DNA of 64,000 bases, taken from NCBI GenBank assembly GCA_963724325.1, contig CAVRUH010000001.1, positions 352,001 through 416,000 of the forward strand. The letters are read 5' to 3'. The translations under genes and the position numbers were made by a program. This stretch comes from Waddliaceae bacterium (GTDB lineage Bacteria; Chlamydiota; Chlamydiia; Chlamydiales; Waddliaceae). Below, piece by piece: positions 1 to 64,000 of this stretch. A model generated the notes under the pieces. It made no database searches. It had not been told where the DNA came from and saw only the letters and a program-made list of their open reading frames with translations. Within the stretch, counting starts at the first letter, position 1. Each line of letters begins with the position of its first letter.

Positions 1-188
1 TATTGGCTTCTCTTATTAAAAGAAGTCATAATAGGATTTTCTTAATTAGGGATCATTTCTATTTTGTTGAGAGGGATCATTTTTACGTTGCGCCTACATC
101 TATTGAAATAAATGTTGTGAAAAATGATCAAATGTATTAATATGGTTAGTAATTAAAATTAATTTAACAAGATAACAATAAGGAAATT

Positions 189-986
189 ATGATATTAACA
201 ACAATAACAACATTAGTCATTTTTAAACAAGCAAATACAGTGGAAAAAACTCCAGTTTATCCTAATCCAGATCGTGTAGTGGCCAGCCATAAAGAGTTTG
301 AAATTAGTGCGAAAGGTCAGGTGCAGATTAAGGATTTAGCAGATCAATTAGGAGTGTATACTTTTGAAGCTTTAGCTACATCTCCACAGTCTCGGGCAGT
401 AAAAACAATTACACCTATATACGAAAAGATCAAAGAAAAAAATGCGAACATAACATTGACCAAAATCAATGAGTGGGAAGAGGTGAATATGGGAGATCTT
501 GACGGTTTAACACCAAATGACATTAAAAACCTATACCTTAAGCATTTTCCAACAGAAAAAGCACCTGCGGATTTTAATGATTGCATGAATAAAAAATGGC
601 CGGTTATTGACGAAAAAGAATATCATTTTGAGACATATCCTGAATTCGGTAAAAGAATCAAAAATGCGACAGAAAAAACCGTAAAACTATTTGCTGGTAA
701 AACAGTAGGACTTTGCACCCATACTGAAGATATCCGAAATTTGGTTATGGATTCGGTTGGCACCCCAGAATTTTTGGGAACTGAATTTGGAAAAGATATC
801 TTGAATAAATTACAGGTGAAAAATGGTGATAACTTTAAAGTAGAAGATATTTATCAAAGAACGCTTGGTGAGTTAGGACTTGTTCGAGCGGATTTTAAAC
901 CTGATGATGCATCGTGGATGAGAATAACCGTCGGGAATGATGGTGTTTTGCGCTTGCATGAAAACCATCGATTCATCGTTCGTTAA
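189..986 (+). CDS. Histidine phosphatase (phosphoglycerate mutase-like) family protein with degenerate active site
   Basis: Motifs TSPQSRAVKT, EVNMGDLDG, ETYPEFGKRI and GLCTHTEDIR follow the His_Phos_1 order; the RHG motif is replaced by KQA. Confidence 0.65.
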   Translation: MILTTITTLVIFKQANTVEKTPVYPNPDRVVASHKEFEISAKGQVQIKDLADQLGVYTFEALATSPQSRAVKTITPIYEKIKEKNANITLTKINEWEEVNMGDLDGLTPNDIKNLYLKHFPTEKAPADFNDCMNKKWPVIDEKEYHFETYPEFGKRIKNATEKTVKLFAGKTVGLCTHTEDIRNLVMDSVGTPEFLGTEFGKDILNKLQVKNGDNFKVEDIYQRTLGELGLVRADFKPDDASWMRITVGNDGVLRLHENHRFIVR

Positions 987-1002
987 AGGTATTCAAACGA
1001 CC

Positions 1003-1028
1003 CCTGCATCCCTCTCGGGGGATGCAGG
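1003..1028. terminator. Probable bidirectional intrinsic terminator
   Basis: cctgcatccc-N6-gggatgcagg hairpin between convergent genes, A-run on the right side. Confidence 0.7.
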
Positions 1029-2633
1029 TTAAAAAACAATTTTTTTGTTGAAACAGTCAAGTGCTAATATCTTAAGAGATATCTTTTCTATTTGGTTAAG
1101 GACTCTTATGCCTTCATTATCAAACTCTAGGCTTTTTAAAGGGGAAATTGGCAAAACAATTCTGGAAAAAACAATGAAAAACTTTGCTCTATAATAGGGG
1201 TCTTTCATTTTCTTAACAATTTCGATTGCAAGCTCTTGATCGTACGGAAACATTTTTTTCGAATCATTACCAAGGACAAAATCTTCGCTATTAGACTCTT
1301 CAATATGCTTAAGAGCATTTTTGAATAATTCTTTTCTCTTTGCTGGATATGCTATTCCCATGTCGATAAAAATATCAGAGTATAGTGAACTGGAACTTAT
1401 CAAATTCAGTGTTTTGATTGCTAGTTCTGGATCTATTTCAGGAAGTTTTTTGCAAAAATCGATTAGTCTAAAATCCCGAATTTTATGGGATTCAATTTCA
1501 TCTATTGCCTCCATTGCCGATTTAAAAACTACTTCTGCAATTTCTGGTGCCCATAAAGTGAAGGCATATGCAATGCTTCCAAGAGCCTTTGATCTATTTG
1601 AAGGGTTATTAATTTTGCTGGCCAAAATATGGGCCTCATTCAGCATTTTGATCGCTATTTTATAGTCGGATGCTGCGAAATTCTCAGTGATTATGCAACA
1701 TGATGTGATTCGAAAGAAGATATCCTTGATTGATTCGAGCAGGGGTATCGCCAGAAATGGATTTATCTTTGCGATGATAAATATGATATCTTCGATGACC
1801 GCGTCATGAATTTTTGGATCTAATTGTTCCTTTACAATAGTGATCATATTTTCGAAGCATTCCACTGCTTTCTTTTCCTCTAAATTTTTAGCTGTTTCAC
1901 ATAACATGAGTATCTTCATAGCTGGATCGTCTATTAGACTAGCAGTCTTAAGACATAGATCTAATACTTCATTTTTTTGTTTATCCTGTAGCATTTTGGC
2001 AACACATAATAACGCTTTGGTTTTCTTAACCTGATCTGTAATTGTTAAAGCAAAACTCAAAGCTAGTTGTGGATCACTCTTAGAACATTTTCTTGCAAGA
2101 AATTTAATTAGATCATCTATTTCGTTTAGATAATCAAGGGTTAAAGCATATTTATGGGCTTCAATAAATATTTCAGAGCTTGCTTGTGGATCGAGAAATT
2201 CTGCGATATGAATAAGAGCTTCAATTTGGCAATATTGATTTGTGATTCCTCGTGCTATCGTAAGAGCATCTTTAAGGGTACCCGTGAGAGCATAAAATTT
2301 AGGAATCAGCCTTAGAGAGTTAACGGCTATTTTGTCCCCTTCAGATTTCATAATTGCACCAATGATATTGCAATGTCTTTTGTTTAAAATTTTTTCGACA
2401 TACGAGGCATCATTAAGGAGTTGGCGACAGAGAACTTTTTCCGTTGCAAAAGGCAGCAAATGAGGAACCTCGCACAAAATAGGGGCAACAAGCTTCGGAT
2501 CCAACCATATAACTTTTCTATGATACCAATTTGTACAGGAAAAGCTGATGCGATCCTTAAAATCTAAATGACTTATGATATTCTGAAGTATTTCTAGGGG
2601 TAGTGTAGGGTATATTGTTTCATTACTGACCAT
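1029..2633 (-). CDS. F-box protein with alpha-helical (TPR/HEAT-like) repeats, putative effector
   Basis: N-terminal LPLEILQNIISHLDFKDRISFSCTN fits the F-box consensus; the remainder shows recurring helical units such as A..I.DP..K...L..IA. Confidence 0.8.
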   Translation of the reverse strand: MVSNETIYPTLPLEILQNIISHLDFKDRISFSCTNWYHRKVIWLDPKLVAPILCEVPHLLPFATEKVLCRQLLNDASYVEKILNKRHCNIIGAIMKSEGDKIAVNSLRLIPKFYALTGTLKDALTIARGITNQYCQIEALIHIAEFLDPQASSEIFIEAHKYALTLDYLNEIDDLIKFLARKCSKSDPQLALSFALTITDQVKKTKALLCVAKMLQDKQKNEVLDLCLKTASLIDDPAMKILMLCETAKNLEEKKAVECFENMITIVKEQLDPKIHDAVIEDIIFIIAKINPFLAIPLLESIKDIFFRITSCCIITENFAASDYKIAIKMLNEAHILASKINNPSNRSKALGSIAYAFTLWAPEIAEVVFKSAMEAIDEIESHKIRDFRLIDFCKKLPEIDPELAIKTLNLISSSSLYSDIFIDMGIAYPAKRKELFKNALKHIEESNSEDFVLGNDSKKMFPYDQELAIEIVKKMKDPYYRAKFFIVFSRIVLPISPLKSLEFDNEGIRVLNQIEKISLKILALDCFNKKIVF

Positions 2634-2696
2634 TATTGGCTCCCTGTTACGAAGACAATATCATGATATTTAATGATAAATCTATAAGAAAAAGTA

Positions 2697-2771
2697 TCTG
2701 GGTGACAGGATTTGAACCTGCGACCCCTTGCCCCCCAGGCAAGTACGCTAGCCAAGCTGCGCTACACCCAG
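2697..2771 (-). tRNA. tRNA-Pro(GGG), CCA not encoded
   Basis: Reverse complement CTGGGTGTAGCGCAGCTTGGCTAGCGTACTTGCCTGGGGGGCAAGGGGTCGCAGGTTCAAATCCTGTCACCCAGA folds as a cloverleaf with anticodon GGG. Confidence 0.95.
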
Positions 2772-2781
2772 ATAAAAATGA

Positions 2782-3036
2782 TCAAATCGACTGCAATCCT
2801 TCAAACTGAAGGTTTGAGTTTTTTACTTCTTTAACAGCAAGATCTGCCGCTGCTTTAATGATATCCTCTAGAGTATCACTTGGATCTACCTCAGCATCCA
2901 ATATAGCCACAGAAATAGATGCGGTATAAGATGTTCCGCCTTTTACGCCTTTTGCCTTAAAATTTGCAAATAAGCCCTCTTTTTTTCTGCTTATGTTCTT
3001 AAAACGTATAAGATTATTTTCTGCCAAGTCTTTCAT
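2782..3036 (-). CDS. Small hypothetical protein
   Basis: 84-aa ORF with upstream AAGGA, fills the gap between tRNA-Pro and ung. Confidence 0.7.
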   Translation of the reverse strand: MKDLAENNLIRFKNISRKKEGLFANFKAKGVKGGTSYTASISVAILDAEVDPSDTLEDIIKAAADLAVKEVKNSNLQFEGLQSI

Positions 3037-3117
3037 GTGAGATATCCTTTGTTTTACGCACTGATCTTAGGCGTTTTTTCCTTTATAGTCAATTGAAAAT
3101 AAGCTATTCTCTATAGA

Positions 3118-3801
3118 ATGTTTAAGCTTCAATTAGAATCGAGCTGGGATATAATGTTAGGCGAAGAGCTTCAAAAACCCTATATGGTCAAGCTTTTCGC
3201 ATTCTTAGAAAAAGAATATGCTGGCAATATTCCTATATATCCTCCAAAAGAGCAGATATTTAATGCCTTTTCAATGACCCCTTTTGATGAAGTCAGGGTA
3301 GTTATCGTTGGTCAAGACCCTTACCATGGGCCTGGGCAAGCGCATGGTCTATGCTTCAGTGTTCCGGAGGACGTTCCCTTGCCTCCGTCGCTAAAAAATA
3401 TATTTAAAGAAATACAGGTCGATCTAGGACTTTCTGTACCGGAAAATGGATGTTTAGAACATTGGGCTAGACAAGGGGTGTTGTTGCTTAATACAACGCT
3501 TACAGTTTCGCAAGGGAAGCCCCTATCACATCACAGAAGAGGATGGGAGCAATTTACTGATGTGGTGCTAGAAAAGCTTGCAAATCGAAAAGAACCTGTA
3601 GTTTTTGTCCTATGGGGAAATAATGCGATAAAAAAATGTTCTAGCATCGCCCATTTGAATAATCATCCTCAGCACCTGGTCCTCACCGCCGCACACCCTT
3701 CCCCCCTCTCAGCTAGAAGAGGCTTTTTTGGCTCCCATCACTTCTCTAAAATAAATCAATTTTTAAAAAAACCAATAAATTGGCAACTCAATCCAAAATA
3801 A
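3118..3801 (+). CDS. ung: Uracil-DNA glycosylase
   Basis: GQDPYH, LLLN and HPSPLS motifs. Confidence 0.97.
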   Translation: MFKLQLESSWDIMLGEELQKPYMVKLFAFLEKEYAGNIPIYPPKEQIFNAFSMTPFDEVRVVIVGQDPYHGPGQAHGLCFSVPEDVPLPPSLKNIFKEIQVDLGLSVPENGCLEHWARQGVLLLNTTLTVSQGKPLSHHRRGWEQFTDVVLEKLANRKEPVVFVLWGNNAIKKCSSIAHLNNHPQHLVLTAAHPSPLSARRGFFGSHHFSKINQFLKKPINWQLNPK

Positions 3802-3871
3802 CCCTGTAAAAATAATTTGTAATTTGTTATAATGAAGTTAGAGGCTGGATGGTATTGTAGTAGGAGTTACT

Positions 3872-4276
3872 ATGATAGTAGAAAAAGAGCTAAAAAAATT
3901 GGTTTTAGATTTATCTCAGAAGAACCGAGCTGAGATAGATCTATCTGGCTTTGCAATTATAATTGAAACATATGAAAGTAATTCGTGGGTTTCAATTTCA
4001 ACAACCGTCTATTTCGGCGGTGACTATATTCCACCAAGTGTTCGAAAGTGCGTATCCGAGAAGCCCTTGTTCCTTCGAGGAGCATTGGGTGCCGATCTAA
4101 AGATTTTTGAGGAGACATTTCAGATTAAGTTAAGCTATCTAGGGCAATTGGATTGTGTCGATTGTCCAAAGTTCTTCCAAGCCTTGGAAGATTTCAGGTG
4201 GCTCGCCGAGCAATGGCGCGACTACCTTGACGAACACGACAATAACGATCTCGTCTACATCTACAAAAACCGATAG
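3872..4276 (+). CDS. Hypothetical protein, possibly CesT/class I T3S chaperone-like
   Basis: 134 aa, AGGAG RBS, C-terminal amphipathic helix FFQALEDFRWLAEQWRDYL. Confidence 0.5.
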   Translation: MIVEKELKKLVLDLSQKNRAEIDLSGFAIIIETYESNSWVSISTTVYFGGDYIPPSVRKCVSEKPLFLRGALGADLKIFEETFQIKLSYLGQLDCVDCPKFFQALEDFRWLAEQWRDYLDEHDNNDLVYIYKNR

Positions 4277-4297
4277 TACTCACAAATTCCCCCAATC

Positions 4298-4683
4298 TTC
4301 CTCTTATCCTGTCGCTTGCGATCATGCGCATCCTCTTAACCATTCTCATAATCATCCTCCTCTTATCCTGCTTATCCTGCCGCTTGCGATCATGCGCATC
4401 CTGTAATTTCTGTGCATGCAAACTATTAACAGGATATGCATGATCGCAGGCGGCAGGATAAGCAGGATAAGAGGAGGATGATTATGAGAATGGTTAAGAG
4501 GATGCGCATGATCGCAAGCGGCAGGATAAGCAGGATAAGAGGAGGATGATTATGAGAATGGTTAAGAGGATGCGCATGATCGCAGGCGGCAGGATAAGCA
4601 GGATAAGAGGAGGATGATTATGAGAATGGTTAAGAGGATGCGCATGATCACAAGCGGCAGGATAAGCAGGATAAGAAGATGAT
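4298..4683. repeat. Palindromic repeat with tandemly amplified 68-bp unit
   Basis: Units start at 4431, 4499, 4567 and 4635 on +; about 1.6 inverted copies at ~4298-4404; lies between convergent genes. Confidence 0.95.
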
Positions 4684-5423
4684 TAATGAGAAGCATCCCT
4701 GATGGATTTTGAGTATAGTACTCTAGCCTTGGAATATAGAATGGAAAGTTCGTACATGGCGATGAGAGGGATGGCGAGCATGAACTGAGTAAATACGTCG
4801 GGAGGGGTGAAGAGAGCCCCTAAAACAAAGGCAGCAACAATGGCGTGGCGACGCTTGGCCGCCAGTGTTTGTGCTGAAAGAATTCCAAAATGAACAAGAA
4901 AGAAAAGTATCACACACATCTCCATAGCCAAAGCATTCGCCAGTACCAAAATAAGGGTATAATCCAGATAGTTAGAAAGAGTCCATAGGTTGATTCCTAT
5001 CTCCTGATTAAATGAGCTTAGAAACTGATTCGAAAGTGGTATCGTAACAAAATAGGAGAAGAAAACCCCTATTGTTAGAAAAATCATCGAAAGAATCACA
5101 AATGGAATGGCCCAGCGCTGTTCGTTTTTCCTGAGAGCAGGAGCTATAAATTCAAGAATGTAAAATATCCATATAGGCGAAGTAGAAACCATGCCCACCC
5201 AAAAACTTAGTTTCAATGTAGTAATAAATCCTTCTATAGGCCCTAAAACAACTAATCCATTTTGTATTTTTAGCGCTGGCGATATCACAAGATTCAAAAT
5301 TTCTTTATAGAAAAAAAGAGAAATGGCAAGCCCAATGGCAATGGTGTAAATAATTTTAATTAGAGTTTTACGCAGATCCTCTATGTGCTCCCAAAACAAT
5401 GCCGGGGTTTCTATTAAAGGCAT
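4683..5423 (-). CDS. tatC: Twin-arginine translocase subunit TatC
   Basis: HIEDLRKTL, FIAPAL and FTPPDVFTQ motifs; multiple TM segments. Confidence 0.95.
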   Translation of the reverse strand: MPLIETPALFWEHIEDLRKTLIKIIYTIAIGLAISLFFYKEILNLVISPALKIQNGLVVLGPIEGFITTLKLSFWVGMVSTSPIWIFYILEFIAPALRKNEQRWAIPFVILSMIFLTIGVFFSYFVTIPLSNQFLSSFNQEIGINLWTLSNYLDYTLILVLANALAMEMCVILFFLVHFGILSAQTLAAKRRHAIVAAFVLGALFTPPDVFTQFMLAIPLIAMYELSILYSKARVLYSKSIRDASH

Positions 5424-5430
5424 TGAAATA

Positions 5431-5604
5431 TCAATCTTTGGATTTTGATTGTTCTTCTGCGTCCTCTATAGGCTCTCCGGCGGCAGCTTTTTTGAATTCA
5501 CGGATCCCTTTCCCAAGATTTCTGGCAAACTCCGGAAGCTTTTTTCCTCCAAACAGGAGCATAATGATGCATAAAATAACGATAATTTCACCGGATCCGA
5601 TCAT
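5431..5604 (-). CDS. tatA: Twin-arginine translocase TatA/TatE subunit (57 aa, not in the ORF track)
   Basis: Manual translation [40 protein letters not shown]...; GAGGAGG RBS; directly upstream of tatC. Confidence 0.93.
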
Positions 5605-5624
5605 ACTGTCCTCCTCTTAAAAAT

Positions 5625-6374
5625 TTAAACGCTCTCTACTTGGTCGACCAAATCACGCAAATATTCGATTAAATCCAATATTGACTTTTTCTGCTTTTTG
5701 GTGATGCCTAGATTAGGTCTGGTAAATTGATTACAGAGTCTTTGAAGTCCATTGAGAGCGGTTTCTCCGTGGCTAGGGCGCCGTTTGTCGTCCACAGAAA
5801 TGGGAAATGTCTCTCTAATGACACTGAGTATTTGCGCCTTGGTCTCACCTTTGTAATTTTCAACAATCTCTTTCTTTTTTTCTATCGGTCCTGCTCTGCT
5901 TGCTAGTGTATATACCGCTTGCCGAGGCATGGCTTCAATTTGGAGCCTTAGGGGTTTTGGCATCACTTGATAGAACTCGTAGTATTGAAGGAAATTATAA
6001 GGAGTTTGACGGTTCCCATAGGTCCCCATAAGCCATGTTGTAAAGGCCCCTTCTTTATATTTAATCAATATATCATGTGCTTTCTTAATGCGTTCTCCGT
6101 GTAAAATAGCTGCCTGATTGTTGATAGCTTTGACTTCTGAGGTAATTGATATCAAAGCGGGCAGATCATCTGTTATATTGCCTTGGCCTATGGAGTATTC
6201 GCTTAGAATGGCTTCTAAAAATCCCTTTTCATTCTCACTGAGTTCCGAAACACTGAACATACCGCTAAATCCGCTTAGGTTTCCATTGGCTGACTGTTTA
6301 GACATCTGCGCCATCTTAGTCGACGAGTCTGTCTTGTTAAGTCGTTTAGAAAGAAGTGTGTTTACGTCTGACAT
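5625..6374 (-). CDS. Chlamydial pGP6-D family protein (chromosomal CT583-like)
   Basis: QAAILHGERIKKA, YGNRQTPYNFLQYYEF and PRQAVYTLASR motifs; downstream of parA. Confidence 0.9.
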   Translation of the reverse strand: MSDVNTLLSKRLNKTDSSTKMAQMSKQSANGNLSGFSGMFSVSELSENEKGFLEAILSEYSIGQGNITDDLPALISITSEVKAINNQAAILHGERIKKAHDILIKYKEGAFTTWLMGTYGNRQTPYNFLQYYEFYQVMPKPLRLQIEAMPRQAVYTLASRAGPIEKKKEIVENYKGETKAQILSVIRETFPISVDDKRRPSHGETALNGLQRLCNQFTRPNLGITKKQKKSILDLIEYLRDLVDQVESV

Positions 6375-6425
6375 GATTATTTCCTGTAATGTAAAGCCGC
6401 TTTACATTCATGTTTTTGCGGCTGT

Positions 6426-7178
6426 TTAAAATCTTTTCAGCAGTTCTTTGGTTACCGATATGTAATCTTCAGATGCTCTGCACGTTGGAGCTGTCTCGAA
6501 CACAGGTTTGCCGTAGATGGAGGCTTCGGTAACACTAACATCTCTTCGTACCTTAGTCGTTAGTAGCTTTTTTGGAAAGGTTTTTTCGACCACATCGAGA
6601 AATGCCTTATTGCTCTTGCCTCTTTGATTCCAAAAGGAAAGTACGACTCCAAGAATATTAAGGGGATGGCGTTGCCCGATGCTTGTCATAAATTGAGACA
6701 GACGTTCGAGGCCTTTGATGCTATAAAATTCTGGTGTTGCGCAAACTAATGCTTGTTGAGCAGCGATAAGGGCAGATTCTGTAAGCCAGCATAGGGATGG
6801 CGGTGTGTCGATGATTATGTAGTCGTATTTAAGAGGGCTGATGATATCATTCAATCTTTCATGGGAGTAGCGATCGGCTGCCAGGGATCCGGTTACTTCC
6901 ACACGTTCGAGCCACGTATCAGCTGGAATGATATCGAGATTTGGTATGCAGGTTTTTTTGATCACTTCTTTGATGCTTTTATCGCCTTGCAGGACAGGAG
7001 CTAGACTGTCATTCTCGTCAGGGTCGAATCCAAGGCCTGTTGTGAGATTTGCTTGGGCATCGAAATCGATAAGCAGCGTCTTCTTTTTGTGAAATTTTGC
7101 TAATGCTGCTCCAACATGAAGCGTGGTTGAAGTTTTGGCGGTTCCGCCTTTAAAACTGCTTACGGCAATTGTTTTCAT
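6426..7178 (-). CDS. parA: ParA family ATPase (pGP5-D-like)
   Basis: Deviant Walker A FKGGTAKTST; DFDAQANLT; IIDTPPS. Confidence 0.93.
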   Translation of the reverse strand: MKTIAVSSFKGGTAKTSTTLHVGAALAKFHKKKTLLIDFDAQANLTTGLGFDPDENDSLAPVLQGDKSIKEVIKKTCIPNLDIIPADTWLERVEVTGSLAADRYSHERLNDIISPLKYDYIIIDTPPSLCWLTESALIAAQQALVCATPEFYSIKGLERLSQFMTSIGQRHPLNILGVVLSFWNQRGKSNKAFLDVVEKTFPKKLLTTKVRRDVSVTEASIYGKPVFETAPTCRASEDYISVTKELLKRF

Positions 7179-7185
7179 ATTTTCC

Positions 7186-9108
7186 TCATTTCGTTTCGTA
7201 TGGAGAAACTAAGCTGCGCTCATTTTTCTCGTTGGTAATTGTTTTTATAAAATCGTCAGCCTTAAGCTCTCCGTGAACAACATTGTCACGGGTGCGCAGA
7301 TTGATGGTTTGGTTTTCAACTTCTTTATCGCCGATGGTCAGGATGTAGTTGATTTGAGTCAATTGGGCATTTCTGACTTTCTTGCTGACGGATTCGTTGC
7401 TTAGGTCTATGTCGCAGTGGAATCCTGCTTTTTTGAATTTCTTTGCAAGTTCGGTTGCGTATTCAATATGACGGTCGGCCACTGTAAGAAGTCGAATTTG
7501 CAAGGGGCTGATCCATACAGGAAATTTTCCGGCAAAGTGTTCGATAAGGATTCCGAAGAAACGTTCGATGGATCCAAATATGGCCCTATGAAGCATAACA
7601 GGCCGTTTTTTGGAGCCGTCATCAGCGGTATATTCCAATTCGAATCGTTCTGGCAGGGCCATATCGAGTTGGATTGTTCCGCATTGCCAGGTTCTGTTGA
7701 TAGCGTCGCGGATGTGGAAGTCAATTTTAGGGCCGTAGAAAGCACCATCGCCTTCATTGATTTTGTATTTATAACCAGAGTTATCAAGTGCATTTTTGAG
7801 GCCGGAAGTGGCGATTTCCCAATCTTCGTCGGTACCGATGGTGCCTGTTTCTGGTCTTGTAGAGAGTTCTAGGTGGTAAGATAGACCGAAGGTTTTGTAT
7901 AAAGTATCTGCAAATTTCAGAATAGCTATAATTTCGGATTCGATATCGCTAGGCTTCATGAAAAGGTGGGCATCGTCTTGGTGGAAGCTTCTCACGCGGA
8001 ATAGCCCGGAAAGAGCTCCTGAGGGCTCGTAGCGGTGTACATTGCCGATTTCAGCGACTCTTAGTGGGAGTTCTCTATAGCTATGAGTGTGTGTTTTATA
8101 GTATAGCATGCAACCTGGGCAGTTCATTGGTTTAATAGCGAAATCGTGGTCTTCGATGATTGAGGTAAACATGTTATGACGGTAGTTCATCCAGTGTCCG
8201 GAGCGTTCCCAGAGTTCTTTTGAGAGCATGGTTGGTGTTTTTATTTCGACATAGTTCTCTTCCAAAAGCCGTTCGCGGAGGTAGGAAGTAAGTTGGTTCC
8301 AAATGATCATGCCTTTTGGGTGGATGAATGGCATGCCCGAACCCTCTTCTTTTAGAGAAAAGAGATCGAGTTTTGTACCGATGAGTCTATGGTCGCGCTT
8401 TTTTGCTTCTTCAAGTTGGTGGAGGTATTCTGCTAGTTGTTCGCGTTTGGGGAAGGTGATTCCATAGATTCTTGTGAGCATCTCGTTTTTGGAATCGCCA
8501 TGCCAGTAGGCTCCTGAAGTTTTAAGGATTTTCAGGGCTTTAATTTTTCCTAGATTTGGAATATGCGGACCGCGGCAGAGATCAAAAAACTCACCTTGGC
8601 GGTATCCTGTAAGGCCTAATGAGGGATCAAAGCTTTCTATGAGTTCGACTTTATATTTGTTATCAGAGAAAGTTTTTAAAGCCTCTTGTTTGGAGGATAG
8701 GACAACTCTTTCGGATTTGTAGTTTTCGTTAACAACAGCTTTCATTTCTTTTTCAATTTTGTCAAAATCTTCTTCAGAGATAGTGAGGTTGGCAAAATCG
8801 TAAAAGAAGCCGTTCTCTATAGGGGGGCCAATTGTTGGTTTTGCATTAGGATAGATCCTGAGGATTGCTTGGGCGAGGACGTGTGCAGAAGAGTGCCAGA
8901 AGACTTCTCTTCCCTCTTTATCGTCGAAAGAGAGAAAAATGACCTTGTCGCCATCGTTAAGAGGAGAACTTAAATCGAAAGTTTTTCCGTTGATTTTAGC
9001 TGCTAGGGCTTGGTCGGGACCGTTTAGTTTAAGTTTATCTGCGAGGTCTTTAGCTGAGCTTTGCTCAGGGAGTTCGATGATCGAATCGTCCATTAAAGTA
9101 ATTTTCAT
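7186..9108 (-). CDS. thrS: Threonine--tRNA ligase
   Basis: TGS domain, HSSAH, DLCRGPH, KPMNCP, WQCGTIQLD. Confidence 0.98.
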   Translation of the reverse strand: MKITLMDDSIIELPEQSSAKDLADKLKLNGPDQALAAKINGKTFDLSSPLNDGDKVIFLSFDDKEGREVFWHSSAHVLAQAILRIYPNAKPTIGPPIENGFFYDFANLTISEEDFDKIEKEMKAVVNENYKSERVVLSSKQEALKTFSDNKYKVELIESFDPSLGLTGYRQGEFFDLCRGPHIPNLGKIKALKILKTSGAYWHGDSKNEMLTRIYGITFPKREQLAEYLHQLEEAKKRDHRLIGTKLDLFSLKEEGSGMPFIHPKGMIIWNQLTSYLRERLLEENYVEIKTPTMLSKELWERSGHWMNYRHNMFTSIIEDHDFAIKPMNCPGCMLYYKTHTHSYRELPLRVAEIGNVHRYEPSGALSGLFRVRSFHQDDAHLFMKPSDIESEIIAILKFADTLYKTFGLSYHLELSTRPETGTIGTDEDWEIATSGLKNALDNSGYKYKINEGDGAFYGPKIDFHIRDAINRTWQCGTIQLDMALPERFELEYTADDGSKKRPVMLHRAIFGSIERFFGILIEHFAGKFPVWISPLQIRLLTVADRHIEYATELAKKFKKAGFHCDIDLSNESVSKKVRNAQLTQINYILTIGDKEVENQTINLRTRDNVVHGELKADDFIKTITNEKNERSLVSPYETK

Positions 9109-9211
9109 TATCTTGCCTTATAAGTATGGTTTCATTGACTACCTATACTACAATAAATGTAACTTTCTAGCAATTCTTGTGTATATATCAGCAGACGAAT
9201 ATGATAAGAAT

Positions 9212-12037
9212 ATGGAAGAGAAAAAAATTAATGAACTTTTGGAGAAAATAGGGATACCCTTCGAAGATGGTCAGTTTTCTATGCGGCTGTTTAGAGAAAT
9301 TGATCAGGAATATGGCGAGATATCGCGTAATGCTGATATATCTGGAATTCAAGAAGGATGTGCAATTCGTAACATTCTAAAAACCAGAGAGATGGCGATT
9401 GCTATGATCAATGATGATGGCAAATTGGAAGAGCCTATTTTGGAAAAATATATCAAGCAGGTGTCCGCCAATCTATACTCATTAGATCCAAGCAGGGAAG
9501 CAGATGCGAAACGAAATGAACGAATAATTAGGGTTTTGAATCAGTTGAAATCGGATAAGGCGCTTGTTAAGGCATTGAATCGAGTCGGAAAGCCTCACAT
9601 GCACAAGTATGCCGATCAAATCATTAGAGATACCTTAAATATCCCGCCAAAAACCATTGTAACAGATGCTCATGCACGCAGGGCAGCTTTGTCGGCGCTA
9701 TTATGTTTTTTGCGACAAAATGTTGGCTCCTGTTTTGCTACAGCCCCTGCCATAATGGTTCATGATGAACAGCCTGACGTATTTCTTAATGATCTTCAGG
9801 AATTATTATCAACTGGAAGATTAAAAAGAACTTTCGGGGGTGTAGAGTATGCCGTTCCATTAAGTACAAGTTGGGGGGCCGGAGATCTGAAGAGAAAAAT
9901 TCATGCATCGGATGAAATTTGGAAATCTCCTGGATTGCAATTGGCATTTGAAACAGTTGGCATCGTCAATAAGCAACTTTCGCTTGAAGAAAGAACATGG
10001 ATTTCTCCAGAAGAGATTATTCAGCTAGTCCTTCAAGATCACTTTAAAATTAGTATAAAAGATATTGAGGAGTACGAAAACCGTCCAAAAGGAATGATAC
10101 ATGGCGGATTATTAATGCAACCGCCTATGACCGGATCAATTTTGGAGGGAAAAAGTCAGAATTATGAACACTACATTCAAGCTTTAGAGTCAGCTAAAAG
10201 TGCGTTTAAAGGGATTGAAGACAATGCTTTGCTTAAATCATGGGAATTTTCCTTGGCATCATTTTCAGAAACAAAATCGCAATTTACAAGATGGAATCTA
10301 TATTCCAGCCTTGGTTTGGGCCCTAATGAAGAAGGTGGAATAGGCCCATGTCTCATCGAAATCCTTCAAAAAAAACTTAATGAATGCAATGAAAAAGTTA
10401 AAGAGCATCAGGCAGAATACGAACAGCTGCACAATCAATTACAATTCATTCAAAGAAAACTCAAGAATGTCGGTAGTGAACAAGAGGCAAAATGGGTGAG
10501 GATCGAATACCAAACCAAAGTAAATGAATTTAATCTTCAGGAGGAATTGAGAAATAAGTATCATTACAAAGCACAAAAATATGCAAATTTTTTTGACGAA
10601 CTTGTTCACTTGTATGATAAAATTTTTCCAAAATTTTTCCAGGAAATTTATGACGCTGATATACATGAGGTGACCGCAGGACCTTATGACGATAGCCCTG
10701 CCGGTTTTCGTCTTGTGTACAAACACGGTAGAAGCAACACATCTCAGTGGACAAAAATTGAAAATCATTTCGACTTTATCGATGCTTTAACAAACTTTTT
10801 TGTCGCATCAGAAACTGAAATAGCGGGCGCTCCTGAAATGGCGAATCTGCAGGATGACGTTTCAGAAATTACATCGTCCATCGTAAATCATGTCCGTTCA
10901 AATGTTTTTCTTGAAACAGCATTCAATCGCATGGCAATCGCACACAACTCTCCTATTATTAAAGATCCGCTTGAAAATCTTGACAAAATTGAAAAAAAAC
11001 CCTGGGTATATACTTCTGGAGGGGCCATGGTCACTCTAGTTAGCTGTTACTTTAAACGAAACGAAAAGCCAACTGATGTGTCACGCTGGGTTGACAATCC
11101 AATGGAACTCCTTGTTTTCTTGGTAGATTCCATTAAAGAAATCCCAGATTATGTAAAAGATGAATTTGAGCAAAATCACGAAAAAGCCCTTTTAATGCAT
11201 TCACCAACACATGCCTTTCTATTAAAACCTGGTTACTCTCCATTTATTAGAGCTTGGAGAAATAAAGAATTCACCTACACATGGATTAGAGATAACCTTC
11301 TACGCAACAATGAACAATTTTGTAAGAAAATATACTTGGATGACGAGAAAATGAGATTCATCATCGATCATCTTGCCAAAAAAGTTTCGATTAATTATCG
11401 CTATTATTTTAAAGAAGTGTTTGGCTCCCTTGGCGGCGCCCTGACAACTAAAGATTTCCGCGAACATATCATCGACACAATGGAATCAACAATCGGTCTT
11501 CAACATAGACGACAGCACGTTTTAAGGGGGGAAGAAATTGATGCAACACTCTTTGAACAACTCCCCATCATCCCGACATATAAGCTAAAAGATCAAATCC
11601 AAATAGTGATTTCCGAACTCCCAGGCATCGATACAACCACTCAAGAAACTATTTTGAAAATCTATGATGATATTTCAGGAAAAATTGGTTCGCCAAAATT
11701 AGTTGGATCAAAATCATTTAAAGAACTAATCAAATCATTGATAATGCTAGCAACAAATAGTACTACCTCTATTTATGACTACACAAAACTCATTGCAGAA
11801 GTGGCTCAGAAACATGAATTCGCTCTTCCTCGCCCAATTATCTTTGCCGACACAAACTGGGTCAAAGACTATTTTGCTTTCCTTGTAAACCCAGGAACAT
11901 ATCAAACAGAACTATGGAGAACAGACTACACTGGCTCCGTTGGCGCTCCTATGGCCATCTGGGAACAATGGCTGAATGGCTCTCACAAAACCCCCACATG
12001 GGGCATCTATCCAAAACGCGTCGAATACAAATTCTGA
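9212..12037 (+). CDS. Large conserved chlamydial hypothetical protein (~940 aa) with papain-like motifs
   Basis: Long ORF; start moved to ATG 9212 to avoid overlap with thrS; RQNVGSCFA, THAFLL and DTNW motifs; central coiled coil. Confidence 0.75.
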   Translation: MEEKKINELLEKIGIPFEDGQFSMRLFREIDQEYGEISRNADISGIQEGCAIRNILKTREMAIAMINDDGKLEEPILEKYIKQVSANLYSLDPSREADAKRNERIIRVLNQLKSDKALVKALNRVGKPHMHKYADQIIRDTLNIPPKTIVTDAHARRAALSALLCFLRQNVGSCFATAPAIMVHDEQPDVFLNDLQELLSTGRLKRTFGGVEYAVPLSTSWGAGDLKRKIHASDEIWKSPGLQLAFETVGIVNKQLSLEERTWISPEEIIQLVLQDHFKISIKDIEEYENRPKGMIHGGLLMQPPMTGSILEGKSQNYEHYIQALESAKSAFKGIEDNALLKSWEFSLASFSETKSQFTRWNLYSSLGLGPNEEGGIGPCLIEILQKKLNECNEKVKEHQAEYEQLHNQLQFIQRKLKNVGSEQEAKWVRIEYQTKVNEFNLQEELRNKYHYKAQKYANFFDELVHLYDKIFPKFFQEIYDADIHEVTAGPYDDSPAGFRLVYKHGRSNTSQWTKIENHFDFIDALTNFFVASETEIAGAPEMANLQDDVSEITSSIVNHVRSNVFLETAFNRMAIAHNSPIIKDPLENLDKIEKKPWVYTSGGAMVTLVSCYFKRNEKPTDVSRWVDNPMELLVFLVDSIKEIPDYVKDEFEQNHEKALLMHSPTHAFLLKPGYSPFIRAWRNKEFTYTWIRDNLLRNNEQFCKKIYLDDEKMRFIIDHLAKKVSINYRYYFKEVFGSLGGALTTKDFREHIIDTMESTIGLQHRRQHVLRGEEIDATLFEQLPIIPTYKLKDQIQIVISELPGIDTTTQETILKIYDDISGKIGSPKLVGSKSFKELIKSLIMLATNSTTSIYDYTKLIAEVAQKHEFALPRPIIFADTNWVKDYFAFLVNPGTYQTELWRTDYTGSVGAPMAIWEQWLNGSHKTPTWGIYPKRVEYKF

Positions 12038-12190
12038 AAATCATCATCGATTTGCGGATTTTCATTTACAAATATAGGCAATGTTTCATATATATATTGC
12101 CAGAACTTTGGGATAAGTAGATTTTTTGAGGCTTTCGAGAATAATCCCAAAGTATACTTTCCATTGGAACAACTTAAAACGGAGAAAACA

Positions 12191-13582
12191 ATGAAGTTCT
12201 TCAAAGCATTATTACCGACTATGATGATGGTAGGGATGTTTTCTTTAACTCTACTGAGTGCAGAAAACAATCGCAACATATTGACCCGTTCATACGACTC
12301 TGCATTAGAAAGTCGACATGAAACTGAACTCACAGAAAAAGATTGGGAGGAGCTCTATAACTTAATTAACTCAAAACGAACAATCACACTCGCAGAAAAA
12401 AGCAATAACCTAACAATTGCCGGCGACGTTCGTGTCTTTTGGAGACATCCTAGAGAAGTATTTCACAGACGCCATAGCAGCAGTAGCAGCAGCGAAGAAA
12501 GCGGCAGTACAGAGATCGAAACCAGCTTTTCTGATGAAATTTCAGCATTTAGCGACAGCAGCGGTAGTTCAAGTCATTCAAGAGAAAATCATTTCTCTCA
12601 TGATAACTACTTCGATGTAGCACTCAACCTATACTTAGATTATGTGTGCGATCGCACATGGGCCGTTGCTCAACTTGAATATTTTAATAGCATGGGCATT
12701 GATCATAATCGCAATAGTTGGAGAGAACGCGAAAGTATGGATGGCAGCGGAGACGATGATAATCTGAACTTGAAAAAAGCTTATCTAGGCTATAACATAT
12801 GCTGCGGCGGTGATTCCCGTTTTGATATCGAACTAGGTCGCAGAAACCTCTACCACGTATTTGATTCAGAAGTAGAATTCCTAAGCCGTTTTGATGGCCT
12901 TCTTTTGAGATACACTGGCGCTTGGGATTGTTTATTCGACTACCATTTATACGTGGGCGGATTTGTCATTGATGAAAGAATAAACCAATTTGGATGGATT
13001 GCAGAAGTTGGCGCTGCCAATATCAATGATACACATTTTGATGCGTTATATTCGTTCATAGATTGGAAGAAAAACGGTACAAACAGATATCATGTTCACG
13101 ATCCTAAAGGAACCGATTTCTTGGTTTCTCAATGGTTGGTAAAGTATCATGTTGATCCAAACTTGACATGGTGCAGACCTTCACACTTCTATGGTGCATA
13201 TTTGAGAAATCATGATGCACGTAGATTAGAGCATCACAAACATAGAAGAAACAGTGCCTGGTACGTTGGTTACAGAATGGGCGAAGTTTTCGAACAGGGT
13301 GATTGGGCATTTGATGTTCAGTACCAATATGTCGAAGCTTTAGCAATACCCGATCAAGATGTTTCTGGCATCGGTCGTGGCAATTACTACGGTGAAACTG
13401 TAATATCAGAAGAACGTCTTGGAAATGGCAACTACAAGGGTTGGAGAGTTGAGTATTTATACGCAATTACTGATAACCTTAGTATCGATGCTTTCATAGA
13501 GGCCTCTAGAGCTGCAGATCAAGAAATTGGTGGAAGACACCGCTTCTCAGAAGTTCAAGTTGAAATGATCTACGCATTCTAA
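12191..13582 (+). CDS. Outer-membrane beta-barrel protein (CT623/'CHLPN 76 kDa-like' putative porin family)
   Basis: GGAGA RBS, signal peptide, IAGDVR and GIGRGN motifs, amphipathic beta strands, C-terminal YAF; Ser-rich insert. Confidence 0.75.
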   Translation: MKFFKALLPTMMMVGMFSLTLLSAENNRNILTRSYDSALESRHETELTEKDWEELYNLINSKRTITLAEKSNNLTIAGDVRVFWRHPREVFHRRHSSSSSSEESGSTEIETSFSDEISAFSDSSGSSSHSRENHFSHDNYFDVALNLYLDYVCDRTWAVAQLEYFNSMGIDHNRNSWRERESMDGSGDDDNLNLKKAYLGYNICCGGDSRFDIELGRRNLYHVFDSEVEFLSRFDGLLLRYTGAWDCLFDYHLYVGGFVIDERINQFGWIAEVGAANINDTHFDALYSFIDWKKNGTNRYHVHDPKGTDFLVSQWLVKYHVDPNLTWCRPSHFYGAYLRNHDARRLEHHKHRRNSAWYVGYRMGEVFEQGDWAFDVQYQYVEALAIPDQDVSGIGRGNYYGETVISEERLGNGNYKGWRVEYLYAITDNLSIDAFIEASRAADQEIGGRHRFSEVQVEMIYAF

Positions 13583-13586
13583 GCTG

Positions 13587-13742
13587 CTGTGGCCTGCTGC
13601 CTCCTGTGGCCTGCTGTCTCCTGTGGCCTGCTGCCTCCGGCAGCAGGCCGCCGGCTCTCGGAGAGAGCCGGCCACATCTTGTTCCGGCTCTCGGAGAGAG
13701 CTGGCCACATCCTGCTCCGGCTCTTGAAGAGAGCTGGAGCAC
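13587..13742. repeat. GC-rich tandem hairpin repeats (3x17 bp then 3x33 bp) between convergent genes
   Basis: ctgtggcctgctgyctc at 13587, 13604, 13621; ccggctct-N-agagagcygg hairpin units at 13651, 13684, 13717. Confidence 0.9.
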
Positions 13743-13747
13743 ATTTA

Positions 13748-14578
13748 TTATTTAAAAATTGGGCTTTGATATACGTCTTTAAGGGAATAGAATTTGGTGA
13801 TTGTTTCACCAACTTTATAGACTAAATAATTTTTCTCTTGTGATATCGTATATGTGTGCAACTTTCTTTCATCATTCAAAACTTCTAGTATATAATTGGC
13901 CGGTGTCGAAGAATCTAATCTTATTTTCTTTATGCCAACTTTCAAAGTCTTGTCGAATTCATGCAAAAGATTCGCATTTTTTCCAAGTGCTATGGGATGA
14001 AACCAAGTTTGTTCCATTATCTTTACTAGACGACCAAATGGGTACTTGTGTGTCGTTTTCCAGTTATTACTATTGAACACGAGCCTACAAATATCTTCTC
14101 TTAAATCCTTGGGAACTTTGAGTCTATTTAGAATCAAAAATATGTTCTTCGATATTTCACTTATTAATTTAATGTCTTGGGGCAAAAATACCGGAGCAGA
14201 TAGGGCACAATTTACCATTGAGATATTAAGATAGGAACTAAATTGCCAACGAAATAAGCAACAATTATTGCAGCCATAATTACATAAACCGGATGCAAAA
14301 ACATATCCAGATAAAAATTGTGAACAATATATAGCATTGAAAAAAAATCTATCAGCAATGTAAACAGTCTTGGAATTTTTCGGATAGAAAAGGATCTGAT
14401 TTGTATGTATGATTGGTTGGCAATAATGTTGATGACCTGTAGTGAATTTGGGTGATTTTGTCCGCTCAAATTCAAAATTATTTACTTCTTTTAAATATAG
14501 TTGTTTTTCGTGCTCGAAAAAAAGATTATGATAAAATTGTGTTGTTGATAAATCTATATTTGAATTCATCGTAATCAC
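13748..14578 (-). CDS. Putative effector with C-terminal SH2-like domain (paralog 1)
   Basis: C-terminus WFHPI..NANLL..VGIKKIRLDSSTPANYILEV..KLHTYTI..FYSLKDV follows the SH2 pattern; AGGAG RBS before GTG. Confidence 0.65.
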   Translation of the reverse strand: MITMNSNIDLSTTQFYHNLFFEHEKQLYLKEVNNFEFERTKSPKFTTGHQHYCQPIIHTNQILFYPKNSKTVYIADRFFFNAIYCSQFLSGYVFASGLCNYGCNNCCLFRWQFSSYLNISMVNCALSAPVFLPQDIKLISEISKNIFLILNRLKVPKDLREDICRLVFNSNNWKTTHKYPFGRLVKIMEQTWFHPIALGKNANLLHEFDKTLKVGIKKIRLDSSTPANYILEVLNDERKLHTYTISQEKNYLVYKVGETITKFYSLKDVYQSPIFK

Positions 14579-14602
14579 ACTTTTCTCCTTATCATTTTGG
14601 AA

Positions 14603-15427
14603 TTATTTAAAAATTTTACTGTCATACACGTCTTTCAGGGAGTAGAATCTGGTGATATTTTCGCCAACTTCATAGACTAAATAACCATCCTCTTGTAATA
14701 TCGTATATGTATGCAACTTTCTTTCATCATTCAAAACTTCTAGTATATAATTGATTGGTGTCGAAGAATCTATTCTTATTTTTTTGGTGCCAACCTTTAA
14801 TTGTGTATCGGATTCAGACAAAAGATTTCCTTTTCTAGGTGCAATAGGGTCAAACCAAGTTTGTTCCATTATCTTTACTAGACGACCAAATGGGTACTTG
14901 TGTGTCGTTCTCCAGTTATCACAATTAAACACGTGCTTACAAATAATTTCTCTTAATTCCTTGGGCACTTTGAGTCTATTTAGAATCAAAAATATGTTCT
15001 TCGATATTTCACTTATTAATTTAATGTCTTGAGGCAAAAATACCGGAGCCGCTATGGCAATTTTCACTATTGATTTATTAAAATAGGCGCCAAATTGCTT
15101 TTTAAACGACATGCAATCATCGCAGAAATCCCGGCAAAACTTGCCTCCATAATCATAAATATAAAAATGTTTTAAATAATACGTATAATTATAAAAAAAC
15201 CTATCGGCAATATACACAGTCTTGGTTCCCTCTGGATTAAAAAGGAACTTATTTGTATGTATGATTGGTTGGCAAGAATAATAATTTGTATTGAATGCGG
15301 GCGAATTAGACTGTTCAAATTCAAAATCACTTGGCATCTTTAATTTAACCTGCTCATTATACTCTGAAAAAAGTTCCTGATAAAATAGTACTGTAGATAA
15401 ATCTTTATTTGAATCCAGCGTATTCAC
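14603..15427 (-). CDS. Putative effector with C-terminal SH2-like domain (paralog 2)
   Basis: Clear paralog of 13748..14578; start placed at GTG 15427 behind AAGGAG (the ORF track extends to 15463). Confidence 0.65.
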   Translation of the reverse strand: MNTLDSNKDLSTVLFYQELFSEYNEQVKLKMPSDFEFEQSNSPAFNTNYYSCQPIIHTNKFLFNPEGTKTVYIADRFFYNYTYYLKHFYIYDYGGKFCRDFCDDCMSFKKQFGAYFNKSIVKIAIAAPVFLPQDIKLISEISKNIFLILNRLKVPKELREIICKHVFNCDNWRTTHKYPFGRLVKIMEQTWFDPIAPRKGNLLSESDTQLKVGTKKIRIDSSTPINYILEVLNDERKLHTYTILQEDGYLVYEVGENITRFYSLKDVYDSKIFK

Positions 15428-15530
15428 ATTTTTCTCCTTGTTGATTCGGAATTTGGCAGTCATTCTACCAGAGAACTGAATTACCGTCTAATGTATACGA
15501 GAAGTACTTTCACACTGTTTAGAGAGGGTC

Positions 15531-16331
15531 CTATGCTCTTTCCACTTTGTTGATTTCTATGGGGATGCCGAGAAAACCTTTGCCCATGGTCTGGAAGCGG
15601 TGTGGATCATCAGAGACGAAAAAACGTTGGAAAGACCTTTGCTCTTGAGTATTGGCCAAATCACTCTTATGGAGAACATGGCGAAGCCGTTGGGCACAGG
15701 CTGAGGCTGAGTTTATTACTTTTTTATCTGGCCCTACCTCTTCCTGTATCAAATTGGCCAATAAAGGATAATGTGTGCAGCCCAGCAAAACTGTATCTAC
15801 ATTGCTTTCGATAATCGGCTTTAAATAGTCTTTTAGAATCATACGTGTGACGGCATGATCGATGAAATTTTCTTCAACCAATGGAACCAATAGAGGGCAG
15901 GCAATGGGCAAAATAATTGCCTCTGGCTTTCTTTTCCAAATTTCTCTCGAATACACCCCCGAATTAATGGTTCCACGGGTTCCTAAAACAGCAATATTTC
16001 CTGTTTTGCTTAATTCAATAGCTTTCTCAACGCCAGGCTCAATGACTCCAATCAAGGGAATTTGAAATTGCTTTCCAAGTTCATCAATAGCGAGAGCTGT
16101 TGCTGTGTTGCAGGCAACTACGATTGCTTTTACGTCGTGAGAAAGTAGAAAATGGGTATTTTCAATAGAATAGCGAATAATGGTTTCAGGACTCTTTTCT
16201 CCGTAGGGAAGCCTTGCGGTATCCCCGAAGTAAATAATGTTCTCCTGGGGCAGCGTATGCATTATTTGTTGCATTACGGTGAGCCCGCCTATTCCTGAAT
16301 CAAAAATGCCGATGGCCTTTGTTTTTGTCAT
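15531..16331 (-). CDS. murI: Glutamate racemase
   Basis: FDSGIGGLTV, ACNTAT, LGCTHYP. Confidence 0.97.
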   Translation of the reverse strand: MTKTKAIGIFDSGIGGLTVMQQIMHTLPQENIIYFGDTARLPYGEKSPETIIRYSIENTHFLLSHDVKAIVVACNTATALAIDELGKQFQIPLIGVIEPGVEKAIELSKTGNIAVLGTRGTINSGVYSREIWKRKPEAIILPIACPLLVPLVEENFIDHAVTRMILKDYLKPIIESNVDTVLLGCTHYPLLANLIQEEVGPDKKVINSASACAQRLRHVLHKSDLANTQEQRSFQRFFVSDDPHRFQTMGKGFLGIPIEINKVERA

Positions 16332-16933
16332 GGAAGCTTCAAAATTTGGCCGATAACAATTTTTTCGCCTTTCAAGCTATTTAAAGCAATCAGTTCTTTT
16401 ACAGAGGTTTTATTTTTTCGGGCAATTTTTTCTAAAGTGTCACCCGACATAACTGAATATATTTTTGTGCTGGCTGCAAGATTTACTTGCATTGCTTCCA
16501 TGAGGGTTTTTAGTGCACCCTGAAGGGCTTCAGTATTATCTGAAAGCTCGCCGATCTTTTGTTTGTATTGTTTGAGAGCGTTGGCCGATTCATTTTGGTG
16601 TGTTTGAATTTGTTTGATGTCGGCTGTTATAGTTTTTAGGCTGGATTCTAAAGAAAGAATGCGGTTTTCGAGACCCACAGATTGACCTCTTACGGCATCT
16701 TTTTGGGCTTTTGCGGCATCTTGAACTTGGTCGCGCATGGATTCAAGGATTGTCAATGAGTTGTTGAGCTTTTCATCAAAAATTCGAAGTTCAGTCGTGT
16801 GGTTAGAGACCTCCATTTGGAGGTCGTCTACTTTGTCTTGTATGCTATAGGGCTTTTTGGGCACCGCATGGGCATACAGGACTATTCCAAAAGAAAATAG
16901 TAAGATCCAAACAGTTTTCATTCTTAGCGCCAA
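16328..16933 (-). CDS. LysM-domain coiled-coil protein (CpoB/CT601-like position in the tol-pal operon)
   Basis: Signal peptide, coiled coil, C-terminal YSVMSGDTLEKIARK LysM domain. Confidence 0.88.
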   Translation of the reverse strand: MALRMKTVWILLFSFGIVLYAHAVPKKPYSIQDKVDDLQMEVSNHTTELRIFDEKLNNSLTILESMRDQVQDAAKAQKDAVRGQSVGLENRILSLESSLKTITADIKQIQTHQNESANALKQYKQKIGELSDNTEALQGALKTLMEAMQVNLAASTKIYSVMSGDTLEKIARKNKTSVKELIALNSLKGEKIVIGQILKLP

Positions 16934-17616
16934 TAAACCTTAAATTCTGCTCGTCTATTTACTGCCCAAGATTCTTCGTCGTGTCCAGGAACAACCGGCC
17001 TTTCTTTACCATAGGATACGGTGAAAAGACGTTGTTGGTCGATGCCATGTTTAATGAGCTGTTCAGTGACAGAATTGCATCTGCGAGAACCTAGAGCAAA
17101 GTTATAGGCTTCTGCACCTCTTTCATCGCAGTGACCTTCGACAAAGACGTATGAGTTTTCATGCGCTTTCATGTAGTCAGCAATTGCACGAACCGTATTC
17201 ATGTTTTCGGTGCCCTTGATCAGACTGCTATTATAGGGGAAGGAAATGTTATTAAAAATTCCTGCTAGTTCCGGCATGTTTTTCGGATCTAGGAAATTTT
17301 CAATGCCAGGAACTGCGCTTCCGGGATCGCCTGGACTAATTTGAGCAGTAGCGCCTTCGGGTATGACTTCGCCGGGGATTGATATAAAATCTGGGTCAGC
17401 AATGGCCACCTCATCGGAGCCATCTTCTTTGCACAAAAAGTCTTCTCTGCGGTGGATGGGGCGTGAGCCATCATTCATTCCCATGAGGCTTTTGATTCCG
17501 TGCTTCATGTGTCTGCTTGCGGTTTTTGTATCGTCCCACACATCTTCTGAGGAGCGGGTGCATCCTGTGAATGTTAGGAGAACAAGCAACAGTGATAATA
17601 TTTTGAAAGTTTTCAT
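16924..17616 (-). CDS. pal: Peptidoglycan-associated lipoprotein
   Basis: Lipobox FTGC; EGHCDERG, YNFALGSRR, SYGKERP, NRRAEF. Confidence 0.93.
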   Translation of the reverse strand: MKTFKILSLLLVLLTFTGCTRSSEDVWDDTKTASRHMKHGIKSLMGMNDGSRPIHRREDFLCKEDGSDEVAIADPDFISIPGEVIPEGATAQISPGDPGSAVPGIENFLDPKNMPELAGIFNNISFPYNSSLIKGTENMNTVRAIADYMKAHENSYVFVEGHCDERGAEAYNFALGSRRCNSVTEQLIKHGIDQQRLFTVSYGKERPVVPGHDEESWAVNRRAEFKVYWR

Positions 17617-17682
17617 TTGAACCTCGTCCTTATTTTCATTGGAAATGGATAATAACAGATTTCATAAAATTCATCAAAAAAA

Positions 17683-18951
17683 TTAAGGCATAAAGTTAGG
17701 AAAATGTTTCTCTCCGGTTCCGGAGGAAATTTTAACTGCCTTAGGTTGTTTAAGATTAACAAGATATAACTCGCTGTTATTGGTGCCTGTCGAGTTAAAT
17801 ATCAGGTGCAAGCTGTTGCGGGCCCAGGTTGGATTCTCTTTATTGCCTGGACCTTGGGTTAATTGGGTCTCGGTTTTCTTGGTTACGTCGTAGATCCAGA
17901 TTTGCCTGACTCCCTTTGTTGTGGCGCAAAATGCGATTTTGGTACCATCTGGAGACCATGCGGGGGCTGTGCTTTCTTGGCAAGCTTTTGATATTAATTG
18001 GGGCTTTATATCCTTCAGGGCAGTTTCTGGAGAGGGTATGTTCAGGATATAGATTCTGGGTGCGCCATCTTTGTTGGAAACAAAGGCAATTTTTTTGCCA
18101 TCGGGACTGAATGTGGGAGTGCCTTGTGTTGCTTGACCGCTTGTGAAGATTTTTCTAGGTTTGCCTTGGGGGCCGGTTTCAGGAGAATATGGGAGGATAA
18201 AGAGGTCGGGATTTCCTGTGATGTCGCTTATGAATGCTACTTGATCTCTTTGACGAGATAATGTGGGCATGAATTGGTTGCCGCCTAGATAACTAAGACG
18301 TTTTCCTGCGCCATCTTGGAGGGAAGCAAAGAATATTTTCGGCTGCCCCATTTTGTATGAAACGTAAAAAAAGGCGCCGGGAGCTTTTCCTGGGCTAGGG
18401 GGCATGTAGGCTGGGGTGACGCAGTACCCGCCGTTTTTAGTCACTTGACGTGCGTTGCATCCGTCGTAATCTGCTTCCCAAACTTCTGAGAATGGCTTTC
18501 CGCCTTTCATAGTTTTGACTGTGTATAATACACGCGTTGAGGCAATGCCTTCGATGCCGAATAGTGTTTTTTGGATGGAATCGGCAACTTTGTGGATGAC
18601 ACGACGATCTTCGTTTAGAATCCCGCTTAGGGGGATGTCGCGAGTTGAAGTTCCCCCTTTGCCTGTTTTTGAAGTGACATTGGCATCAAGTTTTTTGTCA
18701 TGAACGCGGACTTCAATGGAGAAAACCCCGTCGGTTGAAAGGGTGCTCATGCCGTTATTGTTCATATCGAAGCGGAAAACTTCTTCTAGTTTTTTGACAT
18801 AGCCATTTTCGAATCCCGATTTTTCTTCTTTGAATGGGGTTAGGGAAATGGGAGTTAATGTGTTTTCAGTCCCTACTTGGACGATAATTTCTTCATCAGC
18901 TTCAAGAATAAAAGGTAAACAAGTCAAAATGACAAAAAGTATATGCATCAT
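17683..18951 (-). CDS. tolB: Tol-Pal beta-propeller protein
   Basis: PD40 repeats (FSPDGKKIAF, WSPDGTKIAF); operon context. Confidence 0.93.
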   Translation of the reverse strand: MMHILFVILTCLPFILEADEEIIVQVGTENTLTPISLTPFKEEKSGFENGYVKKLEEVFRFDMNNNGMSTLSTDGVFSIEVRVHDKKLDANVTSKTGKGGTSTRDIPLSGILNEDRRVIHKVADSIQKTLFGIEGIASTRVLYTVKTMKGGKPFSEVWEADYDGCNARQVTKNGGYCVTPAYMPPSPGKAPGAFFYVSYKMGQPKIFFASLQDGAGKRLSYLGGNQFMPTLSRQRDQVAFISDITGNPDLFILPYSPETGPQGKPRKIFTSGQATQGTPTFSPDGKKIAFVSNKDGAPRIYILNIPSPETALKDIKPQLISKACQESTAPAWSPDGTKIAFCATTKGVRQIWIYDVTKKTETQLTQGPGNKENPTWARNSLHLIFNSTGTNNSELYLVNLKQPKAVKISSGTGEKHFPNFMP

Positions 18952-19062
18952 AATATTTCTTCCGTTATGACCAATATAAAACCTGAAAAGGTAATTATCG
19001 GCAAGGTTTTTTATGTAAAAAGGCGTGTGTTGTAAATGGCTTTGCGGGATGGCGAGGATTTT

Positions 19063-19866
19063 TTATTCATTTTTCAGTGTTATTGAAAATGAGTACTTGT
19101 CTTCTTTGATGAAGGAGTCGAAGCTAGGGAATAATATCTTTGGGAGTGAGTTTTTTACATATTTGCGGTTTTCTTCGCTTTGAGTTGAGAGGACATCGAC
19201 TTTAAGGACTTTGCCAGAATTTGCTAGCATCAACTTGATTTTCACTTCACCATATTCAGGAAGTTTCAGTACATCACGAAGGTGTGAAGCCAATATATCC
19301 TGATAGCACCTTTCTTTTTCAGGGAGGTTTTTAGGGCCATCAAACACTAATTTGTTGATGGTAGGAAGCGATGATGCATTTGATTTAGTCCCTACTTTTG
19401 CGACCATTGCTTGAGCTTTAGCAAGAAGTTCCCGTTTTTTAACATCTTCCTTGGAAATTTGGGGCTTTGCGGGTTGCGTAGCAGGTTTTTTGGGGGCTGG
19501 GGCAGCAACAGGCTTTGCCTCCTTTTTTGGTGCAGGTTTTGAGACTGGCTTTGGAGCAGGCTTTTGTACGGCTTTTTGGGGTTCGGGCTTAGGTTCTGGT
19601 TTCTTTGGAACAGGCGCAGGCTCTGGTTCAGGCTCAATGACTGGCTCGGGTTCCGGTTCGGGTGCGGGGGGTGGAGGCTCTGCTATAGCTACGGGAGGCT
19701 GAGGTAAAGGTTTTGGAGTGGAAAGGGAGACTGTTTTAACGATGAGTTTTTCTTTTGGCTTTTGTGGTGCTGCAAGATTTCCAGACCAAATGCACCAGAC
19801 GACGCCCATTAGATGAAAGGAAATAACTATTAAGCAGATATTTCGAAATGTGTTTTTGTGTGACAT
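19063..19866 (-). CDS. TolA/TonB-like protein
   Basis: N-terminal TM with SxxxH, Pro/Glu/Lys-rich linker, TonB_C-like end; between tolR and tolB. Confidence 0.8.
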   Translation of the reverse strand: MSHKNTFRNICLIVISFHLMGVVWCIWSGNLAAPQKPKEKLIVKTVSLSTPKPLPQPPVAIAEPPPPAPEPEPEPVIEPEPEPAPVPKKPEPKPEPQKAVQKPAPKPVSKPAPKKEAKPVAAPAPKKPATQPAKPQISKEDVKKRELLAKAQAMVAKVGTKSNASSLPTINKLVFDGPKNLPEKERCYQDILASHLRDVLKLPEYGEVKIKLMLANSGKVLKVDVLSTQSEENRKYVKNSLPKILFPSFDSFIKEDKYSFSITLKNE

Positions 19867-19873
19867 AGTTTTT

Positions 19874-20299
19874 TTACGACGGTCTTAAAACGATTTCAAG
19901 TTCATCAAAGCCCGCCATTTCAGCGGCATTTTTCACCGATTGATACGTACCAAAATGTGCTTTTTTATCGTGGAATACCTGGGGTTTTGCTTCGGGATAT
20001 TTTCTTCTTTCGAGCTTTAACACCTCTGTTAATTGATTTATTGCAATTCTCCGATTATTCAAATAGATCGTATTATCGGCCTTTACATGAATTGTAATTG
20101 GTCCATTGTCTTTCATAGTAATATTTCGATCATTGGGACTTTGCGATGCTCCGGCTAATTCTATATTATCGACATTCAAAATGGGAGCTATCACAATGAA
20201 AATGATCAAGATAACGAATACTACATCAATGAGGGGCGTAAGGTTCATTACAGGTTCTTCGGCTGCAGAATCTTTAGCACGTTGAAATCGATGTCTCAT
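19874..20299 (-). CDS. tolR: ExbD/TolR family protein
   Basis: NLTPLIDVVFVILIIF motif. Confidence 0.9.
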   Translation of the reverse strand: MRHRFQRAKDSAAEEPVMNLTPLIDVVFVILIIFIVIAPILNVDNIELAGASQSPNDRNITMKDNGPITIHVKADNTIYLNNRRIAINQLTEVLKLERRKYPEAKPQVFHDKKAHFGTYQSVKNAAEMAGFDELEIVLRPS

Positions 20300-21015
20300 T
20301 GTTTGTCCACTTTGCGATATTGAAGTTCAACTGCAGATAAAATCATAGTGGAGAATCCTTCCATATCTGTTGTCAGGTCGCGAATCGAACTTTTAAGATA
20401 GTTATATGCTATCAAGGCAGGAATCGCTGAAATTAAGCCAAGCACTGTAGTGGTCAAGGCAAGGGAAAGTCCGCCGAGCATTTCTTGGCTGTTTCCACCG
20501 CTTTGATTTTGTAAATCGGAGAATGTGATTAAAATACCCCAAACGGTGCCAAGCAGGCCTAATAGGGGAGCCAGTCCAACAATTGTTGAGAGCAAATAAA
20601 GGTTTTTCTCCAAGCCTTTTGTTTCGTTGGCAATGCTAACCATGAGATGAGATTCGAGGAAATTAATATCATTTGAGGAGAGATATGCTGCTTCTCCCTC
20701 TTGCTTTGATCCAAATTTACGATTTTTGTACAATAAATCAATCGTTTGTTTCTTTAGGACCGTGTAAATTTGGTAAAAGGGATTAGGTTGATTTTTGTTA
20801 ATTTGCCCATCATTTTGTATGTCTAATGGCCTATTTATTTGATTTTGAAAGATTGATTCAAATTCCATTGAGTATTTCTTTGCCCATTTTGTCATTAACA
20901 CCTTGTGTATCAAGGTGATCCAGCAACAAATTGATGTTGCAAAAAGAGCCAAAAATATCAATTTTCCAAGGAAATCTGATGTATTAAAGGCCAAAAAGAA
21001 AGGGTTGTTTTCCAT
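20296..21015 (-). CDS. tolQ: MotA/TolQ/ExbB family protein
   Basis: APLLGLLGTVWGI; ALTTTVLGLISAIPA. Confidence 0.9.
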   Translation of the reverse strand: MENNPFFLAFNTSDFLGKLIFLALFATSICCWITLIHKVLMTKWAKKYSMEFESIFQNQINRPLDIQNDGQINKNQPNPFYQIYTVLKKQTIDLLYKNRKFGSKQEGEAAYLSSNDINFLESHLMVSIANETKGLEKNLYLLSTIVGLAPLLGLLGTVWGILITFSDLQNQSGGNSQEMLGGLSLALTTTVLGLISAIPALIAYNYLKSSIRDLTTDMEGFSTMILSAVELQYRKVDKQ

Positions 21016-21087
21016 ATAATTCCTTTACAAAAATTTAACAATTTGGTACAATGTTTATCTAATACTAATGCTAACTGGATACCTTAA

Positions 21088-22815
21088 ATGAATAAATTTG
21101 TCAATAAATGGATGAGCCTCGTGCTCTTTGTAATGATGATAATCACCTCTCAGGTGTTTGCGGCTGATCCGATATCCGCCGAGCTTGTGTACCAAGATGG
21201 TACCATTCAACCTGGGCAGCCAATTAATATAGCCATCCGATTGCACATGGAAGGCACCTGGCATACTTATGCCAATATTCCTGAATATGAAGGCATGGCC
21301 CCTATGGTCAAGTGGACTCTCCCCGATAATTTTATTGCAAGCGACTTAATTTGGCCTGAACCCAAGCCTCTTGGCGAGATCATCGGCTATGAAAAAGAAC
21401 TTATTCTGCATGCGACGATAACACCTCCTGCACATTTATCCGGCGATACTGCTAAAATTTTGGCAAATATTGCGTGGGTTTGTTGTAATGACTCGTTTTG
21501 CGCTCCTCAAACTGCAGCCCTTTCCCTAGTTATTCCACAGAATGGCAGCGTTCAAGATGGATTTTTGCTTACACTTGGCCTGGCTTTTCTTGGTGGATTG
21601 ATTCTAAATCTAATGCCCTGCGTTCTTCCAGTCATTTCCTTTAAGATCCTCAGTTTTGTGAAGATGTCTGGACAGAACAGAAGCCTTATATTGAAGCATG
21701 GATTAGCCTTTTCGGCCGGAGTTATTTTATCGTTTTGGGTCTTAGCCGGCGTCATTTTGGTTCTTAGTGCATATGGTCATTCGGTGGGTTGGGGATTTCA
21801 GTTGCAGGATCCGCTTTTTGTGGCGATTTTAGCGACTATTATCTTCATTTTTAGCTTAAGTCTTTTTGGATTATTTGAGTTAGGTGCAGGCCTTGCTTCA
21901 AGGGCAGGTGCAGCGCAGGGAAAACCGGAAGGTTTGACCTCTTCGTTTATGAGCGGAGTTTTGGCAACGACGATAGCAACTCCTTGCACGGGACCATTTT
22001 TGGGGACTGCTATAGGATTTGCGGTGACTTTATCTGCTCCTTTGGCATTGCTTGTCTTTACATCGATTGGCATGGGCATGGCGCTTCCGTATATGTTGAT
22101 TGGTGCATTTCCAAGCCTTATTCGATTCTTGCCTAAACCAGGAAATTGGATGGTTACCTTTAAAGAAATTTTGGGTTTTGTGATGCTTGCTACGGTTTTG
22201 TGGCTGGTTTGGGTCTTTACGGCACAAACGGATGAAACGTCGCTCATTTACCTTCTTATTGGATTTTTCTTCTTTTCAGTAGGTTCGTGGATCTATGGGA
22301 AGTGGGGATCGCCGATTAATAGCGGCACGGTTCGCCGCATTGGAATTTTGTGTTCTGTGGTATTCATGGGGTTTGGAGGCTATTCCGTTTATCATGCATC
22401 CTCAACGATGCCGAATCAGCCAATTATTGAAGGGGCAGAGGTTGCGATGGCGGATATAAACGAACCACCAACGACATGGATTAATTATTCTCCTAAACAA
22501 TTGGACGAATTTCAGAAGGCTGGGATTCCTGTATTTGTCGATTTTACAGCTAAGTGGTGTCTGATTTGTCAGACCAATCATATTTCTTTGACAACGCCTG
22601 AAGTTGATCGCCAATTTACAGAAAGCGGCATTGTGCGGATGAAGGCCGATTGGACCAAGAAAGATCCTGCCATAGGTGAGGCGCTTCGCAAATTTGGTCG
22701 TAACGGAGTTCCTCTTTACGTTCTTTATGTGCCTGGTGCCGAGCCCTATGTATTTCCACAAATTTTGACACCCGAGACCATCCTAGAACAAATCAGGGAT
22801 ATAAAAAGGACATAG
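21088..22815 (+). CDS. dsbD: Thiol:disulfide interchange protein
   Basis: LNLMPCVLP and ATPCTGP TM cysteines; C-terminal thioredoxin FTAKWCLIC. Confidence 0.92.
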   Translation: MNKFVNKWMSLVLFVMMIITSQVFAADPISAELVYQDGTIQPGQPINIAIRLHMEGTWHTYANIPEYEGMAPMVKWTLPDNFIASDLIWPEPKPLGEIIGYEKELILHATITPPAHLSGDTAKILANIAWVCCNDSFCAPQTAALSLVIPQNGSVQDGFLLTLGLAFLGGLILNLMPCVLPVISFKILSFVKMSGQNRSLILKHGLAFSAGVILSFWVLAGVILVLSAYGHSVGWGFQLQDPLFVAILATIIFIFSLSLFGLFELGAGLASRAGAAQGKPEGLTSSFMSGVLATTIATPCTGPFLGTAIGFAVTLSAPLALLVFTSIGMGMALPYMLIGAFPSLIRFLPKPGNWMVTFKEILGFVMLATVLWLVWVFTAQTDETSLIYLLIGFFFFSVGSWIYGKWGSPINSGTVRRIGILCSVVFMGFGGYSVYHASSTMPNQPIIEGAEVAMADINEPPTTWINYSPKQLDEFQKAGIPVFVDFTAKWCLICQTNHISLTTPEVDRQFTESGIVRMKADWTKKDPAIGEALRKFGRNGVPLYVLYVPGAEPYVFPQILTPETILEQIRDIKRT

Positions 22816-22838
22816 AGAAACTATAATCCCAAAGTTGG

Positions 22839-22978
22839 CAGATGCATCGTCCTAAAATATCTTTTACCACAGAGAACATGAGAGAACACAAGAGAGATCA
22901 TTGAGTATAAAATAGCTCTGTGCTACCTCTGTTTTCTTGTGAACTCTGTATTAGATTTTTTTTAAATTAATGCATATG
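22839..22978. mobile_element. Degenerate MITE-like palindromic element (same family as 55015..55235)
   Basis: Ends cagatgcatcgtcctaaaa / ttttaaattaatgcatatg; internal cacagagaac...ctctgt inverted repeats; right half aligns by eye with 55180-55235. Confidence 0.6.
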
Positions 22979-23004
22979 TCTACAGTTGTGGCTTTGGCAT
23001 ATTT

Positions 23005-23052
23005 TTTTTTCATCCAAATTGAGTAGTCGACTACTCAATTTGGATGAAAAAA
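23005..23052. promoter_or_regulatory. Perfect 48-bp palindrome upstream of AAA ATPase gene
   Basis: ttttttcatccaaattgagtagtc|gactactcaatttggatgaaaaaa is self-complementary with no loop; the regulatory role is inferred. Confidence 0.55.
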
Positions 23053-23072
23053 CAAGATTTTTATAGTCAAAA

Positions 23073-24290
23073 TTGATAATATTAGATACGATAAGAAAAA
23101 AAAGTAGAGTTATGTACAAGCGAAAAATTGAAAAAGAACTTTTGGCCGCAGCAAAGTCATATCCGGTTGTTGCTGTCTTGGGGCCTAGGCAAGCAGGAAA
23201 GACAACATCCGTCAAGTCTGCATTTCCACATTATAATTATGTCTTGCTTGAAGAGATAGATATGCGAGAATTTGCTATTTCTGATCCCAAGGGATTTTTA
23301 GAATTTTATAGAAATGATCATGGATTGATCATTGATGAAGCCCAGCATGCACCAGATCTTTTTTCGTATATACAGGGAATTGTAGACAAAGAAAATATTC
23401 CGGGAAGGTTTATCCTCACTGGATCGCAAAATTTTTTATTAAACCAAAAAATTTCTCAAACTCTTGCAGGAAGGACTTGTATTTTAACACTTCTGCCATT
23501 CTCTATCGAGGAGCTAGAACAATATGAACGATTGCCGAAACGGTACGAATCGTTGATTTTTCAAGGATGTTATCCTAGAATCCATTTTCAAGATTTTGAC
23601 CCAAAGAAATGGTACCAGAATTATATTACCACCTTTGTGGAGAAAGACATTAGGCAGATTCATAATATTTTGGATCTTCATTTATTTCAAAAGTTTATTG
23701 CAGTCTGTGCAGGGCGTAGTGGACAACTCATTAATTGGTCGGACATTGCGAGGGATTGTGGAATAACAACAAAAACTGTTCATTCTTGGATTTCTCTTCT
23801 TGAAGCAAGTTATGTTGTTTTTCTTTTGCAGCCTTATTTTGAGAACTTTAATAAGAGACTTGTAAAGTCAGCAAAACTATATTTTTATGATACCGGATTA
23901 GTTTGTTCATTATTGAGAATTCAATCTGAGCATGAGCTGGCTAATCATTATTTAAAAGGTCCTCTTTTCGAGACATTGGTTATTTCAGAAATTATGAAAT
24001 TCTATCTAAATCAGGGGTTGAAACCCAATCTTTATTTCTGGCGTGATAAAGTTGGTCTTGAAGTTGACTGTTTGATTGATCATGGTGTAGATGTTATTCC
24101 AGTAGAAATCAAATCGAGTAGAACCATTAATTCCGATTACTTCAATAGTTTAGTTAAATGGAATCTATTATCTAATAAAAATCCATCCAACTCTTTATTG
24201 ATTTATGGGGGTGAAGAGAATCAGAAACGCACTAATGGGCGTGTCATAGGCTGGTCTCGAATATCTAGAGAATTGACTAATATTTCCTAA
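23073..24290 (+). CDS. AAA_14 ATPase with DUF4143 C-terminal domain (likely start 23112)
   Basis: GPRQAGKTT, IIDEAQ, LTGSQN, KLYFYDTGL, EVD..VEIKS. Confidence 0.9.
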   Translation: MIILDTIRKKSRVMYKRKIEKELLAAAKSYPVVAVLGPRQAGKTTSVKSAFPHYNYVLLEEIDMREFAISDPKGFLEFYRNDHGLIIDEAQHAPDLFSYIQGIVDKENIPGRFILTGSQNFLLNQKISQTLAGRTCILTLLPFSIEELEQYERLPKRYESLIFQGCYPRIHFQDFDPKKWYQNYITTFVEKDIRQIHNILDLHLFQKFIAVCAGRSGQLINWSDIARDCGITTKTVHSWISLLEASYVVFLLQPYFENFNKRLVKSAKLYFYDTGLVCSLLRIQSEHELANHYLKGPLFETLVISEIMKFYLNQGLKPNLYFWRDKVGLEVDCLIDHGVDVIPVEIKSSRTINSDYFNSLVKWNLLSNKNPSNSLLIYGGEENQKRTNGRVIGWSRISRELTNIS

Positions 24291-24302
24291 ACTAGAATTC
24301 TG

Positions 24303-26444
24303 TTAGTAAAATTGCTTATTGGCTTTTTGCATCTCTAGAAGCAGGTTTGATGGGGTGAAACGAATCCCGTGTATTTTTTCTAGAGCTTTCATTTTTTCAA
24401 CAAGATTTGTTATCCCTGATTCATCAGCATAGTTGAGGAGTCCGCCTCGGAATGGAGGGAAGCCGGTGCCGAGAACTAGGGCCATGTCAAGATTTTCTGG
24501 AGATGAAACAACCTTTTCTTCAAGACATCTCGTTGCTTCATTTATCATAGCAAGGACGAATCTATCAGTAATTTCTTGCTTACTTAGCCTGTTTTTGGAT
24601 GATCTTGAAATGAGAGTTTCGATTTCTGGATTAGGTTCAGTAGTTTTTTCACCGTAGATATAAAATCCTTTTCCTGATTTTTTGCCTAATAACTTATGTT
24701 CGTTCATTTTTTCAAGGAGTTTAGAGGATTTCATTCTGGCGCCATAGGCCTCTTCAAAAATTTTGCCAATTTTATATCCAACGTCATTTCCCACTTCATC
24801 GGATAGGGTAAAAGGTCCCATGGGCATGCCAAAGTCAAGAACTGCTTTTTCTATATCTCCCATTGGCGTTCCTTCTTCAAACATATAAAAGGCCTCGGCC
24901 ATGCCGGCAATTAAGATGCGGTTGACAAGGAATCCTGCGCAATCCTTTACAACAATTGGAGTTTTTTTGAGTTTTTTGGCTGTATCAACAGCTGTAGCAA
25001 CTGCTTCTGGAGACGTTTTATCTCCGCGAATAACCTCTACAAGAGGCATACGGCTCGGCGGATTAAAGAAATGCATGCCGACCAGGCGTTCTGGGTGCGA
25101 TAGTGTAGATGCCAGCGCTGTGACAGAGAGAGAAGAGGTGTTTGTGGCGATGACGCAGTCGGGGCGGACCTCCTTTTCGAGTTCATTTAAGATTTTCTGT
25201 TTTAATTCGATATTTTCAGTCGCCGCTTCCACAACAAAATCGACGTGTTGGAATCCTGAGAAGTCGATGGTGCCGCCGATTTTAAGGAACTTAAGATTTG
25301 CTTCGTTATGCGTTACTTTTTTGATGCGAAGGAGCGCTTGATAGCTATTCCAGGCGGAGCCATATCCTTTTGCAATGACGTCCCAATTAACGTCTTTCAT
25401 GCGAACGGGGATGCCTGCATTGCTGAATAGCCATGATATGCCGCTTCCCATTGTACCGGCTCCAAGGACTGCAGCGGCGCTTATTTTTTTTGCAATCGCT
25501 CCCTGTGGAATTCCTGGGTTATTTTTGAGAGCTTCATTTATGAAGAAAATTTTTATTAAATTTGGGGCAGTTTTTAGATCAGTTTCCATTTTTGAGATGA
25601 AATTACTCACCTCTTTTTTCAAACCTGATTGGAGAGATGAAGTATAGGTTCTCTTTATGAGGTTAAGAGCAACCAATGGAGCAGGATATTTTCCTTTCGT
25701 TTGCTTCATGATTTTTCTTTTGACTACATAACTCACTAAAGATCTCCCTAGAGGGTTTTTCTCGAGGAGGAAATTGAGGATGCCTTTGCGCTTACGACGA
25801 TTGAGAATGCGTTTTTTTCCTTCGGGTGTGAGGCACTGTTTAACGAATTCAGACGTCTTTTCTTCAACGAATGCAGGGGCGGCAATAGCATCTGCGAGCT
25901 TAATTTTCCAAGCTTTCATAGCATTTACGGCTTTTCCGGTGACAATCATTTGCACCCCTTCTCTGAACCCGACTAGCCTAGGAAGCCTTTGTGTTCCGCC
26001 CCAACCTGGATAAATTCCGAGACTGACTTCTGGAAGGCCAATTTGTGTTTTTGGACTATCTACGACGATTCTATAGGTACAAGCAAGAGCAAACTCAGTG
26101 CCGCCGCCTAAACAGGCGCCATTGATGACTGCAATTGTTGGAAAAGGAAGCTGTTGCATCCTGTTCAATGAATCGTGACCTTTATCCAAAATTCTATTAA
26201 CAATTGTGTGATCTTTGAAGGCTCCTTTGAAGATGTTAATATCCGCTCCGGCAATAAAAATACCCTCTTTGGCACTTGTGATAACTAAAGCTTTTACATG
26301 ATTGTTTTTTTTGAGGTCCTCGAGGATGACATCGAGCTGCTCAAAAGCAGGCACAGACAAAACATTTACCTTCGAATTAGGAATATCGAAAACAAGTTTT
26401 GCGATTCCTTCTGAGTCTATTGTGAGTTTAAATATCTTATCCAT
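24303..26444 (-). CDS. fadJ: Multifunctional enoyl-CoA hydratase / 3-hydroxyacyl-CoA dehydrogenase (FadJ/FadB)
   Basis: FIAGADI, CLGGGTE, GLPEV, GAGTMG, GMHFFNP. Confidence 0.92.
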   Translation of the reverse strand: MDKIFKLTIDSEGIAKLVFDIPNSKVNVLSVPAFEQLDVILEDLKKNNHVKALVITSAKEGIFIAGADINIFKGAFKDHTIVNRILDKGHDSLNRMQQLPFPTIAVINGACLGGGTEFALACTYRIVVDSPKTQIGLPEVSLGIYPGWGGTQRLPRLVGFREGVQMIVTGKAVNAMKAWKIKLADAIAAPAFVEEKTSEFVKQCLTPEGKKRILNRRKRKGILNFLLEKNPLGRSLVSYVVKRKIMKQTKGKYPAPLVALNLIKRTYTSSLQSGLKKEVSNFISKMETDLKTAPNLIKIFFINEALKNNPGIPQGAIAKKISAAAVLGAGTMGSGISWLFSNAGIPVRMKDVNWDVIAKGYGSAWNSYQALLRIKKVTHNEANLKFLKIGGTIDFSGFQHVDFVVEAATENIELKQKILNELEKEVRPDCVIATNTSSLSVTALASTLSHPERLVGMHFFNPPSRMPLVEVIRGDKTSPEAVATAVDTAKKLKKTPIVVKDCAGFLVNRILIAGMAEAFYMFEEGTPMGDIEKAVLDFGMPMGPFTLSDEVGNDVGYKIGKIFEEAYGARMKSSKLLEKMNEHKLLGKKSGKGFYIYGEKTTEPNPEIETLISRSSKNRLSKQEITDRFVLAMINEATRCLEEKVVSSPENLDMALVLGTGFPPFRGGLLNYADESGITNLVEKMKALEKIHGIRFTPSNLLLEMQKANKQFY

Positions 26445-27724
26445 TATTTTACCTCCACGACGACGGCTTCACCTTGGCCGCCACCCACGCAAAGTGTGGC
26501 TAGGCCTCGATTTTTCCCTCGTCTTTTCAACTCTTTTAATAATGTGAGTATTAACCTGGCGCCTGAGGCTCCGATAGGATGCCCTAGGGCAACTGCCCCG
26601 CCATTTACATTTAACTTATCGTAATCCAGATTCCCAACTGCTTTATCTCTGCCTAAATAGTGTTTAGCATAATCATCGGAAGCCAGGGCCCTAACACATG
26701 CCATTACCTGTCCAGCGAAGGCTTCATTAATTTCCACAAGATCTAAATCATCTAAAGTCAGCCCAGTTTTATCCAATATTTTAGTAATAGCATAAACTGG
26801 CCCTAATCCCATTCTAGCTGGATCCAAAGCAGCATATGAATAATTGCTAATATATCCTAAAGGTTGCAGGCCTCTTTTTTTCGCCTCCGATTCACGCATA
26901 AGCAATAGGGAAACAGCACCATCGGTGATTTGACTTGAGTTCCCCGCAGTTACATTTCCTGTCTCACGCTCAAAAACAGGCTTTAGTTTCGACATTGCCT
27001 CTAAAGTTCCCCCTTTTCGTATCCCATCGTCTACAACTTGCATACGATCAAATTTGGGAGGAATGGGAACAGGTACAATTTCTTGAGCAAAAATACCCTC
27101 TTCCTGTGCTTTTACAGCTCTTTCCTGGCTTCTTATGGAAAATTCATCCTGATCTTTTCGACTTATTTTAAAATCGCGAGCAATTATCTCCGCAGTTTGT
27201 CCCATGCTTAAATCGCACAGAGGATCAAATAGCGAAGGAGTCGAAGGTTTAAAAAACGACGGACGAAGTGAAAAAAGCCGTTTTAGTTTTTCAATGAAGG
27301 ATTTCGCTTTTGTCATTCCAAATAGAAAATCCCTCATTTTTTTTGGGAAAAGAATAGGAACATTACTCATGGATTCAGTGCCGCCAGCAATAATGATCTT
27401 GGCTTCTTCATTGAGAATTTTATTGATGGAGGATGCCACAGATTCCATTCCGGAGGCGCAGTTTCGATTTACAGTGAATGCGGGCGTTTTGACAGGGAGT
27501 CCTCCCTTTACGGCAATAATACGAGCTATATTTGCCTGATGTGGTGGTTGTAAAACATTGCCAAAGATTAATTCGTCCACTTCTTCAGGTTTCACAGAAA
27601 CCCGCGCCAGCAATTCTCTGACCACAATAGCTCCTAAGCTGTCAGCTTCATAGTCTTTGAGGACTCCTCCTGCCTTGCAAAACGGAGTCCGTACACCGTC
27701 TATTACTGCGATTCTCTCTTTCAT
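26444..27724 (-). CDS. fadA: Acetyl-CoA C-acyltransferase (thiolase, FadA/FadI)
   Basis: VNRNCASG, EINEAFA, GHPIGASG, LCVGGGQG. Confidence 0.93.
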   Translation of the reverse strand: MKERIAVIDGVRTPFCKAGGVLKDYEADSLGAIVVRELLARVSVKPEEVDELIFGNVLQPPHQANIARIIAVKGGLPVKTPAFTVNRNCASGMESVASSINKILNEEAKIIIAGGTESMSNVPILFPKKMRDFLFGMTKAKSFIEKLKRLFSLRPSFFKPSTPSLFDPLCDLSMGQTAEIIARDFKISRKDQDEFSIRSQERAVKAQEEGIFAQEIVPVPIPPKFDRMQVVDDGIRKGGTLEAMSKLKPVFERETGNVTAGNSSQITDGAVSLLLMRESEAKKRGLQPLGYISNYSYAALDPARMGLGPVYAITKILDKTGLTLDDLDLVEINEAFAGQVMACVRALASDDYAKHYLGRDKAVGNLDYDKLNVNGGAVALGHPIGASGARLILTLLKELKRRGKNRGLATLCVGGGQGEAVVVEVK

Positions 27725-27734
27725 ATGGGTGCTC

Positions 27735-30008
27735 CTATTTAAATCCTGGCGCCATTTTCAGCCCTTTAATTTTAAAAAACTCTTCAGGGGTAAATTCATC
27801 AACCTGAATAGCTGCATCTTGTGCTGCTAAAGCTTTATTTATCTGTTCAGCTTCCTGTGCATTTATTATTCCCGCTGTCAAAGCTTGATTTCTCATCTCA
27901 TAGGGGCTTCCAAAGGGCAATTTTCTTTCCTTTTGAGCTGCAGAAATTTTCTTTACAGAATCACTTACATCATTCATCAGTCTAAATGCCTTAAAAAGTC
28001 TTCCCGATCCTGGAAGATCCACTTTGGAAATAAAAATATTTTCCGTGATCCTCTGAAATTGATCTGATAATTTTTGAATGGTATGAGCTGTCTTATGTGC
28101 TAGAGCATCTGAGGGCTTTATCCCCAGCGGATTGATCCTTAATAAGAACAACCCAATCGTTCTCATCCAAAATCCGACCACAGGAGCATGGAAGTTGCGA
28201 TAAATTCCTTCGTATGCAAGCTGAATTTCATTCAAAGCATATTCACATGAATACTGTACTAGCGGCAAATCTTCCTTTTTCTGTCCTTCAGCCACAAAAC
28301 GTCTTAATGTCGACTGTGCAATCAACTGCCAAGCTAATGCATCTGCAAATCGGGCCGAGAGCATTCCTCGAGACTTTAATTTCCCCCCAATTAAGAAAAT
28401 TGCAAGATCTGTCAAAACTGCAAATCGAGAAGCCGCCCATCCCAAACGTCTGAAATATGTCGCTGTAGGTCCACTCACAGGAACACTCACTGTGAATCCA
28501 CGAGTAAGCGTCCGGATGGTCTTTCGCAAATTGCTGACTACAACATGTCCCATCCATTTTAATAGGTTTTTTCCGAATTCGGAGGAATTTTCCTCCTCAA
28601 CAGCTGTAACAACTTTGTAGGCATATGGATGACATCGAATCGCTCCTTGAGCAAAAATGATAAGCGAACGAGTCATTATATTCGCTCCCTCGACAGTTAT
28701 TCCTACTGCAGCTCCTGAGTACCCAGCTCCCAATATATTATTTGGTCCCTGCATAACGCCTGAGCCAGAAAAAATGTCCATTCCGTCAGTTACCAGCTGC
28801 CGAGCAATTTCTGTAGAATATGCCTTAAGAACTGCTGACATCACGGGTGGTTTGTGACCGTGGCCAATAGCTGTACACGAAAAAACCCTGGTCGCATCAA
28901 AGGCATAGGCCAAAGAGGCCATTTTTCCTAATTTTTCGATAATTCCTTCCATTTGACCAAGTGGAATTCCAAATTGATGTCTTACCATTGAGTAAGCACC
29001 CGTTGCCGCTGCTGTTGTTTTCATCAGCCCAATGGCCCCTGCAGGAAGAGTAATCGCCCTTCCACCCGCAAGCTGCTCCATTAGCATCTTCCAGCCCATT
29101 CCGGCATATTCCGGACCTCCAATAATATCGTCAATAGCTATCACGACATCTTTCCCCCTCACAGGTCCATTATAAAATGGATCACCAATTGGCAAATGAT
29201 GCGCCCCTATTGTCACTCCGGGAATCTCCTTTTTAACCATTGCCACTGTAATGCCGAGATCCTTTCCCTTTCCCAGAAGGTTCTCTGGATCATATAATTT
29301 AAATGCTAACGAGATCAAATCCGAAATAGGGGAGAGCGTGATGTACCGTTTATTGAAATTAAGCTTTATCTTAATTTCTCCATTTTTTTCTTTAAAAAGT
29401 ATCCCTTCCGCCTTCATGGATGCCGCATCAGATCCTGCTGTAGGCTCAGTCAAAGCAAAACATGGAATTATTTCCGCTTTGGCAAGTTTTGCTAAATATG
29501 TATCTTTCTGATCTTGTGTACCATAATGGACAATGAGCTCAGCAGCTCCAAGAGAACTCGCTATAATGACCATATAGCCCAAAGGTCCAGCGTGTGGAGT
29601 CAGCTTATGAAGCACAGTACTGATCGCCAATGGTGAAAACTCCAATCCCCCATATCTTTTAGGGATTAACATCGACATCAATTTGTTCTCTTTTACAAAG
29701 GCTAAAGCTTCTGCCGGTATGCTTCTAGATTCCGTCATCTCGAAATGACGTCCATCCAGCATTTTGCACAATTCTTCAACAGGACCGTCTACATACGCCT
29801 GTTCCTCGGCAGTGAGCTTTTGATAAGGTTCTTTTAGGATTTTTTTAAAGTCTGGATTGCCATGAAAAATCTCGCCATCAATCCAAACTGTCCCCGCCCG
29901 AAGTGCCTGTCTTTCTGTATCGGAAATCTTAGGAAGAATTTTCTTTTTTTTCATAAACTTCATCAATGCTGTAATCATTTCCCACCACCTTTTCACCCTG
30001 TGTACCAC
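27735..30008 (-). CDS. fadE: Acyl-CoA dehydrogenase FadE type (DUF1974 C-terminus)
   Basis: PKISDTERQAL, CFALTEPTAGSDA, ITVEGANIMTR. Confidence 0.92.
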   Translation of the reverse strand: MVHRVKRWWEMITALMKFMKKKKILPKISDTERQALRAGTVWIDGEIFHGNPDFKKILKEPYQKLTAEEQAYVDGPVEELCKMLDGRHFEMTESRSIPAEALAFVKENKLMSMLIPKRYGGLEFSPLAISTVLHKLTPHAGPLGYMVIIASSLGAAELIVHYGTQDQKDTYLAKLAKAEIIPCFALTEPTAGSDAASMKAEGILFKEKNGEIKIKLNFNKRYITLSPISDLISLAFKLYDPENLLGKGKDLGITVAMVKKEIPGVTIGAHHLPIGDPFYNGPVRGKDVVIAIDDIIGGPEYAGMGWKMLMEQLAGGRAITLPAGAIGLMKTTAAATGAYSMVRHQFGIPLGQMEGIIEKLGKMASLAYAFDATRVFSCTAIGHGHKPPVMSAVLKAYSTEIARQLVTDGMDIFSGSGVMQGPNNILGAGYSGAAVGITVEGANIMTRSLIIFAQGAIRCHPYAYKVVTAVEEENSSEFGKNLLKWMGHVVVSNLRKTIRTLTRGFTVSVPVSGPTATYFRRLGWAASRFAVLTDLAIFLIGGKLKSRGMLSARFADALAWQLIAQSTLRRFVAEGQKKEDLPLVQYSCEYALNEIQLAYEGIYRNFHAPVVGFWMRTIGLFLLRINPLGIKPSDALAHKTAHTIQKLSDQFQRITENIFISKVDLPGSGRLFKAFRLMNDVSDSVKKISAAQKERKLPFGSPYEMRNQALTAGIINAQEAEQINKALAAQDAAIQVDEFTPEEFFKIKGLKMAPGFK

Positions 30009-30075
30009 ATCTAATCATTTTTTAAAAACTTTCTTATTTTCCCGGGTCTATGCAAAATAGTACCTTTGGTGCATA

Positions 30076-30762
30076 ATGATCTCCGACGGAGTAGAAACTA
30101 TGGACGTATCAGAGGCAATCAAGACGCGGAGAACTTGCCGAGGCTTTCTCAATAAACCAGTCCCAAAAGAAATTTTGGTGGAAATTCTTGAAAAAGCAAT
30201 GCGCTCCCCTTCAGGCGGCAACCTTCAGCCATGGCGCGTTTACGTAGTTACCGGCAATGTAATGCAGAAAATTATCGAAGGGGTCCGCGAAGGCGCCCCC
30301 GAGAGCCAAGGTGCTCAATACGAGGTCTATCCCCCTCATCTAAAAGAACCCTACAGAACCCGCAGATTTGAAATTGGTGAAGCTCTATATAACATTCTTG
30401 GTGTTTCTAGAGAAGACAAAGCCATTCGCCTGAAATGGTTTGCAAGAAATTATGAATTTTTTGGGGCCCCAGCAGGAATGTTTTTTACAATGGATCGGAT
30501 CATGCAGCAAGGACAATGGGCGGACCTTGGAATGTTCATGCAGTCTATCATGCTCTTAGCCCGCGAATACGGTCTTCACACCGCCCCGCAAGAATCATGG
30601 GCTGCCTGGACTCCGCTTATCATTAAAACTCTCAACATCCCCGATAACGAAATGCTCTTCTGCGGCATGTCCATTGGGTATGAAGACCCAAACCACCCGC
30701 TTGCTAAGCTACACAGTCAGCGCGCTCCGCTAACTGAGATAGCCTCTTTCCACGGGTTTTAA
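30076..30762 (+). CDS. Nitroreductase family protein (likely start 30100)
   Basis: RRTCRGF, SPSGGNLQPW, FFGAP. Confidence 0.92.
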   Translation: MISDGVETMDVSEAIKTRRTCRGFLNKPVPKEILVEILEKAMRSPSGGNLQPWRVYVVTGNVMQKIIEGVREGAPESQGAQYEVYPPHLKEPYRTRRFEIGEALYNILGVSREDKAIRLKWFARNYEFFGAPAGMFFTMDRIMQQGQWADLGMFMQSIMLLAREYGLHTAPQESWAAWTPLIIKTLNIPDNEMLFCGMSIGYEDPNHPLAKLHSQRAPLTEIASFHGF

Positions 30763-30774
30763 TTGACTGACAGC

Positions 30775-32412
30775 TTATATCATCCCAAAACCACAAAGAG
30801 CGTTCAGAATACTTTCATCCAACTTCTCTTTAAATTTAGCATAATTACTATAGTCTGAAAAATCCACCTGACTAGAACAAGTATGATATTTCGGAGTCAT
30901 ATTATTTCCAATGTGTCCATTGCGATATAAAAATTTAGTAACAGTAAGGTGCTTGCCAACACCAAGAGTGTCAGAACCCGTGGCGGCACGGAGAAACTTT
31001 TGGACATCCTCATCGCTACTTTCGTTAATCCATTTGTTCATCCAAGCTATTATATCCTGATTACCCTTAAGTGCATTTTTTACACTTTGCTTGTTAAAAA
31101 TGCCTTGGATATTGTCTTGAATATTTTTGCTTGTTCCCCAATCTTGATGAGGACTATGCGCTCTCATTCCCTTTGCAATTTCCAAAATTGGAGTAATTGC
31201 CAGTTTAGCATTTTCTAATACCTGTGTTTTAATAGAATCTTTGACAAGGTCAAGATGCTTACGTATGTTAGCAATTGATTTATCATTCTGTAGCTCAGCG
31301 GGTATTTCATCTTCCATGATGTATGCGTTGTCAAATAAATGTTGAATAACAGCATCATTATTATTTTTATTTACTTTAAGGAAGGATAAAAGATCGTCTT
31401 TTTCAAGTGCTTTAAGGACCTGATAAAGCTCAATAATAATATCATTGCTATTATTTTTATTTTCCAAATTTTTAGTCAGGATAATCTTTAGCACGTCATA
31501 GAGCTCAGGTTTAAAAATATTACCAATAACAGCCTCATTTGTTGTGAAACACATTCCCATAATCTTTCCCATTGCTTCGTAAAGAACCTTCTCATCAATG
31601 ATCATAGGCTCAGTTTTAGCTATAGGAAGCGACCCGCCAGCCCCACCTTGAAAGTGTAATCTGTCTTTATTTTCTAAGGCCTCCTTGCTTATCGATGAGA
31701 ATAATACGCTAATCATCTCCCGGGTAACCCCGCCTGCATCTACTGCAGGGCTTTTTTTATAATTACCCCAATGATCTTTTGCTAAATCGTCTTCTAATAA
31801 TTCTATTCGAAGACTTGAGGTAGTTGGACTGTTTTTAAAGCAATTACTATGAAACATTTGTAAGGTCTCTTCCGGACTGCAATCAACTAAATATCTGCTA
31901 GTTATTATCGTGTAAGTACTCCCCAGATATCCTCCGTGTGAAACTGTAAAATATTGATCGCTATTACGCCAATATGTTGATAATTCTGTGTTCGATGGAG
32001 CTAACTGACCAGTCTGGAAATCTGGATCTATTACAGTTGCTGTATTTGTTTGAGCCGGTGATGTATTTATACCTGTTTGATTTCCTGGTGTTACATGAAC
32101 CGATCCTGTGCTCGGATTCCCCGTAAATGGGCGGCCAAATCTTTCTGTCTGTACTTTTGCAGTGAATAATTTACGAACTCTCTTAAAAGCCAAACCTATG
32201 AAGAGTGTAGCTGCCACGGCTATTATCCCAAGGATAATACGAATTTTTCGTTCCCTGACTGAATAGTTTCTTTCTTTCTTTTCGAACAAGATATACTTTG
32301 TTCCTGAAGCTGATGCAACAACCTTTCCTCTACTATTAAACTTTGTAGAAGGCCTCCATGTGTTGTATGGTTGTGGAACGCTACCATTACTAGAAATTTG
32401 AAATCTGGGCAT
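30775..32412 (-). CDS. HECT-domain E3 ubiquitin ligase, eukaryotic type (paralog A)
   Basis: AVDAGGVTRE, YEAMGKIMG, FLRAATGS, PKYHTC, KEKL..GFGMI (-4 Phe). Confidence 0.88.
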   Translation of the reverse strand: MPRFQISSNGSVPQPYNTWRPSTKFNSRGKVVASASGTKYILFEKKERNYSVRERKIRIILGIIAVAATLFIGLAFKRVRKLFTAKVQTERFGRPFTGNPSTGSVHVTPGNQTGINTSPAQTNTATVIDPDFQTGQLAPSNTELSTYWRNSDQYFTVSHGGYLGSTYTIITSRYLVDCSPEETLQMFHSNCFKNSPTTSSLRIELLEDDLAKDHWGNYKKSPAVDAGGVTREMISVLFSSISKEALENKDRLHFQGGAGGSLPIAKTEPMIIDEKVLYEAMGKIMGMCFTTNEAVIGNIFKPELYDVLKIILTKNLENKNNSNDIIIELYQVLKALEKDDLLSFLKVNKNNNDAVIQHLFDNAYIMEDEIPAELQNDKSIANIRKHLDLVKDSIKTQVLENAKLAITPILEIAKGMRAHSPHQDWGTSKNIQDNIQGIFNKQSVKNALKGNQDIIAWMNKWINESSDEDVQKFLRAATGSDTLGVGKHLTVTKFLYRNGHIGNNMTPKYHTCSSQVDFSDYSNYAKFKEKLDESILNALCGFGMI

Positions 32413-32536
32413 TTTTAAACTCTCCGTTTTTTAATTAAAACAATATTGTATCATAAATTCTTATTTTTAGTCAACGGTATTTATTGTTTTGTTGTTTTAA
32501 GAAAAAACAAAGAAAGTCAGTTTTACTGTGCTTTTG

Positions 32537-32632
32537 CTACGCCTTTCCAAAACCTTCGGCAAGGGAGTATTCAATGCTTTTATCTAGCATGGTTTTAAAT
32601 GTTTCGTAATCACTGTAATTAGAAAAGTCTGC
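32537..32632 (-). pseudogene. C-terminal remnant of a fifth HECT paralog
   Basis: Translates as ADFSNYSDYETFKTMLDKSIEYSLAEGFGKA*, close to the paralog D terminus; preceded by in-frame TAA, no start codon. Confidence 0.85.
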
Positions 32633-32844
32633 TTAGTCCGCCCTCGATGAATTAAGGCCTTAGTTAATTCGATGGATTTGCCAACAACCAGGGGTAGGCC
32701 ATTTGTGGAATATTTATGCTATTATCAACAATATTGAATTTAGGTATATAAACCTCACATATTATTACAATTTCGTAATAACATAAACAAATGTTTTTAA
32801 ACAATAGACAAACATTATTCAATTTTTATTATTTATTGCCTGGG

Positions 32845-34395
32845 TTATATAACACCAAAGCCTTCGGCAAGTCCGTTTAGCAAACTTTCTTCCAATTTTT
32901 CTTTAAATATCTCATAGCTATCATAATCATCAGCACTTCCGAAATCTATTTGCCCGCTGCATGTATGAATCTTAGCTAGCCGATTCTTACCGTTTAAAGA
33001 TTCGCTAACATGAATCTTTTGGTTTTGACCAAGAGTGTTAGAGCCAGTTACAAGACGGATAAAATCTTGGCATTTTTCATCTGGAATTTCATCAATCCAC
33101 CTACTAACCCAAGTTTTTAGCTTATCGCTCCCCTGAATAGCGGCCTTTAGATCATCTTTAGTAAACTTTCCTTGAACATTGATCATTATGTCATTGGCAT
33201 TCCCCCAATATTCATTTGGGCTATGCGCTTTCATGCCCTGTGCTATTTGCAAAATAGGAGTGATATGACTCCTAGCGTCATCTAATACAAGAAGTTTAAG
33301 CTGATCTTTGATATATTGCATGTTAGCGCGGATGGCATCGGGCGCTGGATTTCCTCCTTTGAGGTCATCAGGCAAATCCTCTGGTTCCCCGTTAGTTGCG
33401 AAATCGAATGAAAAATAATTGAACATCTTCTGTACTTTATCATCTGAATAATCCTGTTCATTGTAGTGAGATAAGAGTTCATTGTCTTCGTCGCCTTTAA
33501 GCATATTATAGAGAAATAATAAGGTATCGTCTGTTTCTTGCAGATTTTGACTTAAAATAATTTCTAATACTTCATAGAGCTTGGGATGGAAAATGTTCCC
33601 AATCACAGCCTGACCACTTGTAAAACACATCGCCATCAGTTTTCCCAATGCTTGATAAAGGTGCGCCTCATCATCAGTAAGAATACCGTTCTTTGCAACA
33701 GGAAGTGATCCGCCTTTGCCTTGAAACTGGAGCATACCTTCCCGGTTTAATGCCTTTTGATTTATCGAAGAGAATAATACGGTAATGATTTCACGTGTAA
33801 CTCCACCTTGATCAATCACTGGACTTCTTTTGTACTGACCGGTGTTGTTATATTTTGCTAAATCATCCTCTAGTAGGTCTATTTTCATGCTTCTTTGTTG
33901 CTTGTTTGGGAGAAAACAATTACTGTAAAATTTCTCAAGGGTTTTTTCCGGATTATTTTGAACTAACCATCTACTGGTTGTGAGCAAATAATGATTACCA
34001 TTATAATCCTGTTCAATTTTAAAGTGATTATTGCTGTTATTCCAGTATATAATTACTTCTGATTGTGGTGGAGTTAGTTGACCTTCCCGAGCAGGTGTAT
34101 TTGGCATAAGGGGCTGAGCAAATCGTTGGGTTTGCACTTTTGCTGTAAATAATTCACGGATATTTTTGGAGGCCAAGCCTATGAAGGCTGTGCCTACAAG
34201 AGCTAATGCGCCTAAAATAGCTCGACCAATTCTTTCTCCAGTAGAATACTTTTTCTCCTTTTTTTCGATCAGAACATATTGTTTGCCTTTATGCGTGACA
34301 ACTCTATCTTTACTTTGAAATTTGGAAGCATCTGACCATGCTTGATATTGTTGTGGAATATTCCCGCTATTATCAGTAGTTTTAAATTTAGGCAT
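32845..34395 (-). CDS. HECT-domain E3 ubiquitin ligase (paralog B)
   Basis: VIDQGGVTRE, FIRLVTGS, AKIHTC, GFGVI. Confidence 0.88.
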   Translation of the reverse strand: MPKFKTTDNSGNIPQQYQAWSDASKFQSKDRVVTHKGKQYVLIEKKEKKYSTGERIGRAILGALALVGTAFIGLASKNIRELFTAKVQTQRFAQPLMPNTPAREGQLTPPQSEVIIYWNNSNNHFKIEQDYNGNHYLLTTSRWLVQNNPEKTLEKFYSNCFLPNKQQRSMKIDLLEDDLAKYNNTGQYKRSPVIDQGGVTREIITVLFSSINQKALNREGMLQFQGKGGSLPVAKNGILTDDEAHLYQALGKLMAMCFTSGQAVIGNIFHPKLYEVLEIILSQNLQETDDTLLFLYNMLKGDEDNELLSHYNEQDYSDDKVQKMFNYFSFDFATNGEPEDLPDDLKGGNPAPDAIRANMQYIKDQLKLLVLDDARSHITPILQIAQGMKAHSPNEYWGNANDIMINVQGKFTKDDLKAAIQGSDKLKTWVSRWIDEIPDEKCQDFIRLVTGSNTLGQNQKIHVSESLNGKNRLAKIHTCSGQIDFGSADDYDSYEIFKEKLEESLLNGLAEGFGVI

Positions 34396-34525
34396 GTTAA
34401 CCTCTCTTTTTCATCTCAATTTCATATTATCATATAACTATATTGTTAAACAACTAAATTCTAATAATACAAATGTTTTGCGATAGATAATAAATTAATA
34501 ACTAATTTTATAACTCCCAGCAAAG

Positions 34526-36079
34526 TTATACAACACCGAAGCCAGCCTGAAGAGCATTAAGTATGCTTTCCTCAAATTTTTCTTTAAATATCTTGTAATT
34601 GTCATACCGAGGAAAATTTGCTTGCATAAAACAAGTATGATATTCAGGGAACCCATTTTTGGAAGCATGACTCGATGCATTTATATGTATATTTATTTTC
34701 TTTCCAATACCAAGAGTATCTGATCCTGTAGCGGCGCGGACAAACTGCTGGACTTCCTCAACACTTTTTTCCTTAATCCATTGTTTAATCCAATCTTTTA
34801 CTCGTGGATTATTCTCGTGAGGTGAATATACTGAAAGTGAATTTAGTAGAATTTCCTTGGAAAAAATCCCTTGAACTTTGTCCATTATGTTGTTGGCATT
34901 TCCCCAATTTTCATGAGGACGATGGGCTCTCATCCCCCTAGCTATTTCTAAAATAGGAGTAATTGCCGGTTCGGCAAAATTTAACACCTGTGTTCTAATT
35001 GAGTCTTTGACAAGATCAAGATTTTCAAGGATATTTTTTGTTGACCGATCATTCTTAAACACATCGGGCAGCCCTTCTTCATCGAAGTCCGCATCAGGGT
35101 AGGCGCTGTAGAACATTCGTTGAATGGTAGCGTCATCTGCATCCTTATCTACATTAAGAAGGTGTGCAAGATCTTCTGGTTCATTATTTTTAAGAATTTG
35201 ATAGAGCATGATCTGATCTTCTTTATTTCTATTCAGAATTACCTCAAGAACATCATAGAGTTCAGGACTAAAAATATTCCCAATCACTCCGACACCGCTT
35301 GTAAAACACATTCCCATCAGCTTTCCCATAGCTTCGTAAAGATGAGCCTCGTCATTGCTAAGGGGGTCTGTATTTGCGTCAGGAAGCGATCCGCCAGCTC
35401 CACCATTAAATTTGAGTTTATCTTTATTTTTTAATGCTCCCTGGCTTAGGGAAGTGAATAATACGCTGATTATCTCTCTTGTAATGCCACCTACATCCGC
35501 AGCTTCGTCTCTCTTATACCCCCCACTATAGTCATCCTTTGCTAAATCGTCCTGCAGTAATTCTATCCGAATATTATTGGCTGTTATGCCTGGAATAAAG
35601 CATCTTTTGTAAAACTCTTCTAAGGTTCTTTCCGGATTATCTTGAACTAACCGCCTACTGATTGTAATGACGTACTGGATTGGATTCCCATAGTAATCGC
35701 TGCTGATTTTAAAATGTTTACTACTATTTCTCCAATATTCTTCAGCTGCAGATAAACTGTTTGCAGCGCCAAAGTTATTGGGATCTTCTTGAACTAGTTG
35801 AGCAAATCGTTCGGTTTGTATTTTTGCGGTAAACAATTTACGAATATCTTTAGAAGCCAAGCCGATGAAGGCTGTGCCTACTACGGCTAATGCGCCTAAG
35901 ATGACTCTACCAATGCGTTGACCGACCGAGTATTCTTTCTCTCTTTTTTCGATTATGACATATCGCCTGCCTTTGAGTGTAACTTCTCTGTTTTCGCTAT
36001 TAAATGTATCAAGCTTCGACCATCCTTGATATTTTGCTGGGATATTACCACCATTATCAACAATTATAGGCGTACGCAT
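34526..36079 (-). CDS. HECT-domain E3 ubiquitin ligase (paralog C)
   Basis: AADVGGITRE, FVRAATGS, PEYHTCF, GFGVV; start at ATG 36079 by RBS and paralog alignment. Confidence 0.88.
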   Translation of the reverse strand: MRTPIIVDNGGNIPAKYQGWSKLDTFNSENREVTLKGRRYVIIEKREKEYSVGQRIGRVILGALAVVGTAFIGLASKDIRKLFTAKIQTERFAQLVQEDPNNFGAANSLSAAEEYWRNSSKHFKISSDYYGNPIQYVITISRRLVQDNPERTLEEFYKRCFIPGITANNIRIELLQDDLAKDDYSGGYKRDEAADVGGITREIISVLFTSLSQGALKNKDKLKFNGGAGGSLPDANTDPLSNDEAHLYEAMGKLMGMCFTSGVGVIGNIFSPELYDVLEVILNRNKEDQIMLYQILKNNEPEDLAHLLNVDKDADDATIQRMFYSAYPDADFDEEGLPDVFKNDRSTKNILENLDLVKDSIRTQVLNFAEPAITPILEIARGMRAHRPHENWGNANNIMDKVQGIFSKEILLNSLSVYSPHENNPRVKDWIKQWIKEKSVEEVQQFVRAATGSDTLGIGKKINIHINASSHASKNGFPEYHTCFMQANFPRYDNYKIFKEKFEESILNALQAGFGVV

Positions 36080-36218
36080 ATTAACCCTCAATTTACATCT
36101 CAACTTTATGCTAACACATAACAATATTTTTAAACAATACGTAACTATTATTTATTAGCATAATGTCGCTAAGAGTCAAAGGTCTGATCTTCTCAAGATG
36201 CTTCTTGTAACTATTGAG

Positions 36219-38117
36219 CTAGAGTTGTCCAAAGCCTTCAGCAAGGGCGTATTCTACACTTTTATCCAGCATTGCTTTAAAAGATTCGTAATCACTGTAA
36301 TTAGAAAAGTCTGCTCGCATATAACAAGTATGATATTCGGGCATCAAATTATCTTTACGTCGATAAGTTAAGTTATCAGTTAATGCAATTTGTTTGCCAA
36401 CACCAAGAGCATCAGAGCCAGTAGTAGTGCGGACAAAATTCTTGATTTCTTCATCTGACTTCTCATCAATCCATTTCATCATCCACTCTTTTATTGGACT
36501 AGGTCCTATAAGTGCTCTTTTTACTGCATCCGGACTAAAAACTCCTTGAACTTTGTCCTTCAAGGTTGCAGTATCGATATGTGTCCAATTTTGAAATGGC
36601 CTATGCGTTCTCATTCCGGCTGCTATATGCAAAAGAGGAGGGAAATGGCTCTTTGCGTCATCTAACACAAGAGATTTAAGCTCTTTTTTGATATAATCCA
36701 TGTTCTCTCGTATGGTATCAGGCGTTGGGGTTCCCTGAAGGGCTGCAGGTGCACCATCGGGTAGACCAATGACTGGATCAGCCACGATTTCGAACATCTG
36801 CTGCACTATTGCATCATTTCTATAATCCTGTTCATTATAAAGCGATAATATCTCATCATTGCATCCTTTTTTAAGTGTTTGATAGATAGATAGTAATGTA
36901 TTATCATCTGGTCTATACGATGTATTTTTTTTGGAAAGCATCTTTAGAACTTCATAAACATTAGAGTGAAAAACATTCCCGATCACAGCTTCGCCTTGTG
37001 TATAACACATCCCCATAATCTTTCCCATAGCTTCGTAAAGATCCGCCTCAACACCTGTAAGATTGCCGTCTTTTGTGACTGGAAAAGCACCCTTCAAATC
37101 TTTGTTAAATTTGAGTATTCCTTCCCGACTTAATGCTTTCTCAGTTAGCGAAGAGAATAATACACCAATTATATCCCGTGAAACGCCGCCTGCATCAGTC
37201 GCCGCGTCCTCTACAAACTTACCAAAAATATCTTTTTTTAGGTCATCTGTTAGTAACTCTATTCTAATCAAATCACGTGGTATACTATTATTAAAGCACC
37301 TATTGTAAAGCTTTTCTAAAGTTTTTTCTGGATAATTTTTAACTAGCCATCTGCTAGTTTTTATTATATATCCATCTTGCGACGTCCGTTCGTATCGTCC
37401 ATTTCGAAAATTATTACTGCTATTACTCCAATAACTCTTTATTTCTGCATCTGCAGGTTTTGAACCGCCCGCTCCAGTAGCCGGCGGATTTGTTGTGGCT
37501 CCAGTGTTCGTTTGAGCTGAAACAGCTTCCGAGTGCGTTGGAGCAGGCATTATTGGCAGAGATGTTCGATGTGATGCTGTAATGTCAATTCTTGCATTAG
37601 TTTGAGGTATTTCTGAACCCGCAATAGCACGTGCTAGCTCTTCATCAGTGCGAATTTGTTCTGCAATTGCACGCTCTGCATCTGTTGAGTGAGAATGAAC
37701 GTGCAAAGAATCTGGTCGCAGTGATTGTGTTTGAGTGGGTCCTCTATCTAAGTCTATTCGACCTGACCCTGAAAGTAAGCGTGCGCGAAATTGATAGAAG
37801 CTTTGTCTATCAGAATCAGAATCTGAATCAGAATCTGTTGACAGTTTAACAAATTGTTTGGTTTGTATTTGTGCTGTAAATAATCCACGAATTTTTTCGG
37901 AAGTTAGGCCGATAAAGGCTGTTCCTATGACAGCAAGAGCGCCTAAGATGGCTCTACCTATGCGTTGACCGACAGAATACCTTTTCCCTCTTTCTTCGAT
38001 TAACACATATTGCCTGCCTTCAAATCTGATGTTTCTAAAAGGTGTATCAATATTCACCCACCCGTCATAGCGATGCGGGATATTATCTCTACTATCAACA
38101 ATTATAGGTTTATTCAT
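36219..38117 (-). CDS. HECT-domain E3 ubiquitin ligase with UIM-like motif (paralog D)
   Basis: ATDAGGVSRD, FVRTTTGS, PEYHTCY, GFGQL; linker contains DEELARAIAGS; start at ATG 38117 by RBS and alignment. Confidence 0.88.
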   Translation of the reverse strand: MNKPIIVDSRDNIPHRYDGWVNIDTPFRNIRFEGRQYVLIEERGKRYSVGQRIGRAILGALAVIGTAFIGLTSEKIRGLFTAQIQTKQFVKLSTDSDSDSDSDRQSFYQFRARLLSGSGRIDLDRGPTQTQSLRPDSLHVHSHSTDAERAIAEQIRTDEELARAIAGSEIPQTNARIDITASHRTSLPIMPAPTHSEAVSAQTNTGATTNPPATGAGGSKPADAEIKSYWSNSSNNFRNGRYERTSQDGYIIKTSRWLVKNYPEKTLEKLYNRCFNNSIPRDLIRIELLTDDLKKDIFGKFVEDAATDAGGVSRDIIGVLFSSLTEKALSREGILKFNKDLKGAFPVTKDGNLTGVEADLYEAMGKIMGMCYTQGEAVIGNVFHSNVYEVLKMLSKKNTSYRPDDNTLLSIYQTLKKGCNDEILSLYNEQDYRNDAIVQQMFEIVADPVIGLPDGAPAALQGTPTPDTIRENMDYIKKELKSLVLDDAKSHFPPLLHIAAGMRTHRPFQNWTHIDTATLKDKVQGVFSPDAVKRALIGPSPIKEWMMKWIDEKSDEEIKNFVRTTTGSDALGVGKQIALTDNLTYRRKDNLMPEYHTCYMRADFSNYSDYESFKAMLDKSVEYALAEGFGQL

Positions 38118-38244
38118 ACTAACCTCAAATTTACATCTCAATTTAATAATATCATTTAGTAATATTTTTAACAATATAAAGATTTAATAGTATGATCGCT
38201 TGTTTTTTATTTACTGACCAAATTTAGCAAATCATCGGTAGAAT

Positions 38245-38308
38245 GACTAATTTACGATATGTCGTAAATTGGTCTTGACTAATTTACGATAATACGTAAA
38301 ATGGTCAA
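38245..38308 (+). promoter_or_regulatory. Two tandem palindromic operator-like sites overlapping a sigma66-like promoter
   Basis: gactaatttacga-N4-tcgtaaattggtc and ttgactaatttacg-N6-cgtaaaatggtcaa; TTGACT-N16-TAAAAT inside the second site; AGGAG RBS follows. Confidence 0.65.
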
Positions 38309-38326
38309 TATAGGAGCATTTTCACA

Positions 38327-39538
38327 ATGAAACGATTTTACGAAAAGTTCATCTCGGAACATTTTACCAAATATAGACAAATGCTTTTCCTGATGGGGCC
38401 GCGACAGGTCGGTAAAACGACGATTGCGCGAAGCCTTGGTAAAGAAAACAAATACTTTTATTATTTCAACTGGGATGACGAAGATGATAGAGAATTAATT
38501 CTATCAGGTCCTGGAAAAGTTGCCCAGAGAGTGCAGCTTGAGACTCAAAAAACTGACCTAGTCTATATTGTTTTTGATGAGCTTCATAAATACCGACGTT
38601 GGAAGGTTTTTATCAAGGGATTTTTTGACAAGTATGAGAATAAAACAAGAATTTTAGTGACTGGCAGTGCGAAAATAGATATCTTTAGAAAAGGTGGTGA
38701 TAGTCTTATGGGAAGATATTTCCCTATGCGCCTGCACCCCTTGTCAATTGGTGAAATTTGCAATCCAAATCCTCTCAACACCCACCCATTAAAGCAGCCA
38801 AAATCCATAGAAGAAAATAACTTCAACCATCTTTATACGTATGGAGGCTTTCCTGAACCATATATTGTAGCGGATGATGCATTTTATCTCCGTTGGAAGC
38901 AGGTGCGACTCCAGAAACTTTTTAGGGAAGACATTAGAGACCTTACTCGAATTCAGGAAATTGATCAGATTGAGCTTTTTGGAGAATTTATCAGGAGGCA
39001 AGCTGGTCAACTAACAAGCTATACTTCTTTTGCGAAGATGGTCCGTGTTAGCGTTGATACAATAAGAAGGTGGATTAAGACTTTAATTTCCTTTTACTAC
39101 TGTTTTGAGATACGCCCGTGGTCAAAGAATGTGACTCGATCCTTAATTAAGGAGCCCAAACTATATTTATGGGACTGGTCATTAGTGGATGATTCGGGGG
39201 CCAGAGTAGAAAATTTCGTAGCATCACATCTTCTAAAAAGCGTCCATTATTGGAATGATGCGGGCTTAGGCGAATTTCAGCTTAATTTTTTGCGAGACAA
39301 GGAAAAGCGTGAAGTTGATTTTATTGTCATTAAAAATAAGAAGCCATGGTTTATTGTCGAAGTCAAATCCTCGGAAAATGAGACACTTTCTCCTAATTTG
39401 CGCTATTTTCAGGAACTAGTGGGAGCCGAACATGCTTTTCAGGTAGCCTTCAACATGGAGTATATTGACCAAGACTGTTTCACATACAACAAGCCAACAA
39501 TTGTTTCTGCAAAAACGTTTCTATCACAGTTAATTTAA
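38327..39538 (+). CDS. AAA_14 ATPase with DUF4143 C-terminal domain
   Basis: GPRQVGKTT, FDELHK, VTGS, YGGFPE, EVDF..VEVKS. Confidence 0.9.
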   Translation: MKRFYEKFISEHFTKYRQMLFLMGPRQVGKTTIARSLGKENKYFYYFNWDDEDDRELILSGPGKVAQRVQLETQKTDLVYIVFDELHKYRRWKVFIKGFFDKYENKTRILVTGSAKIDIFRKGGDSLMGRYFPMRLHPLSIGEICNPNPLNTHPLKQPKSIEENNFNHLYTYGGFPEPYIVADDAFYLRWKQVRLQKLFREDIRDLTRIQEIDQIELFGEFIRRQAGQLTSYTSFAKMVRVSVDTIRRWIKTLISFYYCFEIRPWSKNVTRSLIKEPKLYLWDWSLVDDSGARVENFVASHLLKSVHYWNDAGLGEFQLNFLRDKEKREVDFIVIKNKKPWFIVEVKSSENETLSPNLRYFQELVGAEHAFQVAFNMEYIDQDCFTYNKPTIVSAKTFLSQLI

Positions 39539-40375
39539 GAAAGCCTGATTTATAAGATCGGCTGTGAGTTGAGGATCTTCCATGGGGATGAAATGGGAAT
39601 GATTTTTGAGTTGGATATCTCTTCCATGAGGAAAGAGGGAGGCAAGTTTGGGATTTGTGGGGGAGCAGGCAAACGACATAGGGACGTCATCAGGACGTAC
39701 ATCTCGAGCTCTAACGACATCTACGGGAACAATGACCTTTGAGAGTTCATCATAGATCCAAGGGTCGGAACAGGCCACGTAGGTAGCTGCTTCAATCATA
39801 GGATCACAAGCAAGTTTAGTTCCTAGCAAACCATAAACGCAGTAGTCTCGTAATACATCTTTATCCCATAGACTAAAATTCGGTCTATTTTCGAGATTTT
39901 TCATCATCTCCTCTGGAGAGGCGAATTCACGACGCCTTCTGGCAATGTGCATGGTTAGGGGATCGACCCCCTCAAAATATTTGCTAAGCTCAGTGTTCAT
40001 AATGACGGGATCCAAAAGAATTAACCTTTGAAATCTCTCGGGTAATTGAGCTGCTGCTCCAGTCACTGTTACTCCCCCCATGGAATGTCCTGCTCCGACA
40101 ATTTCTTTGAGATTTAGAGCTAAAATGGTGTCAATGACATTTTGGCAATAGCGTTTAGTGGTAATTGGCGGGGAGGGCTTATCGCTTCGACCGTGCCCCA
40201 TGAGGTCAATGGCAAATACATGCTTTCCTCCGAGGAATTTGATCACTTTATCCCAGCACCGGGCGTGAAACCCGGTTGCATGAACGAGCAGGTAAGGAGA
40301 TGAATTCCCTTTCCATTCGAATACGCACAGGTTTAGATCTCCTGATTTGATCGTATGTTGGATGGGTTCAATCAT
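39530..40375 (-). CDS. Alpha/beta hydrolase
   Basis: HATGF, GHGRS, GHSMGG nucleophile elbow, C-terminal HFIPME. Confidence 0.9.
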   Translation of the reverse strand: MIEPIQHTIKSGDLNLCVFEWKGNSSPYLLVHATGFHARCWDKVIKFLGGKHVFAIDLMGHGRSDKPSPPITTKRYCQNVIDTILALNLKEIVGAGHSMGGVTVTGAAAQLPERFQRLILLDPVIMNTELSKYFEGVDPLTMHIARRRREFASPEEMMKNLENRPNFSLWDKDVLRDYCVYGLLGTKLACDPMIEAATYVACSDPWIYDELSKVIVPVDVVRARDVRPDDVPMSFACSPTNPKLASLFPHGRDIQLKNHSHFIPMEDPQLTADLINQAFLN

Positions 40376-40472
40376 TCTTGATGAATGCTCGCCTTATCAA
40401 CAAAACCTATTTGTGCCATTACGTACTCCTTGTGACGTTTTTTGTTTCCGAAAATAGCACATTCGATTGTTT

Positions 40473-41078
40473 TTAGCGATTCATTCCTTGTATGATGATG
40501 CTGTTAAGAGCTGTCTTCATGTTTGGATCGATAAGGTTTCCTTGCTTATCGAAGGCACTTTCTGCAGAAGGAATGGCAAAAGTAGCGATGTTCATTTCGG
40601 CTCCGCAATTTTTGACAACATCATTTAGGTGTGTAAGACCATAGCTTGCATTTTTTCCTGGGGTAGTGCACATAATAATTAGTTTTTTTCCTTCAAATAC
40701 ACTTCTTCCATCACCGCCAGCTTCAGAACGGGAGATCCAATCGATGGTATTTTTTAGGACGCCGGAGAATGAGCCGTTATAGATGGGCGAAGTAATGATT
40801 ATGAGATCGCTTTCAGCGATTTTCTTTTTTAATAGCTTTGCATTTTCGGGCAATCCTTCATTTTCCTCTAAATCGCCATCGTAGAAGGGCATTGGAATAT
40901 CTCGTAAGTCGATAAATGTTGCAGATGCACCGGAATTGTTGGCCATTTTCACTGCTTCTTTAGCTAGGCTTTTATTGTAGGATTCCTCACGTAAACTTCC
41001 GGAAAAAGCTAGTACTTTAACCTCACTGTATACAGGCATTGCAAACAACATTAAAACTGATAATATTAGGTAATTCAT
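40473..41078 (-). CDS. NAD(P)H-dependent FMN reductase with apparent signal peptide
   Basis: SGSLREESYN, SPIYNGS, LKNTIDW; hydrophobic 18-aa leader ending VYS. Confidence 0.88.
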   Translation of the reverse strand: MNYLILSVLMLFAMPVYSEVKVLAFSGSLREESYNKSLAKEAVKMANNSGASATFIDLRDIPMPFYDGDLEENEGLPENAKLLKKKIAESDLIIITSPIYNGSFSGVLKNTIDWISRSEAGGDGRSVFEGKKLIIMCTTPGKNASYGLTHLNDVVKNCGAEMNIATFAIPSAESAFDKQGNLIDPNMKTALNSIIIQGMNR

Positions 41079-41177
41079 ATATCTCCTTATTTGTTAATAA
41101 AGGAAAATTGTATCACATAAAATCTTTTTGTACCATTTATTTCTTAACTTCTGTAAAATAAAAAGTGGAGGGTCGTT

Positions 41178-41546
41178 ATGAAAAACTATATGTTAGCACC
41201 CATTTTGATGGTTCTTCTGTCTGCTCCCCTAGTGGGAGAAGAAAGTAATAAGCCGACAACTAAGGAAATTTATAATAACTCTAACCAAAGTTGTTTATAT
41301 TATGAGGGTTATGAGAGAACAGGAGGCAATACAGGCCAATTGCACTTTAAGAACAATTGCTCTACTCGTGTAGAGGGAATTGTTTGTGTGGTTTATCCCG
41401 ATGGAACAAAAGAAACTGTAACAAGCACGAATCGAATCTACAAAAAGGGACGTTGGAATGTTTCGCTTACTCGAGGAACGGCCCCATTAACCGTGACAAC
41501 ATCCGCAGCAGTAAACGACGTTAAGCCCCCCGCTCCCTGCTCGTAG
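41178..41546 (+). CDS. Small exported hypothetical protein with four Cys
   Basis: GGAGG RBS, signal peptide, 122 aa. Confidence 0.75.
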   Translation: MKNYMLAPILMVLLSAPLVGEESNKPTTKEIYNNSNQSCLYYEGYERTGGNTGQLHFKNNCSTRVEGIVCVVYPDGTKETVTSTNRIYKKGRWNVSLTRGTAPLTVTTSAAVNDVKPPAPCS

Positions 41547-41560
41547 TCCTTAAATAGCGA

Positions 41561-41862
41561 AGGCCCGAGTCATAGTTCAAAAAAAAATTTCAACGCAAAG
41601 GGGCAAAAGGCGCAAAGGCGCAAAGGCGCAAAGAAACATTCCTTTTTTTCTCATACTCATTTTTTCTTATCCTGCCCATCTTGCCGCGTGCGATCATGCA
41701 TATCCTGTTCTTTTAAGGAATAACAGGATATGCATGATCGCAAGCGGCAAGATGGGCAGGATAGGAGTCAGAGAAAGGAAAATTTGTTATTTTTGGATAA
41801 AGGGCATAAAGGGACTAATCCGTTTTGCGTTGAAAATTTTTTTTGAAATGTGACTAGGGCCT
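41561..41862. mobile_element. MITE-like element: ~39-bp outer inverted repeats enclosing a palindrome with 42-bp arms
   Basis: aggcccgagtcatagttcaaaaaaaaatttcaacgcaaa versus tttgcgttgaaaattttttttgaaatgtgactagggcct; inner arms 41668-41709 and 41722-41763; (ggcgcaaa)n tract. Confidence 0.75.
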
Positions 41863-42304
41863 ATGTGAGAGAAAGGTCAGATGAAAAACGATCTTGTTCG
41901 TAGATCTTTCTGTTTGTTTCGATTTCTTCGAAGGGGACCTTTGGGGCGTTTGGATCTATTCCTTCGCAATGGCGAGCAGTTTGCAGCCAGCGCTCTTTTG
42001 ATTCAAGGATGCCTGGCCACCAAGGGTAGGTGCGGCATTGCGCAGGCCTTAAATGATAAATAGTACACTTATTCTCTTTAAGAAAGATACAGTCGAAGTT
42101 TGATTTTTCAATGAGAGACTTCAAACCATCGACGTTCCGAACGTACTGACCTTTGAAATCTTCTATTGTGAGATTAAGATGAGCTGCAATTTTTTTAATA
42201 TCGTCATCTGTGATCCAGACATAGCCGGGAGCTCCGGTACAGCATTGACCGCATCCTGTGCACTTAAAATTCAAACCTTCATTATACCAGGGCAGTTTAC
42301 TCAC
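41861..42304 (-). CDS. YkgJ family cysteine-cluster protein
   Basis: CTGCGQCC, CIFL, CTIY..RPAQCRTYPWW, CEG. Confidence 0.9.
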   Translation of the reverse strand: MSKLPWYNEGLNFKCTGCGQCCTGAPGYVWITDDDIKKIAAHLNLTIEDFKGQYVRNVDGLKSLIEKSNFDCIFLKENKCTIYHLRPAQCRTYPWWPGILESKERWLQTARHCEGIDPNAPKVPFEEIETNRKIYEQDRFSSDLSLT

Positions 42305-43242
42305 GGTTTCTCTTGGCTCGCCTTTTGCAAACGCTCAGCCATAGTCCTCCATAGGCCATCTACAGGGAAATTCATATCGACCCAGGCTGTTTCGATATTT
42401 TCTTCATCTAATTGACGGAGTACTGAGTAAAGATTTTCAGCTATTTTATCAGGAGCACTTATGGGGCCTAGGGAAATCACGCGAAATCCGGGAGTATAAG
42501 TTCTATCTGAGAATCCAATGATAATACCTGAGCCGCTAGTGGGGAGGTTTGTCGTCAAATTGAGTTTAGCCCGTGGCGCGTAGTGACGCAGGAGCTGGCC
42601 GGGGGAAATGGGTGTCGTTTGATCGTCATGGTGGTATATTTTTGGCTCGTATCCTAGGATGTCAATGAAGGCTTCAGAAGTCAATGCTCCTAAACGAGCA
42701 ATTTCCCATTTCCCTTCACGAAAGCAAAGGATTGTTGATTCCAGTCCTCTAAAGGAGTTTCCTCCATTCAATACGGGAAATTCGTCGCCAAAATCGATTT
42801 CGACATGTTCAGGACGCGTTGCAGAGGGTTTTCCGGAAAGATTGGCGGATGGCATCACTAAGGGGCCGACTCGATTCAATATCTTTAGGGTCAAGGGATG
42901 ACTTGGGACCCGAAAGGCAACCGTGGATAATCCTGCTCTGACATCATTGGGAACCCATTCGGGCACAGCTGGAATTACCAGAGTCATAGGTCCAGGCCAG
43001 AAGGTTCTGGCTAATGAAATAAATCCTGGAGGCGTCTCCTTGGAAAACAAAGAAACCTGAGAACTATCAGCGATATGAATGATGAGTGGATTTTTTTTTG
43101 GCCGCCCTTTGAGGGTATAAATATGGTCTATGGCTTCGGAATGTGATAATGAGGCTGCGAGACCATAAACGGTTTCGGTTGGAATGGCCACAACTTGTCC
43201 GTTTTCTAAAAGTTCGCAGGCTTTTTCTAGTGTAACATCCAT
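42301..43242 (-). CDS. sua5: L-threonylcarbamoyladenylate synthase (Sua5 type)
   Basis: PTETVYGL, KGRP..NPLI, SANLSG, SPG..HYAP. Confidence 0.93.
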   Translation of the reverse strand: MDVTLEKACELLENGQVVAIPTETVYGLAASLSHSEAIDHIYTLKGRPKKNPLIIHIADSSQVSLFSKETPPGFISLARTFWPGPMTLVIPAVPEWVPNDVRAGLSTVAFRVPSHPLTLKILNRVGPLVMPSANLSGKPSATRPEHVEIDFGDEFPVLNGGNSFRGLESTILCFREGKWEIARLGALTSEAFIDILGYEPKIYHHDDQTTPISPGQLLRHYAPRAKLNLTTNLPTSGSGIIIGFSDRTYTPGFRVISLGPISAPDKIAENLYSVLRQLDEENIETAWVDMNFPVDGLWRTMAERLQKASQEKP

Positions 43243-44426
43243 TATTTTCCTAGCCTCTCGATGATATTTTGTAGATGACCGACGAAGTTATCGACCTCTT
43301 CCTTAGTATTATATAGCCCGAAAGAAATTCTAGCTGTTCCTGACACACCAAATCGACGCATGGCAGGTTGTGCGCAGTGGTGGCCGGTACGGATGGCAAT
43401 TCCTTTTAGGTCCAATAGTGTTCCTGCATCCAAATGGTGGATTCCATCAAGAATAAAGCTTATTATTGCCCCTTTTTCTTTTGCCGTACCAATAATACGT
43501 AATTTGGGTAAAGCTGCTAATTTTTCTGTGGCATATTCGAGGAGCTCATGTTCCCATTGACAAATCTTTTCCATCCCTATGCTGTTGAGGTAGTCGATGG
43601 CGCTTCCAAGGCCGATAACTTCGGCGATCATGGGTGTGCCCGCTTCGAATTTCAATGGAGGCTTTGCGTAGGAGGTCTTTTCGAAGGACACTTGATCAAT
43701 CATATCGCCTCCACCTAGAAAAGGGGGCATTTGCTCAAGAAGTTCCATTTTTCCATATAAAATGCCTACGCCTGTCGGACCATACATCTTATGACTAGAA
43801 AATGCGTAGAAATCGGCATCAAGATCCTGAACGTTGATAGAAAGATGAGGTGCTGCCTGGGCGCCGTCGATGAATACTTTGGCTCCTGCTGAATGAGATA
43901 ATTTAATGATTTCCTTAATCGGATGGATGGTCCCTAGGGCATTAGAGATATGAGCAATAGAAACCAATTTTGTTTTTGAGGTCAAAAGGCTTTTGAATGC
44001 ATCAAGATTTATTTCTCCTTCGTCATTTACAGGAATGATTTTCAGAGCGGCGCCCATTATTTGCCAGGGGACAATGTTGGAATGATGCTCGATTTCGGAA
44101 AGAATCACTTCATCGCCAGGTTGAATGAAACACCGGGCAATTAAATTAATGGATTCGGTTGTCCCTTTTGTGAATATGATTTCTTCCGGAAGGGCAGCAT
44201 GAATGAAATCGGCCGCCTTTTTTCGAACCTGCTGGAAGGCATCAGTTGCCCTTGTAGAAAGTCCGTAGATAGCACGGTGGACTGTGCCATAATGGTTTTC
44301 GTAAAAATCGGTCATGGTGTCAATGACACATTGAGGTTTTAAAGAAGTTGCTGCAGAGTCAAAATAGATCAATGGATTTCCGTGCATGGTTTTCTTAAGC
44401 ATTGGGAAATCTTGACGTCTATTCAT
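43242..44426 (-). CDS. sufS: Cysteine desulfurase
   Basis: DSAATS, SSHKMYGP, RTGHHCA. Confidence 0.96.
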   Translation of the reverse strand: MNRRQDFPMLKKTMHGNPLIYFDSAATSLKPQCVIDTMTDFYENHYGTVHRAIYGLSTRATDAFQQVRKKAADFIHAALPEEIIFTKGTTESINLIARCFIQPGDEVILSEIEHHSNIVPWQIMGAALKIIPVNDEGEINLDAFKSLLTSKTKLVSIAHISNALGTIHPIKEIIKLSHSAGAKVFIDGAQAAPHLSINVQDLDADFYAFSSHKMYGPTGVGILYGKMELLEQMPPFLGGGDMIDQVSFEKTSYAKPPLKFEAGTPMIAEVIGLGSAIDYLNSIGMEKICQWEHELLEYATEKLAALPKLRIIGTAKEKGAIISFILDGIHHLDAGTLLDLKGIAIRTGHHCAQPAMRRFGVSGTARISFGLYNTKEEVDNFVGHLQNIIERLGK

Positions 44427-45633
44427 GACAATTCACCGGAATCTGGTCAAGGACCTCTTTTGAGAAAGCTTCGATCAGAGCCTTCTTGGCCGCTTCTTCG
44501 GAAAATCCGCGGGCCTTGAGATAGAAAAGATGTTCCTGGTCAAGCTGACCCATTGTGGCGCCGTGGGAGGCTTTTACGTCGTCGGCAAAGATTTCAAGAT
44601 TAGGTTTACTGTCGGCATTAGCCCGATCGCTTAGAAGAAGATTGTTATTGAGCTGGAAGGCATCCGTTTTTTGCGCTTTTTGCCGGACGAGAATTTTTCC
44701 TTCGAAGCTCGAACGACTATTTCCATTCAGCACACCTTTATAAAGTTGCATCGAACGGCAATGAGGTGCATGGTGGTCTATCAGGACGTTTGCGTGCACT
44801 TCATTTGTTCCATCGAGTTCCCAAATTCCATTTAAATCCGCTTCGGCATTCTCTCCCATCATAGAAATTTTGTAATCAGCTCTAACAGTCGAAGAACCTT
44901 TAGTTGTAAGAATTGTCTTCAAATGACTGTTGCGCTTCATCGTAACACGCAACGCATCAAACAACCATCCTTTCTGGGCTCCAGGAGTATTGTGCTGGAT
45001 GTATTTTAGGCGGGCGCCCTCTTCAAGTGTAGCATCATAAGCTACATTCATAAAATAAGTATCGCCCGAAATGGTTTTGTAGGTTGTAACGAGAGTTACT
45101 TCTGAACAGGCTCCAACGAAAAGATGGACCCTTGGATGCATGATCATCGGTTCGCCCTGCGTATCGATAATATTGATGATGCGAATTGGTTCTTCAACAA
45201 CACAATTGGGAGGCAAATAGATAAATACACCGTCACGGCTCATGGCGCCATTTAATACCGCAAAAGGATCCGTTTCTTCTTTAATTGATTTTGACCACTG
45301 ATTGTTCAAAAAGGCTCCATAAGTACCTATAGCACTATTTAAAGGGGATGCTACAACTCTCGCGGGAATATTTTTGAATTGCGTCAGATGACCATTGACA
45401 AAGAGAAGGTATGGCCCGGTTTGATCGATATTTGCTTCTGCAGGCTTTGATGAAACAAAAGAAGTTTCAAAAAGATTTCTCAATTTTACATAACGATAGA
45501 CCTCTTGATGGCGTGATGGAAGCCCGAGCTCCAGAAACTGCCCCCAGGCCTTTGCACGGACCTTTTCTAGAGAGTCCTGCTTCGCAGTGGCGCGATAGTG
45601 ATCATTCAGTTGTTCTTGGAAAGTCTCTGTCAT
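44419..45633 (-). CDS. sufD: Fe-S cluster assembly protein
   Basis: KPNLEIFADDVKASHGAT; operon context. Confidence 0.95.
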   Translation of the reverse strand: MTETFQEQLNDHYRATAKQDSLEKVRAKAWGQFLELGLPSRHQEVYRYVKLRNLFETSFVSSKPAEANIDQTGPYLLFVNGHLTQFKNIPARVVASPLNSAIGTYGAFLNNQWSKSIKEETDPFAVLNGAMSRDGVFIYLPPNCVVEEPIRIINIIDTQGEPMIMHPRVHLFVGACSEVTLVTTYKTISGDTYFMNVAYDATLEEGARLKYIQHNTPGAQKGWLFDALRVTMKRNSHLKTILTTKGSSTVRADYKISMMGENAEADLNGIWELDGTNEVHANVLIDHHAPHCRSMQLYKGVLNGNSRSSFEGKILVRQKAQKTDAFQLNNNLLLSDRANADSKPNLEIFADDVKASHGATMGQLDQEHLFYLKARGFSEEAAKKALIEAFSKEVLDQIPVNCHE

Positions 45634-46397
45634 TCCGTCATTTCTCCCGCAGTCAACCAGTCATATCCTCTACTTTCAAGTTCTAAAGCAAGTTCTGGAC
45701 CACCCGATTGGACAATTTTGCCATCCATCATCACATGAACGAATTTTGGTTGGATGTAGTCGAGAAGTCTTTGGTAGTGTGTAATCAAAATCAGCCCCAT
45801 ATCTTCATGCATCAAGGTATTTACCCCTTTTGCAACGATGCGCATGGCGTCGATGTCGAGCCCTGAGTCTGTTTCATCTAAAATAGCTAAACTTGGATCG
45901 CTCATTGCCATCTGGAGGATTTCGTTACGCTTCTTTTCCCCGCCCGAAAAGCCTTCGTTGATGTTTCTTACCATGAATTCGGGCTTGATTTCGATCATTG
46001 CCATTTTTTCTTTCAGGACAACTTCGAATTCCTCGCGAGATATTTCCTTATTGCCACGTGCTTTTTGAATAGAATTATAGGAAGTTTGCAGAAATTGGAC
46101 GTTGTTGACTCCAGGAATTTCCACCGGATACTGAAAACTAATAAACAAACCATTATGAGCTCGCTCTTCCGGCTCTAATTCAAGAAGATTCTGCCCCTTA
46201 AACCAGATTTCCCCGCCTGTAACTTCATAGGAAGGATGTCCAGCTAAAACTTTTGACAAAGTCGATTTCCCTGCACCGTTAGGACCCATGATGGCATGAA
46301 TTTCCCCGGCATTGATTTTAAGATTGATTCCGCGAAGCAACGGCTTCCCTTCGATATTAACCCATAAATTTTTTATTTCTAACATAGTATTACCCAA
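45630..46397 (-). CDS. sufC: Fe-S cluster assembly ATPase
   Basis: [28 protein letters not shown]. Confidence 0.96.
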
Positions 46398-47814
46398 CTG
46401 AATTCTCCAATTTTAATGTGAGAAGCTTTTGCGCCTCTGCTGCAAACTCCAATGGGAGTTCTTTGATTACCTCTTTACAAAATCCATTGACGATCATATT
46501 GATCGCATTCTCTTGCGAAATGCCACGTGACAGAAAGTAGAATATTTGCTCCTCATTCAACTTAGAAGTCGAGGCCTCATGTTCAATGGCGCTAGAAGAA
46601 TTTCCAACTTCAATATAAGGAAAGGTGTTAGCTGAACACTGATCGCCCACCAACATTGAATCGCACTGCGTATAATTCCGGGCTCCCACGGCACGCGGTG
46701 CCACTTTCACCAACCCGCGATAAGTGTTTGAAGACTGATCAGCTGAAATCCCCTTGGAAATGATGGTGGATTTTGTATTTTTCCCAATATGAATCATTTT
46801 AGTGCCAGTATCGGCCTGCATTTTGCCATTTGTGAGGGCTACGGAATAGAATTCTCCTACCGAATTATCCCCCTGCAAAATACAGCTCGGATACTTCCAG
46901 GTGATGGCAGCGCCCACTTCTACTTGCGTCCAAGTAATTTTCGAATTTACTCCAGCACATTTTCCACGTTTTGTTACGAAATTATAAACGCCCCCTTTTC
47001 CAGTTTTTGGGTCGCCAGCATACCAATTTTGAACAGTCGAATATTTTATTGTGGCATTATCTAACGCTACTAATTCTACGACAGCGGCATGCAATTGATT
47101 ATTATCGTAGGCAGGCGCAGTGCAGCCTTCTAAGTAACTCACCGAGGATCCCTCCTCAGCAATGATTAGTGTCCGTTCAAATTGACCCGATTCTTTGTCA
47201 TTGATGCGGAAATAAGTTGAAAGTTCCATAGGGCAAGTGACGCCCTTAGGGATGTAAACAAAGGATCCATCGCTGAATACTGCAGAATTCAGAGCAGCAA
47301 AAAAGTTATCTCCAATAGGAACGACTGTGCCAAGGTATTTTTCGACTAATTCTGGATATTTGTGCACTGCTTCAGATACAGAGCAAAGGACGACGCCTGC
47401 GTCATCTAGTTTCTTTTTGAAAGTGGTTCCTATTGAAACTGAGTCGAATATCATGTCGACAGCTACATTGGTCAATCGCTTTTGTTCATCTACAGGAATT
47501 CCCAATCGTTCGAAAGTTTTGAGAACTTCAGGGTCGACTTCATCCAATGTATTTAATTGCGGCTTCTTTTTGGGAGCAGAATAATAAACGATATTCTGAT
47601 AATCGATTTTTGGATAGGTCACATTTTGCCAGCCGGGTTCGGTCATTTCCAGCCAGCGGCGGTATGCTTTCAATCTGAATTCTAACATAAATGCAGGTTC
47701 GTTTTTCTTCTCTGAAATGGCTCGAATAATGTCCTCATTCAGTCCCTTCGGGAGGCGTTCAGATTCAACATCTGTCACAAACCCATACTTGTATGTGCCT
47801 TCAGCAAGCGCCAT
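46390..47814 (-). CDS. sufB: Fe-S cluster assembly protein
   Basis: FDSVS, LEGCTAP, TWKYPS, EHEA. Confidence 0.97.
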
Positions 47815-47943
47815 CTATTCTCCAACTCATTGTGTTTAAATGAGAAATTATACCATATATCAAGATAGAGGTAAAGGCTTATTGTACACAAAAATTTATG
47901 TTGAATATTAGACTACAATGTGGTACATTCAGGTTAGGAAATT

Positions 47944-48297
47944 ATGGAAAGAACCGTTATACAAATACAATCTTTTTCTAATGGGTTGGACGATCTAATA
48001 CTGAAAAAGAAACTTCTCCCTCAAGATTATGAGGATTTTGAATGGAGACTTGTAAAAAATCCGCAAGAAGGCGAAGTGATACCAGGCTTATCAGGTATTC
48101 GGAAAATTAGGTTGAAATCGGCAAATAAAGGCAAAAGAGGTGGTTTTCGCGTAGACTATTTAGATATACCTGAAACTTAGGAACTGTATTTACTCGTAAT
48201 CTATGCTAAAAATGTTAAGGAGGATATAACATCCACAGAAAAAAAGATGATCTCCAAATGGGTAAAACAACTCAAAAAGGCAGGTAAAAATGAGTAA
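47944..48297 (+). pseudogene. RelE/HigB-family toxin interrupted by an in-frame TAG at 48178
   Basis: GIRKIR..GKRGGFRVDY before the stop; the same frame continues ELYLLVIYAKNVKEDI... to TAA 48297, overlapping the antitoxin start. Confidence 0.85.
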
Positions 48298-48640
48298 AAT
48301 GTTTGAAATGTTGCAAGAAAGCTTATTAGAAGCCATTGAATATAAAAAAGGTAAAAAGGCGCTTCGCACTAAATATATCGCTATTCCCGATGCACCAAAG
48401 TCCTATAAGGCCAAGTCCATTAAAAAACTAAGGTCGGATCTCGGTGTATCCCAGCATGATTTTGCTCTTTGGCTAAATGTAAGTTTAAATACTGTGAAAG
48501 CATGGGAACAGAATCTTCGCAATCCAAGTCATTCCGCCCTTAGACTCCTCGAAGTTTTTGAAAGGGGATTTCCTTGTCTAAAAAAAATATACAATTTACC
48601 TGAAGAGACAACTAGAAAAACTACCTACGCAAAAAGATAG
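48290..48640 (+). CDS. HigA-like HTH (XRE) antitoxin
   Basis: IKKLR..LGVSQ..FA..LNVSLNTVKAWEQ. Confidence 0.88.
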   Translation: MSKMFEMLQESLLEAIEYKKGKKALRTKYIAIPDAPKSYKAKSIKKLRSDLGVSQHDFALWLNVSLNTVKAWEQNLRNPSHSALRLLEVFERGFPCLKKIYNLPEETTRKTTYAKR

Positions 48641-48663
48641 AGCTGCGATCTTAGCGGTAATAT

Positions 48664-49230
48664 TTACTCAAATTTGATTAATGTTGCTCGTTGGCGCCAG
48701 TAGTCTTTGCCGTAGTTGATGAATAGCTGGGAGCCTTTGGGAATGAATTGATTGGCAAAGAATAGGACATGCATGATGCCGCCTTCTTGGGCAGCCATGA
48801 TTTTTAGATTGGGTGAGTAGCTATGATTGATGAAGCGGGACTCATTGCCGCAATGGGTGGCATCAATGACATAGTAATTCCAAGACCAAAACATCTGAGG
48901 ATACTTCATAAAATAGTCATTATTATATGTTTTAAGTCGACTAATTGCATGCACTTCGCCGGTATACTCACCTGCGTATTCATGCTGCTGGATGTCCCGC
49001 GCAGCAAAAAGACCATATCCAATATCGTCGTTAATCCATTTTATGTCTGTGTCGATAAATTTTCCTGCATATTTTTCTGGATATAGGCTTCCTAGCGCCT
49101 TGATTTCATCGGCAAAAAAGTCTGTTTTAAAAACCCAAGAGCAGCTAAATGGATGGGAAAATATGAGGTGCGGAGCATATATAATCCCGAATGTTTTTTC
49201 AAATTCTTCCGGCTTCATTCCAAGTTTCAT
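48664..49230 (-). CDS. SET-domain protein-lysine methyltransferase (NUE-like)
   Basis: GYGLFA, GEYTGE, RFINHS, YGKDYW; start at ATG 49230 behind GGGAG avoids overlap with greA. Confidence 0.88.
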   Translation of the reverse strand: MKLGMKPEEFEKTFGIIYAPHLIFSHPFSCSWVFKTDFFADEIKALGSLYPEKYAGKFIDTDIKWINDDIGYGLFAARDIQQHEYAGEYTGEVHAISRLKTYNNDYFMKYPQMFWSWNYYVIDATHCGNESRFINHSYSPNLKIMAAQEGGIMHVLFFANQFIPKGSQLFINYGKDYWRQRATLIKFE

Positions 49231-49311
49231 ATGCATCTCCCAATTATTTCGCAATATGTTTCTTGAATTTAAATGAGTGAATATGTATGATTTAGCTCGA
49301 CTAATTATAAA

Positions 49312-51495
49312 ATGGATGGCGAAATGACATATTTGGAAGAGTTCAAAAAACAAATTGATAAGAAAGATGTCCACAAATTCTTTCAACTATGGGAAGAGTA
49401 TTGCACAAATGATCAGGTTGATACCGATGAATTTATCCAATTGCTGAATACAATCAAGAAATCTGATTTCAGCAAACACTTTGGTCAATTTATCGAAACT
49501 GCATTACCCCTTCTAGAATACGTCAAAGACGAATCCTTGAACTACGAAATCCTAAGGCTCCTAATCGACCTCCAAAACACAAATACTCCCAAACTAGCTG
49601 AAATCACGCTTGCAGCTCTTGAGAAAAATCATGGTGCCGAACCCGAATTTCAGGAAAGGCTCCGTTTGATCGGCATGCGCAATAAAGAGAATTTTCAAGG
49701 CGCTATCTCAGCTTATGAATTACTAGCCCATATGAAAGTTGGCAATTGCGTATTTCACACAGGTGGTTGGGGAACAGGTGAAATCATTGAGGTTTCCCCG
49801 CTGCGCCAGCAAATTTCTTTAGAATTCGAAAATGTCACAGGTCTAAAACACATCAACTTCGACAATGCCTTCAAAACCCTTATTCCACTTTCTTATGATA
49901 ACTTCCTTACCCGGCGTTTTTCTCGACCAGATGAGCTCGAAGCTCTAGCCAAGAAAGATCCTGTAGGGACCTTAAAAATGCTTCTGAAGGATTTAGGACC
50001 TAAATCCGCATCGGAAATCAAAGATGAACTGGAAGGACTCGTTATTCCGGAAAAAGAATGGGGCAAATGGTGGCAGACTGCTCGTAATAAAATAAAAAAA
50101 GACACAATGGTTCAGTCTCCAGAGAAACTAAGCGATCCTTTTATCCTTCGCGCCCAAGAAGTTGCGCATGAGGACAGCCTTGTCAAGGCCATCCAGCACA
50201 AAGTGGATCCTTCGGCAATCATCCAAACTACCTATTCATATGTTCGCGATTATCCCGAAATCCTCAAAAATGAAGAAATCAAAAAAATGCTTCTAGAGAA
50301 GTTGACGGGGCTTTTCAGTCACCCTGGATTGACAAAAGAATTGGAGCTGGAACTGGTTCTTTTCCTAGATGGTCAATTTGGCTATAAAATCCCTGAAAAA
50401 CCTTTGATTTCATATTTCACTAAGGATGAAAATATCGAGGAGTTAATTAATAATATTGAGATCGCTGCTCTAAAAAAACGGGCCCTTATACTCCTTAAAG
50501 AAAATAATAAAAAATGGGTTGAGATTTACGCTTCGCTGTTTTTCACTATCCACCAGAGCACATTGCGCGATTTTATTGTTGCAGAACTCAATGATGTGGT
50601 GACAAAGCATATTCTAGTGGAAAATCTAGAAAATCTCCTGGATCATCCTGAGAAAAATCCCGAAGTATTTTTCTGGTATTTCCAAAAAGTCAACGATAAA
50701 AGTCCTGAGGATCTCCCATTTAATGATAAAGAAGGCCAATGTAGATTTTTCGAATCACTATTTGTTCTCATTCACAAGATTGAGCATGATCCCCAATACC
50801 GCGATCTGCTTAAAAAGATCACGAACTTCATCACTGGTAAGAGATATGAGAAATTGCGTCAATTAATGGAAAATACAACACTCGAGTATATTCATGAACT
50901 GTTGTTGCTTATTTCTAAGTGCCATATCTTTGAAGATCAAGAGAAAAAGACCTTCAAAGCCTTGGCCCAAGTAGTACACCCATCTCTTGCACCAGAAAAA
51001 CAATCAAAAGCTGTGGGGCAAGTGAGTGGACATATCATTTGGACGACGGAAGAGGGCTTTAAAAGGACACAAGACAGAGTCAAACAGATTGCTACAGTAG
51101 AGGCCATTGAAAACTCTCGCGAAGTAGAAGCAGCACGAGCACTGGGTGACCTGCGTGAAAACGCAGAATACAAATCCGCCTGTGAAAAGCGCTCACGACT
51201 TCAGGGTGAACTTAAAAGTTTATCACATCAATTGAATCGCGCCCGAATCATATCTCCCTTGGATATTTTCCAAGACGAAATTGGAGTAGGTACAATCGTC
51301 ACTCTCGAAGACACGACTGGTAATACGATTAAGTATTCCATTCTTGGTCCTTGGGAAGCAAATCCAGATGAGGGAATTATTTCATTCCAATCCAAATTAG
51401 CTGAAAGTATGATTGGCCGTAAAATCGGAGACATGATTAAATTCCGTGAAGAGGAGTATAAGGTCAAGAGTATCACTAGCTTCTTGGCCAAATAA
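49312..51495 (+). CDS. greA: Chlamydial long-form transcription elongation factor GreA
   Basis: C-terminal ARALGDLRENAEY and ISFQSKLA; ~560-aa N-terminal extension typical of Chlamydiae. Confidence 0.92.
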   Translation: MDGEMTYLEEFKKQIDKKDVHKFFQLWEEYCTNDQVDTDEFIQLLNTIKKSDFSKHFGQFIETALPLLEYVKDESLNYEILRLLIDLQNTNTPKLAEITLAALEKNHGAEPEFQERLRLIGMRNKENFQGAISAYELLAHMKVGNCVFHTGGWGTGEIIEVSPLRQQISLEFENVTGLKHINFDNAFKTLIPLSYDNFLTRRFSRPDELEALAKKDPVGTLKMLLKDLGPKSASEIKDELEGLVIPEKEWGKWWQTARNKIKKDTMVQSPEKLSDPFILRAQEVAHEDSLVKAIQHKVDPSAIIQTTYSYVRDYPEILKNEEIKKMLLEKLTGLFSHPGLTKELELELVLFLDGQFGYKIPEKPLISYFTKDENIEELINNIEIAALKKRALILLKENNKKWVEIYASLFFTIHQSTLRDFIVAELNDVVTKHILVENLENLLDHPEKNPEVFFWYFQKVNDKSPEDLPFNDKEGQCRFFESLFVLIHKIEHDPQYRDLLKKITNFITGKRYEKLRQLMENTTLEYIHELLLLISKCHIFEDQEKKTFKALAQVVHPSLAPEKQSKAVGQVSGHIIWTTEEGFKRTQDRVKQIATVEAIENSREVEAARALGDLRENAEYKSACEKRSRLQGELKSLSHQLNRARIISPLDIFQDEIGVGTIVTLEDTTGNTIKYSILGPWEANPDEGIISFQSKLAESMIGRKIGDMIKFREEEYKVKSITSFLAK

Positions 51496-51503
51496 ATCAT
51501 TAC

Positions 51504-52100
51504 ATGGAAATAATTATAGCCAGTCACAATCTCCATAAAATCCGGGAATTTAGGGAGATGATGAAAGTATTAAAAAAATTCGACGTGCAATCGCTCGTCG
51601 ATTATCCCGATTATCAACTTCCGGAGGAGACCGGCGATACTTTTCAGGAAAATGCCATTCTGAAGGCCGTACACGCTGCAAAAGCTCTTAATAAATTGGT
51701 CGTTTCCGATGACTCAGGCCTCGTTGTGCAGGCAATTGGAGGGCGCCCTGGAGTCTATTCAAAAAGATATGCCGGGGAAGATGCAACTGATGCCGACAAC
51801 AGAAAAAAATTACTTCTGGAAATGAATGAATTAATTGATGAGCGAAGAGAAGCCTACTTTGAATGCTGCCTGGCGCTTGCAGGTCCTCAGGGACTGATAA
51901 AGGTGGCAGAAGCCACGGTGCATGGGAGAATTGCCACTCAGGAAAAGGGCAGGCATGGCTTTGGGTATGATCCTTTGTTTATCAAAAACGATTACGACAA
52001 AACATTCGCGGAATTGGACGAAACAACAAAAAATAAGATTTCCCACAGAAGAAAAGCCTTCGAAAGGTTAGTGAATAGGCTAGATGCATTACATCATTGA
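51504..52100 (+). CDS. rdgB: Non-canonical purine NTP pyrophosphatase (RdgB/HAM1)
   Basis: SHNLHK, DDSGL, FGYDPLF, SHRRKA. Confidence 0.95.
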   Translation: MEIIIASHNLHKIREFREMMKVLKKFDVQSLVDYPDYQLPEETGDTFQENAILKAVHAAKALNKLVVSDDSGLVVQAIGGRPGVYSKRYAGEDATDADNRKKLLLEMNELIDERREAYFECCLALAGPQGLIKVAEATVHGRIATQEKGRHGFGYDPLFIKNDYDKTFAELDETTKNKISHRRKAFERLVNRLDALHH

Positions 52101-52708
52101 TGGATATAATCTAATGTTCAGAGCCTTTTTTGGCTCGGGAGACCTTAAATCTAGGCGTCAGCACATCATTGAACAGCTTAATGATATCGTACAAGTGCTG
52201 ATAGATCGATGCCACCGTTGTTTTTGATGCCCAATACCAGCTAGGATTGGGCTCAAGGTCCCATTTTCAACACCTGACCATATGTTTCACTGACGAAGGG
52301 GAAACGGCTGATGATTATATCATCGATGAACTAAAAGCCTCCAAAACACCAAGACAGATCATTGTCGTGACTTCCGATAAAAACTTGGCTTGGAGGGCTC
52401 GTCAATTTCAATCCAAAACTCAAACCGTCGAAGAATTCGGCCATATACTATACTCACAATATAAAAATAAATTAAAAGATAAGCCCAAAAATAAACCGAT
52501 CCCTCCAAAAATAGTTCCAGTTATCACACCTGTGGTCAACAAAGATGAAGAAACATTTAATTACTATCTTCGCGAATTCGAAAAACGATTTCTTGAAGAG
52601 GTAAAAAAGAATCCTATCTTGAACGAACCGATGTCGGATAGCCTTCGATGGCTGGATATTTTCGAAAAACGATTTAAAGATCTTGAACAGAATCAGAAAG
52701 ATGTTTAA
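52084..52708 (+). pseudogene. NYN/YacP-like RNase split by a +1 frameshift near 52201-52204
   Basis: MHYIIDGYNLM from ATG 52084; continues in the +1 frame as IDATVVFDA..TADDYI..VVTSDKNL. Confidence 0.8.
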
Positions 52709-52722
52709 AATAGACGATTCTT

Positions 52723-52795
52723 GGGGCGTTAGCTCAATTGGTAGAGCGCAACAATGGCATTGTTGAGGTCAACGGTTCGATCCCGTTACGCTCCA
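52723..52795 (+). tRNA. tRNA-Ala(GGC), CCA not encoded
   Basis: GGGGCGTTAGCTCAATTGGTAGAGCGCAACAATGGCATTGTTGAGGTCAACGGTTCGATCCCGTTACGCTCCA; G3:U70 pair. Confidence 0.96.
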
Positions 52796-52815
52796 TATAT
52801 AGGATATAGGAAGTT

Positions 52816-53988
52816 TTGATGACATCATTTTTCTTACCCGTCCCCCAACTACCCGAAGATCCCATTTTCGGGTTGCAAGCAGAATTTAATAGCGATCCCA
52901 GAAGTCAAAAAATCAATTTAAGCATCGGAGCTTACCAGAATAGCGAGGGGAAACCCCAAGTTTTCGATGTCGTTCGAAAAGCGGAACAGCTCATTCTCAA
53001 TCAGAACTTAAATAAAGAATATTTAGGAATCGAGGGTCAGAAAGATTACATTAAAATGACTCTTGAACTTATCTTAGGGAAGACAACCGAGGATTTTTTT
53101 GCCGTACAGACTATTGGAGGGACTTCAGCGCTGCGCTTAGGAGCCGAACTCCTCTCAAAACACATCACCAAAAGCATATTTATTTCTAATCCTACCTGGG
53201 CGAACCATCAAAATATTTTTTCGCAAGCAGGCATGGCTATCGAACAATACCCATACTATGACCTGCAAGGGCATAGGCTTGATTTTGAGGGAATGGCAGC
53301 AAAAATAAAATTGATGCCAAGGGGAAGCGCTGTACTTTTGCATGGTTGCTGCCATAATCCATCTGGAATCGATCCCACAGTTGAACAGTGGAAAGTACTC
53401 TCTAAATTGATTTTGGAGCAACATTTGTTCCCATTTTTTGATTTTGCTTACCAGGGTTTCGGTGTTGGCGTGGAAGCAGATGCCTTTCCCATTCGACAAT
53501 TCCGAGAAGATGGACACGAAATGCTCGTAGCCTATTCTTATTCCAAAAACTTTGGCTTGTATGGTGAGCGTGCCGGGCTTTTGGCTGTAATAACGAATGA
53601 GAAACAGGCGACAGAAAGAGCCGCTAGCGTTATTAAGAACGTCATTCGATCCATGTATTCCAATCCTCCCCTTCATGGAGCACGGATTATTTCAACAGTT
53701 TTAAAAAATCCTGACCTGAGAGCAGAATGGCTGACAGAACTTGAAACCATTCGAAAACGCATTCAAGATACTCGCGAGACGTTTTATCAAGGACTAGACG
53801 GGAAATTTCAATTTATTCAACATCAGAGAGGTATGTTCTCCTTTTCAGGACTTAATGTCGACCAAGTAGAACGTCTTAAAAAAGAATATGGGATCTATTT
53901 GGTCAAAAGTGGTAGGATTAACATTGCTGGATTAAATGAAAAAAATATTGGATCAGTTATTGATGCAATCCTAAATGTTATAAAGTAA
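52816..53988 (+). CDS. aspC: Aspartate/aromatic amino acid aminotransferase (AspC/TyrB)
   Basis: HNPSG, DFAYQGF, SYSKNFGLYGERAG. Confidence 0.92.
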   Translation: MMTSFFLPVPQLPEDPIFGLQAEFNSDPRSQKINLSIGAYQNSEGKPQVFDVVRKAEQLILNQNLNKEYLGIEGQKDYIKMTLELILGKTTEDFFAVQTIGGTSALRLGAELLSKHITKSIFISNPTWANHQNIFSQAGMAIEQYPYYDLQGHRLDFEGMAAKIKLMPRGSAVLLHGCCHNPSGIDPTVEQWKVLSKLILEQHLFPFFDFAYQGFGVGVEADAFPIRQFREDGHEMLVAYSYSKNFGLYGERAGLLAVITNEKQATERAASVIKNVIRSMYSNPPLHGARIISTVLKNPDLRAEWLTELETIRKRIQDTRETFYQGLDGKFQFIQHQRGMFSFSGLNVDQVERLKKEYGIYLVKSGRINIAGLNEKNIGSVIDAILNVIK

Positions 53989-54893
53989 TGAAAAAAAACT
54001 CTCTGATACCTTACCTTCTGATCTTATTCTTGCTCCTTCTGTTTATGAGCCTCCCCATTTCATTTGTTGAATCATTCAGAGGCAGGATAATCGCATGGGT
54101 TTCTCCAATATTATTTCACAAAAAGGAAAATATCGAAAACCAGGAACTTGTACAACTGCACTTAGAAAATCATCTACTACGAAACGAAATTTCCCAGCTG
54201 ACAGAACTTTTGCACCTTCAGATGAAGGATTTACCCGAAGCTGTACCGGCTCGCGTTATTTATAGATCTCTTTCTTCGTGGAATAGCTCGTTATGGATCA
54301 ATGTTGGAGAAGAGGATAATCATCAACTAAGAAGGGATATTATATTGAAAAATAGCCCTGTCACATTAGGTACGGCTGTGGTAGGCGTGATTGACTATGT
54401 TGGAAAGCATCAAAGCCGCGTCAGGCTTATTACAGATACTGGTCTGACCCCCTCTGTAAGGGCCGTGCGTGAGGTAGATGGCGAATTGCGACGTTTGGCT
54501 AAGGGAGAGCTTCATGGAAGCAGTCACCCTTTATGGAGATCTCAGGCGCAAATTTTACATGGGTCCGGATTTAACTATGATTTTCCTGATGAATTCGGCC
54601 CTGCGCGAGATCTGCGCACCGGTTTTCCTTTCAATGCCGACCAGAATGCAACACCTATTTCACTTATTCAGCCCAATGATCTGCTTATCACCACCGGCAT
54701 GGATGGTGTCTTTCCATCAGATCTTCACGTAGCGACAATCTTAGAGATCACTCCTCTCAAAGAGGGAGATTATACCTGCTCTCTAACCGCTAGACCTGTC
54801 GTTGACAACCTTGACGACTTGTCCCTCGTCTTCGTTATCGCCCCCATCGGCTTCGATCCCTCCGACCGCGCCCCCCACATCATCAGGGATTAA
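53988..54893 (+). CDS. mreC: Rod shape-determining protein
   Basis: N-terminal TM, ENxxLR coiled coil, ARVI, LITTGMDGVFP. Confidence 0.85.
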   Translation: MKKNSLIPYLLILFLLLLFMSLPISFVESFRGRIIAWVSPILFHKKENIENQELVQLHLENHLLRNEISQLTELLHLQMKDLPEAVPARVIYRSLSSWNSSLWINVGEEDNHQLRRDIILKNSPVTLGTAVVGVIDYVGKHQSRVRLITDTGLTPSVRAVREVDGELRRLAKGELHGSSHPLWRSQAQILHGSGFNYDFPDEFGPARDLRTGFPFNADQNATPISLIQPNDLLITTGMDGVFPSDLHVATILEITPLKEGDYTCSLTARPVVDNLDDLSLVFVIAPIGFDPSDRAPHIIRD

Positions 54894-54920
54894 TGTATTT
54901 TTTGCCACAAAGAGCAATCA

Positions 54921-55014
54921 CATCCTGCGTATCCCGCTACTTGCGATCATAGATATCCTGATAATCCCTAAAAAAAACAGGATATGCATGATCGCAGGCG
55001 GCAGGATATGAAGG
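54921..55014. repeat. Copy of the CAGGATATGCATGATCGCA palindrome family
   Basis: ttgcgatcatagatatcctg-N17-caggatatgcatgatcgcag; same core as 4380-4460 and 41668-41763. Confidence 0.85.
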
Positions 55015-55235
55015 CATACACATCAATCTAAAATATGGTGCGGTTACAGACATAAGTAACACTTAGTTCATAGACATAGGTTACACTTTTATTGTTAAAA
55101 TGTTATATAAAAAAATGATGAGAGTATTATGTCATATTTTGAAAAGTGTTACCTATGTCTGTGAATTGGACCTATTGGACCTCTCTGTTTTCTCGGTGAA
55201 CTCTGTGTTAAAATTTTTTTAAGTTGATGCGTATG
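55015..55235. mobile_element. MITE with CATACRCATCAA terminal inverted repeats and an 11-bp target duplication, containing a second nested IS-end-like element (55037-55172)
   Basis: ggatatgaagg at 55004-55014 and 55236-55246; inner inverted repeats ttcatagacataggttacactttt / aaaagtgttacctatgtctgtgaa. Confidence 0.75.
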
Positions 55236-55301
55236 GGATATGAAGGATATGCGGAAGAACTCAATCATGTAATTCACCTTTATTATGAAGCAGCCTAAGA
55301 T

Positions 55302-57482
55302 CTAAAGATCCTGGGATTTCGGCGGCTCAATTGTTACATTACTGTCGGCAAGGAATGGGTGGTCCTTGGCGGCAGTTTTGCTGTTAATTGTAACATTCCT
55401 AAAGTAAACAGGAACATTAATGCCAAGTTTAACCCATAATTTATCATTCGGTTGACATTCAATATTCCATGAATCAATGACAAGTTCGCAACCTTTTGGA
55501 ATTTCTCTCAGATATTCTAAATATTTGTATCTAAGATTAAGCCCTGTCCCTTCCCATACGATATGCACTGGGAGAGCAGAAGAAATATCTTTCATTACAA
55601 GTAAATCAGGTCTTATATCAGGCTGATTAATTTTCCAAATTATACGCTTTAAATTAGGACATGCCTGCGCAAATAATTTAAGATGACTATTATTCTCAGT
55701 ATAATAAATTTCATGAATGCGACGATTAATTTGCGGATTTGAAAATACTTCAAGCAGATGATCAGTAATTCCCCAAGGTTCTAAATATACACCTCTAATT
55801 AATGGCTCTACAACTTTAAGCCATGGAGTTGGTTTTTTTAATATCGCCATAAAGATGAAAAGAGGTGCATAATAATTTTCTTGATACTTTTTATACCAAC
55901 CAGTTAAACCTGCAAACTTATTAATCACATTCAGGCGCTCTTCGGGGTTAATGCCGGCAAAAAAACTTTGAAGTTGATTTGTATCAAGGCTGTTCATGTT
56001 CTTTTCTGAATAATTTTCCCAGAATTTATCAATTTTTAATCTGCTCATCACCTTGTTTATTTGAAGAATATCATCAAAATTAATGTTTCTCCCTACCTTA
56101 TCTAGAAGCCATCTTAGGCCGGCGGAAGAAACCGGATATTCTTTAAAAATATCAAAGGATGTAAATGAGGGAAACTCTATGTAAAAAAATAGATAGGGGA
56201 GATTTACAATTTCGTTATCAGAGCTCGAAACAGCAGTTGTAGGCATTAACTCTAAAGTTTGTTTATAACCCTGAGATGTAATCCATTTAGTTATTTCTTG
56301 ACGCATCCCTATTCCTGCGATAGCACAATGTTCTGCTTGTTCTAAAAACCACCTCAATATTTCAGGCTCCAATTTTGATGGAAAGAGGTATTCATTAGCA
56401 GAACCAAAGATATTAGAAAGGAGTCCAAAACCATCCCTTTCCACACATGACTTAATATTAGGAAAGAAAAAGTTTAAAATTTCGTTGTTATATTGCTTCT
56501 CGGTTAATTCTATGGGTTTTTCATTGTCGATTTGCATGGAGACAGGATCTGTGGTTATGTCATCCCAATTTATATCCTTTTTGGGAAGAGATAGCAATTT
56601 GGTAAAATGAAGTTTGTGTTCCATAGATTTTATGCGGCAACGATATAAAGCTACGCTTCGATCGGTCAACAGCATCCAGAAATTTTTCATTTTTTCAGTA
56701 AAATAGACCCCTTGAAAAACAACTTCACGAATATTTTGAGGGCACGAATTATTTGTAATTTCATGATCATTATCACGAAGGCCCCCTTTAACTATTAACT
56801 GATGCATATTAGGAAAAACAGTTGTATAATTTTCTAGGAAATTGAAAATTTGTTTTGTGACAACAACGCTAGTTATTCGGTCCAAGACGCTCTTATCAAA
56901 GAACGTATTCAAAAGTAAAAGCGTCAATGAATCATTTTCTAAGATTACAGAGCGGCAATTTTGACGGAGAAATTCACCCCTTGGAGAATTTTCTAGCATA
57001 AATGGAAGACCAGTAATCTTTATAGCAAAGTCCGTTGAAAAAAATAATTCGGTTTCGCAAGGTAACAAAATTAAAAGAGTAGATTGTAATATTTTAGAAT
57101 CATTGTTCTCTATTGCATAATTACATAAATCGACTAGTTCATTTTGAGAAAGCATTATGTGTTCATTATGGTAAAGGACTCCATTTTGTACATGGAGCGG
57201 ATATTGTTTTAATTTTTCATAAATGCTTTCTTCCGGTAGATTTGAAAACATACTAATAATTTTTTGGAATTGATCCTGATTGATGAAATCCACAACATTT
57301 TGTCGAAGTAGTCGCACGATGCGATGAGCCAATAATGGGTGTAGAGCAGTACTGTACCACTCCTTAGATCCATTAAGGATCATCGTAACGCACATTTCTA
57401 AGAGAGGTTTATTTTCAGGGGTAATAGTGTTTCCTAGTGTATCTCCAATCTGATTTGCCAATTCTATGCTAATGCCCGACAT
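55302..57482 (-). CDS. Hypothetical effector-like protein with weak LRR-like and BTB-like segments
   Basis: 726-aa ORF, GGAGG RBS; FPNMHQL, FPNIKS and CPNLKRI motifs; SSSDNEIVNL...VSSAGLRWLLD segment. Confidence 0.6.
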   Translation of the reverse strand: MSGISIELANQIGDTLGNTITPENKPLLEMCVTMILNGSKEWYSTALHPLLAHRIVRLLRQNVVDFINQDQFQKIISMFSNLPEESIYEKLKQYPLHVQNGVLYHNEHIMLSQNELVDLCNYAIENNDSKILQSTLLILLPCETELFFSTDFAIKITGLPFMLENSPRGEFLRQNCRSVILENDSLTLLLLNTFFDKSVLDRITSVVVTKQIFNFLENYTTVFPNMHQLIVKGGLRDNDHEITNNSCPQNIREVVFQGVYFTEKMKNFWMLLTDRSVALYRCRIKSMEHKLHFTKLLSLPKKDINWDDITTDPVSMQIDNEKPIELTEKQYNNEILNFFFPNIKSCVERDGFGLLSNIFGSANEYLFPSKLEPEILRWFLEQAEHCAIAGIGMRQEITKWITSQGYKQTLELMPTTAVSSSDNEIVNLPYLFFYIEFPSFTSFDIFKEYPVSSAGLRWLLDKVGRNINFDDILQINKVMSRLKIDKFWENYSEKNMNSLDTNQLQSFFAGINPEERLNVINKFAGLTGWYKKYQENYYAPLFIFMAILKKPTPWLKVVEPLIRGVYLEPWGITDHLLEVFSNPQINRRIHEIYYTENNSHLKLFAQACPNLKRIIWKINQPDIRPDLLVMKDISSALPVHIVWEGTGLNLRYKYLEYLREIPKGCELVIDSWNIECQPNDKLWVKLGINVPVYFRNVTINSKTAAKDHPFLADSNVTIEPPKSQDL

Positions 57483-57588
57483 AAATCCTCCAATTTTTAT
57501 GGCAATACTAGAATAAAGGCAAAATCCGAGTCAACAATAATATTTATTGTTGATATGTATATTGTACGCTAAGATATTCTCTAGAAAT

Positions 57589-57675
57589 GATTTACCCGAA
57601 GCTGTCCCTCGTCTTCGTCATCGCCCCCATCGGCTTCGATCCCTCCGACCGCGCCCCCCACACCATCAGGGATTA
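57589..57675 (+). pseudogene. Duplicated, internally deleted mreC fragment
   Basis: 57589-57605 equals mreC 54228-54244 and is joined via tgt to a copy of mreC 54820-54893. Confidence 0.8.
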
Positions 57676-57702
57676 ATGTGTTTTTTGCCACAAGAGCAAT
57701 CA

Positions 57703-57849
57703 CATCCTGCGTATCCCGCTACTTGCGATCATAGATATCCTGATAATCCCTAAAAAAAAACAGGATATGCATGATCGCAGGCGGCAGGATATGAAGGCAT
57801 ACACATCAATCTAAAATTTTTTTAAGTTGATGCGTATGGGATATGAAAG
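57703..57849. repeat. Duplicate of the 54921-55246 palindrome/MITE region, with the MITE collapsed to 41 bp
   Basis: Near-identical flanks; 180 bp between two taaaa copies is absent. Confidence 0.85.
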
Positions 57850-57904
57850 ATATGCGGAAGAACTCAATCATGTAATTCACCTTTATTATGAAGCAGCCTA
57901 AGAT

Positions 57905-60093
57905 CTAAAGATCCTGGGATTTCGGTGGCTCAATTGTTACATTACTGAAGGCAAGGAATGGGTGGTCTTTGGCGACAGTTTTGCTGTTAATTGTAACATT
58001 CCTAAAAATAAACAGGAACATTCCTGTCAAGTTTAACCCATAATTTATCATTCGGTTTACATTCTATATTCCATGAATCAATGACAAGTTCGCAACCTTT
58101 CGGGATTTGCGTCAGATATTCTAAATCTTGGTATCTAAGATTAAGCCCTATCTCTTTCCATACGATATGCACTGGGAAAGAGGAAGAAATATTTTTCATT
58201 GCATGTAAACCAGGTCCTATATCATGCTGATTAATTTTCCAAATTATACGCTTTAAATTAGGACATCCCTGCGCAAATAATTTAAGATGACTATTATCCT
58301 TATTTTCATCGTAGTAAATTTCATGAATGGAACGGTTAATTTGCGGATTTGACAATGCTTCAAGCATCTCACAAATACTTATATAAGATGTAAAACAGAC
58401 ACCGCCAATTAATGACGCTACAACTTTACTCCAAGGAGTTGGATTTTTTAATATTTCGATGAAGGTGTGAAGAGATGCATAATAATTTTCTTGATACTTT
58501 ATACACAAATAAGTTAAACCTGCAAGCTTATTAATCACATTCTGGCGCTCTTCGGGGTTAATGTCGGCAAAAAAACTTTGAAGTTGATTTGTATCAAAGC
58601 TGTTCATGTTCTTTTTTCGAATAATTTTCCCAGAATTTATCAATTTTTAATCTTATCATCACCTTGTTTATTTGAAGAATATCATCAGCATTAATGTTTT
58701 CCCTTACTTCATCTATAAGCCATCTTAGGCCGGCGGAAGAAACTGGACATTCTTTAAAGATATCAAAGGATGTAAATGAGGGGAACTTTTTGTAAAAAAG
58801 TAGATACGGAAGATTTACAATTTCATTATCAGAACTCAAAACAGCAGTTGTAGGCATTAACTCCGAAGTTTGTTTATAACCCAGAGATGTAATCCATTTA
58901 GTTATTTCTTGACGCATCCCTATTCCTGCGATAGCACAATGTTCTGCTTGTTCTAAAAACCACCTCAATATTTTAGGCTCCAATTTTGATGCAATGAGGC
59001 AGTCATTAGCAGAACCAAAGATATTAGAAAGGAGTCCGAAACCTCCCGATTCCACGCATGACTTAATATTAGGAAAGAAAAAGTTTAAAATTTCGTTGTT
59101 ATATTGCTTCTCAATCGTTTGTATGGGTTGTTCATTGTCGATTTGCATGGAGACAGGATCTGAGGTTATGTCATCCCAATTTATATCCTTTTTGGAAAGA
59201 GATAGCAATTTGGCAAAATGAAGTTTGTGTTCCATAGATTTTATGCGGCAACGATATAAAGCTACGCTTCGATCGGTCAACAGCATCCAGAAATTTTTCA
59301 TGTTTTCAGTAAAATTGACCTCTTGAAAAACAACTTCACGAATATTTTGAGGGCACGAATTATTTGTAATTTCATGATCATAATCACGAAGGCCCCCTTT
59401 AACTATTAACTGATGCATATTAGGAAAAACAGTTGTATAATTTTCTAGGCAATTGAAAATTTGTTTTGTGACAACAACGCTAGTTATTCGGTCCAAGACG
59501 CTCTTATCAAAGAACGTATTCAAAAGTAAAAGCGTCAATGAATCATTTTCTAAGATTACAGTGCGGCAATTTTGACGGAGAAATTCACCTCTTGGAGAAT
59601 TTTCTAGCATAAATGGAAGGCCGGTAATCTTTATAGCAAAGTCCGTTGAAAAAAATAATTCGGTTTCGCAAGGTAACAAAATTAAAAGAGCAGATTGTAA
59701 TATTTTAGAATCATTGTTCTCTATTGCATAATTACATAAATCGACTAGTTCAATTTGAGAAAGCTTTGTGCGTTCATCGCGGTAAAGGACTCCCTTTTGT
59801 ACATGGAGCGGATATTGTTTTAATTTTTCATAGATGCTTTCTTCCGGTAGACGAGAAAACATACTAATAATTTTTTGGGATTGATCCTGATTGATGAAAT
59901 CCACAACATTTTGTCGAAGTAGTCGCACGATGCGATGAGCCAATAATGGGTGTGGCGGAGTAATGTACCAGTCATTAGGTCTATTAAGGATCATCTGAAC
60001 GCACATTTCTAAGAGAGGTTTATTTTCAGGGGTAATCGTGTTTCCTAGTACATCTGTAATCTGATTTGCCAATTCTATGCTCATGCCTGACAT
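57905..60093 (-). pseudogene. Frameshifted paralog of 55302..57482
   Basis: Colinear and highly similar; +1 insertions in homopolymer runs near 58615 and 58006 split it into ORFs 58594..60144 and 58002..58643. Confidence 0.85.
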
Positions 60094-60218
60094 ATATCCT
60101 CCATTGTTTATGGAAATACTAGGATAAAGGCAAAATCTAGTCAATGTTAAATTTCTTGATATATATTGTATACTATGATATCCTTTAGAGAGGAATTAGA
60201 GCTATAAAGGATACCATA

Positions 60219-60521
60219 GTGACTATTATTTTTATGACGCCAGTAGAGGTTGCAGAACGCATCGCGAAGGCTTCAAAAGAAAGGCGATTGTCTATGAATC
60301 TAAGCCAAAAAAGTTTATCTGAACGCTCCGGCGTCAGTTTCGGTGTTTTGAAAAAATTTGAAAGAACAGGGAAAATCTCGCTTGAATCCTTATTAAAAAT
60401 AGCTCTTACCTTGGACTCATTAAATGATTTTACCAAATTATTTGCCGCAACACCTCCTGAAAACCTTCACTCAATTGAAGATATTATTTCAATAAAAAAC
60501 AGAAAACGAGGGCGAAAATAA
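60219..60521 (+). CDS. HipB-like HTH antitoxin
   Basis: LSQKSLSERSGVS..LKKFERTGKISL; ends RKRGRK; TAATG-coupled to hipA. Confidence 0.87.
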   Translation: MTIIFMTPVEVAERIAKASKERRLSMNLSQKSLSERSGVSFGVLKKFERTGKISLESLLKIALTLDSLNDFTKLFAATPPENLHSIEDIISIKNRKRGRK

Positions 60522-61765
60522 TGACGTATAAACAAGTTAATGTAATCAATGTCGAATATTGCCACGGCAGCGCTGTTATTCCCATGGGGAAATTAGCTTT
60601 TCAAAATCGAACCATATTTTTTGAATATGCCCCTAGTTTTATTGAACTTAATTTGGAACTTTCTCCATTTAAACTCCCATTAAAGCCGGGTGTTGCATCC
60701 TGCACAGATCGCGTTTTTGATGGACTTTTCGGTGTTTTTAATGATAGTTTGCCCGACGGCTGGGGGCGCCTTCTTTTAGATAGAAAATTGGCAAAATTAG
60801 GAATCAATCCTGATAGTTTAACGCCTCTTGATCGATTAAGGCATGTGGGGCGCAGGGGAATGGGCGCCCTGTTTTATGCGCCTGAAATTATCGATGTTTA
60901 CCCACATAAAACAGAGGATGACCTCGACCTAATAGCTGATGAGTGCATACAATTTCAGGATGAGGATGACGAACACTTTATTGACGATTTGCTACTGATG
61001 AATGGGTCCTCGGCAGGGGCACGCCCGAAAATGCTAATTACTCTAAGAAAAGATAATATAAATTTTGATCTCACAGATAATAGTCAATCTCATGATCATG
61101 ATGATTGGATAATTAAATTTAGATCTTCAATTGACCCGAAAGATAACGGTCCAATCGAATATGCTTATCATCTCATGGCAATTGATGCCGGGCTGAATGT
61201 ACCTGAGGCGAGGCTCTTCAATTCAAAAAAATGTATTGGATATTATGGTGTGAAGCGCTTTGACCGCGAGCGCTCAAAGTTTATTCATATGCATTCTTTA
61301 AGTGGATTGCTACACGCAGATCATAGGGTTCCCAGCCTTGATTATGGAACCATAATGAAGGCTACGGCATGGCTTACTAAAGATGTGCGAGAATGTGAAA
61401 AAATGTTTCGAAACGCAGTCTTTAATGTGTTTTCGCACAATAGAGATGATCATGCCAAAAATTTTTCTTTTCTAATGGATGAGAATGGTGTATGGCGTGT
61501 ATCACCAGCATTTGATCTTATTTTTTCGTCAGGCCCTGCGGGTGAACATTGTACGATGGTAATGGGAGAAGGGAAAAATCCTGGGATATCTCATCTATTA
61601 AAATTAGCTGAAGCGGCACTGATCAATCAACCAAGAGCTTTAGAAATAATCGATCAGGTTAAAAATTCAGTATCAAAGTGGAAGGATTTTGCAGAAACAG
61701 CCAGGGTAACGAAGCAATCATGCACTCGCATCCAAACTTCGTTAAACATTAGACTGGGAGGATAG
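60521..61765 (+). CDS. hipA: HipA-family serine/threonine kinase toxin
   Basis: DSLPDGWG, SAGARPK, KRFDR, NRDDHAKNFS, SPAFD. Confidence 0.93.
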   Translation: MTYKQVNVINVEYCHGSAVIPMGKLAFQNRTIFFEYAPSFIELNLELSPFKLPLKPGVASCTDRVFDGLFGVFNDSLPDGWGRLLLDRKLAKLGINPDSLTPLDRLRHVGRRGMGALFYAPEIIDVYPHKTEDDLDLIADECIQFQDEDDEHFIDDLLLMNGSSAGARPKMLITLRKDNINFDLTDNSQSHDHDDWIIKFRSSIDPKDNGPIEYAYHLMAIDAGLNVPEARLFNSKKCIGYYGVKRFDRERSKFIHMHSLSGLLHADHRVPSLDYGTIMKATAWLTKDVRECEKMFRNAVFNVFSHNRDDHAKNFSFLMDENGVWRVSPAFDLIFSSGPAGEHCTMVMGEGKNPGISHLLKLAEAALINQPRALEIIDQVKNSVSKWKDFAETARVTKQSCTRIQTSLNIRLGG

Positions 61766-61766
61766 C

Positions 61767-62681
61767 ATGAAATTTATAAGTATAGGCGTAGCATTTATTA
61801 CTCACAATTCGGTTAGGCATTTAAAGCATTGCTTGCCGCCTATTGTGAACTCGCCTCTTAGGCCAAGGGTGGTTGTGGTCAATTCCTCCGGTGATGCAGA
61901 AACGGAAATGGAGGCAAAAAAATATGGCGCTGAAATATTGCAAATTCCAAAAATTGAATTCAATCATGGGATGACTCGAGAAAAGGCTCGCAAATACCTC
62001 AATACCGATATCGTCGTCATGATGACTCCTGATGCCTATGCAATAGATGAATTGATGCTAGAAAAATTGGTGAGGCCTATCGTAAAAAAAGAGGCAAGTC
62101 TTGCATATGCACGACAAATTCCTCACGAAGGAGCAAACTTTTTTGAATCATTCTCGCGGAATTTTAATTATCCTGAGAAAAGCCATGTTCGAACCATTCA
62201 AGATGTCGAAAAATATGGCATCTATACCTATTTTGTTTCGGATTCATGTGCGGCCTATAATCAAAACGCTTTAGACGAGATTGGAGGATTCCAACATGTC
62301 CTCCTTGGAGAAGACACCGTCGCATGCGCCAAACTGCTCCATAAAGGGCACAAAGCTGCCTATGCTGCGGATGCCATCGTGCAACATTCACATCGCTATT
62401 CATTAATGCAGGAGTTTCGCCGCAATTTCGATACAGGACTAGCTCGTCAAGAATATAGGGAGATTTTATCAGGAGCCGGCACAGATTATAAGCGAGGCAG
62501 AGCCTATGTAATGGAAATGCTTAAAACACTTGCGAAAGAAAAACCCACCCTCATTCCTTACGGAATTACCCAAAGCGTGCTGAAAGCTCTAGGATATAAG
62601 ATAGGATCCATGAGTTCAGGTGCTCCGTTATTCATCAAAAAAGCCCTATCGAGTCAAGGTTTTTATTGGGATTCACTTTAA
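61767..62681 (+). CDS. Glycosyltransferase family 2 (rhamnosyltransferase-like)
   Basis: FNHGMTRE, YARQIP, LGED, VQHSH. Confidence 0.87.
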   Translation: MKFISIGVAFITHNSVRHLKHCLPPIVNSPLRPRVVVVNSSGDAETEMEAKKYGAEILQIPKIEFNHGMTREKARKYLNTDIVVMMTPDAYAIDELMLEKLVRPIVKKEASLAYARQIPHEGANFFESFSRNFNYPEKSHVRTIQDVEKYGIYTYFVSDSCAAYNQNALDEIGGFQHVLLGEDTVACAKLLHKGHKAAYAADAIVQHSHRYSLMQEFRRNFDTGLARQEYREILSGAGTDYKRGRAYVMEMLKTLAKEKPTLIPYGITQSVLKALGYKIGSMSSGAPLFIKKALSSQGFYWDSL

Positions 62682-62709
62682 ATATGAATTGTTGTACTAT
62701 CCTGGAATT

Positions 62710-63768
62710 ATGAAAAACTTTATATGCGCAATTCTATTACTGCTACTTGCAACTGCATGCACAAAACCGTGCTGCGACTATAACGTCGTCGGCGCTGATG
62801 AATTTGTTATTGATTCGTATCAAATTAAACAAGGAAAACTAGCCATCCTTGAAATGATGGGAGAAGACACTGGGGTATTACCTGAAGATGCCATGGAGGA
62901 ATATCAAGATGTCATTTCAGAGGGGGATATTCTTAATATTGCACTTTATAATCCCTCTAGAAATGATCTGAGAGAGGCATTCGACTACATTGACCATGCC
63001 ATGGGCGGATTCATTGTCAAAGATGGCAGCGTAAATTTGCCAAATCTACCATCGATTTCAATTGTTGGCATGACGCTGGATGCTGCTAAGGATAAACTGA
63101 ATAATGAGATCAAACTTCACTATTACGATACTGAAATTTTCATTAAATACAAAGATAGAACTCGTCAGAGAGTTGAGTTGGCTGGCCAGGTCACCTTAAA
63201 TTCGGTTCCTGTTGACGGAAAAATGAGGCTTTATGAAGTATTATCCATTGCAAAATACAATCCCCAAGCTAATTTATTTATGAGTTATGTTCTGCGCGAT
63301 GGCAGACCCCTTGCTGTTGATATTTACAGACTGGTGAATCTTGGAGATATGGATCAGAATATAGTGATGAAGGGTGGAGACAGGATATACATTGCTAATG
63401 CACATGACGCCACTGTCGTCGTTATAGGAGAAGTTGGGAATCCGCAGTCGATTAATGTCCCTTATGGCTTCACCACCCTTCCAGAAGCTTTAGTAGCAGC
63501 CGGGGGCATTCCTTTTACAGGTAACAAAAACTGCATTCAAGTTGTTCGGGGAGATTTGTCAAATCCAAAAATATATGTCCTTTCTTGGGAGCATGTGATC
63601 AATCTTCCCAATAGCAGCATGTTATTGATGCCTGGAGATACAGTGTACGTTACAGAAACACCGATTACGAAGTGGAATCGATTTATCAGTCAGCTTTTCC
63701 CGACAGCTACGGCTTTGAATATTGGACAAAGTACCTATCGAACCTTTAATCCTGTGAGTGTTGATTGA
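62710..63768 (+). CDS. wza: Polysaccharide export outer-membrane lipoprotein
   Basis: Lipobox ATAC at ATG 62710; Poly_export DGSVNLP, SLBB repeats, WNRFISQLFP C-terminal helix. Confidence 0.88.
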   Translation: MKNFICAILLLLLATACTKPCCDYNVVGADEFVIDSYQIKQGKLAILEMMGEDTGVLPEDAMEEYQDVISEGDILNIALYNPSRNDLREAFDYIDHAMGGFIVKDGSVNLPNLPSISIVGMTLDAAKDKLNNEIKLHYYDTEIFIKYKDRTRQRVELAGQVTLNSVPVDGKMRLYEVLSIAKYNPQANLFMSYVLRDGRPLAVDIYRLVNLGDMDQNIVMKGGDRIYIANAHDATVVVIGEVGNPQSINVPYGFTTLPEALVAAGGIPFTGNKNCIQVVRGDLSNPKIYVLSWEHVINLPNSSMLLMPGDTVYVTETPITKWNRFISQLFPTATALNIGQSTYRTFNPVSVD

Positions 63769-64000
63769 AAGAAGAATTCACCATAACTCTTGCTGATCTT
63801 TTTCGGGCATGCGTAAATGCCAAGAAAAAAATCATCTTGGGTGCGATTGGTTTTTCTTGCCTGACCCTTCTATATCTTCTTCAGAAGCCAGTTGAGTACC
63901 AGGTTGAGGGGTCTTTTCTCGAAAAGACAAATCTTGATTCGGGGCTTTCTACATCATCCGTTGCTGCAATGATATTCTCTGGAGCAAAAGATAGCAAAGA
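63765..64000 (+). CDS. Wzc/Wzz-type polysaccharide co-polymerase, N-terminal part (runs off the window)
   Basis: TTG overlapping the wza stop; ITLADLFR..KKKIILG + TM + PVEYQVEG. Confidence 0.7.
   Translation, partial: MKEEFTITLADLFRACVNAKKKIILGAIGFSCLTLLYLLQKPVEYQVEGSFLEKTNLDSGLSTSSVAAMIFSGAKDSK

Follow-up and report, generated by a model that had tools for sequence, protein, structure and literature searches.

Tandem paralogs in a Waddliaceae genome with a C-terminal tail that is probably a much-diverged SH2 domain

The C-terminal tail of two neighboring Waddliaceae proteins, P0001 and P0002, is probably a much-diverged SH2 domain, a module of eukaryotic type that recognizes phosphorylated proteins. 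Their genes are best explained as a tandem duplicate within a small lineage-restricted chlamydial protein family. On balance, we favor secreted adaptor-like proteins that carry a degenerate SH2 module and would use it to dock on a phosphorylated ligand. The best description of each protein comprises three parts: a fast-evolving N-terminal region of ~120 residues, a conserved three-helix middle and a C-terminal domain of ~85 residues (Table 1).

Gene pair, protein family and domain layout

Both tandem open reading frames reported by the initial annotation exist in the window (the whole 64,000-nucleotide stretch of DNA that was analyzed), and all tail and helix strings quoted there were found in both proteins. 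The common strings are WF(D/H)PI..NLL..VG.KKIR(I/L)DSSTP.NYILEV..KLHTYTI..YLVY..FYSLKDV and LNRLKVPK(E/D)LRE.IC. P0001 and P0002 are intact tandem paralogs with 66% identity over 276 aa (BLASTP E 3e-128). Because the gap between the P0002 stop codon and the P0001 gene is 24 nt, the two are probably co-transcribed.

For P0002, the in-frame GTG at 15427, which gives a protein of 274 aa and coincides with the end coordinate of the initial annotation, is more likely to be the start than the ATG at 15463. This GTG is preceded by AAGGAG at 15434–15439 and that of P0001 by AAGGAG at 14585–14590, with a spacing of 6 nt in both genes. The two GTGs occupy homologous positions and, in the family alignment, match Met1 of the homologs from G195, a sister genome of the same genus. 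Comparison of P0001 with P0002 yielded a dN/dS of 0.33 at a dS of 0.51 for the C-terminal 82 codons, and dS in the middle region was only 0.10. Both genes look real, and their tail is under purifying selection. The GC content of the pair was 31–32%, against 40% genome-wide, and the locus has no synteny to G195, both in keeping with an effector-like context.

When 1.84 billion representatives were searched exhaustively with HMMER, four proteins emerged at E ≤ 1e-3, namely the window's own paralog, P0004 (2.1e-10), P0005 (3.8e-10) and P0006 (2.3e-4). Three family copies are carried by G195. Members occur in a single genus, itself part of the taxonomic family of a Waddliaceae MAG, and in two metagenomic relatives. 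Among listed sequencing runs, the sequence was matched by no RNA run and, in small shares (0.11–0.17 of its words), by four DNA metagenome runs from a single study.

The middle region is the most conserved stretch of the family, and a low-confidence AlphaFold model predicted three helices for it in P0002. The invariant residues of the family alignment are P140, P144, R171, W184, P191, R194, L195, W203 and F204 (P0002 numbering). Upstream of it, the cysteine patch described by the initial annotation is present in both proteins (FCRDFCDDC and LCNYGCNNCC), but it is not a family feature, as the three G195 paralogs and P0005 have no Cys at this position of the family alignment. A resemblance to the Dis3/Rrp44 CSD2 domain (PF17849, OB_Dis3) was seen for the window pair alone, at 13.6–14.7 bits against a threshold of 22.8, with a PDB match at E 0.016. 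The underlying W.TTHKYP.G string is not kept in the other four family members, and the resemblance was therefore rejected as chance.

Table 1. Positions of the two genes and of their protein regions within the window
Feature	Coordinates	Strand	Details and basis
Upstream paralog P0002	14603..15463	minus	286 aa from ATG 15463; ORF list and translation
Downstream paralog P0001/P0003	13748..14578	minus	276 aa from GTG 14578
SH2-like C-terminal domain of P0002, residues 203–286	14606..14857	minus	hhalign, AlphaFold, fold searches, dN/dS
SH2-like C-terminal domain of P0001, residues 192–276	13751..14005	minus	76% identity to P0002 tail; same alignments
Helical middle region of P0002, residues 136–202	14858..15058	minus	PVFLP..., LNRLKVPKELRE, NWRTTHKYPFGRLVKIMEQT
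Middle region of P0001, residues 125–191	14006..14206	minus	Counterpart of P0002 136–202
Cys patch of P0002: C110, C114, C117 (CxxxCxxC)	15113..15136	minus	Translation
Cys patch of P0001: C99, C103, C106, C107	14258..14284	minus	Translation

SH2 likeness of the tail and state of its pocket

The SH2-like C-terminal domain proposed by the initial annotation found support through the G195 relatives and a modest AlphaFold model, but not through any direct SH2 match of the window proteins themselves. Against Pfam at E ≤ 10, the window proteins gave no SH2 match and only sub-threshold hits to OB_Dis3 and YpmT. SH2 proteins were likewise absent from the 2 PDB sequence matches of the pair's tail profile and from the 11 that phmmer returned for P0002. 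The three G195 paralogs reached 16.7, 16.9 and 19.8 bits on the Pfam SH2 profile (PF00017), with E values of 8.3e-4 to 8.2e-3, below the gathering cut-off of 21 bits. They covered profile positions from 14, 19 or 20 to 76 of 77. P0005 had no match to this profile. With the whole-family profile, 17 of the 19 PDB sequence matches at E ≤ 10 were SH2 proteins (best E 0.022). All 12 PDB matches of the G195 tail profile were SH2 proteins (best E 0.017), and the C-SH2 domain of Syk was aligned end to end.

Profile–profile alignment connected the window tails to these relatives. The window and G195 tails aligned with an hhalign P of 2.4e-4, and the G, R and H residues as well as the helix F..(L/I)K(D/E) fell into the same register. 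Alignment to 16 Pfam-positive chlamydial SH2 domains gave a P of 0.012 and paired Arg with Arg and His with His. Across the SH2 comparisons, hhalign probabilities were 4–44% and the SH2 sequence E values were 0.001–0.02, all of them marginal. An HMM of the G195 tails ranked a window gene first among the 9871 ORFs of the window's genome, yet at E 1.5. The HMM of the 16 chlamydial SH2 domains, built on a poor alignment with a mean column identity of 24%, ranked neither window gene within the best 30 of these 9871 ORFs. The tail-only HMM of the window pair did not place the G195 tails among the best 12 of 9874 sequences.

The AlphaFold model of P0002 residues 136–286, calculated from a six-sequence alignment, had a pLDDT of 55.2 overall and 57–77 over the tail. 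It displayed the strands of a sheet and a short terminal helix, and alphaA was not confidently formed. The full-length model, calculated from two sequences, had a pLDDT of 32.6 and was set aside. In a wide VIA-align search, SH2 domains accounted for 26 of the 28 rows over the tail (model residues 76–151). The leading matches were Spt6 SH2 domains (Z 6.0, 5.7 and 5.5) and RasGAP (5.4), the first of them with an rmsd of 3.4 Å over 68 residues; all Z values were 6 or less, and those below 8 may reflect a common arrangement. The Foldseek comparison pointed the same way, as about 30 of the 40 matches listed were SH2 proteins, but none had an E below 0.17. The alignment behind the AlphaFold model includes the SH2-like G195 rows, so the model and the sequence signal are not independent lines of evidence. 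The ESM Atlas gave no usable match for the P0002 tail. When a G195 paralog was used instead, SH2 families made up the nearest clusters, one of them from Chlamydiota, at a score of 0.82 that serves as a lead only.

The pocket positions are named here after the Src nomenclature (betaB5, betaB7, betaD4 etc.). The proposed landmarks of P0002 are W203 in betaA, R230 at betaB5, the BC loop D232-S-S-T-P236, H251 at betaD4 and an alphaB from F273 to Y280; R220 and H241 are the P0001 counterparts of R230 and H251. The betaB5 Arg, which the initial annotation had described as retained, was corroborated. R230 and R220 aligned with the Arg of the G195 tails, itself aligned with the Arg of FLIR in Syk, and with the LLR Arg of the 16 chlamydial SH2 domains. 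If a two-residue loop indel is allowed, as in the hhalign register, the Arg is kept in five of the six family members, P0005 being the exception. P0002 stops 6 residues past Y280, so its alphaB is short and betaG is missing. Since the protein terminates inside alphaB, there is no BG loop, betaG or +3 specificity pocket.

The reading that we favor would combine these features as follows. The tail would be a diverged, shortened SH2 fold that keeps the central sheet, the betaB5 Arg, the Ser/Thr-rich BC loop and the betaD4 His, with a poorly defined alphaA, a truncated alphaB and neither betaG nor a specificity pocket. The proteins may be exported into the host cell, and the window's genome provides an effector-like context in the form of an FHIPEP (SctV-type) export gene and 14 F-box-like matches, as does the phylum, where genuine SH2 proteins with partner domains of eukaryotic type are common. 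In the host cell, the tail could dock on a phosphorylated host protein, with Tyr the probable phosphorylated residue, or on another phosphorylated effector, while the N-terminal and middle parts would supply a second activity or contact.

The pocket of the window pair is more degenerate than that of G195, and lost or altered pTyr binding is therefore a real possibility in the pair. FLV next to the betaB5 Arg is replaced by KKI, where G195 has (L/C)VR, so that betaB carries two Lys at positions that are hydrophobic in SH2 domains. At betaB7, the window pair has Asp, where Asn or Ser is found in G195. Basic residues elsewhere in the pocket are also not conserved: an Arg at W+7 occurs in P0002 only, the alphaA2 Arg is not conserved in the family, and the betaD6 residue is not basic. 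These substitutions, together with Spt6 SH2 domains as the top structural matches, would fit an SH2-derived fold that no longer reads pTyr and serves as a structural or protein-binding module, with a ligand that is unphosphorylated, phosphorylated on Ser/Thr, or acidic. Inactive homologs have a precedent in LeSH1a/1b of Legionella, reported as deficient in pTyr binding by Kaneko et al. (PMC6208348). However, both paralogs retain the Arg at betaB5 and the His at betaD4 as well as a BC loop rich in Ser and Thr, and they do so under purifying selection. We consider the loss of pTyr reading unlikely, if by no means negligible.

The SH2 resemblance itself might be convergent or due to chance. In that case, the tail would be another small alpha+beta fold on lineage-specific proteins of unrelated function. 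The missing direct match of the window proteins, the uniformly marginal SH2 statistics, the low to moderate AlphaFold confidence and the failure of the pair's tail-only HMM to rank the G195 tails would agree with this. Against it, the same register emerged from four partly independent routes (Pfam matches of three relatives, PDB searches with two profiles, hhalign against the chlamydial SH2 domains and the fold searches), and entries other than SH2 were nearly absent from the match lists for the tail. We judge a chance resemblance improbable and retain the diverged SH2 domain as the probable identity of the tail.

The candidate helix and the F-box/SOCS-box question

The initial annotation had also likened the helix upstream of the tail to an F-box, SOCS-box or Cullin-box helix. 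Such a helix next to an SH2 domain would make a substrate adaptor that hands phosphoproteins to host cullin-RING ligases. The setting offers some encouragement. The window's genome is rich in F-box proteins, with 14 F-box-like matches, none of which (0/14) lies at the gene pair. In G195, an F-box gene immediately follows one family member. Finally, the protein at locus L012 of another chlamydial genome has a clear SH2 domain (49 bits) and an F-box-like N-terminus at a sub-threshold 19.8 bits. In the F-box hhalign test, this N-terminus failed (P 0.16), and the F-box plus SH2 architecture of the L012 protein is unconfirmed because of that negative result.

An F-box or SOCS-box identity of the helix was not borne out in the window family. 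At E ≤ 10, Pfam detected no F-box (PF00646 / PF12937), F-box-like or SOCS_box (PF07525) match in any of the six members, and no SOCS_box was found anywhere in the window's genome at E ≤ 1. When the middle region was aligned with 7 genuine F-boxes of the window's genome, hhalign placed 11 columns, the ELREIICKHVF helix, on F-box helix 1, but with a P of 0.15 and a probability of 0.4%. The G195 F-box gene, used as the positive control, gave a P of 8.7e-10 over 41 columns. The LxxxxC spacing of the candidate helix differs from BC-box spacing, other family members do not conserve its Cys, and the helical part of the AlphaFold model matches generic helical bundles only. With these results, a role as an adaptor to cullin-RING ligases is very improbable.

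Comparison with the SOCS proteins leads to a similar picture. Their SH2 domains are represented among the weak Foldseek matches by SOCS2 and SOCS3, and a helix packing N-terminal to the SH2-like part would be reminiscent of the extended SH2 subdomain. In SOCS proteins, however, the box is C-terminal to SH2 and not N-terminal, whereas the window proteins have no detectable SOCS box and their candidate helix precedes the SH2-like part.

Relation to known SH2 domains and significance

The order and spacing of the landmarks are like those of eukaryotic SH2 domains (PF00017), among which Syk C-SH2, p120RasGAP C-SH2, SHP2 N-SH2 and Spt6 SH2 were the best matches. Both have W(F/Y) in betaA, G-x-x-x-x-R ~27 residues on, a Ser/Thr-Pro BC loop, the betaD4 His and F-x-(S/T)-(L/I)-x-(D/E)-(V/I) at alphaB, and the predicted central sheet superposes. 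In contrast, the window family lies below every curated threshold, with an ill-defined alphaA and a KKIR betaB, and its N-terminal region matches no known family.

The Legionella SH2 effectors (LeSH, LUSH, RavO and DoSH), as presented in PMC6208348, also belong to an intracellular amoeba-associated lineage, have SH2 domains with the betaB5 Arg and, like the window family, are without a specificity pocket. Both groups show paralog expansion and are likely to be translocated effectors. They come from different phyla, and type III export is expected here, unlike the Dot/Icm type IV system there. The betaD6 Arg highlighted in Legionella is missing from the window family, which has no CPD or U-box partner either. 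No Legionella chain appeared among the PDB sequence matches or the fold-search matches listed, lists of weak matches that leave room for kinship.

The Pfam-positive SH2 domains of other Chlamydiota (loci L012–L023 and L031) share the phylum and a position at or near the C-terminus of lineage-specific proteins. Several are short, with betaD running almost straight into alphaB, as in the window family. Unlike that family, they score 26–87 bits on PF00017 and have a canonical (Y/F/W)LLR, and they are accompanied by PTP, Peptidase_C80, ankyrin or DnaJ partners. Their alignment to the window family was weak (hhalign P 0.0024–0.021), with nothing in common outside SH2. A full-length family HMM found nothing below E 0.57 in the ORFs around 14 chlamydial SH2 loci.

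A wider proposal, which we put forward tentatively and regard as possible rather than probable, is that environmental Chlamydiota possess a large, as yet undescribed repertoire of pTyr-signaling mimics, of which the window genes would be the most diverged visible tip. This repertoire would combine SH2 domains with SHP-like tyrosine phosphatases, RavO-like C80 cysteine proteases, ankyrin repeats and J domains. It would have been acquired, or have evolved, independently of Legionella, and the window family would represent a new SH2 subtype with a novel helical effector module. If true, intracellular bacteria associated with amoebae would have come to read host pTyr repeatedly, and the strategy would not be peculiar to Legionella. 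In the literature consulted, no functional bacterial SH2 domain comes from outside Legionellales, and a second obligate-intracellular phylum would alter this picture. It would suggest that endosymbionts and pathogens commonly target host tyrosine-phosphorylation signaling in amoebae and other protists. The Chlamydiota repertoire would include families too diverged for curated profiles and provide new minimal SH2 scaffolds without a specificity pocket. The nearer and more modest value is that two orphan proteins gain a domain assignment that can be tested.

The view of the initial annotation that bacterial SH2 domains are mainly from Legionella agrees with Kaneko et al. 2018, whose 93 SH2 domains come without exception from 40 species of Legionella and 2 of Coxiellaceae (PMC6208348). 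Our literature search, whose scope stopped short of subscription journals and supplements, found no paper on a chlamydial SH2 domain. The view has to be widened, however, as SH2 domains at the Pfam threshold were present in 30 of the 400 Chlamydiota genomes sampled. Inspection of 14 SH2 loci from this survey showed tyrosine phosphatase, C80 protease, ankyrin and J domains as the partners of chlamydial SH2.

The tandem gene pair and its family

Every motif that the initial annotation had quoted for two tandem proteins was found in both P0002 and P0001, the paralogs listed in the table. The two share 66% identity (BLASTP E = 3e-128) and are separated by only 24 nt. In both genes, AAGGAG lies 6 nt ahead of a GTG, and these GTGs (15427 and 14578) are at homologous positions. 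Since the P0002 GTG at 15427, which is also the end coordinate first assigned to the pair, aligned with Met1 of homologs from another genome, 274 aa is the likelier length of P0002. The GC content of the pair is 31–32%, as compared with 40% for the whole genome (Chlamydiota, 2.37 Mb).

Features of the window discussed in the text
Feature	Position	Strand	Description
F-box protein	1029–2633		534 aa; Pfam F-box E = 2.3e-7
ORF	8939–12037		1032 aa; no Pfam family
ORF	12164–13582		472 aa; no Pfam family; hydrophobic N-terminus, Ser-rich stretch, C-terminal Phe
GC-rich tandem repeat	13584–13745		17-bp unit ×3.1, 33-bp unit ×2.6; gap between convergent genes
Hairpin	13713–13741		one repeat unit; terminator-like, 13-bp stem
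P0001	13748–14578	minus	276 aa counted from GTG
P0001 middle region	14006–14206	minus	residues 125–191
P0002	14603–15463	minus	286 aa counted from ATG
P0002 middle region	14858–15058	minus	residues 136–202
Dis3-like string	14870–14930	minus	P0002 residues ~178–198

A word-indexed database search returned the window's two proteins and nothing else. Exhaustive HMMER searching of 1.84 billion representatives yielded four proteins at E ≤ 1e-3, one being the window's own paralog and the others P0004 (2.1e-10), P0005 (3.8e-10), and P0006 (2.3e-4). Among 400 scored Chlamydiota genomes, significant family matches occurred only in the window's genome and in G195, a genome of the same genus recorded as a Waddliaceae MAG, which carries three copies (277, 270, and 263 aa) inside 6 kb. 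All three further rows from these 400 genomes (E = 0.001–0.008) were short; stop codons interrupt two. Positions invariant across the family are those of W203–F204 and others within the middle region. The variable Cys patch reported upstream of the tails is present in both window proteins, but it is confined to that pair and shows no conservation across the family.

Between P0001 and P0002, the N-terminal 123 codons gave a dS of 0.54 and a dN/dS of 0.71. The corresponding values for the C-terminal 82 codons were 0.51 and 0.33; the tail is thus the part with the clearest purifying selection. The dS of the middle 69 codons was only 0.10, as against 0.51–0.54 in the flanks, which suggests that the tandem copies recently underwent gene conversion, confined to this conserved helical region.

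Relationship of the tails to SH2 domains

The C-terminal ~85 residues had been called SH2-like, a reading for which the relatives spoke and the window's own proteins gave no match. Pfam at E ≤ 10 returned only sub-threshold OB_Dis3 and YpmT for the pair, and SH2 proteins were found neither among the 11 phmmer matches of P0002 to PDB sequences nor among the two matches of a two-sequence tail profile. All three G195 paralogs matched Pfam SH2 from profile positions 14–20 to 76 of 77, at 16.7–19.8 bits, which is below the cut-off of 21 bits. Against PDB sequences at E ≤ 10, a six-member family profile retrieved SH2 proteins in 17 of 19 matches (RasGAP, SHP2, Grb2; best E = 0.022), the other two being phage portal proteins. 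The G195 tail profile matched SH2 proteins exclusively (12/12; Syk, CHK/MATK, CSK, VAV2; best E = 0.017), and its alignment on the Syk C-SH2 ran from WF via LVR and the His to F.TL..(I/V)V.

The window and G195 tails were connected by hhalign (P = 2.4e-4, probability 44%), with Gly, Arg, His, LV, and the F..(L/I)K(D/E) helix in register and a two-residue indel in the BC loop. When aligned with 16 Pfam-positive chlamydial SH2 domains, the window tails gave P = 0.012 (Arg on Arg, His on His), the G195 tails 0.021, and the combined five-row alignment 0.0024. Over the 9871 ORFs of the window's genome, the G195 tail HMM ranked a window gene first, but with E = 1.5.

The full-length P0002 model was poor (pLDDT 32.6). 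A model of residues 136–286 built from six sequences reached a pLDDT of 55.2 overall and 57–77 over the last 60 residues, with three low-confidence helices, then six strands, and a short helix at the end. Foldseek gave no E below 0.17; among the 40 matches listed, about 30 were SH2-containing by title, or by identity in the case of 2qms. A wide VIA-align search gave the SH2 domains of Spt6 (Z = 6.0, 5.7, and 5.5) and RasGAP (5.4), although a Z under 8 can mean a common arrangement. Among the matches listed, 26 of the 28 rows covering the tail were SH2 domains, the other two being a PBP homolog and OspB; in the remaining 22 rows, the helical part was matched to generic bundles. Because the alignment behind the model includes the SH2-like G195 rows, these fold matches corroborate the assignment and are not independent proof. 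We consider it likely that the tail is an SH2 domain by fold and homology, although the assignment draws on its relatives and on marginal statistics. Among bacterial SH2-domain proteins, a class already known, the pair probably counts as a new and very divergent member.

Putative phospho-ligand pocket and middle region

Pocket positions are named by the Src nomenclature. The betaB5 Arg (R230 and R220 in the window pair) and the betaD4 His (H251 and H241) are also present in the G195 paralogs. The betaB strand reads KKIR in the pair and (L/C)VR in G195, betaB7 is Asp in the former and Asn or Ser in the latter, and betaD6 is non-basic in both. The BC loop of the pair is D-S-S-T-P. An Arg at W+7 occurs in P0002 only, and in none of the G195 paralogs. 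The P0001 and P0002 chains stop inside alphaB and consequently have no BG loop or betaG. The G195 proteins could plausibly bind phosphotyrosine; that the window's pair does so is doubtful. Effector function and phospho-ligand binding are putative.

The proposed F-box- or SOCS-box-like helix, and with it a role as a ubiquitin-ligase adaptor, was not supported. No F-box or SOCS_box model matched any family member at E ≤ 10. The window's genome contains 14 F-box-like matches (seven above the cut-off), none of them at the gene pair, and a SOCS_box search of this genome found none. The middle region aligned with seven F-boxes of the same genome at hhalign P = 0.15 over 11 columns, as compared with 8.7e-10 over 41 columns for a genuine F-box protein of G195 used as control. 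The last 17 nt of one family member are shared with the gene for the latter (L003:1443–2111), and the two may be co-transcribed. The 534-aa F-box protein of the window is one of the 14 matches (C1:354508–354606).

Within the middle region of P0002, NWRTTHKYPFGRLV resembles SWPTTHKYPLGHFV of the yeast Rrp44/Dis3 CSD2, and the region containing it matched Dis3 in the PDB (E = 0.016) and Pfam OB_Dis3 (13.6–14.7 bits). Other family members do not keep the string, which makes chance the probable source of this likeness.

SH2 domains in Chlamydiota and the genomic setting

Of 400 Chlamydiota genomes sampled, 30 gave Pfam SH2 matches above the cut-off (74 when E ≤ 0.1 was allowed); 14 control genomes gave none. 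Twelve inspected ORFs contained clear SH2 domains of the (Y/F/W)LLR type. Their partner domains are eukaryote-like. The architectures comprised three SH2 domains with a tyrosine phosphatase (PTP), PTP with SH2, ankyrin with SH2, SH2 with a sub-threshold DnaJ, tandem SH2, solo SH2 of ~130 aa, and a sub-threshold F-box-like N-terminus with SH2. Two SH2 domains with Peptidase_C80 form a combination shared with Legionella RavO/LeSH5. G195 carries an SH2–phosphatase gene besides its family copies. Kaneko et al. 2018 (PMC6208348) and a 2020 review place bacterial SH2 domains in Legionellales only, and our literature searches on chlamydial SH2 domains found no description. The class appears to be widespread in Chlamydiota yet undescribed.

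Besides the F-box protein above, the window encodes UPF0137 (pGP6-D-type), ParA, TatC, and a tolB-pal-lysM-murI cluster that is kept in three related genomes. The 1032-aa and 472-aa ORFs were absent beside murI in G195, G199, and G044; in G195, unrelated genes follow murI and the family copies lie elsewhere. From its sequence features, the 472-aa protein looks like an outer-membrane protein. The GC-rich repeat between this ORF and P0001, one unit of which folds as a hairpin, belongs to a dispersed family with longer arrays, e.g., at C5:32038–34040, C1:211119–214485, and C7:31881–31978.
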